Positions 1 through 60,340 of a DNA stretch of 60,340 bases are shown here, in pieces. The notes below the pieces were generated by a model, which ran no database searches, was not told the DNA's origin, and saw only the letters and a list, made by a program, of their open reading frames with translations. A program made the position numbers and the translations under genes. Origin of the DNA: Peribolospora baueri (lineage: Eukaryota); NCBI GenBank assembly GCA_029717555.1, contig JAMDHS010000042.1, forward strand, positions 124,001 to 184,340, in the 5' to 3' direction. The number at the start of each line of letters is the position of its first letter. Position 1 is the first letter of the stretch.

Positions 1-1716
1 CTGGAGGATAGGGATACTACTAGTATGAAGAAGCAGCGAGAAGATAATCGACGCACTTGTCCTCATCAAGTCGTCTCTCCACCCCTCGCACATTTCCCTC
101 TGAGCCCTCTCATCTGCCGTCTCCTCTCTATCCCAAAAGTCCTCCATGCTCTACCCGTCGTGGAAGTTGCTGAGATCGGTGGTTTCGAGTTTGGTGAGTC
201 CAGCAAGAAGCATCTTCCGTCCGCTGCGGCACGATCACTTCCTTCTTATTCCGAGTCGGACTTTTTTCCCTCGAAGTGACGGCCACCATCAGCTTGACCC
301 TCACCACAAGCTCGACGTCGTCTTTTGCTCTCCTAACCCCTTCTCCTGCGCTCCTATACCCTCCGGATGCCCCCTAGAGCAACCCGGTACCTCGTCCCGC
401 GTCTCTGCCCGGCGCACCGTCTACAACCACGACCACCACATCGAGAGCGCGCGGTGTACGCGATGTGACCCCCAACGCCCACTCCTGATCCCACCCCGGC
501 TCTTCCGCCTCCGAACCCCAGCACTAGGGTGCGCCAGCTCGTACCAAACCCCAACGACATTGGCTTACTCGCTCTCTCCGCAGTGAAGATCCTCCAGACG
601 ATTCTGGCGAGGTCCAAAAAGACTGCCACCAGGAAGGTGGCTGCCGACGTCAAGGACACGGGTTTGCCGAGATGACGTTGCGCCAAGAAGACCGTGGCGG
701 AAGGGGCGGCAGGAGTCGAAGATGCCGTTTTGGACGCATAGTAGGAGCGTCCACTCTTGGCGGCGTCGACGTACGACCTCCTGCTGATGCGGGATGGGGT
801 GAGGGCACCAGAGCCCTCTGACGGAGTCGCAATCCCCCAATCCCCGCCCCAGGTCGAGCCTGATTGTCCTCTTCGGCAACAAAGAAGCTGCCAACCGAGC
901 TATACAACGTGGAGTAGCCATCGCCAGCGAGTTCAAACTGGCCCAGAAGGCGAGGCGGTCGGTCCGCCAATGTTATCGATGCTGCTCATTAGACCACACG
1001 ACCGTCCACTGCACGGCCACCCCGCGCTGCGCTAGATGCGCCTCCTCTTCCCACTCCCTCCGCCAGTGTGCCTGCCCCGACAACCAAGGCTGCTCGCCGA
1101 AGGAGTGCACCCGCAGATGGAACAGCCGAAATCCGGCCGATCTCTGCGGTACTTTCATTTTGCGTTTGTACGACCGCGCCATGCGACGGACACTCACCGT
1201 CCCTTTGCGCCATAAGGTCGTCTATGTATGTACTTACGGGTTCTTCAAGGGCAATCGCTATGTGACCTTCTCACTCGGCTTTCTCACCATCTTTTAAACA
1301 TAAAATCGCAGCGAATGCTGGAGGCGTTTCCAGCTCTCGCATGATCCCGATGAAGACTTGTCGCCGGACTCGGCCATTCTTTTGGACTCGGGTTTGTGTC
1401 TGTGGGGCCATTTCTTTTCCTCACCTGGCTAGAGAGACCAAAGGAGAGGGAGACCACAAATCTAAGTGCGGCGTGTTTGTATCGGTGTCGGAGCTGCGAG
1501 GTCTGAGTTTTTTCCTCGACATTCTTTGCTGACCTTGGGTCTGACGAACCCGCACTCTAAGGCCTTATGAGAGGGGCAGGTCGGACGAACAAGGTCCTTA
1601 CGCCCCGTCCACCTCAGTGCTGACGATGCGGTTCCACTCCCCTGCCAACTCGGCGCAAAGCTTGAAGTACTGCTCCACGGTGGTTCGGAATCTAGACGTT
1701 CGAAAGCTTGACTCAC

Positions 1717-1919
1717 TACATGTCCTCATCGATATTAGCAATCAACTTTGCATAGTGCCTTCTAGCCTTTTGCGTCTTCTCTGTAGGTGGCAAGATGAGG
1801 ATGAGCCAGAACTTGGCGTAATTGACGCGAAGGGAGGCGTCCATGTCGAAGTAGAGGCCGTGGTCGAGGAGAACGATCTCAAAGTTGTAGGGGCTTCGGC
1901 TACAGGGCGAGGCGGGGCG
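1717..1919 (-). pseudogene. Isolated fragment of an ABC1/AarF (ADCK)-family atypical kinase
   Basis: A minus-strand frame not listed in the ORF track reads RPASPCSRSPYNFEIVLLDHGLYFDMDASLRVNYAKFWLILILPPTEKTQKARRHYAKLIANIDEDM and ends at a GTGAGT donor (1716). IVLLDHGLY...Y..FW is the ABC1 kinase region just after the DPHxGN catalytic loop. DPHxGN, the N-lobe and the downstream exons were not found. Confidence 0.7.
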
Positions 1920-2478
1920 ACGAGGCGACCGCAGCGTAAAAAAAAATCTAGAAACAACTCATCCTGGCACCAACGCTCATGGGTTTCGATCGGCCCCGTG
2001 AAACTTATAATTTCATATGGAACGGTCATACCTTGCTCGCAAAGCTAATTCACGTCGCTTGCGCGCTCCGCGCGATGGAGACTCTCCAGGGCGCTCGCGT
2101 CGCGTCGGTTTTCCGTTGTGGGAATGATTCGGCTAGTACGGCTCCGCGGTTGACCGAAAGTAACCTCCTCGCCAGTGATGGCGCCCTACCCGCACCGATG
2201 ACGCTCGCATCAGCTCCCTTTCACAGGAAGGGAATGCGTATAAAATCTTCGGCAGTCGACACTAGACGACAGTGGACTCGAGTCGTGTATTCCTCACTAC
2301 CCCTTCTCTCCGCCTGTCCCCCTGGCCGGACCGCGTAACCCCAACGCCAAAGCCGTTGTACGATTTTAAGCACATCACCCCGCCACCCCCGCGCACAGGA
2401 GGATGCAGTGGCCGAGGAGACAGCTCGCTTACACTCGCAAATGTTCGGCAGATCCAGTCTGTTCGTCAACATGCGCTT

Positions 2479-4474
2479 TCACGATTTCAACGTTCGGGAC
2501 GTGTATCGGGGTGGGGTGGCGCGCAAATTCAATCGGGCCATAGTGCGTTCCAGGTGTGGCGAGCGGTGATAGCTGAACGGACCGCGCGTCTTGCACCACT
2601 TTCGGAACTGCCATCCGCTCTGGTCGAAGAGGTCCTGGAACTGCTTGAGCGTGCGCTCTTTGGCGGCTGACACGGCGAGCATGCGGACGCTCATCTCGTG
2701 CACGCCATCGGTCGCTGTCGGCCGTCATGATAATCTCGGCGACGAGCACTGCGTATTGAAGGAAGGGCCCACGGGTCAAGAAAGACGGACGATAGAAAAC
2801 GACCATGGTCAGCGCTGGGATGATATTCAAAGACGGGCCACTCGGTGCCTGAGTAAGACGGGCTATTACTCCGACGGGCGGCCGACCGGCTTGTCGGACA
2901 TGCTCACGCTTGGTGCCGGGCTTGAGGTTTTGGCGAAGGGTCTTGAGGATTTTAACACAATCTTCGTCGGTCCAGTCATGGAGGATCATCCTGTGGGGCC
3001 GTCCGACGGACGACATCAAGTGAGCAACAAGCAACGATGATGACGCGGGAAGAGCAGGGCCAGGGGCAGGAAGGACATGAGGGCTCACCGCATCCAGTAC
3101 GTGCCTGCGAGCTGCTTCGTTTGCGGCTCAAAGAACGAGTGTCTGTAGCAAAAGGAAACGGGAAGTGTGGATGGGATGAGAGTTCGACCAACGATAACGA
3201 GGCGTCGAAGCTTCAGGGCGGCTCACCCTTGGAATTCGACCCGCTTGGCCAGCTCTGGCGGGAAGGTGGAGTCCCAGAACTGTTGAAACGCGGAAAGACA
3301 AAAATAAGGAGGGAAAGGAAGGGGCATGTCGAGGTTGGGAAGGTCAATGTATAGAAGAACGATGGAATCCTGCGCGGGCCTCACCACTTGCCTTGCGTCC
3401 GTTCTCTGTTTCTGCCGGCAGATCCTGGCAGATGAAGCGCAGGTTTGGATAGCGTTGGACAAAAGAGGAATCTCGACGGCTCCCACGTTGGAGCCGACGT
3501 CGACGACAACCGTCAGCTTGTCCCATTCGTAGTCTGAGTGAGAACCAAAGGAAAAAAAAAATTCATCGTTCGCATGGATATCGGGTGCGCATGCCCGTAC
3601 GAGTACGCGGCTGAGCAAGGGAGGAGACTTGACCGGACTCACCCTCGACGAGACCGCCATCGATCAAACCGCTCATGCAGCGCATAACGCAACCGAATCG
3701 AACGCCCTTCTCCGGGTTATCGAGGAAGGTGTCGAAAACGTTCTTGCCGTAATACAAGTCCGCCCCCGACTTCTTCTCATCTGCGTCCGCCTTGCAGACA
3801 TCGTACAGCCTGGAGTTGGAGTAGTACAGCTCGTCGTTCCTGAGAGGTGGGTTCGGGGGATGGGTGAAGGAAAGCGACGGTGAGGAAATGAAATTATGAC
3901 GAAGCGAGATGGTAGCGAGGGAGGGGCGGGGGGAGACGACAGGAGACTCACGACCAACCGATGAGTGTCCAGATCTGGGCGGGGTGATCCCTCTTGAGCA
4001 TAAGGCTATACGGCGTGTGCTTCCAGGCCTCAGAGAGGGGGACGGTTTCCTCGAACGACGCCAAAGCCGGAGGAGGTGAGGCGGAGGATGGCCTGGATAC
4101 GCTCGCGGTTCAAACCGGCCTTGGCGGCCAGCTCGTCGATGTGCATTAGACTGGTCTTCGGGAAGGACGTCGACGACGCGCACTTCCATGGCGACGTTGA
4201 AGGCCGCCGACTCGACCACGGAGCCGTGGACGACCTCGGCCATGTACTGAGACGGGCTGAGGAGGGTGCGCAGGGCGCTCTCGTAGTCGTCCCTAAGCTT
4301 GTATCCAAGAGCGGCGGCATCAGGGGCGTAGGGGAAGCGGGAGGTGCCGGACATGCCCTGCGAAGCCGGCTCGGGCTCGGGCTGCAACTTAATGTACTCG
4401 GAGAGGGCATTGATGGCAGTGGAGAGCTCCTGGAGCGCAGCAAGCTGCTGGGACTTGGGGAAGTGCGCGGACAT
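2479..4474 (-). pseudogene. SAM-dependent O-methyltransferase (Methyltransf_2 / COMT-like fungal OMT), frameshifted
   Basis: ATG at 4474. Motifs: MHIDELAAKAGLN..ILR (dimerisation helix-turn-helix), VVVDVGSNVG (SAM motif), YPNLRFICQDLP, GHSFFEPQ, ILHDWTDEDCVKIL, KERTLKQFQDLF. Canonical introns are present, but homology needs frame changes at ~4147, ~4056, ~3462 and ~2704. Confidence 0.85.
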
Positions 4475-6011
4475 GGTAGGCAGGGGGGTCGGGGGATAGG
4501 GAGGGGTGCGTAGGAGACGTGGCCACGATGGAGGAGGGAGAGGAGGATGGGGAAGTTGGCAAGCCGAGGAGCCTAGATGAGATGGAGATCGATGTAGGGA
4601 AGAAAGTACGGCAAGGGTGCCGCCGGGTCGGCCGCCATCGATCGCAAGCACCTCGCCCGGCGTTTGTATTTAGGAAGACGCCTTCTCCATCCGCTTGCCG
4701 TGGCCTGCTAAGCTCGGACCTCCGCATCGTCGAAGCCCCGGACCGCCCACGCACCCGTTGCACCACCGTGCGGCCCCGGAGGATTTCGTCGGTCGTCCTC
4801 GCCGCCAGGGCCGGAACGTGTCGGTTGAGCAGACTCGACTCTGGGACACGGCGTGACGTGATTCGCCCTGATGTGTTCCACTCTCACACTACAGCTTGTA
4901 CGTACAGCAGTAGTTGTGCAGAACGGCGTCGCCGACTCGGTCCCAGCCAGACGCCGGACAGGACAGGACAGCACGTATGGCTCGAAAAGAGTGGGAGTGG
5001 AGTGGAGTGCACACGCGTGTTGAGCAAGATGATCTGCATGCGGGAAGATAAGATAGTGCAGCCACCGCGGAGATACGCGGGGGTACGCGGGCGAAACGCG
5101 GGTACCACACCTTGGCCCGTGCAGCGAACGCTGTCGCTCGCCAGGACAGGCGGCGAAGGCAGCGGCGAGCGCTGAAACTTCTTCCGGACCTCCGTCGGCT
5201 TCGGTTCGATCATCAGCAGCCCTTCGAGGTTGCGCACGCCCGTGGGTGGCCCCCGTCAGTGCTCGTGTCAGTCCGATCCTGTCACTGTCGTCGGCTATCT
5301 CGGAGCGGCATCGGCCGACCACCACCACCGACCGGCGAGTCTCATAGCCCAGTGCGCATACACGGCCGTGCCATACCTCAGCGAGTCGAGCTCTATGCTT
5401 TTCACACATACGCCGGCGGGTGTGCAGTCACAAGTCCTGGCTGATGTTGGAAGCCTCGTTTGGCTGGGATCGGCCCGGCCGGATGATCGAACGCACACCA
5501 TGTCCAGACACCGACAGTTATCGAGCCGGTGTCGAAAAAGATCAGAGGCACCGCGGTGCTCTGTTGGGCGGTTTTATAGCTCACCTTCAGGTCCACCTCT
5601 TTCGTCAGTAGTGCTTCGCTTAGCACCCTGCTCTGGGTGTGCTCTCCTATGCCAGAGCAGCTGGCTGTCCCCCCCCCGCGCTCCTTTCAGGTATCGTTGA
5701 CTGCGATGGGAGCTGGGCAAAGGTTGATACATGTGATGTGCATCAATAAAAGAAAGCATCTGGATCATAAATGGCGGTCCTGCTGGAAAAATAGTCAAGA
5801 CATGTACGAGGGCTGCGTGCCATTTCCCTCATACCTGCCTGCTTCACCGTTAGTGTTGCGAACAGGCTCAGATGGAAATTGGGCAGAGGCGAGACGGCGG
5901 CAAGGCAGAGGCTGGAGCTGGAAGAACCAGCGCTATTGTGGCGAACAAGTTGATTCCACTGGGAAAAGGGACAACGGAGACAAAACAAAAGGGAGTGAAA
6001 GGAAAAGGGCT

Positions 6012-9000
6012 ATGGACCGGTACGTTATCGAAATGTGGTTACAACGTGATCATAAAGTAGATCTTCCAAATCGACCCCTTCCCCGGACGACAGACTGATT
6101 GCCGCAGCACGCCGATCGACTGAGGCGTCCACCGACCCGGACACACACTCAAAGGATCAGCCTCACAGACGGACGACACGCACCTCTCAAATTCTGTAGA
6201 CCTCCTCAGCTCGACTCGTGACAAGCTGTCGCCACCAAAGTTCCCGTACGTCCCATCGAAGGTCCCTCAAGGCGCGCTGCCCCCGGGCGCGTCTTCTGGC
6301 GACGGTCGCGCGGCGGTCACGTCGCCGTCACCACCCACCCCGGGTCCAGCTAATACAGCAGGTTCCGGATCAGGCTCAGGGTCGGGGTGGTCTGCAAGCC
6401 TGAGCAGCTTTGGTCTTGATGGGCTGACGGGATGGCAGCCTAGTAGAGGCAAGGGTTTTGGGAACTTGACGCTCAATAGGAGCGCGATCGGGCACAGCAA
6501 GGATGATTCGTTAACCGCCTTGCAGCGGAGCGAGGCCCTCCTCGCCCAAGCTGCGTCGAGGACCTCGTCGGGCGATCTGAGTCGAAGGAGAAGCTTCAGC
6601 CTCACAAAGGGACACGATGTACAAGAGGGCTCGGAAGGAGCAGAGGGAAAGGACAGGACGGTTGAAAGCACTCCTGGAGGGAGTTTGGTTTCTGATCACC
6701 AGTCCGGTGGTCTTCCGGATATCGCAAGGCTCTCTGTCGCGGCATGGGGAGACGGTTCTCGGTTGGACCGAGGTCTGTGGTGGGACGAGGGCTTGCACAT
6801 CTAGTAAGCCATGCTTTTGCGCACTTGCCGGCTACCCGCATCCTGCTCAACCCATCCTCTCTGTGACATCCCTGTTTATCTGCAGCGACGATCCTCGAAG
6901 ACCTTTCGCCTTGCCGCCGGAAGCTTCTCATTCCTTGGACGTATCTTCGACCCGAACTCCACCTTCTTACTTTTCAGACCCCGTGTCACAGTTTCGAGCG
7001 GTGCACGCTTTCCCCGCCTACCTATCGGGACCTTCTCTTGCCGGTCAGCGATCAGATCTCGCTCGGGAGGTGGCCCGAAGAGGCATCGACCCTCCGAGCG
7101 CGGCGACCTCAGGTACGAACACACCGCTTAAGCGAGCAGAATCTCCCCCGAGCAGGGTGGATTCACTTGGTGGTCCCGGTATCGGCGTCGTCGGACAACT
7201 TCCTGATTTTTGGGAACGAGAGCGATCGGGCTCCCCAGAAAGGCCGGGAACACCCGCTGGGGCTGACCCGACTTATGTCGGCAGTACGGCAGTGGTACCG
7301 CCACGACGACCCCCGTCGCGCCAATTACGGCGATCTCCACCAGAGATGGAGACGTCGACGAGACGGAATGCCTCGACATTTGTCACCATCGGGCCTACGC
7401 CACTACCGGCGACAACCACCATCTCTCATATCGATCCTTCGGCTAGTTATGCCACTGTTTTAAGCAACGTAACTCGGGATGGGTCTCGCAGGCCGGGAAG
7501 AAGCGGAGGGATTCCGCACGGGGACGACCCGGCAGGCCAGAGAGCGGCATTGACGAGCCTGGATCGTCTCAATAACGGTTCCGGCCTCGTCGTCGTGGCC
7601 GGGCAACGTGTGCTCAAACTGTTCAAATTAGCTGAGCGCCCGGCAAGGCCTACCTCTGTCTATACCGTCAGCACCGAGCTGGACGCCGGCGACGCATACT
7701 TGGACGCTGAAGGAGCAGCGGGAATGGAGGCAGAGGACTACGATAGTACGGTGAGGTACTGGGAGGAGACTATGGATCTGCGGAAGAAGTCAACTTTGGC
7801 TCTTGGATATGCTGCCAATGACGTTAGGGCTGGCTTCGGCAGTGAGTACCGCCATTCTGTGTCTGCAAGACCATGACAGTGTGTCTTCGCTACGTGATAA
7901 CGATCCTGCTGATTTGGTGGCGTGAACGATCTGACCGTTGCATCCGCTTTGTTTGGCCGGTCGAATGACGTTTTGCTCGCAGGATTCGCTGGAAAGGTCG
8001 CCGTGGCTTGCGTCAACGGTGGCGTGGTGCTCTGGGACGTGGGAAAGGGGGGTGCATCAAAGTTGGAAAGAGTCATATTTGAACACCATCGCTCAGTGAA
8101 CAAAGTCGCGATGACGCCGCTTCAGGACCAATGGCTGCTGAGCGCCTCCCAGGACGGCACGGCTAAGCTTTGGGTGCGTTATGAACAGGGTTTCCGTTTC
8201 ACGCTTGCATATCTACTGCCGAGTCTAATGTTCGAATTGCCTTTCGCAAAAATTCAGGATATACGTTCCGCCGAAACATGTCGCCTGTCTCTCAATCACT
8301 CATCCGATCCCCTGCGCAACGTCATCTTCTCGCCTTCTTCCTCGGTACATGTCGTGTGTGCCTTGGAGAGCGGCGCAATAGCCCGTTGGGACCTCCGCCA
8401 AGGTTCAAAAGGTTTGTTGGATCGCTTACCCGTCGCTCATGCGGGAGGAGCCCTGGCCCTGGACTGGAGGACCGGTGAAAATGCTGACCGTGAATGGTTA
8501 GCGACGGGTGGCATGGACCGCACGGTCAAGGTGGGTACCCGACATGAGAGATTAGGCCTCTTTATTTCACTTCGCTAAAACATAATGTTTTTTTTTTCGT
8601 CCTGCCTGCAGATTTGGGACACCACTACGCCGCATCTCTCTCCACATCCCGTCCACGTCATACACGCCCCTCTTGCTGTCGCTCGCGTTGTTTGGCGGCC
8701 AGGGTTCGACTGTGAACTCGCGACCATCTCTCAAAGTTCCGCCTCCAGCGGATTCGGCTCTGTGACGCCTTCAGTGAAGTCGGGCCACGTCGATGAGCCC
8801 GGTAGGGAGATGGACAAGTTTGGCGAAGGCGTGACTGTGTGGGACGTTAGGCGAGGTTTTGTACCCAAATACATCATCGAAGGCGGAGAGCCGGGTGCTG
8901 CAGGTGAGTGGTTCTCTTGCCGTCCATGTGGGGAACAAACCCTGATATCGTTGCCCTTCTAGGCCTCCTGTGGTCTGACTCGCAGAAACTCGTCGTCGCC

Positions 9001-11820
9001 CATCGCTCCTCCCTTCTGGCGGAATTGGACGTAAGTTCGCACTCTCGTAGTCTCGACTGCTTGTCCCGCACAGGGCTCTCTTTCTCCCCTTCTTCGGAGC
9101 TCGCCTTCGCTATCGACCGCTGGGTTTCGGGAGAGATCCCCTTCGACGACTTGCTACCGGAGGTACAGCAGCGGCGTGAGCAGCTTGGCTTGTCCAGAAA
9201 GGCTGTCGGAGATCGAAATTTCGTCCCGCAACAAACCCTGGGCCAATGCAATGTCCCGCTCTTTGACCGGGACGAGTTTGTTTTCCTCGCTGAGAACTAT
9301 CTCATCGGTAACAATGTTCGGGGTGAGGTCTTTGATCTGAAGACTATGTGTGAACACAATGCGAAGGTGAGTCAGTCCATACGTAGAAAGGATTGCATTG
9401 AGCGACGACGTTGACATTGAACTTGTCGCTCCCCTTTCGTCCTCAGATGGCCTGGATAGTGGGCAGAGACCGTGCGGCATCCACTTGGAGAATCATCTGG
9501 GACATTCTGGCGAACGAGGAGGAGATGTCCAGCAGCTCAGAGAGCAGCTTCGCTTTATCCGACGACGACTACGAGGAAGACGCTTTGCAGCAGAGTGTCG
9601 GACGCGCCGTCTGCTCTCAAGGCCTGCCTTCCACATTGAAAGACGGTTTCAGATACACCTCTTCCCACCCTGTCACCGGTATGCAACTGTCGAAAGCAAG
9701 CCCACTGGTACGAGCACGAGATGCAGATCTCGGTCTTGGCGGCCGTCCGCCGAGCAGTAGCAACGGTTCCGGCTCTAGGTCCACCTCAAGGTCTCCCTCA
9801 GGCGTCAACTCACCGCGTACAGGAGCCGTCGAAGTTTCACGGCCGCCCACTACGTCAATCTCCAGTCGTGCCTCGTTGCCTCGTTCGCCGGTGCCCGAAA
9901 GCCCATCCACAGGTTTGTGGACGCCGCGCATGCGGCTGACCGGTCACCCGAGCTCCAAGATGAACAGCAGCGAGATAGCTTGGGGAAGTCATTCAGACTC
10001 GGATGAAGGCGACTCGTCCGATGAAGACAACCCCGGCTCGACCACGGAGGGCGTGCTCCACCGAAGTGTGCAGGGCCTTGCAGGCAGCGACGTCAGTCAG
10101 AGGCGAAGCGCGGTCAGCCCTCGAAGTAGCACCCACCACTTGGGGTCCCCATCCATACCTCAAGGCAAGACGAATCTGAGCATGAGTTTGACCAGCCTCA
10201 AGCCTGGTCCGACTTTCGTTCATGCTCAGAGCTCAAAGCTCAACGATAGGGCCAAGCGAGGCAGCCGCACAAGTGGAAAGGCGATCGGATTGGGGCTGGA
10301 TGGGCCTCAGTATCTGCAAGACGCCTTCATTTCGTCTTCCGACTCACATTCTACTGCTGGCAGCACCGACAGCGCGTCCCTTCCTTCCGAGAGCGGTGAT
10401 GAACTGGGACTTGAAGCGCTCCCAGCCCAAGCTTTCCCGCTTTCCACGTCGCAGATCCCACCGATGCATCTACCTCCCCTCGACAACAGCGGCCAGGTCT
10501 CGCGCCAGACCTCCCTCGCGTCTTTCCGTACCCCTCTTCCAACCGTCGAAGGCGGTGGCAGTAGCGGTCCACCTACGACACGACCGAGTCCTCTTCTAGA
10601 CTCGGAAGAAGTGGCCCAGCGAAGCAATGATTGTCGCTCGAGCAAAGGAGGCTTGGAAGACAGCGGCGGAGACGTACCTGAGCTGTCTTTGCTTGGCCCT
10701 TCCTTGAGCTTGGCGTCTCCGAGTACTGTTAGGGGCACGGCGGGAAGGAGAGCGTCTGGCAAAGGCCACGGCGAATCGCCAAGCCCGGCTCGCCCAGATG
10801 GCAAATCGGTTGGCGGCACGAAGGGTAGCAGAGTGCATATGCATAGTCTCAAAGGCAAGGCTCGGGGGCAGACTCGTCTCGATGGCGTGTTCGCAGCGGA
10901 AGAGCAAGCCTTGTCGGATCTTCTCAAGAAGAGCTTGTATGACGCTCTCGAATATTGGGGGGACAAGGTGAGTCGTGTGTTGGTGGCGACTTTGGCGTGT
11001 CAGAGGTCTCCATTCAACGGCGTTTTCGCCCGTCTAATTTGTGCTGGCAGGGAGACGTCCAGATGTGCACTACTGTCTACCACGTCATCGGCGAGCATTT
11101 TCCCATAAACGAACAAAAGATGGAGAGAGTAACGCACGCCTATATCGGTGAGCGACAGATGACAGATCGAGTCGCCCGAGTTTGCTGCCCGCTAATCGAC
11201 GCTCCTTTCAGATCTACTCGAGCGACTGCACCTTTGGCACACTGCTGCTGAAGTCCGGAAAAGCTCGCCGATTGAGTCGGTACGCGCGCTCGGACAGGTG
11301 AGTTGCCATCCGGTCGGCGGTACGATCTTGGTCCGGATTCCCACCAATGACCTGCCATCGTTTTCGCACAGATTGACACGACGCACGTCTTGGCGTGTAT
11401 GTACTGTTCCAAGCCGTTGAGCCAGCCGTATCGTTCTGCTGCAGAGATTGGCGCTGGAGCGGAAGGCGGATGGTGGTGGTGTGGCAGGTGCAACCGACCG
11501 ACGGCGACTTGTAGCATCTGGTGAGTCCTCTGACCTTATGATCTACCATTGAGGCGCGCTCAGTCGCCTTCCCTTCCTCTTCCCTCGTCCGTAGTCACGC
11601 GCCAACGAAGACGATGGAGGTGTTTTGCGAAGGATGCCGACACGGCGCCTGTCAGCTGTGCTTCTCGGCCTATTGCGAAGGAGAAGAGGAGGTCAATGAA
11701 CGCGGGAAAGCCGAACGCATCGTCGGCGGGGTGGAGTGTCCCACGGGTTGCGGTCATTACTGCCCGTCCGCTACCGTCGGTTTTGCCTTGGAGCGGGCCT
11801 ACAAAGGACAGACTCCTTAA
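6012..11820 (+). CDS. RTC1: SEA/GATOR2 complex WD40 + C-terminal RING protein (Rtc1/Sea2/WDR24), multi-exon
   Basis: WD40 repeats (HHRSVNKV..WLLSASQDGTAKLW; AHAGGALALDW..WLATGGMDRTVK; VWDVRRGFVPKY), MCEHNAKV, a long Ser-rich linker, and a Cys-rich C-terminus (CMYC..CGRC..CSIC..CEGCRHGAC..C..CPTGCGHYC). The start is uncertain: ATG 6012 with an intron to ~6209 is one in-frame option. Confidence 0.85.
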
Positions 11821-12353
11821 TCGATTTGTTTGTTCTTTTTCTGCGCGCACTGTCGCGCCTTTTCGTGGAATGTACTTGTACGGGCCTGGCGTGCTACTAT
11901 GAGCTCCTACTCGTTCGGAATATGGCGCTGTATAGTGCCTTTGAGGGTCTGAATCACGTCTGTTTGGAAGAATATAATTGAGGACATGTATAGGAAGGAA
12001 CCGCTTACGTCAACAAGCAAGGCTTTAATGGGGTAGTGGTAACCTAGGACCTTGCCATGGTCCAGCCAGGGGTTCGATTCCCCTTTAAAGCAATCTTTTT
12101 TCTATTTTTCCGAATCTCCTCATTTAAGAGGGCTCTCTCAACTTTTCCTATGCCATATTTGAAGCCCATCTCAATGGTTGTTTTCCTAGCTATCTTCCTG
12201 TGTATCTTTTCCCTTCCGCCTTCGTCAGGAAGAGTCCGCGCATTTTCTGCTGCGGCAACCTCCCCTTATAGCGGCACGCCGATCACTTTCAGTGCCGGAT
12301 CTGCCAACGATCGCATCTACCACCATCTTGCCACATCCTTGCCCGAGTCAAAT

Positions 12354-13589
12354 ATGGTAAGGAAGTCCCTCATCTTAGGCTTTCACCTTCCCGTCGGCTT
12401 GTGGACACTCAGAGTTATCTGTCTTCTTCATCTTTTCAGGGTAATGACGGCGGCTCGATCCCCACGCGCATCGACCTCGTTCGCACCAAGGCAAAGTCGG
12501 AGGTGCTCGACAAGCGATCGGCTGTCGCTTACCTCTGGCTCTTCTGCTGCTTGTCCAAGCGGCTGCTTTCGGCTCCCGTAGTGAGCGATGCGCTAGGAAA
12601 GCTGTACAACAAGGAGGCTGTTTTGGAATGGATGGTGGACAGGCGGAAGTATGGAGATGGCGACGTGGTGGCCGGCCATCTACGGGGGCTCAAGGTGCGC
12701 TGCAGGTCACCTGTCTAGAACTACGTGATAGGTTGGACGAGCAGAAGGATTGATCGTGGTATTATTTTTTGTTCCCCACGTTTAACAGGACACGACTGAG
12801 CTCAAGCTCACCCCCAACCCTACATACCGTCCGCCCTCCCCGAACGACGCCGACTCGGACAAGCTTTCCTCGCCTTTCATCTGCCCTCTCACTTTCAAAC
12901 AGATGGACGGCAAGTACCGTTTCGTTTATCTTCTGCCTTGCGGCTGCACTTTCTCCGAAGCGGGCCTGAGACAGCTGCAGAGTGGCTCGACGGGCGCTGG
13001 CAAGCTGCCTACGCCACCAGCGGAGGAGGGTTCGGAGAAGGAGGGCAAGGTGCGGAGAGAGGACGCTGCAAAGGAGAAGGTGGCGTGTCCGCAGTGCGGG
13101 AAAAAGTACGACCCTCGGCTGTACGCAGACGGAGGGGACATGGTGACCATCAATCCACCAAAGGAGGAGCAGTACAAGATGAGGGTGACGATGGAAGGGA
13201 GGCGAAAAGAGGAGAAAAAGCGGAAGAAGGAGAAGAAGGCGGCCACAAACGGCTCTTCCGCTGACAGAGCGGACGGGAAGAAGGAGGATACTCCCGTAGA
13301 GCCACCGGCGAAGAAGGCGCGCGCCCTTTCTTCTACGCCCGTCAGCTCTGGCGCATCGACTCCGACGCTCTCCTCCAACACCGCCGCAGGTTCAGTCGCG
13401 CGAAAAGTGGCGTCATCCATGGCGGCCTCAGCTGACGCGCAGAAGAAGGCGAGGATGGCGATGGGACAGGACGTCAAGAAGCCTGTGTCAGCGGCCATCG
13501 CCGATATCTACGGCTTGACGGAGGACGGCAAGAAGAAGCCGGACGTGCACAAGAACAATTTCCTCACGCGTTCCACCTTTACTAGGTAA
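12354..13589 (+). CDS. RTF2: Replication termination factor 2 (Rtf2 RING-finger family)
   Basis: ATG (12354-12356), then intron 12357-12439, then GNDGGSIPTRIDLVRTK. Further motifs: SDALGKLYNKEAVLE, FICPL..MDGKYRFVYLLPCGC, CPQCG. Stop at 13589. Confidence 0.92.
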
Positions 13590-13786
13590 ACTGGCAACGT
13601 CGCCGGTGCTGCTTTTCGACTCATGTATTTCTATTCCTGCGCTTCATGGATGTCTCGCTGAGCTTTGCATTCTTTTGGGGAGCGGTGGTTACAATAGGGT
13701 GCAAATCACAACTGTGATGATAATCTAATTTCCTGGTAGCCGACCCTTGCTTCACATTGAGCGCTGCTGATTTACTGACTTACAAA

Positions 13787-16700
13787 TCAGCCTTCCTCCG
13801 CGTCTTCGGCATCGCCTTCTCCGCGAAAGGGTAGTACTTCTAGCCGAGGATGAAATTTTACGAGGCTCACCGCCCGAAAGAGGCACGGCCGACTATCCAC
13901 CATGCCTCCGGAGATGGAGCCCCCGCGCCAGTGCATCGCTCCATAGGGCACCGTACCGACACCAAGACAGTAGACGCTCTTTCCGTGCGCGTTGCCCCCT
14001 GACCGGCCCGGGCGCCAGGCCGGATCGATTCGGAAGGGGGGGCTACCGGAGCTCGCCACCACGCCGCGGAGTCCTACGCTGCTTGACTCATGCTTCTCGG
14101 CGGCCGCGCCCGCTGTGGCTGTTGGGTGGAAAGACTGAGGCAAGAGAGGTTCCAGTGGCGGCGTTCCGCCCCTGCGAAGGGAGTCGCGCCGGACGGTGCG
14201 TGTGGGGTTGACGGAGCGCAATTGCTTGAACCAGGTGCAGAAGATGGAGAACGAAAAGCCGAGGCCGTCGGTCAGGAGGACTTGCAACGCGAGTAGAGGG
14301 GCGGACATGGCGACGCCGACGGAGAGTAGGATGGGCAGGATCGTCGGCGGCGTGATGCTGCTCGGGGTCGTGAGCGCGAAAACGATGTAAGGAAGGGACA
14401 TAATCTAGGGAGAGGGGGGAGGACGAAAAGTCGTCAGCGACCAAAAAAAAAAAAAAAAAAAGTGAAAGCGCCAAGTGCTCACGTAAAGCAACCAAACGCT
14501 TGCAACGTAGTACCCCATCCTTAACATTGCCGCCAACGCTTCCTTCCTACTCAGTTCTCCATCCCCAACGGCGACCGGACTACGGCTTGCATCGGCAATG
14601 AGGCTTCCGGGGCCTGTATTCCATCCGTTGACGGTGTCAGCACAGGGTGCAGAAGAAGACGCTAAAGTCAAGGCAGCCTTCCTCCGACTGTTCCTCGAAC
14701 CTCGCTCAGCTTCGGCTGACGAGACGCTGACGAGCCGGAGCGGTCGTGGTCCGGCACCAATGCTGCTGGCTGCCCTAGATCTGTCGTGGCTGCGCAGGGT
14801 ATGTCCGCGCGGATAATCACCCTCAACCCTGCCTTCTCCTCCACCTCCGGCCGACCTCCACGACGGAAAAGGAAGGACGTTGGCGTCGGTGGAGATTCGC
14901 GGCTTGGTGTTCGCAATAGGAGGCAATGGTTTGTCCAGGTTCGGGCATACGTTGGCGTCCGCCCACGCATTCATACGAGAGGTCAGCGCAGCCGAAAATG
15001 TGTCCGACAAAGGGGATGGAGAACACGAAGAGGAGGACAAGGATGACTCGTCTTCGAGAAGATTGAGGGCCGACGTGATATCGATGCGGGGGACGCAAAG
15101 GGCTTCGTTGTTTGAGTGTGGGTGCACGCGTTCGTGCGCATGCGCTTCTTGTCTTTGTATGGGGCGAGGCCTATTCCCGTCGCAACAGGAGACGAGCCCG
15201 CCCGTATTCTCCGGAAATCGTGTCGTTTTTTCGACATGTCCGATGCGATTCTCAGAAGATGCTCGGAGCTTGTTACGAGAGATGTCCTGCCGTATAGGGC
15301 CGGGAGCGGGCTGAATACGAGGGACGTATACGGCTGAGGCGGAGGACGGTGTGCAGCTAAGATCGGCGTGGCCGGAGGAGGAAGATACGCCTGCATCTCT
15401 GTCCTCTCGCAATTCAGCGACGTCATCTACACCAGCGGCACCATGTCGATCGGGACCTTCACCTTCCATCACGACATCAAGGACGCCTCCGCGCAGCTCA
15501 TCTGGAAAGCTTTTGGCGGGCACGTCGAGTCCGAGCCTTCCAGGGTCATCGACGCCGTTTCCGAACGTGCCAGCGTGAGAAGCGTAGCCCGAGGACCCTC
15601 CAGAGTTGCGCCTCGTCCGGAACCCGCTGCTGGCGAGTTTGTGGGTGAGCTGACTGAGCTTGCTGAGCGTTCGAAGCCGCGGTTGGGCCCCATTTACTGG
15701 AGTCATCGGGAAGGAGGGAGCGGTGTGGAAAGTCTGGTTTCCTGCTCCACCGTTGCCGTCGGTGTCGCATCCGCTTGACGAGGAAAGTAGATCAGACTGA
15801 ATACCTCTCTCGTCCCGAGCTGATGTTGCACTTGGAAGGGAGGAGGTCGAGTGATCGAGAATCTCGTTCGTCCCGAGCACATGTTGAAACGCCAAGCGCT
15901 CTTTTTCATCGTTCTCAGTGATGACTTTGACACCTTCACCATTAGACTTGTTTGAAAGTGGAGGAAGGGCAGCGTCGACGTAGCTTTCCTCGTCCAAGAC
16001 AACGTCGGGAGAGGGAGAGAACGAGACATTGCACCCCGCAAGTGAAGCCTGCGAGCGCGAGCGCTTGGCCTTGTCAATGAAATTGCTGGTGGTCGAACCT
16101 CGTACATCACTCGTCAAATACGACGAAGCTAGAGTGGGCTTGTTCTTGCCCCGCGGCATAGTATCCTGAGTGGGTTCCGGATTAGCCCTGGGAGAAGTCG
16201 AGTGACGAATGACGCCGCTCTTCTCTAGCGCGGCCTGCAGAAGCAAGTACTTGCGCTCGTCCACCTGGAAGACCCCGGTGGTGGCGGATTTCATGACTTG
16301 GTGCCCGTGCGTGGCGTCCGTGCCTGCGTCCGTCGAAAATGGGAGCTTGGGCTGAAACTGAAACTGAAGGGGCTTGCGCTCGCCCACTTCGCCGATAGCA
16401 CTGCTCCGCCAGGAAGAGAACTGCTGCGCTTTGGAGCACACACCACCTGCCCCAGAGCCAGACCCGGATCCCGTGCCGCTGGGGAAGCCGAACGAAGGCC
16501 CTCTTTCAGGAACGCTGGAATAGTGGGAGCGAGTTTTGCTGTTACTGGAGTTGTTGTAGTCGGAGGTGAAAATAGGCGAAGGACTCCGCGAAGGTGAGAC
16601 GCTGCCGGGAATGTGAATGATGCTGCTGCTCGGAGCGGGAGACGGCGTTCCGTCGCGTGGATGTGGCAGGTTTCCCTCCTTTCGCCGCTCACGCAAGGAG

Positions 16701-18137
16701 AAACCGGTCGTCTTTGCCTTGCGCAGACTGTACCGAAAATAGTACCCGGCGCTGTCAGCAGCGGTGTGCTGCAATCCGTTTACAGCAAAGTTTCCAAAGG
16801 GAGCATCGACCGGCTCCTCATCCGCTTCACGGCCTCGACCACCTGTAGGACCAACGTGCGGCTCGTCGTCCCAAGCGATAGAGTACCCCGTAAGCGCGCT
16901 GGCGCGGTTTGTGCAAGCGCTGTACGAAGGCGTCAGCACCGTCCGATCACACGCGCCGCCGTCCTCAAGAGGGGTATAAGAAGCCTTCTGTTGCTGAGAG
17001 ACTGTGTCCCACAAAGGCGTCGGAGAAGGCCATCGCGAAGGAGCCGGCGAGACGTAGAGAGAGGCGCCGAGAGGAGATGGTAGGATGGTGTGGTGGCAAT
17101 ATCTATCGTCGACCGCTGGGGCGGCGGTGGCTACTCGGGAAGGGAGAACAGACGGCCGAACTGGATTGGTCAGGTGCAGATGTCGGTGCTGGGGGAAGGT
17201 CATGACAGACGACCAAGTTAGCTTCGAAGAGCCGCGCATGAGACAAGTTGGCCGGACAGGCCCGACTAACCTGCCATTGAGATCCATTATTGACACCACC
17301 GATTCTCGCCTGCGCCACGGCATTCAAAACGTATCCAAAGGCGCCGGTGATAATGATGAGAACAGCACCGCCATAAACGAGACAAGCCCTGAGCACGGCA
17401 TCACTCGCGTCTTGGAGGCCCCTGCCCGTTTTGCCCCCTACAGCGAATGCTGAGACCAGTATCCCCGTGAGCGACACGAAGATGGGGGGAAGCCAGAGCT
17501 TGTAGTCATATCGGCCGAGGTCGTCACGGTGGCCAAGGCAGATGTGGAGGAAAGTAAGGATAGACACGGAGAGAAGAACGGTGGGGCGGAGGGTGAGGAC
17601 TAGGACGAGGCGAGCGGCGGTAAGGGCGGAGGCGTCTTGGAGAATGGGCGAATGGGGCACCGACGACGTAGACGGGGAAGTGAGAGTGGAAGCGAACGAG
17701 GATGAGGAGAGGTGGGCCGGGGTGGAGAGAGCATCGGAGGAGGAAGCAGTGAAGGAGAGCACGCTCCACGTCCATGCCCAGACGGCGATTTGATCCACGA
17801 CGCTGAACCAGAGTTGGAAACGTTGGACTCTTCGAATGGGCCTGTCCTTGCGCATGGGGACCCACGTCGTGCTGGGCGTGTACCTGTAGTTGTAGCCAGA
17901 GCCGCCTCTTCTACGGGCTCCACCGTCACCGCCGCCGTCATAAGCACCGGCCGTCCGTGCAGATGCGGTGGTGCCGGGTCGAAAACGAGTGGGAAAGAGA
18001 GCGAGGGCGCGCCGGAGAATGGGATGAGGTGGAAGAAGAAGCCAAATCGTCCGGACAATGACAAAAAAAGACGACATAAGAGAGAGGAAGGCAAAGCTAA
18101 GCGTTGCGGCGAGGAGGGTGGACGGCGAGGAGGTCAT
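13787..18137 (-). CDS. Orphan 7-TM membrane protein (GPCR-like) with a very large third intracellular loop, ~1,396 aa
   Basis: Exons 18137-17271, 17188-14483 and 14404-13787 join in frame through GT-AG introns. Exon 1 has five hydrophobic segments, followed by ~900 aa of Ser/Pro/Gly-rich sequence and two more hydrophobic segments (AMLRMGYYVASVWLLYIMSLPYIVFAL; TILPILLSVGVAMSAPLLALQVLL). Confidence 0.75.
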
Positions 18138-19215
18138 GGCGAGGAACCGAATGGAAGTCTGAAGGACGCAGACCTTTTCTCCTGCAAAGGAGCGCCTGAA
18201 TAGGACGTTGAAAAAAAAGGCGTGAGCAGAGGAGGGAAAGAGAAGGAAGCAGAGACCTAGTGGGAGACTGGTTCGATGTCGACCTGCGAGAAGTCAGAAA
18301 GAAAGGGAAGGTCAGGCGGTGAAAGATTGAAAAGGATGAGGGGGCAGACGGGTAAACGGGGCAACGAAGACCAAGTAATCGTAAATATATCGGATACTCT
18401 GCCTCAATCAGCTAGATCAAAGACAAACATGTTTACAAAAGCGTGATGCGATGTTTTGGTTGCGGTGAACCGGCGTGAGTGTTGTTGGAGACGGACTGAA
18501 CACGAGGCCGGCGACTATGTTAGCGAGCGGGTAGGAGACGAGGTTGACGCGACTGTAACCGCGCTTCAACCCTTCACTGCAAGGAAAAGTTGCTCAGTTC
18601 CTCCTTAGCTTTTTTCAATGTTCATGCTTGTCTCTACACCAACTACCGCGACATGACGCCATGGGTGGTTCGTTCGGCGGTTGCTGGACTTCCAAGCGTA
18701 GGCGGAGTCAGTCGGGGTCGAGATGCCAATGTAGGTGCCAAGAATTATCGCCAAACAAACCGACGGCGACCGAGATTACCAAGGTTGTGAGTGGGCCACA
18801 AATCTCCTCCATCGTCAACGAGCTGAGTCTTGCCACAAAGTCGGCTTGTCGGACGCATCGAGCGTCGTTCGTACCTGGTGGAGTGAAAGACGCCGATCAA
18901 GTCACGTGCATACAAGCATTCTCCTAACCCTAACTGACCTCTGAACGCGCTCTGCCGCCCTTGAACGCGTCCCGCGACGCGATTCAGAGCATCTCGTCTC
19001 TTCTATCTCATCGCATCTCATCCTCGTGCCTCCTTCATCTCACCGCAAGAGCGGAGATTGCAGCAAGCAGCTGACGAGCCCAGTTGGCGGAGGAGGCGCC
19101 CCGCTTTCTGCGACGGGAAGATCGAGTTTCCGTATTGCTTCTTTCCTCCCCACCTTCTTCCATGCTCCAGCTGCTCACCGGCTTCGGCGGCGCACGACCA
19201 CAGGATAACGACACT

Positions 19216-21842
19216 ATGGCCGCCGCGACCACCACTGCCCGCAGGCGATCCGACCGACGCTCTGCTGGGCCAAATGGAGCCGGAGTGAGCAGGGGTGCTT
19301 CTTCCAGCACCGAGCCCTCTTCTTCCACATCTCCTTCCAACACATCAGCTTTCGTCGGCACCTCTAATGGTGTTTCGCGACAATCCGATGTCGCTCCGTT
19401 ACCTGCGCACGCTAAACCGCTCCCGGGAGGCGTGATGGTGCGCAACTTTGAGGATATCGATGATGACGTTTCCGTCAGCTCGGGAGGGGGCGCAGCGGTC
19501 GTGGAGGAGGGTGGATTTGGCAGGGAGGAGGCAGATGGCGTAGTGGACTTTTCGGCGGTCATCGATGCGATGGACTACGATGACCCTCCACCGAGGCGAA
19601 AACCGAGGAAAAGTGAGTAAATTGATGGGAGCATATTTGTGTGTGCCGGTTATGATGACCCCTCGCTCTCCCTTTAAATCCTGTGCACCCCTCGCGCGTC
19701 ATTGTTCTTCTTCACTTTGGCCCGCTGTTCAGCGTTCAACGAAGAGTCGGAGGGCGACTTTATCTTTACCCGCGAGCCATCGAAATTGACCTCCACTTCC
19801 GGCACCACATCATCCAACCCATCGTCGGACCCGGTCTCCAACAGCACTTTACTTCGAAGTGCGCTACCACGCCCAACGGCGGATGCGACGACTAGCAGGA
19901 AGGTCGGTGGAACGACATTCGTGCGTCGCCCAGAAACATCCGAGACCCCCATCATTCGACGAAATCAGGCCATGCGGGCGAGGGCCGACCCCGTGCCGCC
20001 GCCTAGTTTTTCTAGATCGGGGATTGGCAAGGGATTACCCAGCGACCTGAAGGGAAAAGAGAAAGGCAAAGAGAAAGGAAAGGTTGGAGGAGGGGAAAGG
20101 ACAGGGAGCTTGAGCTTGGAACTTAAGACGGCGAGGAGGACGAGTAGTTTGAGGGACGGGAGTGCTGGTGAGTCTTTTGGAGGGTAGGCGCAGTTGACGA
20201 ACCTGGCGAATCGGCCCCTCCTTCCTTATCTTCATTCTTTCGTGTACCGATGGTTGTACAGCCTATCCCCACCCTACAATCCCAACGAGAGACTTCTATC
20301 GACACATCAGCACGGACCTCCCACCCGTCGTCCGGATGCGACACCTTTTCGACTGGGCATTACGACGGAGGTGTGAGCAGGAAGAGCAGCGACAACGAAC
20401 CAGACCGCCTTCGTCTTCTTCTTCCTCTTCCGGTGCGGCAGGCAAGGTGGGAATGGAGATGGAGGCTTTGCAAAAGGTGGTGAAAGTGCTGCAGGAGAGG
20501 GTGATGAAGGACCTGAATGATGGAAAGATAGGAATCAGTTGGATGAGCAGAGACAGGGTGAGTTTCGTGTGCTTACCCTCGCAACAACAAATTGCTAGGC
20601 AGACTTGACTTCTAGAAGTGGACGATCTTCTTAGATATTCCTCGTTTCCGTCGTTTCTGCATGTACTGACGTTTGTCTCGCGTTTCTGATCCCTCGCCAT
20701 TAGTCTTCATCAGGTACCCGCACCGCCGCTTTCAAACCGCACCCTCGCAACGTAACAAACGCCTCGATCGCCGCTCGTCTGGAAGCCACAGTTGCTCGGA
20801 TGTCTTCGGAATGTCGAGGCTGGGAGGAGGAGAGGGAGAGATTAGCTGCGTTTGAGAGAGAAACGGAGGAGTTGATTTTGGAGGAGGAGCGACTGGAAAG
20901 GTTAGAAATGGAGGGACGAGGGGCGACAGAGGAGGAGGAGAGCGAGATCGAGGCTTGGGACGGGTGGGAGGAAGCGCTGGACCAGGACGGACAAAAGGCA
21001 CTCGAGTGGGTGAGGAAGGTGGACGGATGGGAGAAAGGCTGGGTGCGACGGTCCTCTCCCGGGTCTGTTAGCGGGGCGAATGGGAAGAACCAGAGCGAGG
21101 GCAAGGCTGCGGGGATGGAGGAAGGCGCGCTGAAGGAGGCTTACGAAGGCACGGAATTGGACGGGAGGTGGAAAGATATTGAGTTCAACGTGAGTCCTTC
21201 CCCTTCGTTTCTCTTTTCATCTCTCGCCTCGTCTTCTAACCCCGATGACTCCCTCTCTTCCTGCCACGGTCAACGAACGGACAAAACCAGGTCGACCTCC
21301 TTCGCGCGCGTCTCCACACCCTTTCCTCCTTCTCTACTCTCTCCTCTACTTACCTCTCCGCCATCTCTGCCCGAGCCACCCAAACCCTTCGATCGCGCAT
21401 CTCCTCAGGTCGGCGTCTCGGCCCCACCTCTCCATCCGCCGCGGCTGCGGCGGGGGCGCTTGGAGAGGTGTTTGCTGGCGCTGACGGCGCTGGCACGGGG
21501 CCTGGAGGGTCTGATATGGAAGAAGGAGAGGGAAAAGGCGCGGTGGTGGAGTTGTTGAGGGGATTGAGGCGGCCTCGACTTGGTGTGGGTGCGAGTGGGG
21601 CGTCAAGCCGAAGTCGGGGTAAGAAGCGGAGACGGACGGTCATTGGGAAAGGAGAGGGAGAGGGAGGGGCGGAGGAGCGACGAGAGACGGATGAGGAGGA
21701 GGAGAAGGAGGAAGGGGGGATGGAAGGAGAGGTGTCGGTCGAAGAAGCGGACGCGATGGACCTTCTCCGAGCACTTGGTAGAGCGGCCGACGTCGACAGC
21801 TTTGGTGCGGCGCTTGGGGGCACTCCGCACTACAACCCGTAG
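19216..21842 (+). CDS. DSN1: Kinetochore MIS12/Mtw1 complex subunit Dsn1/Mis13
   Basis: ETPIIRRNQAMR, RRTSSL, YPHPTIPTRDFYRHISTDLPPVVRMRHLFDWALRR, KIGISW, PHPRNVTN, and C-terminal MDLLRAL; canonical introns. Confidence 0.8.
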
Positions 21843-22259
21843 TTTCGTTTCCACTTTTTTTATTGATCTCGCGTTTCTTCTGCTCCCATCCTGCGTGTTT
21901 GTGTTACCCCCGTTGGTTCGCTGGTCGTGCTCGCTGCATGCTCTTGTCGTTGTTGTACTACACATGGAACGTCGCTTCCTTGCGCCTTGACCCGACTCGT
22001 CCAACCGTCGATGGTGTGGCATGGCCCGGGCGCACAGCGAGTACCGCAGCAGTGATAGGTGACAGTCGCGCGGCGATCGACAACCCGTCCCGACGTCTCG
22101 ACACGACCCGATCACGACGACGGGAATCCGGCTCGACTATCATTCTTCGCAATCCCTCCTTGCTATTGGCGACGTACATAAGCTCGTTGCATTCTTCGTA
22201 CAGAGCCAGCGACCAATTCGCACGCCGAAGCTCCTCACATCACCCCACCTTCATCGACC

Positions 22260-23399
<1,140 letters not shown>

Positions 23400-24273
23400 G
23401 TATGGGCTCTTAGCCGACTTTTCCCGTGTGTCTGTCCCCGTACATTACCCCACGTCGCATCCTGCACTTCGATCAATTCTCTCTTATCCCGTTGTCCTTC
23501 CCTTCATCATTCCCTACGTGCTGTGCTTGTTCCATGGAAGCCGCCCCGCACGCCACCGAGCGCTTTTCGGTTGCGGAAGAAGGTCATCACTGTGGAGCCG
23601 GCCATCACAACGCCACAGCCTACCTCCGTGTACGATAGTTATGCGGCTTAAGACGACAAACTTTCAAGTTCATGTCGACGGGACGTCGTGTGCTCTGGGG
23701 CCCTTAAAAACCGACTCGCCACTTTCTACAGAAGCATAGCGGTCAAAAGTCCCGTTTCGATGGAACGTACAGAAGTATCAGCTTTTTCTTGTCGGCCTTA
23801 GAGCAGGCTACGTCCACCGCTCCGTGACTACAGAGGTCGTCTCGCCGTAAATCTGCTCGTCCTCTCGTGTCAGCTACACTACTATTAACTTTGGAGAGTA
23901 GATTGGCATGGCCAGTAGTACCCTCGCCCCTGGCCACGCCGTCGTTCATGACCTTTGAGTAGGGAGAGCCGAGTAACGTAGTCGAATTCTGCGCATAGAA
24001 AGTGGAGCAACCGCGGCCGTTCGCCCGATGGGAAGAACGAAACCGGACAGCGGCACAGGGCCAGCAAGCTGAAAACTTGGGGAGGGTTATCCCGCACACA
24101 CCTCGCGATAACCATAATGAGGGATGACCGGGCTGTGCCGAAGTAGCCCCATATTCAACGTCGAGTCCATTCGATGGATAGGTGCGGCGGATATTCGATA
24201 CAAAGGAAGGCGAGCGTCAGGTGAGAGGAAGGGCACGGCAGGCAAAGGAAGAAAGCGAGCGGCTACAAGTAAA

Positions 24274-25007
24274 TCATGTGGACATTGCAGCCGGCGCGGA
24301 TTGTTTTTCAAGTTCGGCTCTGTCGGGAGATCAAGGTGGCGGTGAAGGCGGTTGTGAAGGGAGAGGCGAGAGTTCAGCGGGAGTGAGCGGGGATGAAAGC
24401 CGCGAGCGCGAGAGCGTGAGGTAAACCAAGAACCTCCGTCGACATACCTCAAGGCCTTGCTAAAGTCATCCTCGATGTCATCGTCGTCCCAGTTGTCCTC
24501 CCACAAGTGATCCCCTGCCTTGTCCGACTGTGCCGCTGTTGCAGAGGATGGGAGTTGAGCGGTCAGGTGGGCTAGCGTCGTTTCTGAGTCGGCCCAGTCT
24601 GGTTTTTCGTGGAAAATTAGATAGTGGATATATGAAGGGACGAGCGATTTTTCGAAGACGTTGGATCGAGTCCGACAGGGAAGGGAAGCAAAGGAGATCA
24701 TTAGCAACCTTGGACGGCGAGAGCCTCCCCCTCGTCCTCTCCACCAACGCTTCGGCTTCATATGCCGCTGCCACACACTGTTACTCCTCCCACTTCCAGA
24801 TCGCCCTCTTCAGTAACCCTGCCTCAACTCAGTTGACCAACTCGACTCACCCTGCGCGACGAACTCCTCAAACTCGTCATCCTCCTCGAGCGCGCCGAGC
24901 TGAGGAACATCCTTCTTCTCACCAGCCTCGCCCGACTGCTGTTGCTGCTTTTCGTTGTTCTTCTCCGTGGAGTTGGGAGCGGGAGCTTGGGAGGTATTGG
25001 AAGACAT
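24274..25007 (-). CDS. SEM1: 26S proteasome / TREX-2 subunit Sem1/Dss1
   Basis: LGALEEDDEFEEFVAQ|DW..HLWEDNWDDDDIEDDFSKALR|AELEK; three exons. Confidence 0.95.
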
Positions 25008-25345
25008 GGTCTGTCGTGGTCGATTGGGCTGGTGGCGACGTGGCTGATGGGAAAGAAGGGAAGAACTGGCGATGATGATCAAGAAGGGGGAATGAACGCG
25101 CGGCTTTCGATGAACCCAATCGTCCCGTCACGTGATCTGTCAAACGAGAGCTATCCTTGATCCGGTCCGTTCTTCTTATTCGTATCTCGGCTCATGTCCC
25201 ACCCCGCTTTCCTTTAATCCCCCGAGAAGGTTCAGAAGAAGGAGCGCTCGCCGGTAGTGTGCATACTTCTACACGCAGAAAGCACGCTTTGACTGGCCGG
25301 TTTGGGGGACCGACATAAGAGGTCCCGACTAAGGCAAGGAAGGAG

Positions 25346-27137
25346 ATGACGGCGATGACGGCGACGGCGAGCGACGTGTCCAATTCCTACCAGTCCCGAG
25401 GTCTTTCGGTGAGTGGAGAAAAAAGACATCGGTTGCGTATGGACGGCGGATTGCACAACCACTACTTTGCTGATCGACGACTACGACCGATCGACCACCG
25501 TCTCCGTCGCTGGTCCCCAATTTGTCCCATCTCTGCCCCTCGCTACGACTTTTACCCCGTTCCAGCTACCCAACTTTTCCACCTTCCGAACTCGAGAAAT
25601 CCGGAACGGTCATCGCTCTCGCGTCCAGACAGTTGGATGGAGCACTGACGGTAGGAGGCTGGCGAGCGGTAGTACGGACAAGACGATTCGGATTTGGACG
25701 CCGGAGAGGTCGGTGAGTGCGGTGTGATGCGGTTCGACATCCCGTTGGACTGTGCCGTATCGCAGTTGGAGTTTCGATGGTCAGCGTGACCATGGGAGTG
25801 TTTGGACTGGCAGGCGTACTCTTCTCTGGTCTAACTGGCCTTCTTCTTCGTCCCCCACAGACGGACGTCCGAGGGTCGACTGAACTCCGAGGCCACACCG
25901 AGTCGGTGGACAACCTATCCTGGGACCCCACACACCCCGACCGGTTAGCGACAGCTGGGGCGGATAAGACGGTGAGGTTCTGGGATATTCGAGGTAAGTT
26001 TTGGACTTGGTCCTTTGCCGGGGAGGGATGAAGTGGATGTGCGCTGGTTTCTCTCTCATTTAGGGTCCGTCTGATCCATGTTGAACTATCGACGTATCGG
26101 TCAGCGGCAAAACCGACATCGACAGTGAATACGGCCGGCTCCAACATCAATGTTGCCTATCGACCAGACGGACAGGAGGTCGCGGTGGGGAACAAAGGAG
26201 ACGACATCTCGTTCATCGATGTCAGGAAAGGGGAGGTGCTCAGAGTTCAGAAAAATGAGACGGAGGTGGGTGAGGAGGGGCGCTTGGGGAGCTGAACGGA
26301 TGCGGGTAGGACGCGTCGAGCGCTCGCTGATTATTGCCTTGTCCGTTCTCTCTGAACTAGGTCAACGAATTCGCATGGGACCACACGGGCACGCTCTTCC
26401 TCCAAACCGAGGGTGCGGGAAATATCGCGGTGATGGACTATCCGACGCTGGAGGGTTTGCACACCATCGTCGCTCACACGACTAATTGCTATTGTCTCGA
26501 GTTTGATCCTCGGGGGAGGTGCGTTCGCTGGCCTGGCCCTCTTTTCCTCGTTTGACTCCCTGACACTGCTCGTCTTCCGATCTACCATCCTTTCCAGGTA
26601 TCTGGCCACTGGAAGCGCCGACGCGCTGGTGAGCCTGTGGGACACACGGGAGTGGATCTGCGTTCGAACGCTGCCAAAGTCGGAGTGAGTCTTGGACCCG
26701 ACGGCGGTCGTTCTATGGAGCTTGACTGACGATCTTTTACCGTCGTGCTTCTTCCTGGTCTGCCTGCCCCGTTTCCGCGGACGTTTCGAAGAGGACCGGT
26801 ACGGACGTTGAGCTTCTCGTACGACGGCGAGTTCATTGCCAGCGGCGGGGAGGACCTGAGCATCGATATCGTGAGCGCTCGTTTCGTCCTGTGGTTCTCG
26901 CACCTCAGCCCACCTGTCCTCCCCCCGCCCCGTGCTCCTCCTGCTCACCTTCTCCCCCTATCTGCTTCCGCACAGTCCTCCGTCGAGACGGGCCATACGG
27001 TCCACACGTTGCGCACGACGGCGGCGACGAACGCGGTGGCGTGGCACCCGAGCAAGCTCTTGCTGGCCTACGCGGGCGCCGAGAACGAGCGATCGATGAC
27101 AAGCGCTGTGGGCTTGAGGGTGTTTGGACTGGGCTGA
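25346..27137 (+). CDS. THOC3: THO/TREX complex WD40 subunit Tex1/THOC3
   Basis: GHRSRVQTVGWSTDGRRLASGSTDKTIRIW, ELRGHTESVDNLSWDPTHPDRLATAGADKTVRFWD, NINVAY, AHTTNCYCLEFDPRGRYLATGSADALVSLWD, VRTLSFSYDGEFIASGGED, AVAWHPSKLLLAYAG. Confidence 0.9.
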
Positions 27138-27360
27138 TCGTCGTCCGTGGTCTGTCGCCGACGGTGCTGGGGGTTCCCCGTGTCCTGTAGTTACTTATCT
27201 AGTTATCTATCCATACCATCCTTCCATCCATGCCTTATGGTTTGCGCATGGGCCACGGCCGCGGCGTCCTTGCGCGGCGGTGGGCGGGACGAGGTGAGGG
27301 CGGATGATCGGCTCGGAAGCGCGGCAAGATGGGTCCGCTCGATCGAAGCGGGTCGACGAC

Positions 27361-27385
27361 CTTCGAGAGCTCTCTCGAACCTTCC
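27361..27385. promoter_or_regulatory. Heat-shock-element-like array upstream of the DnaJ gene
   Basis: cTTCg aGAGc tCTCt cGAAc cTTCc: five alternating nGAAn/nTTCn-phase pentamers (three perfect), ~620 bp upstream of a SIS1-type Hsp40. Confidence 0.45.
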
Positions 27386-28002
27386 ACACCGCCTAGGCGA
27401 GGGTGGCAGGGCGATGGGGAAGAGCCGAGCCGATCTCGGCTGGACAAGGGACGGGTTTGAGAAACATAGCGGTGTGGGTGGGGACGGATGTCCGCAAAGC
27501 GAGCCAAGAAGGCGGCGGCGGAAGGGCAAGAAAGAGGGAGGGATGAGATGATAAAGCAGCCTTGCTTGCCGTCTTGTCCTCGCACGAAAGCGATCCGACC
27601 ACCATTCGTATCCATCGTCACCACCATCATCACCATCGTCATCGTCTATTCACCATCCTCCATACTCCATTCATTCTGCCTATCATCTCTCCCGGCCTAG
27701 CTTGCTCGCATCGCCGTCCAGCCAGCCAGCCACCGCGGTCGACTGTCGTCATAGCCGGCTTGGCTCGATCACCAATCCTGAAGCCTTCCAGCGACCGGCG
27801 ACGACACCACCGCCGCCCTCTTTCCACTGCTCCACTTCATCACCTCTTCCCACCACCATCCTCATCCGCCCGCAACCAGCTTCCCCTTCCTCCTCTCGTC
27901 CTCTGCTCCTCGCCTCGCCTCGCCCTCACCTCACCTGACCTGACCTGACGTCATACTCGTCGCCCATCCCCCTCACCCCACACCGACACCGACGTCGGCA
28001 GC

Positions 28003-29424
28003 ATGGTGGACTACTACAAGGAACTCGGCGTGAGCAAGTCCGCCTCGCCCGAGGAGATCAAAAAGGCTTATAAGAAGGTGAGCTCGTCCGCCCCCCATCT
28101 CCCCCCCTGCCATCTTTCTCCTCATCGCTTCTCGCCCTTCTCTTTCAGGCCGCTTTGAAATGGCACCCGGACCGAAACAGGGACAAGCAGGAGGAGGCGG
28201 GCAAGAAGTTCAAGCGGATCAGCGAGGCGTTCGAGGTGCTCAGCGATGACAAGAAGCGACAGAGTGAGTCTTTCTCCCCCCGTCCTTTCCTAAACTACGT
28301 CCGCTGCCATCCGTCGTGACGGGGATGGATGGTAGACTGATGTTTCTTTCTTCCGTCGTCTTCGCTGCTCCACAGTCTATGACCAGTTCGGAGAAGAAGG
28401 CCTCAAAGGCGGCGGCCCGATGCCGGAAGACGCTGGCGCTGGCGGCATGGGCGGCGGCTTCCCCGGAGGCGGCTTCACCTCCTTCGCCTCTGGCATGCCT
28501 GGCGGCGGTGGACGCACGTTCACCTTCGCCTCTGGCGGACCCGGCGGCGGCTTCCACCCCTCCGATCCCAACGACATCTTCTCGCAAATCTTTGGTGCCA
28601 TGGGCGGCGGTGGGCCCGGCGGCGGCGGTGGAAAGAGGACTGGCGGCTTTAGTTTCGGTGGCATGGACATGGACGACGATGAGTCCCCGTTCGGTGGCGC
28701 CGGGGGAACGGGCGGTAGGCGACCCGGTGGGTTCGGTGGCATGTTCGGAGGCGCAGGCGGCATGCCTGGCGGCATGCCGCGGACGTCTCGCTCGGATCCC
28801 TTCGGAGGGATGGGAGGCGAGGGCGGCGGCGGTCGGGAGGCGGCCGACAGGGGTGAACCCCCGCCGATCGAGAAGCCGCTCCCGTGCACGCTGAAGGAGC
28901 TCTACCAGGGCACCAAGAAGCGGCTCAAGATTTCCCGAACGCTCCTGGGCGGGCGCAAGGAGGAGAAGATCCTCGAGATCGACGTCAAGCCGGGTTGGAA
29001 GAAGGGCACCAAGGTCCGCTTCGCTGGTGCTGGCAACGAGGTGGAGGAGTTTGGTGGAAAGGCACAGGACATTGTCTTTGTCATCGAGGAGAAGCCGGAC
29101 GACAAGTGGAGTCGTGACGGAGACGACCTGGTCACCACCTATCCCCTCCCGCTCCTCGAAGCCCTCGTGCCCCCCATACCGCCACCGCCCAAGACGATGC
29201 AACACATCGACGGAAGGACCATCACCGTTCCCCTCCCGCCCGTCACAGCAACCCGCAACGTCATCCAGAACGGCGCAGCGGTCCGCATTGCCAACGAGGG
29301 CTTCCCCATCACCCGCAAGGGCGCTACCAAGAAGCGCGGAGACCTCGTTGTACGCTACGAGGTCAAGATGCCGGAGCGCCTCACCGAGTCGCAGAGGGCG
29401 GGCGTGAAGAAGGTGCTCGGTTGA
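28003..29424 (+). CDS. SIS1: Type II Hsp40/DnaJ co-chaperone (Sis1/Psi1-like)
   Basis: [42 protein letters not shown]-domain, a G/F-G/M-rich region, and a C-terminal domain ([27 protein letters not shown]). No zinc finger. Confidence 0.9.
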
Positions 29425-29833
29425 GCGTCCCCTCTCGTTCGCTCGTCCATCATGTCAGAGGAGGAAGGAAAACTTTGTCTCTGAACCTGGCCAGGCCAAA
29501 CAAGAAACTTTCAAGGTTTCAAGGGCTGCTCGGCATCCTTCCTTCCCCCTTCTTTCCCCATTCCCTTCCCTTCTCTTCCCTTCAACGCAACTTTCCCCTG
29601 TCCGTCGTCTTTCAAATAGTCACCAAATGTACAATTAGTTTCTCGTACGCGGTTCTCCCACCGTCCCACGTGGTCCTTTCTTATCGCTTTCCAATAAAAG
29701 ATTATTTCGCATGCGACGAACGGGTCGTAGAGAACAGGCGTCTTCCCAACTGTCCCGCGGACACCCTAAGTCTTTCATCACGCAGACAGCACAGGCGATC
29801 TCTCCTCTACACCCATACAAGTGATGCCGCCGC

Positions 29834-33486
<3,653 letters not shown>

Positions 33487-33587
33487 GCCAACACTGAAAT
33501 GAAAGTGAAGAGTGGTGGCCGGTCGATGGTGGCGGTAGAGAGAAGTTAGCAGCAGCTGGTGATCGCGTGTCCGCTCCGTTCAGGATC

Positions 33588-33599
33588 AGTCACGTGACT
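33588..33599. promoter_or_regulatory. Palindromic E-box AGTCACGTGACT in the 191-bp DHX16/CRD1 divergent promoter
   Basis: Perfect 12-bp palindrome about midway between the two ATGs (33486 and 33678). The same core recurs at other promoters. Confidence 0.55.
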
Positions 33600-33677
33600 C
33601 GAAATGAAGTTGCAGGTCCCGCTGCACAACTTGACGTTTACGATCTCTCTCATTCGGACTTTTCCTCCTCCTCAATC

Positions 33678-35209
33678 ATGTCCTGTGCAAACTGCTTCAA
33701 GGCGCCAGCGCATATCCCGGCGATGGTGTCGCAGATGAGGTTGTTGAGCGGTCAGAGGCTTTGGCAACGGACGCCGGCGCTCTGCGCGAGGCAGGCGGGC
33801 TCATGGGGGCGGAGAGCAAGTGTCTGGTCGGACTCGTCAAGCAGTGTCAATGTCAAGGGTGCGAGGTGGCTCTGGTCGAGCGCGACGCTTCGAAGAGGGT
33901 CGGAGTTTGGGAAATCGTCTGAACGGTCTCATCGGAAAGTGAGCTCTTGACTTTTCTTGGGCTGCTCACTTTGATCTTCGGGGAACAGGAGGGTTGCTTC
34001 GCTCCCCTTACCTTCCCTCCCGTCCTTTGTCTTAGGCCTTAGAAAAGACGAATACGAGCGAACACAAGCAAAGGCCCGAAAATGCTTTGGACTCCTCTCC
34101 CGCCCCGAAGCTCACCACGAAGCTACGAGAGAAATTGCAAGTGACGAGACACGAGAACATCTACACCATCCCCAACCTCCTCACCGCCTCCCGCCTGGTC
34201 GCTTGTCCCTTTTTGGGATATTACATTTTGCAAGGCAATTGGAAGGTTGCCACTGCCATTCTGGCTTACGCGGGTGCTAGCGACTTGGTGAGCGAGTGTC
34301 TCGCATACGGCTATCCACCCACGACGAGCCCCTGGCCGAACGTCTCTCTGTCCGGGCACTTTTTCTTTGCCTATAGGCGGACGGTTTTTTGGCACGAAGA
34401 TACAACATGGGTACGGTCCTGGGCTCCATCCTAGACCCTGCCGCGGACAAGGCGCTGATGACCGTCATGGTCGTGACGCTGGCCATGAAGGACATGCTTC
34501 CACGTGAGCCTTAGCAGCGCTGATGGTTCCATTTCGCGCACGATTCAGTCCGGAAAGCTGATCCAGCCGAGGACGTCTCCTGGCTCATGGGCGCGCTCAG
34601 TGCCCCTTGCAGCTCTTATTCTGGGGCGTGACTTGGCCCTTGTGCTCATGGCCTTTTACTACCGATACATCTCGCTTCCTCCTCCGGTGAGCTGCCTTTC
34701 TCTCTCTATCTTCTTGCACCTCTCCGATCGTCGGCCGTGCTGACTTGTCTGCATGCTCCACGAATCAGAAAACATTTGCGCGCTATTGGAACTTTTCGAT
34801 TCCCTCAGCTGAGGTTCACCCCACGCAGATCAGTAAAGTGAGTTTGGTCAGACTTGTTTGCGATTTGCCTTCTAGATCAGACGTCCGTTCATCCCTGCGC
34901 GTATCCGCTCCTCTCCGTCGGAAATTGGACAGTACAACACTTTTTTCCAGCTGCTCCTCGTCGGAACGACGACCGTCAGCCCGCTTGTCCCGATGGATAT
35001 CTCGCCCGTCCTCACGGGGCTTCAGTACGTGCCTCGTACTCTCTCTCTCTCTGTGTGTGTGTCATGATTCGGGCCAAAGGGCCGTTCTAACAGATCGATT
35101 CGACTATTTTTTTTTCCCATTCTCGCTCAGGTACACCGTCGCGGTGACCACGGTCTGGTCCGGGCTGAGTTACTTCATCTCGAACAAGTCGGTCAAAATC
35201 CTCAAGTGA
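33678..35209 (+). CDS. CRD1: Cardiolipin synthase (CDP-alcohol phosphatidyltransferase)
   Basis: Arg/Ser-rich N-terminal presequence; ENIYTIPNLLTASRL; SDLADGFLARRYNMGTVLGSILDPAADK (DxxDGxxAR..GxxxDxxxD); ILGRD; RYWNFSIPSAEVHPTQISKYNT. Confidence 0.93.
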
Positions 35210-35692
35210 AGGCCGCCGACGAAGAACGCTCGCCCTCGCCCCCCGCTTTCCCGCTTTTCCCCACCTTTGTATTAGTATATTACTAGCGGGCCACCGGACG
35301 AAAGCGAGGGGGAAAAAAAAACAAAACAAAACAAAACAACCTTTGTACGGCTTTTTGCAGTGAAAGGCGAGCCGATAAACGCAAGGAGGCCGATCGATCG
35401 ATCGGCCGGAGTAGGAGTTTTATGCGCGCGGACGGTAGAGTAGAGCGGGGCTCCATACGCACGCACGTATCCTATGGCTGGCGCCGAGAGATGGGCGGGC
35501 GGCACGGACAGAGTGAGTTACCATGACATGACGAATCCGCAAACGACGAGGGGGGTATGTGGGCGCTATCTATCTATTCGGGTCGGGGTAGGATCGAAAT
35601 CTATGCTCTATGTGGGCGTGGCGTTAGGAACAGAGGGGAAGAGACGGAAGAAATTGGGTGTACGGGAGAGAGAAAGAGTCCTAAGAGAGGGG

Positions 35693-37966
35693 CTAAAAAA
35701 CGACGTCCTTGCTGGCGTCATACGTGCACATGTCGCGCATCGCGCCGGGCACGGCGAAACGGGAGATGACGTCGGGGAGCGAGGCGAGCTGGAGGAGGAG
35801 ACCGGCGGCCATGTGCCATGCGATGTGGCAGTGGAAGGCCCAGACGCCCGGGTTGTCGGAGGTGTAGCGAATGACGGCGTAGGAGTACTCTGGGATTGTC
35901 TGGGTAAAGGAGAGAGGCGTGCTCAGCTCACACTCGCTGGTTGGATGGACGCGGAGGACGGGGGAACGTGCGGGGACTCACGATCGTATCCCTGCGCATC
36001 GGGTTCGTCCCCTTCAACGGCGTCACGCCCGGCTGATACATACCGGGCCCCTGAGCGAGGACCTTGAAAGTATGTCCATGAAGATGGAAAGGATGAGAGC
36101 AGTCGTCAAGGTTGTTCACCACCAGGTCTACGTCTTGGATCTTGTCGCTGGTCAGGATGAGCTGGCTTGAGTTGAAGACGGACGGGCCCTGTTGGAGGGT
36201 CGTCGTGGTCGCTCCCGCTGCTCCTCCACCGCCGCCGAAGCTGCGATCCATGATTTGGAAGAGCGAATTGGTGTTCATCAGGGGTGCCCAGCTGGTCTGA
36301 TTGAAATAGGCGGCAAAGGTGCTCAAAGGGGAGAGCTGGAAGGAAAAGTCGACGATGAAGCTCAGTGGCGCGGGCGAGGAGGGCGTGTCGATCGCTGCGT
36401 GGGGCACCAAGGCCGACGTGTTGAGGCTCGATGGTGAGCCGGGGAGAGAGGGTGGGGAGGCGACGTCTGCTTGCGGTGGCAGATCGGTCGTGTTTTGATA
36501 ACTGGAGTAGTAGGGAGGGAGATGAGAACAAAAAAAAAGAAAAATCCGCGGGTGGGCTCGAGGAGGACACGACTCACTTGACGGTACCGAGCACGGTCGG
36601 ATGGAGCCTATAATTGGTGTACTTGAAGCACGTCGTATCGATCTCTGCCCTCATCCAATGGGAGCCCTTGTCGCTCGACCCACCGCCCCTCGAGCCAGGG
36701 CCAATGACGACAGAGTACCTCTGTCCGACGCTCACGGTCACCTGGCTCACGTTCTGCGGGACGAGCTCGGTGCCGTCGGCCTCGATGGCGAGGAGGCTGT
36801 GGTCGTCGATGCTAAAGTGTACGTCTGCGAACGAGCCGGCGTTGACGAGGCGCACGCGGTAGCGCAGGGACGGGTCGAGGGTGAAGTTGAAGTACGAGCC
36901 GAGGGTGGGCGTGGAGGTGTCTGGAGCGGAGGAGGAGCGGCCGATGCCGTTGATCAAGCCGCTGTCTGGGACGGGCTCAAAGCCGGCGACACCATCGCCG
37001 CCGAGGTCATCGCCGGTGGCGGAGAGGTATTTGGCGATCAGGTAGTCGGACGAGTTGTCGTAGTGATCTGTGCGGGGTGAGAAGGCGTGACGGTGAGAAC
37101 GGGGTGAGAAGGCATGACCGTCGGTGGACGACGTCACGTCACCCACCGTTCATGACGACGAGCAGCTCTCTGTCATACATGTCCAAGAAGCTCTCTTGAA
37201 AGCTATGGATCACCAGGCCTCCGTACAAGCCGTCCGTGTACTGCCCCTGGGCGTGCGCATGCCACCTGAAGACAGGGCACGAAGGCGAATCCGATCGGTC
37301 AGACGGCACGGCACGGCCCGCTCGGGCGTGATGAACGACGCACCAATAAGTACCCGACTGTTTAGGATCGACAACCCAATCGTAAGTAAACTTTTGACCG
37401 GGGGGAATGAGACACTGAGTGATGCCATTTGTGCCGTCCATCCAGTTTGTTCCGTTTTGGTATTGACCGTGCCAGTGTATCGCTGTGCCATTGTCCAGCT
37501 GGTTGTAGACATCGACAACGACCCGATCGCCGCTCTCCACCTCGATGATCGGTCCCGGAACCTGGCCGTTGACGGCGAGAACTCGCTTGGGGGTGCCGTC
37601 GGGGGCGGCCCAAAAGTTGGTGATGGTCCAGTTGAAGTACCTCGTGACGCCCGTCTGTCCCTGTCCTCCTGGCTGAGCGACGGCGGAGGGACGGTAAGGA
37701 GGGAGGTAGAACTGGGAGACGTTAGTGAGCTGAGAGGCTGGTATGGGATTGTCGGGTGAGGAGCCGGGAAGGCCGGACGAGGAGGCATGGCGGTGCTTGA
37801 GACCGAGGCCGAGTCCGAGACCCAATGCGAGGGCGAGGACGACGATAACGACGAAAGCGACGGCCGCGGCGACGAGGAGGCCGAGGCGGGGGCGGCGCTG
37901 TGAGACGGGCTTCTCGCCGGCGCCGGCGGGGTCGTCCTTCTCGACGGTGGAAGAAGCGCCGGACAT
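35693..37966 (-). CDS. Multicopper oxidase (laccase-like) with N-terminal transmembrane anchor
   Basis: All four Cu-binding motifs are present: IHWHG, YW|WHAH, HPFHLHGH and GVWAFHCHIAWHMAAGL. N-terminal hydrophobic segment LLVAAAVAFVVIVVLALALGLGLGLGL. Confidence 0.93.
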
Positions 37967-38237
37967 GGCAGCGAGAGGGTGCGATTTCTGTTGGTGCCCT
38001 CGCTTAAATATGAGGTCCGTGCTTCTTTGTCAGTCTGTCTATCTCCCCTTCGTAGCTAAGCGGTTGGAGCGGGCGGTCAGCTGGGAGAGGTAGCTTAGAC
38101 GGCTGGAGCTCGTATGGGGGCGAGGTGGAGAGCTGGTGAGGAGAGAAGAAGCGAGGGAGGCTGCGTCGACGATGGGACGAGCGCGACGGGGGATGTCGAT
38201 ACGAAGGAGCGGCGAAGCGTCATTTTTGCCCGTCCTA

Positions 38238-38268
38238 TCGTCTCGTCTCGTCTCGTCTCGTCTCGTCT
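38238..38268 (+). repeat. (TCGTC)n microsatellite
   Basis: About six tandem TCGTC units in the intergenic region between the oxidase and the phosphatase. Confidence 0.85.
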
Positions 38269-38963
38269 CTGCCGGTGCTGCTCACTTCGAGAGGCGGTAG
38301 GACGCCGGTGGCGTTAGCGTTGGCGTGGCCGTTCCAACGGGCTTGCACGCTTGACCGCTCGCTCGGCCGGGCGCTCACGCTCGAACGGCAAGTTCGGTCG
38401 TCCAAGTCGGCGCTCGGCAATGAGTGCGACATGGCCAAGCCGAGGCGAGTCGAGGCGAGAGAGAGCCAAGCCCGTCGAGCCCCTTCGAGCGAGTCGAGCC
38501 GTCGTCGAACCAACTACAACTGGAACTGATCGACGGCGGCGGCGAGGAACGTGGCCAGTGGGCTGCTGACTAAGCCATTACCTCCGGCATCTGTCCACGT
38601 GCGTTGTCCGCGCGCCAATGAGACGCGGCGGGTGGCCGGGCTTGGCTCGCCTCGTCGGTGGTCCGCCCGCCTCCACTCCCACTCACTCACCGCCAGCCGG
38701 GAGCCGGCGACGATCAACGGGCGACGAGACGACTGCACGGCGCCGTCGTCTGTCCGTTTCGGGTCTCGGGTCCACTCACATCGTCAAATTGTCCTCTCCC
38801 GCGTTCCTGCATCTGCCCTCGCCCTCGGCGGAGATAGCTTTCGCTGCTCGCCTCCGTGGGCGGATGGTCTTGACTGGGGTGTGCGTCACCGGTCGGTCGC
38901 CCGTCCAACGCGTACCTCCGGCGTCCAGAAGGGGTACTGGGATGAGTGAAGGAGAGAAGGAGC

Positions 38964-39035
38964 GAAGGAAAGAAGGAAAGAAGGAAGGGAGGAGCGAGCG
39001 AAGGAAGGAAGGAAGAAGGCAAGGAAGGAAGGAGG
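38964..39035 (+). repeat. Imperfect (GAAG)n purine-rich tract
   Basis: Repeated gaag/ggaa units upstream of the acid phosphatase. Confidence 0.7.
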
Positions 39036-39299
39036 CAAGGTGGAGGAGGTCTTGCACGCACGCACGTCCTTTCTTACACGACTGCAACCACCTCGTTCCT
39101 CGCTATAGCTTCCCTTCCGCAAGCGCCGGTCGCAGGAACAGACACACAGACACATAAGACGGACAGCACCGCATACACGCCGGTAACCACGCAACTATAA
39201 GAACCACATCCCGGATCAGTCTCCTCTCGTCCACCCACCTTCCCTCCCCCCTCCTCCCTCTACCTTCCTCTCACCCTCGTCCTCGTCGATCATCCCAAG

Positions 39300-41355
39300 A
39301 TGCTCCTCCACGCCTCTTTCGCTCTCCTCCTCGCCTCCCTCCTCAACACCGCCGGCGCAGTACCCGCCCCCGCTAACGTCGACGCCGCCCCCGCCCCTCG
39401 CTCCTCCCCCCTTTACTCCAACCAGAAGCGCGCTGTCACCGCCCCCTTCAAGGCTCCTTCCAACTCCCCGCTTGAGCCGAGCCCCAACTACGTCGGCCAG
39501 TCTAACTCGACGCTCAAGAACAGCCCCGTCGTGCCCGGAAAGGCTTTTGACCGCTTCCACCAGATCTGGCTCGAGAACAGTGAGTGCACCGCGTGCGACC
39601 TGCGCCCGTCCGAGTCCGACGCTCACACCACATCTCCCCCTCTGTCTCGAACAGCCGACTACGCCTCCGCCGCCTCCGAGCCCTCCTTCCAGCGCCTCGC
39701 CGCTCAGGGTATCCTCCTCGAGCAGTTCTACGGTGTCACCCACCCTTCCGAGCCTAACTACCTTGTAAGCTTCCGCCTCCGTTTGCTTCGACTCTTTTTT
39801 GCGGTCATTTTCAGCCGCTTTCCAAGCTCACACTGCTCACCCTCCTCCATCTTTGCCCTACGCTCCTCTCCTCAGGCCGTCGTCGCCGGTGACTTCTGGG
39901 GGTAAGTCCTCAATTTCCTATCCTAGACGTGTGGGCGAAAAAAAGCAAGGATTTGTGACCGCTGACAGCTCGTTCGCCTGCCCTCGCCTCCTTGCAGTGA
40001 TGCCGATGACAACTTCTACGCCGTCCCGAGCAACGTCTCTACTATCGTAGACCTGCTCGACCAGAAGTGAGTCGCATCGACCCAGATTTGTTCCTGTCGG
40101 CCTTGCCCGCCAGACCGACGTCCCCACTCACCACGCATCCTCGCACTTGCTTCTGCCCCGATCCAGGAACATTAGCTGGGCGTCTTACCAGGAGAACATG
40201 CCGTACGATGGCTTCGCCGGCTTCAACTTCGTGAGCGCCTTGCCCACGTCGCTTTCATGGCTCTCGTCGTCTATCTAACCCTGGCCTCCTCCACCCTCCA
40301 TGCAGTCCCAGCCCAACTACGTGTCCAACACGAACAAGCCCTACACCTACTACGTTCGCAAGCACAACCCCCTCGTCCTCTACGACTCGGTCGCCAACGT
40401 CCCCGCTCGCGCTGAGCGTATCAGGAACTTTAACGACTTTGCCGCCGACGTCGGTAACAACACCATCCCCCAGTGGACCTTTATCACGCCCAACCTGTGC
40501 GTCCGCCGTTTTGCTCCTTGGACGCCGTCGTGACAAGCTTGACGCCGTCGTGACATGCTAACCACCGGCGCTTCCTCCTCACAGTGTGAACGACGCCCAC
40601 GACACGACGATCACCTACACCAGCGCTTGGCTCGACTACTTTATGCCCAGCTTGCTCAACAACACCGCTTTCAACGACAACCGCACGCTCATCCTCCTCA
40701 CTTTTGACGAGACGGAGACGTACGAGACGAACAACCGCGTTTACACCCTCCTCCTCGGTGGTGCCATCCCTCAGCACCTCCGCGGCACGACCGACTCTAC
40801 CTTTTACACGTCAGTCCCGCTACTCCTGACTGCCGATCTCTCGCTAGACTGACCCTCGGCATCCCTTTCTTCCTTTGCAGCCACTACTCCGCGCTTTCGA
40901 GCGTCCAGAACAACTGGGGTCTCGGCAGCTTGGGCCGCCAGGACACGAACAAGACAGTGAGCAACGTCTTCTCGCTCGTCGCCAACGCCACCGGCTACCA
41001 CAACCTCGACCTCACCGAGGCCGAGTACCCGCTGCTCAACATCACCGAAACGATCCCGGGCCCGCTCAACGCGAACATGTACGTTCCTTACCTCGCCCCT
41101 AACACGAGCGCCGTCGGCGCTGGCGGTGGACCCGTGTTCGTCGGCCAGGGCGTCGACCTGAGCTTGAACGCGGGCTCGGCGCCGGCTCCTGTCAACCTCA
41201 CCGCGGAGGGCAAGCAGGTGCCCAGCGCGGTCAACCCCGCCACCGCCAGCGCGCCTGGCTCTTCCAATAACGCTGCCGTGGCTGCTTCCCCCGTTCGTTA
41301 CGTTTCCGCAGGCGTCGCTGCCGCCGCGCTCGCTCTCGCCGCTACTCTTCTGTAA
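39300..41355 (+). CDS. Secreted, probably GPI-anchored acid phosphatase (phosphoesterase family)
   Basis: Signal peptide; VPGKAFDRFHQIWLEN|TDY; GVTHPSEPNY; ISWASYQENMPYDGF; YVRKHNP; PQWTFITPNLVNDAHDT; TLILLTFDE; HYSALSSVQNNWGL; hydrophobic C-terminal tail (AGVAAAALALAATLL). Confidence 0.9.
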
Positions 41356-41955
41356 AACATAACGTGGACGTCGATCGAGCGTAGCTTTTTCTCTCTATCG
41401 TTAGACAAATATGCCGAGACTGAGGCTGAGGGGATCTCCGTCTCCGTCTCGCTTTGGTGTTGTTGGAGGGAGGGAGGAAGGAAGGAAAGAGGGGCCACTT
41501 GTGCTTGCTTGGATCTAGTTAATCGTGTGAAACTATTCTTTGCGTCGTTGCTTTCCTCTCGCTGCCCCCGCTGATCGCGCGTTAGGGAATGGATCGTTTA
41601 TTGGTGAACTTGACATGCATGCATGCGTGCGCGGCTTTCCTTCCCTTTTTTCTTCCTCCTTCGCCGACCGAACCTGTGAGCGCAGACGGCCGGACGGTGG
41701 ACGACGACGACGACGACGGCGGGACGGATCAAGCATCTATCTATCTGTCTATCTGTCTGTCTGTCCCATCTAAACGGAAGCTTGTTTGCTGACTAAGCGC
41801 GCTCACTGCCTCGCCGTCCGTCCGTCGCTCCTTTCTCCCTCTCCATCTTCCCCGACCCGCACTGCACAGCACAGACGGACGGACGGCACGGAAGGACGGA
41901 TGGACGGACGGACGGTCGATCGTCCTTCTCTCTTCGCAGACGACCAGATAAGACG

Positions 41956-42138
41956 ATGCTACCCTCTTTTCGAGCTCGACCATCCACCACTTTCGCCCGC
42001 CTTGAGAGCCGGCTCACCCTAGGTCGCCGCTTCGTCTCGTCCGCCCCTTTCAACCTCTTCACCTCCCCCGCGCCGGCCCGCCGGGGCGGAACCAGCTTGC
42101 GAGCGGCGGCATCACCATCACCACCACCACCGTCATCG

Positions 42139-42169
<31 letters not shown>

Positions 42170-45100
42170 TATCGTCATCGTCGCCGTTGTTGGCGGCGGC
42201 ATCGTCCTCCACGACTCCATTCACCATCCATAGCCGTGTCCGCGCTCTACACTCCTCCACGTTTCGAAGACTCGCCTCGGACGTCGAGTATGGTGGAGAC
42301 GCCGCTCGCGGCTCGGCCTGGTTGCCGAGAGAGGCTGTCGTAGGCGGCGGCGGCGGAGGAGGAAATGACGGCGGTGGAGGCGGTGGGGGCGGCGGCGGGA
42401 AGGACTCGGGAAGCGACGCTCGGCTCGCAGGTGTCGGTGAGTGGAGTCTCGCCATTTTCTTTCTTTCTTTTTTTTTTTTTACATGCGCCAACCTTTTTTC
42501 ATCGTTCACCTCTCCGGCCCCTTGACGCCATCCCCCTCCCGCTCCCGTCCAGACCCGTCCCCCTCCCCGATCCCCAACCCACGCCAGCTCGTCTCCTATC
42601 TCGATTCGTTCGTCGTAGGCCAGCATCGAGCGAAGAAGGTCTTGGCCGTCGCGGTGTATAACCATTATACACGGGTACGGTGAGTTTGGAGAGCTGACTC
42701 GGGCGATCATCTCCCCTTCGAGGCGGGCGTCTGATCGACTCTTTTATTTCCCCTACAGAGCGAACCTTCAACGTCAAGCCCTTCTTGAGGACCGTCGTTT
42801 AGCGCGCGCAGCCGCTCTCGAAGAGGCAGCGCTCGTTCAGGAGCGCCAAGACGAGGAGGCGCTCCTCTCCCAACTCGCCAAAGATGCCCGTCGCGATGAT
42901 GGCCCACACGCAACGGCAACGGCTAAGGGTTCGAGCCCGTTCCAAGTCGACAGGCGCGAGGGGCAGGAGGACGAGCGATGGAGAGAGAAGGAGGGGACGA
43001 GGTGGGAGGAGGAGGGCGTAGACGACGGCGACCTCGAAGGCCTGCGCGGAACGAGCGCCAAGTTGGGCCGCTCCAAAGTCGACGGCACTCTCTCTCGCAA
43101 GCCGACCACGTCTCCGGAACCGGACCCGCATCTCCCTTCTTCGGGCACCGCCAGGAGGGGTACAGGAGGTCCACAGCCGACGTCCAAGTCTCGATCGGCT
43201 TCAGCGGCCAGGAACGAGGACAAGGGGAGGAGGCACAAGCAGCAAAAGGCGGCAGAGGCAGAGGAGAGGGATCTCATGACCGACTTTCCTGGCCAGAAGA
43301 AGATTGGCGTTCCCGTAGAAGAGCTTGGTAAGCATTCTTCTCATGTTCCTTTACCTCGGTTTGCGGAGCTTCCATGGTGGCATCGGGAGGCACGCTGATG
43401 CTTCGCCATTTCCGTCTCCTGTCAGTCGACCCTTCACCACCTCCGTCTCGTCGAGACCCTTCCTGGGTTGACGTCCGTTTCTTCTCTCCACGCCCCTTTG
43501 CGCCCCAGCGACGCTCGCGGCTATCCTCCAATTTTGAGTCGGTGCCATCGGAGCGCCAGTCTCCCACCCAGCACCTAGCGCGAGAGCCACCACCGCCACA
43601 AGCCCAGACGGATACGGATCAGCTAGCGGACGAACCCCTCGCCGCAGACCCCCGCATCTCCCACGCTTTCCACCGTCCGTCTCCATCTCAAACCCACGGC
43701 AGCTCCTCCCCTCGCGGCCCATTCTACGTTAGTCCAGAAGCAACACTCGTTCCCGGAAGACGGGGGAATAACCCAGACAATCCGGGAGTCGGCTCCCCGC
43801 TCCGGTCGGGCCTTGAGTCTAGGCCACGGTTGCCATCTTCCAACTCGGCTCTGAGCGCTACGCCTGGCTCTTCGACTAGCGTTACCGCCAATGCCCCCGG
43901 CTCCGGGCACGCGGCTCCTCCCACTCCTTCTTCTGCTCTACCCTCTTCGTCAGACCGGCAAGAACGTCCGGATTCTTCTCCGACAGTGGATACCGCAGCC
44001 CGCTTCGACATGGCTGGGGGCGAACGAGGTATGCCGGGAGGCGCTCGTCTGGAAGCCGAAGAGTGGTCGGATTGGGAGGATGGCGGGCCTCGGTTCGAGA
44101 AGAGTAACGTCATCGTAGTCGGTCCCACCGGAAGCGGAAAGAGTGAGTCGAGTCCGAATTCGTGTCTTAAGTCGCTCTTTTCCTTCTTGACCTTTAAAAG
44201 CTTCATGTGTGCCTTTTGAGACGGACGCATCTCGTTCTGTTGCGATGGCGAATGGTTCGCTGAGTCCCTCATGTTTCTCTTTCTGTTCTCCTTGTCTTTC
44301 TTCTCCTTCACCCCTCAACAATCGCGTTCCCGCCCGTCGTCTCCCGACCCAAATCGCGAACAAAGCGTTACTGGCTCGGACCCTCGCCAAGGTGCTCCAA
44401 GTTCCGTTTGCGCATGTTGACGCCACGCCGTTCACCCAAGCTGGATGTGAGCCTTTCACGAATTCCGCGTCCCTCCCCCTCCCCATTCCGTCTTAGGGTC
44501 GCACGACAGTCGGCTGACGGCCATTTTTTGTGTTCGTTTACCTCCATTCGACTTGTACGCGTCTTTGCTCGACACTCTCTGTAGATGTTGGAGAGGATGT
44601 GGAAAGCTGCATCCAGCGTCTCCTTCAAGCGGCCGATTGGGACGTCCAACGTGCTGAGATCGGCATCGTGTGTATCGACGAGGTAAGCGCTTCGTTCAGC
44701 CGTCGTTGTGTCTTTTTTTTCTCGCTCACCCAGTCTGGCTTGGATAGGAGCTCATATGTGCTCGTACGCTGACTTCTTTGATTGCCGTGACCTGGCAGAT
44801 TGACAAGATCGCCCGCAGGCCGGGAGAGTCTTACACCAAGGACGTCTCAGGCGAAGGCGTACAACAAGCCTTGCTGCGCATGCTCGAAGGCTCTGTCGTC
44901 CAAGTCTCCGACAAGGGTGTCTCTTCCTCCTCCTCGTCCTCCTCCCCTTCTTCAACCTCTGTTGGCTCCGGGCTCGGTACGAGCGGCTTGGATACCTCCG
45001 GTGCTGGCTCGGGGTTGTTAAGCAAGCTGGGAGGGAGGTCGAAGGGTGGTGCGGGTGCGTTGGGCCGGAAGGGCGGACCTGGTATGGGTGGGTCTCTGCA

Positions 45101-46274
45101 GGGCGAGGGAGGGCCCGGGAACGGTGAGTCATGATCCTTCGAAATTGAGCATTTCCGAGCTGCGTGACTGAAATCAAGCGTCGTTACAGGCAAGACGTAC
45201 CAGGTCAACACGGAGAACATCCTATTTGTCTTGACGGGAGGTGAGCTCCGATTCGTCCGTTTGCGCCTGTCACATTGGGTCGGAAACTGATGCGCATCGG
45301 CGTCTCTCTTCGCTCACGTTCGCCACCAGCCTTCGTCGGCCTGGACAAACTGGTCCGCGACCGCGTCTCGCGCTCGTCAATCGGTTTCGGCGCGCACGTC
45401 CAAGACCGGGAGGACCTGTCGATCCGGGACGAACGGCTGTTCGCGAGCAACCCGTTCCTCTTCCGTCACACTTCCCCGGACGTTTCTTCGCGGGCCGCTA
45501 GTCGGACGCAGAAGGGCCAAGGCGGGAAGGAGGGGTGGGAGTCGGAACACGGACGCGCACATATGCTCGATCTTGTCGAACCCGCGGATCTAGTTTCTTA
45601 TGGACTGATCCCAGAATGTGAGTGACGATGGCGATCCTTGGGTCATTTTCTGGACGGAACAGAGCCGAGTTGGCTGAGTGATATATATATATATATTTGG
45701 TTTCCTCTCTCATCGCGCTTCTTTAGTCGTCGGCAGGCTGCCCGTAGTCGCATCACTTCACTCCCTCTCCGAATCCGACCTCTTCAGAGTCTTAACCGAA
45801 CCACGGAACGCGCTCGTGGCACAATACGAGTCGCTCTTTGCCTGCTCCTCCGTCCTCCTCCGCTTCACCTCTCTGGCGCTGCGCGAGATTGCCCATCAAG
45901 CGATTGCAAAAGAGACTGGCGCTCGCGGCCTACGTAGGATCATGGAGAACTTACTTCTCGACGCCATGTACGCTGCGCCCGGGAGTGGCGTCTGGGGCGT
46001 CCTCGTGGACGAGGCGGCGGCGAAGGGCGAGAGGGAGGTGGGCATGTGCAGCCGCGGCCAGAAGTACCTGTTCTGGAACAAGCTCGAGGAAGAGGAAGCG
46101 CGCGAGCGTGATCGCGAGCGGGCCGCGCAGGGCGACCCGTCCGATGGTGACGATGGGCCGGGAGCGGCGGAGGATGGAGACAACTCGTCGGCGGAGCGTC
46201 AGCTGGAGAAGGAGGTGCGGCAGAGGGAGAGAGAGCGGGAGGAGAGGGCGCAAAGGAGAGCTGTCAGCGTCTAG
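41956..46274 (+). CDS. CLPX: Mitochondrial ClpX-type AAA+ unfoldase (Mcx1/CLPX)
   Basis: Presequence; [118 protein letters not shown]. Confidence 0.95.
42112..42182 (+). repeat. Coding (TCA/CCA/TCG)n trinucleotide tract giving poly-Pro/poly-Ser in the ClpX N-terminus
   Basis: Run of tcatcatca... encoding [23 protein letters not shown]. Confidence 0.85.
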
Positions 46275-46644
46275 ATCCGATTCCTTCTTTCCTCGAGACG
46301 CGTCCTGTAATTCTAGCCGTTCCCGTCTACATACATGACTGGCCTCTCTCTCCCCACGACAGCCACTTTCGGCCACTGGACAAGAATAGGGACTTTCATT
46401 GCGATCACGTGATGTAGTTCTACCCCGCACAGCGCTCGTTCCCCTTCATCCGCACGACCCGATCACTGCGATCACTCAGCACGGGGAGCCATTCTGTCTC
46501 CCTTCCACATCTGTTCCCTGTTCTTGCCTACCGCATATCCTTGATCCGTACAAGAAAGGCCTCTGGAGAGCATTCCTTAAAGGACCACCACCCATTGGCA
46601 CTTGACTTTGAACCTGAGACGGAAGCGTGACGTTTGACGCCAAG

Positions 46645-47447
46645 ATGTCGATCAGGTACCATCGGGGCGTTCCCATCGTCACCCTCTTGTGAGTTCGCTC
46701 ATCACCCTGGACCCCTCACTGCCAGAGATCATCCACTATCATGTCAGTCTACTGTTGGGTCAGCGGGCCGACGGTCTGCTTCCTTCATTTTCCCGCGGCG
46801 AAACCCCACCCGATCGCAGCCATGACCCCGCCTCTCCCGCCTCCCAACAGGTCCTCCGCCTCCTCCAGTCAGCCCTCTCCCGCCCCTCCTCCCAAACTCT
46901 GCACGATGCGGCGACGAAGGACACGCCGGTGATCGATGATGGACCGTTGGACATTCGTCTGGAGGTTAACGATAAGAGTCAGACGCCGCCGACGAGCGAC
47001 CAGATGAGGAGCATCGCCTCCTATCTCAGGGAGCCGCCTAGCGCCAAGATGCGTGCCGCCGCTGGGATTGGCGTGAATGGCCCGGAGAGGGGTGGAAGTG
47101 AGGTCGGGGGTGCGAGCGCCGCGACGGCTGGGGATAGTGCGCCATCGGCTGGGACGGCTTCGGGCAAAGGCGGAACGAGTGGCGCGGCGGCAGCCATCGA
47201 CGCCACTTCCGCATCGCCTCCTACGTCAAACGATCCCTCCCCGGGAGGACTGGCAGGCCATCTGGCACCTCACCAGGCCGGTAGCATGTCTTCCATTCGG
47301 TATCCCATCGTGGTGGATTGGGAAGGAGGTAGAGCGGCGACCGACTTGGAGGGCGTGCAGGCCATGTTGCAGAGGTTGAGGGAGGAGCAGAGCAAAGAGA
47401 AGGCGAGAAGAAAGAGCGGTGCCGGATGGACATGCGATGTGATGTGA
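46645..47447 (+). CDS. FMP46: Thioredoxin-like DUF1687/Fmp46-family protein with C-terminal CaaX
   Basis: MSIRYHRGVPIVTLF|HDPASPASQQVLRLL (intron 46689-46819), LEV..PPTSDQMRSIASYL, YPIVVDWEGGRA; ends KEKARRKSGAGWTCDVM*. Confidence 0.75.
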
Positions 47448-49002
47448 GCACGTCGGGGGAGGGGCATGTCGCAATGAGAATGAAGCCGAAAGCACCGGGC
47501 CTTGCTTCCTTCCCGTGCAGACGTTCTTTGCACACGAATCACGACGCGGCGCGACTTTTCGACAAAGCGTGATAAAGCGCGACGACGGCCTGGCTGATGC
47601 TTCCCTGATCAAGCGAGGACGACAACTAAATCAAATGGTACCAATACCCTTCCAAACATCGTGAGGAAGACGTCCAGACCCCAGCGCACGAACGACGAGC
47701 ATTCCTTGAGGTCGATGTCGAGGGAATATATGAGGGATGTCACCACCGCACCTACGGTGAAGGCCATGCATGACTCCCAGGCCGGCGCCCATAGCCCACA
47801 CTCCGAAGTCAATTTCCGTGCGGAGCCTGCCCTGGCAGGAGATGATGAATGAGATTCCCCAGACGATGACGGCCGAGGCTAGAACTGCGACTGGACATGC
47901 GAACAAACGATGTATGTGCACTGGGAACAAGGAAACAATAACCAGAGACGAAAGAAAGGGAACGGCTCACCACCAGAGTGGAGTCGATCCTTGCACTCCT
48001 CCGTGAGCCTCGTCCGGTGCGCACGGGCCAGGCCCGCCCTGGCGTATGGACGGAGTACGACCTCCGGTGGGAATGAGACTCACCAGCAGATATGGCTTCC
48101 AGATTGTCACGCTCAGAGGTCCACTGCTGCAATGATTTTTATCCCTAGCACGGACACCAGGGATTACGAAGGCCTCCTGTGTGATGACGACGCGACGCGA
48201 CGCCGCTATGTCAGTCATATAGGTTGACGTATGTATGCTGCCGACCAGCGCAAGGCCAGAGCGCACGTACTCATACGTAGTAGTCATACTTCCACTCCAG
48301 TTCCTTTCTGAAGAGACCGTTGCCGTCGGCACCATGTTTTTACCGTCGTGTACAAGGTGATGAGCTGGCCGTGTTCAGCTCCTACTCTCTTGCTCCGGCA
48401 AGGAGCCAGCGAAACTCTTCGCGAAGTCCCCGGACCAGGTCGAGCAGTCTGGGTTCGAAATGATCAATGTTGAACAAGGCGAGCGGCCGAGGGGCAGAAA
48501 TGACAGAGAAGATTGGTTATGGAGAGGATTTGGCAAAAGAAAGAACGGCAAGGAACGCTCGTTACCGCATAACAGTGTCAAAAGATGCCTATGCTGGCAT
48601 TCGGAGGCACTGTACCGATCAGGGACGGGGGTGAGCTCGTCGCCGGTGTGGATGCGAGCCCACTTATGATCGCGCACGGCTAGGAAGAGCCACTATGAGC
48701 GAGCGAAGGAAGGAGCAAGGAGAGCGAAATGAAGAGGCGGCAGGATCGGGTTTGGCTTCCCTATTCCGTCGTTGCCATTGGCTATGTAGACAAGAACAGC
48801 CAAGTCAATGTAATTTAAGACCCCGTGAGGGTTCGTGTCCCTCTCCTTCTGCTGTGAGCCAGCAGACTTCAATCCGATCTGAATCGACTTGCTCGTCTAC
48901 CGCTTTCTCTATTCCCAGCCGCCTCGTGGCGAGGCCATAATGACATACGAGCGAATGTATGTCGTTTCGACAAATCATAAAACCGCGCACACCGCCGTGA
49001 GG

Positions 49003-51873
49003 TCAGTCAAAACCCCAAGCGGCAGCCTCGTCATCCTCTTCGTCCTTCGATGAGGCTGTTTCCATCCCGCCTTGCCTAGGTCCTGTGACTTCGGTAGCTT
49101 TCCCAGCGGCATCACCGATAGGATGAGCATGCGGAGCATGCGCACTTTCCTCATGTCCAGCCCCGTCCAGATCCCACGCTGCACCCTCGTCATTCACCGT
49201 TGCCGCCGCCGCTTCCCGATCCTCCTCAGACGTGCGGATTGGCCTCGCGGACAAGTCGAAGTCATCAAGAAGCTCACTTTCGTCCAGACCCCATGCGGCG
49301 CCCTCGTCCTCCTCCTCTACGGCCGCTTGCGCTGTTCGCTGGACACCTGCCGTGCGAGCTTCTCCAGGTGAGACGGAAGGCGGATGTTGCCGATTGCTTT
49401 GTCCCTGAACGTCATCGTCATCCACATCCCGGGCTGGCCTATCATTGTCCGCGTTCGTCACAGCCTGCTCTGGTGCAGCGGGCAGACTGGGAGGCTGGAC
49501 GTACGGGTATTCTTGAACTTCAGCATCGTCCAATTCCCATGCTCTGTCCCCGCCATCGGTATGCTCCACAGCCTGCTCCGCTTCAGCAAATGGACCTGAA
49601 GGCTGAAAGTGGAAGCTGTCCGGAGCTTTAGCTTCGTCGAAATTCCAAGTCGCACCCTCGTTCTCCACTTCTCCCACGGCCGCTACATTTTCACGGTCAG
49701 ACGCGGTGGCTTGCTGAGCAGGCCGCCGGTGTGGACGCTGAGCGTGCGCCTCGTCTTCTTCGTCCAGGTCCCAAGCTGTGCCATCCTCCTCCACCTCTCC
49801 CTCGGCGGCTACCTCTGCCATTTCACGGTCAGACGCGATGGCTTGCTGAGCAGGATGTTGGTGTAAACTCTGAGCATGCGCCTCGTTTTGGAGACCGGAT
49901 TCGTCCAGGTCCCAAGCTGTGCCTTCGTCCTCCTCTATGGCTGGGATTTCCTGGCCGAAACCCTGAAGCGCAACATCGTCCAGATCCCACGCTGCATCAT
50001 CTTTATCCTTCATCTCCGCCTCCGCGACAGGTATCCTTCCGTCACGGACTTCGACGATTTGTTGAGTAGCTGGGCTAGATAGTTGAGGATGCTGCACGTG
50101 CCCCTCGTGAACTCCATCTTCGTCCAGGCCCCAGGCTGCGTCATCGTCCGCCACCTTTTCCGTCGTCGGTTGTTCTTCCAAACTTTCGTTGATGACCACT
50201 GTCGGTTGCTCAGCAGAGGGGGCGACATGCTGACCCTGGAAGACGGTCGGCGTTACAGCCTGCTTATCGTCCCATGCTTCACCCTCACCCTCCTTCTCCT
50301 CTCCGGCAACTGTCGCTTCTACCCCTTCGTTAGCGAAGGCAGTGGCATCCTGATCAAAGCCGTCCGAACGTGTGTGATGCTTGGTAACACTCGGAGAGAC
50401 AGACTCGTGCAGATCCCATGCCGAAGCTTCATGCTCTTCTTCCCTCCTCGCTCCCTCGCCGTGTTCACCTGCAAACGAGGTGAAGTTTTGAAGGGACGGA
50501 TTGGTAGGGGGCACGTCCGAACCTTCCTGAGGCCCAGACTTGCCCAAATCCCATGGTATGTCCTTGTTGCTGTCCCGTTCCAATATTGATTCTGCCCGTT
50601 CGATATCAGCGGTAGCGAGCGGGACTAGAGACTGGGCCTGCTCAGTAGTAATGCCCTGAAGAGGTGGACTGGGAAGGCCAACTTGCAAGGCTGATTTTGC
50701 TCCAGACCCGGCCTCCACTTCGAGGTTCCACGCATCGACATCGACCTCCTCCGCTGGCAGAGCCGCCCATGCCGGCTTGTCACTCGTGTGGTCGATTTTC
50801 CGAGTAGACGGGCTAGGAAGCCGAACATTGTAGGGGTGAGTATTTGCCTGGTGCAGGTCCCACGCTGTCGCCTCGTCCTCCTTCTCCTGCACCAATGCCT
50901 CCTCGGCCCCTTCGTCACCGGTCGCCATAACTGGCTGAGTAGGGAGTACGTGAAGACTCGCCTCAGACTCAGCGTCATCCAGATTCCACGCTGCGTCGTC
51001 CTGGTCGTCCGCCTCTTTCGCCGGTCCTGCTGCTGCCCGCTCGTCTTCATTGGTGGTGACTGGCTGGACAAAGGGACGGCCAGGAGGTGGAGAATGTTCG
51101 AAATGTGACGTCTGGTCTTTGTACTGCGTCCATTCAGGTGCCGCGGCGTAGTTGACGGAAGCGGGTCTCTGCGGGCTTTGCTCCTTGGGCTCGTCATCGT
51201 CACGCCTCGCCGCTTCGCCACGTCCCGCAAAGTCTAATTCCGGCTTCCTCGACTCTGATCGCCAAGAAGGACTTTGGGATGGAGACTCATGTACGATCTT
51301 TGGTAGAGCACTTCGATCCCTCTCCGGAGTTCGCGGGTCGAAGGTCACGGACCGAGGTCTCTGCGGACTTCCCTGCGCTCCAGCAGCCTCAACATCTACC
51401 CGATATGGGACGTCCTGACCTGTCTCTTCCTGCTCCTTCCCCACCGTTTCGATGAGAGCACATCCCAGGCCCACGCCTTGCTCAACCTCCTCTGCCCTGC
51501 TCTTGACAGATTCAATCCGCCTTCCGAGCTCTTCCACTTGAGTGCGGCCTTGCCTCTTTTCGAGATCTTCCGGTGCTCCGCGAAAGTTGGAGACAGCATT
51601 CCTGGCCGAAGATATGAATGCCCGAGACAGCCTGAGAGAAGACTCTAGCTCTGGAGCTCCGGGGCTTTTCAGGGTTGTGGACGAACCCTTAGGGATGAGA
51701 GAGAGGAATTCTGAAGATGAGAGGGAGACGGGCGCTTGAGGAGACTGCAGAGCTTGAGGGAAGGGGGCGAAAAAGTTCGGAGGGAGGCAAGACAAGTCTG
51801 ATGCTATCTGAGATACTGATAGCTGAGGATTTGAGGCCTCCTTGGCCTTCCTTGAGGAGACCGTCGCGGCCAT
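49003..51873 (-). CDS. Uncharacterised 956-aa acidic protein: short helical N-terminal domain plus ~16 acidic A-W-(D/G/N)-L-D motifs
   Basis: Uninterrupted 2.87-kb ORF from the first ATG (51873). The protein-level periodic motif is conserved despite DNA divergence. Confidence 0.85.
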   Translation of the reverse strand: MAATVSSRKAKEASNPQLSVSQIASDLSCLPPNFFAPFPQALQSPQAPVSLSSSEFLSLIPKGSSTTLKSPGAPELESSLRLSRAFISSARNAVSNFRGAPEDLEKRQGRTQVEELGRRIESVKSRAEEVEQGVGLGCALIETVGKEQEETGQDVPYRVDVEAAGAQGSPQRPRSVTFDPRTPERDRSALPKIVHESPSQSPSWRSESRKPELDFAGRGEAARRDDDEPKEQSPQRPASVNYAAAPEWTQYKDQTSHFEHSPPPGRPFVQPVTTNEDERAAAGPAKEADDQDDAAWNLDDAESEASLHVLPTQPVMATGDEGAEEALVQEKEDEATAWDLHQANTHPYNVRLPSPSTRKIDHTSDKPAWAALPAEEVDVDAWNLEVEAGSGAKSALQVGLPSPPLQGITTEQAQSLVPLATADIERAESILERDSNKDIPWDLGKSGPQEGSDVPPTNPSLQNFTSFAGEHGEGARREEEHEASAWDLHESVSPSVTKHHTRSDGFDQDATAFANEGVEATVAGEEKEGEGEAWDDKQAVTPTVFQGQHVAPSAEQPTVVINESLEEQPTTEKVADDDAAWGLDEDGVHEGHVQHPQLSSPATQQIVEVRDGRIPVAEAEMKDKDDAAWDLDDVALQGFGQEIPAIEEDEGTAWDLDESGLQNEAHAQSLHQHPAQQAIASDREMAEVAAEGEVEEDGTAWDLDEEDEAHAQRPHRRPAQQATASDRENVAAVGEVENEGATWNFDEAKAPDSFHFQPSGPFAEAEQAVEHTDGGDRAWELDDAEVQEYPYVQPPSLPAAPEQAVTNADNDRPARDVDDDDVQGQSNRQHPPSVSPGEARTAGVQRTAQAAVEEEDEGAAWGLDESELLDDFDLSARPIRTSEEDREAAAATVNDEGAAWDLDGAGHEESAHAPHAHPIGDAAGKATEVTGPRQGGMETASSKDEEDDEAAAWGFD

Positions 51874-52161
51874 GCTTGTTTCTTGGGAGCTGTCGTCACC
51901 GTGGTGCCAGCGAGGCCTTTTGAACACAAGTTCGGTCAGATCGGACCCGCTGTGAGCAGTCGAGTAAGCAGCTCTTCGCTGGACAATCCCCACCCACCTA
52001 GCTTAGATTTACAATGAGTACGCTGCCTCCCAGAGTATTGAGCACGGTCGGACAGTGGATAAGTACGAGGAAATGGACCAGCTGGCACGACAACGGAGAC
52101 GTCGACTAACGGACCCTAATGGAAATATAACGGTCACGTGCCTGACGTCGATTAATTCGAC

Positions 52162-55100
52162 ATGCGATCGCAAGTTCCTCCACCACCGTCTCCCCTGCTC
52201 ACCACCATGAGTAGACCAGCGGACGTCGCTCAGAATAGTTCAGCTCAGACCTCCGACACTTCCTCTGTACATGCTGCTCTACTGCCACTGTCCGTCCTTG
52301 CGCTTTCGGATTCGTCTGATGCCGCACAAGCGTCGCGATCGCCCAACGGGACACTAGGTGCTGCCTCCGCCGATACATCTTCCTCTTCTGGCAGAGACCC
52401 TTTGACGAACCTCAATCATTCCGCTCAAGCTTCCTATCCCGCGGCAACGGAGTCTGAATTAGAGGAGGTGGCGGGTGGCAGTGGCACCTTTGCTTCGCGC
52501 TCTCTGTGCATTCTGTATGGCTCGCAGACAGGTAACGCGCAGGACGTGGCGGAGCGCGTGGCTCGAGAAGCCACGAGACGGAGGTTCGAGGTGCGGTGTC
52601 AGGCCATGGACGACTATGACAAGGTGAGCGGATCAATATGAGCCAGCAGGGGAAACGAGAGACTACGTACAGGTCATTCGCGTGGACAGGACCTGAAGTC
52701 GGCTTTATCTGATAAGCGCATTGAACGTCGGAAGACGAAGACGTTGATGGATTCGGCGCATCATAGCCGCCTTCGTAACGCGCACTTCGTTAATATTATA
52801 TTCTTCCCGAATTCGCTTCACAACAGTCTCTCCTCATAGACGAGCCCCTAGTTGTATTCGTCCTTTCCACAACCGGCCAAGGCGACGCTCCGTCGAACAT
52901 GCTTCGCTTCTGGCGGTTTCTCCTCCGACGGGATCTGCCCAGCGACATCCTCTCTGACCTGCGGTACGCGATCTTTGGACTTGGCGACACGAGCTATCCG
53001 AGGTACTGTTGGCCTGCCAGAAGATTGGATAAGCGGCTAGTTCAGCTGGGAGCACAGGCCGTCGTAGAGAGGGGCGAAGCGGACGATCAGCACTACTTGG
53101 GGTGGGTGGGTCGATGATTGCTATACAAAGTTGTTTTTCCTTTTTCTCACATAGGCGTCACATCTTCCTTCTGTAGCATCGACGGCGCGCTTGATCCGTG
53201 GCTCGTCTCTCTGTGGTCCCGATTATCCCAGCTTTATCCTCTGCCCGAAGGTGTCCAGCCGATACCAGACTCCGAGGTTTTGCCGCCTCGTGTCCACCTG
53301 CGCCTCCCAATGCTTGACTCCGACTCCAATCTCTGCAACCTTCGTTCCCGACCCGCCACCCCAGAACTCTCTTTCGCACCTAAGACTGGTTCAAGTCTTG
53401 TCAACGGTGGGCCGACGGCCCTTCCTCCAACCCCGCGCTCTTCCACCCGTGGAACGCCTGGTACCCCTATGACAGTCGATGGTCGTCCGGACACAGAAGG
53501 TGCACACGACCACCTGGAGAGGCCGACCCCTCCTGAGGGCATGCGCTGGGCCGTCGTCAAGGAGAACAGAAGGATCACTGCGCGGGATTGGACGCAGGAC
53601 GTTCGCCATGTCGAGCTGCAGCTAGAAGGAACTGAGTGAGTATGCAGTGTCTGATTTAAGATAATTGCCCGGGAGCACGGGGTCGTGCTCATCGCTCCAC
53701 CAATTTTCCCCTCATAGCCACCGACCAGGGGACGTCGCGTCTCTGCGGCCGGAGAACATGCCAGCGGACGTCGAGCGTTTACTGGAAACCCTCGGTCATG
53801 CGGACGTCGCGGACGTGCCATTAGATCTTCAATTGCTCGACTTTAGTGAGTTTCGTAGACACAGGTTGAGTTTTGCAGGTGCTGGGCGTGTCTGACCTTA
53901 CCTGAGCTTGACTGCCCTCATTCCTCTAGACCGGCCCCTCCCCAGATACTTCCCCCACCGACCAACCCTTCGTTATCTGTTCACTCGCTACTTTGACGCC
54001 TTCAGCGTTCCGCGCCGGTCTTTCTTTGAATGGATCAGGTACTTTGCCAAAGACGACGTGGAGAGAGAGAAGCTGGAGGAGTTTTGCAGCGCCGAAGGGC
54101 AGGTAAGCGTTGAGAGTCGTTGAGGCCTTTCCCTTTCAGTGTGGTCTCTGAACCTTCTTCGTCTTCTGCTTCTGCGCACGCGCACAAGGACGAGCTATAC
54201 CAGTACGCCCATCGGGTGCGCCGAACGATAGCCGAGGTCCTCGACGAGTTCCACTCGGTCGACATCCCGCTCGACTACCTCTTTGACGTTTTCCCTGAGA
54301 TTAGGCCACGGCAGTTTAGCATATCTAACAGCCCGAAGGTGCGTGTCCGGGCCACCGGTCGGTTCCGCTCTGGGGTCGTCCGCTTTGGAGCCGTTCATCT
54401 CCACTCACGTACATTCCTTCTTTTAAGATGTACCCGGATCTTGTGCACCTTACGGTGGCCATTGTCAAGTACAAGACCAAGCTCAAATTACCGAGGCGAG
54501 GCGTTTGCACCACATGGATCGCCCAGTTGAAGCCGGGTGAGCAGGTGGTCGTGCGGTCTCTAGGTCCTGGGATGAAGGATGTCGGCTGATTGTTCCATTT
54601 CCGCCGTTCCCGACATCGGCTTGTCTCGCCCAGGCGATCGCATCCCTATCGGCATCGAATCCGGGACGATGCACCTCCCTGCGTCAGCCCAGACGCCAGT
54701 GGTGCTCATAGGTCCGGGAACGGGCGTCGCTCCCATGCGCGCCTTCCTCCAGGACCGTTTTTCCTCTGGCTCGCTCGCCCCTTCCAACCTCCTCTTCCCC
54801 GGCTGCAGGAAAAGCGCGTGCGACTTTCACTACGCGGAGGAGTGGAAGGCATACGCCGTGGAGGAGCCGAGGCGGTTGAGGTACCATCTGGCTGCGAGCA
54901 GGGATCAGGAGGAGAAGGTGTACGTGCAGGATAAGATCAGGGAGTACGCCGACGAGGTGTGGGATGTTGTGGGCGTCCGAGGAGGCAGCGTTTACATCTC
55001 CGGGTGAGCGTCTCGGTGCCTGCTCCTGCCTGATCAGACTGGGTCTTGTCTCATCACTCCTTTCTTTCTTTCCTCTTTGAACGCGACATGCCCTGCCCTT

Positions 55101-55254
55101 CCGCCGCAGCTCATCGGGAAAAATGCCGGAAGGAGTACGAGCGGCGCTATGTGACGTCTTGCAGTCCCGAGGGGGCATGAGCGCCGACGAGGCAGAGCGG
55201 TACCTAATCGAGATGGAGTCTGCGAGACGGCTGCAAGAGGAGTGTTGGAGCTGA
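52162..55254 (+). CDS. TAH18: NADPH-dependent diflavin oxidoreductase 1 (Tah18/NDOR1)
   Basis: ILYGSQTGNAQDVAE, STTGQGDAPSNMLRFWRFLLRRDLP, FGLGDTSYPRYCWPARRL, QDVRH, ELYQYAHRVRRTIAEVL, IRPRQFSIS, IGPGTGVAPMRAF, KVYVQD, QEECWS*. The start is ATG 52162 or 52207. Confidence 0.95.
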
Positions 55255-55885
55255 AATGGTCGATAAGAAGGAGAGAGGGAGGGAGAGGGAGGGAGGAAAA
55301 AGACGATGCGATGCTATGCGGGTCGTGCGCGAAACACATATGTAGTGTCCTTCCTTCCTTCCTTTCTTTCTTTCTTTCTTTATGCAAGCATGTATGTACT
55401 CGAGCCAAAACGGCCGCCGAGCACGGACGGGCGTCTGAAGATGATCCATCCCAATCCGATCGCTAACTTGACATGACCGTACCTAATAAGACCGTCGGAC
55501 GACGGCCCACTCGAATCCTTGAATCCTCCCTCTCGTCCGACGGCTCTCTACGTTATCAAACGTACCCGGCCATCCTCGAACGAGTTCGAGTTCGAGTTCG
55601 CCGCCGCGGTAAGCGGCAACTCGGGTTTTCGCTCACATCGGTCGTTTCAACAGCTCGTTCCAGTCCATTCCAATCCATTCCAGTCCAATCTACTCCATTC
55701 CTCGCTTGCACGGGAAAGACGACGGCTCATGTATGCACACGCACTGGTATGTCCCATGGGACTGGCCACACATCCATCCACACGGGCTTCCCATCTCATC
55801 CATGTGCCAAGCTTCGCTTCGCTTCGCAAACGACAAAACCCTTCCACCATGCCATGCTCTGCGCTTCGGATCGATCCAGACGCGC

Positions 55886-57101
55886 TTAGAAGGCAAAGTC
55901 CTGGGCCAAGAGGATGTCGTACGTGGTCCAGATGGACGTCATCCAGAGGCCTGTGAGCGTGGGTGCGGACGGATCGGGCAGATAAGAGGAGGAAAACCAA
56001 GTCGGACGAGGTGAGTTCGGCCCTCTCTCCCCTGCGGCTCCTAGCTCGCCTGACATCCAATCGAATGCACTCACCGAGAATGCCAACGTTGTGGAGGGCG
56101 CCGCCGCGCGAGTTCCTCTGCGATGGGTTGCCGGTGGTGTATCCAATCGTGTACAAAATGCGTCCGACGATCCAAGCGGCGCCGAAACCAGCGGCGAGGC
56201 GTGGGTGCTTGAGCCCAGAGTAGAAGAGGCTCATGATAAAGATCGGCAGGGTCTCGAGGGTGTTATGGTGGGCACGCTGGGCGCAGTTGAAGACGTAGGC
56301 ATCCTTGCTCGCCTCGGCTTCGCTGATCATGGGCGAGAGAGAGAAGGAGCGAAACTGGGTTATGCTATTCGGCGGATGGATCACCCGCTCGCTCGGCCAC
56401 ACTCACGCCTTCTCAGCATAGAGTTGCGGGTAGGGGATCTTGGCCCTCTTGCGCGCAGCTACGACCTTTATCACCTGTTGGGTCATGGCCCCGGCGGGAG
56501 AGAGCGCGTCGAGCGGTGAGCTCGGACACTGACGAGACGAAGACGAAGACGGGCGGAAAACGAAAAACGGATGGGCACCTGGAAAGCGTTGAGGAAGAAG
56601 ACGCCGGTGGCGGCGAGGCCGACATAGCCGTACTGTTATGCGAAGGGGACGCCGGCGGTGAGAACGCAGACAGATGGGTCGCTGATGAGCGGCTATGGTT
56701 CACGACGGGAGAAGAGACAGGAACGGGTGACTGACCCTATTTAGGAACGCCGATCGGGGGATAAGATAACGTGCGAACGAGTGATGGGATGATCAAGAGT
56801 GAGCGCACGGCTTCGTCAATCACGACATGCGGCGGCCATCTGGCGTGTGCGACTGGCCCATCTCGCGCACAGTGCGGGGTGACGTAGCGCGAGCAAAGGG
56901 AGGGAGGCGTGGAAAAGGATAAAAGGTCCCTTCCGACGCCCGTCCCCATCGATCCCTCGCTTTCGCTTTCCAGTCAGTCCCGCAAACACCGTGCCCCTCG
57001 CCTCGCACGCGCCAACGTCCCCGAAGCCAAACGATCGGAAGGAGAGAAGAAGGAAGGAAGACTGACCCGGTGGGAAGGGCGGGGATGTTAACGGAGGACA
57101 T
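55886..57101 (-). CDS. MGST3: Microsomal glutathione S-transferase 3 (MAPEG family)
   Basis: Spliced: MSSVNIPALPTG-YGYVGLAATGVFFLNAFQ|VIKVVAARKRAKIPYPQLYAEKA|EAEASKDAYVFNCAQRAHHNTLE..AWIVGRILYTIGYTTGNPSQR..G|LWMTSIW..FAF*. The first junction needs one extra base (see findings). Confidence 0.92.
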
Positions 57102-57212
57102 GGTGGTATTCTACGTAGGTCGTTTATGTGGGGGAGGTGAAGGACGGGGGGGAGATGGAGATGGAGATGGAGATGAGAAGGACGGGGGGAGAATATCGAC
57201 TTCCGTCGGCGG

Positions 57213-57222
57213 TATATATATA
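57213..57222 (-). promoter_or_regulatory. TATA-like element upstream of MGST3
   Basis: TATATATATA-type run ~115 bp upstream of ATG 57101, followed on the minus strand by a pyrimidine-rich leader. Confidence 0.5.
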
Positions 57223-58487
57223 TCCTGGTCACCGCCGTCGGTGCTGGCAGCCGGACGACGACGCCCGCTCGCTCGCCTTCGAGACGCTTCTCTCTCTCTC
57301 TCCACGTCACTCTTTCCTCCTTCTAACACCACCTTGGCTTCTTCCCCCTCCCATCCCCAACTTCGGCTTCCTTTCCCCGTCCTGGTGACGCGTCGGCTAC
57401 ACCACACCGCCACTCGGCACCCACTCCTCCGCTCCCATTAGCATCGCCCGTCACGTGCACGCGGGTGTTACTTACGGCCGATGGGACGGGTGTTACGGTT
57501 GTGGGCGTCCAACGAACGGCGAGCAGCGAGCAGCGAACGAACAACGAACATCGAAGGTCGAACGTCTTCGCCACGTCCATCCGCGGCGGGGACGACCGTG
57601 TCCGTGTCCGTGTCCGTGTCCGAGGTGTCTCCTACAACAGCGCCGCTAGGCAATCGGACCATTGGGAGTGTACGACGTCCATCTCGCTCACCCTCGAGCC
57701 ATACCACACCACTCGACTCGGCTGTGGCACGTGCGCTGGCCTCCTCTTCGCCCGTCCACTAATGCCACCGCAATTTTCTCCCATCGTCCCTTGCAAAAGA
57801 GATGTCTCCTATTTCTTTTCCTCGCGCCGAGTCCATGACATTCCATGGCATGCGAATGAATGACTCCAAAAGAGGGCCGTCGCACGTGTCGTGTTGTCCA
57901 GCACACGCGACAGATGGGTATGACGAGACAGACGTTCCCAGAACCGGATGATGTCATGTCATTCTTGCCGTCATCCAAGTCATCATCGTACGTGAAACGT
58001 CGTGCTCGCCCATCATCGCCTAAGCGGCGTTGGCGTTGGTGAGGAGCCCCATAATTCGTTCGTTCCGCCGCTCGCTGAGCGTGTCGAATGGCGCTGCACG
58101 TGCCTGGCGTCTGTTCTGTTCTGTTCTCTTCTGTGCTTTGCTGTCCATATCTCAAGGGAGAAATGAGGACCAACGGTGCGGGGCGGGGCGGGCGAATGAG
58201 GATAGCATGTTCGTGTTCATGTTGACAAACGAACGTGTCGGATGGACGGACGACGGAAGGAAGGCCATGTGGGATAGATCGAGGGAGAGAGAGTGCGGAG
58301 AAGGATGATGATGAGTGCGTCCATCCATCGAGCATTCATTCGTCCGATCCATCCGTCCCTCGTCCATCTCTATTTCCGTCGTCCATCTCCATCGCCATCT
58401 CATCTTCCATCTCCTTCTTTATCTCCACCTCCATCTCCTTCTCTATCTCCTTCTCCCCCTCAACCCCCCATCCCCTCGTCTCCCAAA

Positions 58488-59943
58488 ATGCAGCTCACAA
58501 CCCCACTGGCCCTCCTCCTCTCCTTCCCCCTCGTCCCTTCTCTCGTCTCAGCCTCCCCATTCCCATTCCCCTTGACCCCTGCCTCCTCTCCAGAAGTGCA
58601 CCGGCGAGGGATCACGTTCCAGTCCGGTCATGTTGACCAAATCCCGCTGGAGGGAGCGGACGATCAGAGCGGAGAGAAGAGACGCCAGAAAGTACCGGTC
58701 ACGCTCGGTGTCATGAGTCGGTGTGCTGATTCCTCGTAGGTCTCGCGCAAGCCGCATCGCATCTTTCCTCGTCTCCCTCCTCGCTCGTCGCCTCCTTTCC
58801 TGCCTTAGCCTGTTACCGTCTCCTTCCATCCCCTCCCCCCTACCCGCCTTCCCCAGCTTGTGCGAAAGCGTCTTCGACAAAGTCGGTGCGTCCTCGTCCT
58901 CGACTCTTCCCGCTCCTCGCCCCTTTTGACAGCTTGCGTCCATGCTAACCGCCGCGCTTCATCGTCTTTCGCGTTTTCCCAGTCGACCGCGTTGGCTCCA
59001 AGATGAACGTCACGCTGTCCTACCTTGCCGACGTAGACAAAAAGGCAAAGTACGGCATGCGGTGCAAGCACGGTGACCAGGTGGGCCACCGATCCCTTTC
59101 CTGTCTTTTGCCCCGTTCGACCGGACTGACTCACCCGCCACCCTCCCCTTTCGAACAGGAATGCCTCGGAAACATCCAACAGCTATGCATGCACCACCAC
59201 CTCACCTCCCCTCAGCTCGGAGAGTTTGTCCTCGATCCAGAGTGGAAAGGCGGTGGCGGCGGCGGACACGGACGGGACCGGGGATGGGAGACGGGTGAGG
59301 AGGAGGACCCCAAGGACCCCACGCCCACGCCCACGCCCTCGCCGCCCCCGCCCCGCATCCCGCACCCTGACCCTAAGCACCCTAGCAACCATCCTTACGC
59401 GTGAGTGGGCGGTTAGTCGGTAGACGATCGAATGGGTGGCCGTGACCTGACGCGCCGTAATACACCACATCCACCCCTTCACCCAACACAGCTGGTGGTC
59501 CTTCATCCAATGCCAGAACTACGCCGGCATCCCGTCCATCGGCACCGACTCGCTCGCTCGCCTGTGCGCCAACGTCATCGGCATCGATTACGACTCGTCC
59601 GGCGTGCGCGAGTGTGTGGAGGGTCCCGAGGGGAGGAGGTTGCTCAGGGAGAGCGCCGCCAGGACCGTCGAATTGGGGATCGAGTGAGTCGCTTGATCAG
59701 CTCTGGGGGGTCGGGGGAGAGGGTATCGAAGGATGTCAACTCGGTCTGTCTTTTCTAATTACCACCCTCCGCCCTTATCCATCTTCTTCTTACAGACGCT
59801 CCTGCACCATCCTCCTCCCAACTCCTCACAAGCGCTGCGTCCTTGACGATGGCCGGTGGCAGCAATGTGACGACGGACACCAGCCGGCTGACTTTGTTGC
59901 TATGGTTAATAAAGAGTGGGAGAGGTTGAATGTGGAGGAGTGA
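58488..59943 (+). CDS. Secreted GILT-like (gamma-interferon-inducible lysosomal thiol reductase family) protein
   Basis: Signal peptide; KVPVTLGVMSRCADSS|LCESVFDKV|..YGMRCKHGDQ|ECLGNIQQLC..WWSFIQCQNY..CANVIG..SCTI..CVLDDGRWQQC. Confidence 0.85.
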
Positions 59944-60288
59944 GCGAGGCGGGCGGGGGCCCGATCGAGATTGGGCACGGGGATGGAGGGAGGGACCGTC
60001 TTCTCCTGTCCTTGTGGGCCGCTCGACGGGAGGCGAGGCGATAGGGATGTATCACGTCGACGTACCTCTCCGTCCCACCGAGATGACCTCCTATATCCCC
60101 GCCTCCCCTCGCCTCCGATTCGTCTCGTCATCCCTCTCCCTTACACCCTCGCTCATCACCCGACCCTCTTGCGTCAACGTCCCCGCCATCCCGCGCGCGG
60201 ACCGTTTCATCATCCGAGTTTTTTCAACCGTCCATCCATCCATCCAGCACACGTATTGTTATCATCCCCGTCGCTTCGCCCATCTTTT

Positions 60289-60290
<2 letters not shown>

Positions 60291-60332
<42 letters not shown>
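60291..60332 (+). repeat. 42-nt poly(T) homopolymer
   Basis: Uninterrupted T run near the window end. Confidence 0.9.
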
Positions 60333-60340
60333 CTTGTTCG

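Follow-up and report, generated by a model that had tools for sequence, protein, structure and literature searches.

One-base exons are already described. Nelson and Syed (2026, PMC12940212) report a one-nucleotide exon in the Fusarium CYP621A P450 genes, documented by SRA reads, 20 orthologues and an intronless paralogue. For Coprinopsis cinerea, an annotation built on long reads describes exons of one to three nucleotides, including 13 one-nucleotide exons in 13 genes (PMC12230235). In Arabidopsis, APC11 has a constitutive single-nucleotide exon, validated with GFP fusions (Guo and Liu 2015, PMC4674806). The initial annotation of the DNA analyzed here had called such exons very rare; the published list is short, but a single basidiomycete contributes 13 of them, which tempers that statement (PMC12230235). 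A related arrangement is found in stwintrons, which are complex fungal intervening sequences excised by two consecutive splicing reactions; their external intron has one of its splice signals split by an internal intron, and no base is left between the flanking exons in the mRNA (Fekete et al. 2017, PMC5587772).

The window, that is, the whole stretch of 60,340 nucleotides analyzed here (Peribolospora baueri, contig JAMDHS010000042.1, positions 124,001 to 184,340), contains a MAPEG/MGST3 gene on the minus strand at 55886-57101. According to its open frames and our splice model, the gene has six coding segments including a one-base G, as follows.

57067-57101, minus strand: coding part of exon 1, from ATG 57101-57099 to ...ACC GG, ending in phase 2
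56737-57066, minus strand: intron 1, 330 nt, donor GTCAGT, acceptor AAATAG
56736, minus strand: proposed one-nucleotide exon G, third base of the Gly codon in P-T-G-Y
56633-56735, minus strand: intron 2, 103 nt, donor GTCAGT, CTCAC branch, acceptor AACAG
56579-56632, minus strand: exon 2, 54 nt, phase 0 to phase 0, YGYVGLAATGVFFLNAFQ, beginning TAC GGC TAT GTC
56475-56578, minus strand: intron 3, 104 nt, weak donor cag/GTGCCC (0.2 bits)
56407-56474, minus strand: exon 3, 68 nt
56323-56406, minus strand: intron 4, 84 nt, donor GTGAGT (7.5 bits)
56075-56322, minus strand: exon 4, 248 nt, MAPEG core with the FNCAQRAHHNTLE motif
55951-56074, minus strand: intron 5, 124 nt, donor GTGAGT (10.5 bits)
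55886-55950, minus strand: coding part of exon 5, stop TAA at 55888-55886

The Pfam MAPEG profile (PF01124) matches window positions 55650-56402 on the minus strand with 71.8 bits (cut-off 23.4, E 7.6e-20), and the invariant alignment columns of the FNC-x-QRAH-x-NTLE core are all present in exon 4. When compared with nine fungal proteins (those with E <= 0.001 among 123 candidates), exon 4 is 57-67% identical to seven of them and 48-50% identical to the other two. The closest named relatives belong to the Microbotryomycetes, and several are titled MGST3 or [quoted passage not shown]. The matches listed in our protein searches included no protein of the window's own genome. The full model with the one-base exon encodes 156 aa, compared to about 146-157 aa for the family. 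Its ATG (57101) is the first past the ATATATATATA run (57223-57213), in the context CCACC-ATG, and the N-terminus encoded by exon 1 fits the family pattern M-x-x-x-I/L-x-L/V-P-x-G. All five real exons have positive codon scores. The locus is best explained as a fungal MGST3-type MAPEG gene of a Microbotryomycetes-like basidiomycete, and its product is predicted to be a microsomal glutathione transferase from the profile, the core motif and the length.

Exon 1 ends in phase 2 at 57067 and is directly followed, after ...ACC GG, by a GTCAGT donor (57066-57061), while exon 2 begins in phase 0 at 56632. A direct 57067-56632 join results in a frameshift with stops after about 30 codons. Between the two exons, the minus strand reads TAG (56739-56737), G (56736) and GTCAGT (56735-56730), and we recovered every feature of this layout at the place where the initial annotation had put it. 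A branch-like GCTCAC (56804-56799) lies 63 nt upstream of the TAG with no AG in between; this is farther than in the other introns of the window (16-41 nt, judged by eye), and intron 1 has an alternative branch in CATCAC (56786-56781), at a distance of 45 nt from the AG. In intron 2, which is of typical length for the window, the CTCAC branch (56662-56658) lies 26 nt from the AG. The AG-G-GT string is flanked by complete introns, though its acceptor scores only -0.4 bits, and its G would reconcile the two phases and restore the conserved protein. We infer with good confidence that G 56736 is a one-nucleotide exon between two canonical introns, through which the MGST3 frame is restored.

The locus resembles the CYP621A case in that a fungal nuclear gene carries an AG-G-GT string whose G completes a Gly codon in a conserved motif, and in that the exon was spotted via a phase mismatch across an interval unusually long for the introns of the species (PMC12940212). 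By contrast, CYP621A is a P450 gene of Ascomycota whose G is the middle base of its codon, whereas here the G would be the third base, a reading drawn from sequence and one relative (PMC12940212). Like the Coprinopsis genes, ours is a basidiomycete gene, and there, too, leaving out such exons breaks gene models; Coprinopsis belongs to another class, the Agaricomycetes, and its 13 genes were compared by count only (PMC12230235). APC11 likewise has a one-base exon between two canonical introns that is required for the frame, but in an experimentally validated plant gene (PMC4674806). The interval would share with stwintrons the need for two consecutive splicing reactions, but its splice signals are intact and one base would be kept (PMC5587772). 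We did not retain the stwintron interpretation: its definition requires an interrupted signal, whereas the two GTCAGT donors and the two AGs are all intact here and the base is needed for the frame. Among the best literature matches, no MGST3/MAPEG gene with a one-base exon was found. With the proposed MGST3 exon, the published examples would extend beyond Agaricomycetes and Ascomycota. It implies no new mechanism, and its value lies in annotation and in offering RT-PCR a clean test case: gene finders cannot place a one-base exon, so the MGST3 model would come out truncated or frameshifted, or with an N-terminus that was made up. The case also favours the idea that fungal splicing, when intron-defined, tolerates any exon length.

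Donors were scored with a model derived from 56 coding segments of the window, which had been delimited by a codon model trained on frames with Pfam support. Between each segment and its neighbour, the GT-AG pairs compatible with the frame were weighted by EM from uniform weights, yielding 26 junctions, with the MGST3 gene left out of the set. This approach replaced a loose intron census, open to every GT-AG pair whose flanks were open and mildly coding, in which 372 candidates in 70 clusters gave no donor motif. The EM consensus of the 26 junctions was G-T-G-A-G-T (+3 G 0.82, +4 A 0.71, +5 G 0.97, +6 T 0.75) and the donors selected scored 5.4-13.9 bits. EM tends to sharpen motifs; the unbiased subset consists of the six junctions with at most four candidates, which carry GTGAGT, GTGAGC, GTCAGT, GTGAGC, GTGAGT and GTGGGT, with a G at +5 in 6/6. 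The procedure also selected GTCAGT for an unrelated 71-nt intron at 40810, where only four candidates exist. For the interval between exons 1 and 2, the scores are the following.

57066, minus strand: donor GTCAGT of intron 1, 7.8 bits, top 2.0% of the 6775 GTs of the window
56735, minus strand: donor GTCAGT of intron 2, 9.3 bits, top 1.2% of the 6775 GTs of the window
57062, minus strand: rival donor GTCTTC, -8.4 bits, with 85% of the 6775 GTs of the window scoring the same or better

The acceptor of intron 2 scores 6.7 bits (top 3.3% of window AGs), while the score of the intron 1 TAG is reached by 21% of window AGs. Since the acceptor of intron 3, which is fixed by homology, also scores just -0.3 bits, the acceptor model discriminates poorly. 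A TAG acceptor occurs at 2 of the 26 junctions (read off the list by eye), and the 330 nt of intron 1 compare with a median of about 90 nt for the introns at these junctions (judged by eye).

From exon 1 to exon 2, 176 in-frame GT-AG routes exist, 170 with two introns and 6 with one (12 single-intron routes if GC donors are allowed). Among the 170 two-intron routes, the one-base route alone combines two GTNNGT donors. The weaker of these scores 7.8 bits, compared to 3.8 bits for the weakest donor of the next-best route, and the one-base route is the only one of the 176 with all donors inside the range of the organism. The runner-up routes, whose weakest donors reach at most 3.8 bits, would add 10-65 residues.

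The spacing of conserved residues was then compared with that of homologues. A profile search that scored 8000 candidates gave 867 proteins with E <= 0.001. The best 120 of these were taken, and 115 of 123 proteins, those of 140-165 aa, were aligned with both the one-base model and a model using the GTCTTC donor. These homologues are mostly gene predictions, from many genomes, and are mutually consistent. The P column and the aromatic column are two residues apart in 114 of the 115 and five apart in one; the one-base model has two (P-T-G-Y) and the GTCTTC model three. A G stands right before the aromatic residue in 52/115. Exon 2 aligns without gaps, and the distance from the aromatic residue to Q is the same in 113/115.

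We also compared the window, over 56500-57200, with Logan contigs from four DNA runs of one study (X1 to X4), skipping 57141-57200 as a repeat. The X1 and X2 contigs, possibly from the source sample (depth about 95), show no difference over 56500-57140. X3 and X4 represent a second organism, roughly 93% alike (depth 65-93), with one contig each spanning 56500-57125 and differing from the window by 22 other letters and 37 gap letters. No difference was listed at 57002-57079 or 56719-56775, and the second organism keeps the GGG, the TAG-G-GTCAGT and the branch-like GCTCAC (56799-56804). In its exon 1 the sole change is an in-frame insertion of 9 nt behind 57080, and its exon 2 has one substitution. 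The introns have 20 substitutions, 15 of them in intron 1, together with indels of +6, -9 and +5 in intron 1, of -4, -2 and +1 in intron 2 (none a multiple of 3) and of +1 in intron 3. This amounts to 1 substitution and one in-frame indel in 89 exonic bases versus 20 substitutions and 7 indels in 537 intronic bases. The AG-N-GT string is thus kept in one close relative, where most of the neighbouring intron sequence is likewise unchanged; the other metagenome loci are distant. Together, the donor scores, the homologue spacing and the conservation in the second organism argue for the core reading of the initial annotation, in which a 1-nt exon would rebuild MGST3.

The most direct alternative is a single intron of 430 nt running from tca/GTCTTC at 57062 (phase 0) to the AACAG acceptor at 56633. 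It would be in frame, giving ...P-T-G-S-Y-G-Y-V, one intron would suffice, and the same gene does use a weak donor elsewhere (that of intron 3). The GTCTTC donor, however, falls far below the range of the organism, with a 7.8-bit donor 4 nt upstream and a 9.3-bit donor within the would-be intron, and the spacing of three that it produces was seen in 0/115 homologues, which makes this route very unlikely. A larger middle exon within 57066-56737, for example 56955-56871 or 569xx-56809, could instead be inserted, adding 10-52 residues between P-T-G and Y-G-Y-V. Several in-frame routes would allow it, and both indels of the second organism that fall there (+6 and -9) are multiples of 3, unlike the five others in its introns. 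Yet the second donors score at most 3.8 bits, four of the five candidates have negative codon scores (the 31-nt one reaches +0.06 bits/codon), third codon positions take only 2 of the 8 second-organism substitutions (phase arithmetic by hand), and none of the 115 homologues has such an insertion. The read-through frame of intron 1 has a negative codon score as well. The initial annotation had judged a longer middle exon unlikely; we consider it even less probable than the GTCTTC route.

A different possibility is that in both organisms the gene does not function or is largely unproductive, 57066 being joined to 56633 with a frameshift and the AG-G-GT being coincidental. Productive splicing is indeed deduced from sequence, and two acceptors compete for one donor. 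On the other hand, the other exons are intact, in frame and endowed with the invariant residues of the family, and exons are far better conserved than introns between the organisms. As for the coincidence itself, 65/5000 dinucleotide shuffles of the interval contained an AG-N-GT, at least 45 nt from either end, whose donor reached 7.0 bits or more (160/5000 for donors of at least 5.4 bits). We give this reading as little credit as the GTCTTC route. The initial annotation had also left an escape route through a homopolymer assembly error, in which four true Gs would leave one ordinary phase-0 intron. No simpler fix exists, and some sequencing platforms are prone to errors in runs of G. The G count at 57066-57068, whose verification the initial annotation had proposed, was checked on contigs rather than raw reads: GGG is present in the X1, X2, X3 and X4 contigs, hence three Gs in both organisms, and a collapse of four to three in two organisms is unlikely. 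Moreover, the strong internal donor at 56735 would remain regardless. An assembly error is the least probable of these explanations, and a one-nucleotide exon remains our preferred reading.

With this exon, introns 1 (GTCAGT...TAG) and 2 (GTCAGT...CAG) would be removed separately as canonical U2-type introns, and G 56736 would be retained in the message, completing the Gly codon to give ...L-P-T-G-Y-G-Y-V.... Both introns come with a donor, a branch-like element and a first downstream AG of their own, so that recognizing them one at a time would be enough, with no need for exon definition. Intron definition is the usual mode for short fungal introns. In the recursive (ratchet-point) splicing of long Drosophila introns, removal of the upstream piece regenerates a 5' splice site for a second step. 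Similarly, removal of intron 1 would regenerate a near-identical donor, G/GTCAGT, beside exon 1, with one base kept. Classical ratchet points leave zero nucleotides and lie in very long introns, whereas the MGST3 case would involve one base and introns of 330 and 103 nt. The "recursive-splicing-like route" suggested by the initial annotation is therefore a fair analogy, in which the order of removal is conjectural; either order would give the same message. Its proposal of an on/off splicing switch is speculation: skipping the G would give a frameshifted message, and we saw no sign of regulation.

The starts of introns 1 and 2 (57031-57068 and 56702-56737) share GGGTCAGTC and about 28 pyrimidine-rich bases. 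Out of 465 pairs of intron starts, this pair is the most alike (score 28, next 22, mean 12.3, sd 2.6). Local duplication of a donor (5' splice-site) module is possible but unproven. A more elaborate scenario, which we regard as improbable, would make the one-base exon a fossil of intron gain: the GGGTCAGTC module would have been duplicated one base upstream of the original donor, creating tandem introns removed in a stepwise, recursive-like manner, with acceptor competition setting the level of productive MGST3. Other origins were rejected. Intron 1 is not a full duplicate of intron 2, as similarity beyond the first 40 nt stays within that of shuffles (at least 151/400) and the 3' ends rank 171st of the 465 pairs. 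For an origin by target-site duplication, we reasoned that collapsing the GGGTCAGTC copies leaves three Gs and thus an ancestor out of frame. Nor is intron 1 a repeated element: blastn against the window returned itself and eight matches of 13-26 nt (E 0.06-0.68).

A metagenome scan gave 79 loci. Apart from L001, none exceeds about 55% identity in its best segment, and identity is 45% or less over most of the length of the query. The four loci with several tblastn HSPs including an N-terminal one (L045, L047, L057 and L060), all related to Agaricomycetes proteins, have their first 24-45 residues within one HSP and therefore no intron at this site. L001, a metagenome contig of 1176 nt, encodes P0001, the closest protein relative among the matches listed (67% identical over exon 4). 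It has an uninterrupted frame of 157 codons, without a poly(A) end, and the same two-residue N-terminal spacing. The contig represents either an assembled transcript or a gene lacking introns.

At its start, intron 1 has 65 nt (57002-57066) that are unchanged in the second organism, compared to an intron average of about one change per 20 nt; this may reflect chance (about 4%) or a constrained intronic element. A search of Rfam over 55500-57500 gave no match at E up to 1, and hence no known snoRNA or RNA family in intron 1. In intron 3, whose junction is fixed by homologue spacing and by the 1-nt insertion behind 56557 in the second organism, a decoy GTCAGT (4.6 bits) is found at 56533, in frame and 45 nt downstream of the used donor. 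Its use would add 15 residues in the region of the first membrane helix, which makes it a candidate alternative 5' splice site; the homologue spacing and the same 1-nt insertion argue that it is not used productively. Immediately upstream of the ATG lie a CTCCAT-type repeat tract (57141-57200) and the ATATATATATA run (57213-57223), which probably correspond to the core promoter and 5' UTR.

Five neighbouring genes were recognized in the window by Pfam on open frames.

52156-55004, plus strand: NADPH-P450-reductase-like gene (Flavodoxin_1, FAD_binding_1, NAD_binding_1)
35702-37975, minus strand: multicopper oxidase
29892-33579, minus strand: DEAH-box helicase (HA2, OB_NTP_bind)
28030-29421, plus strand: DnaJ protein
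12272-13586, plus strand: Rtf2 RING-finger protein

All five have short introns with GTGAGT-like donors.
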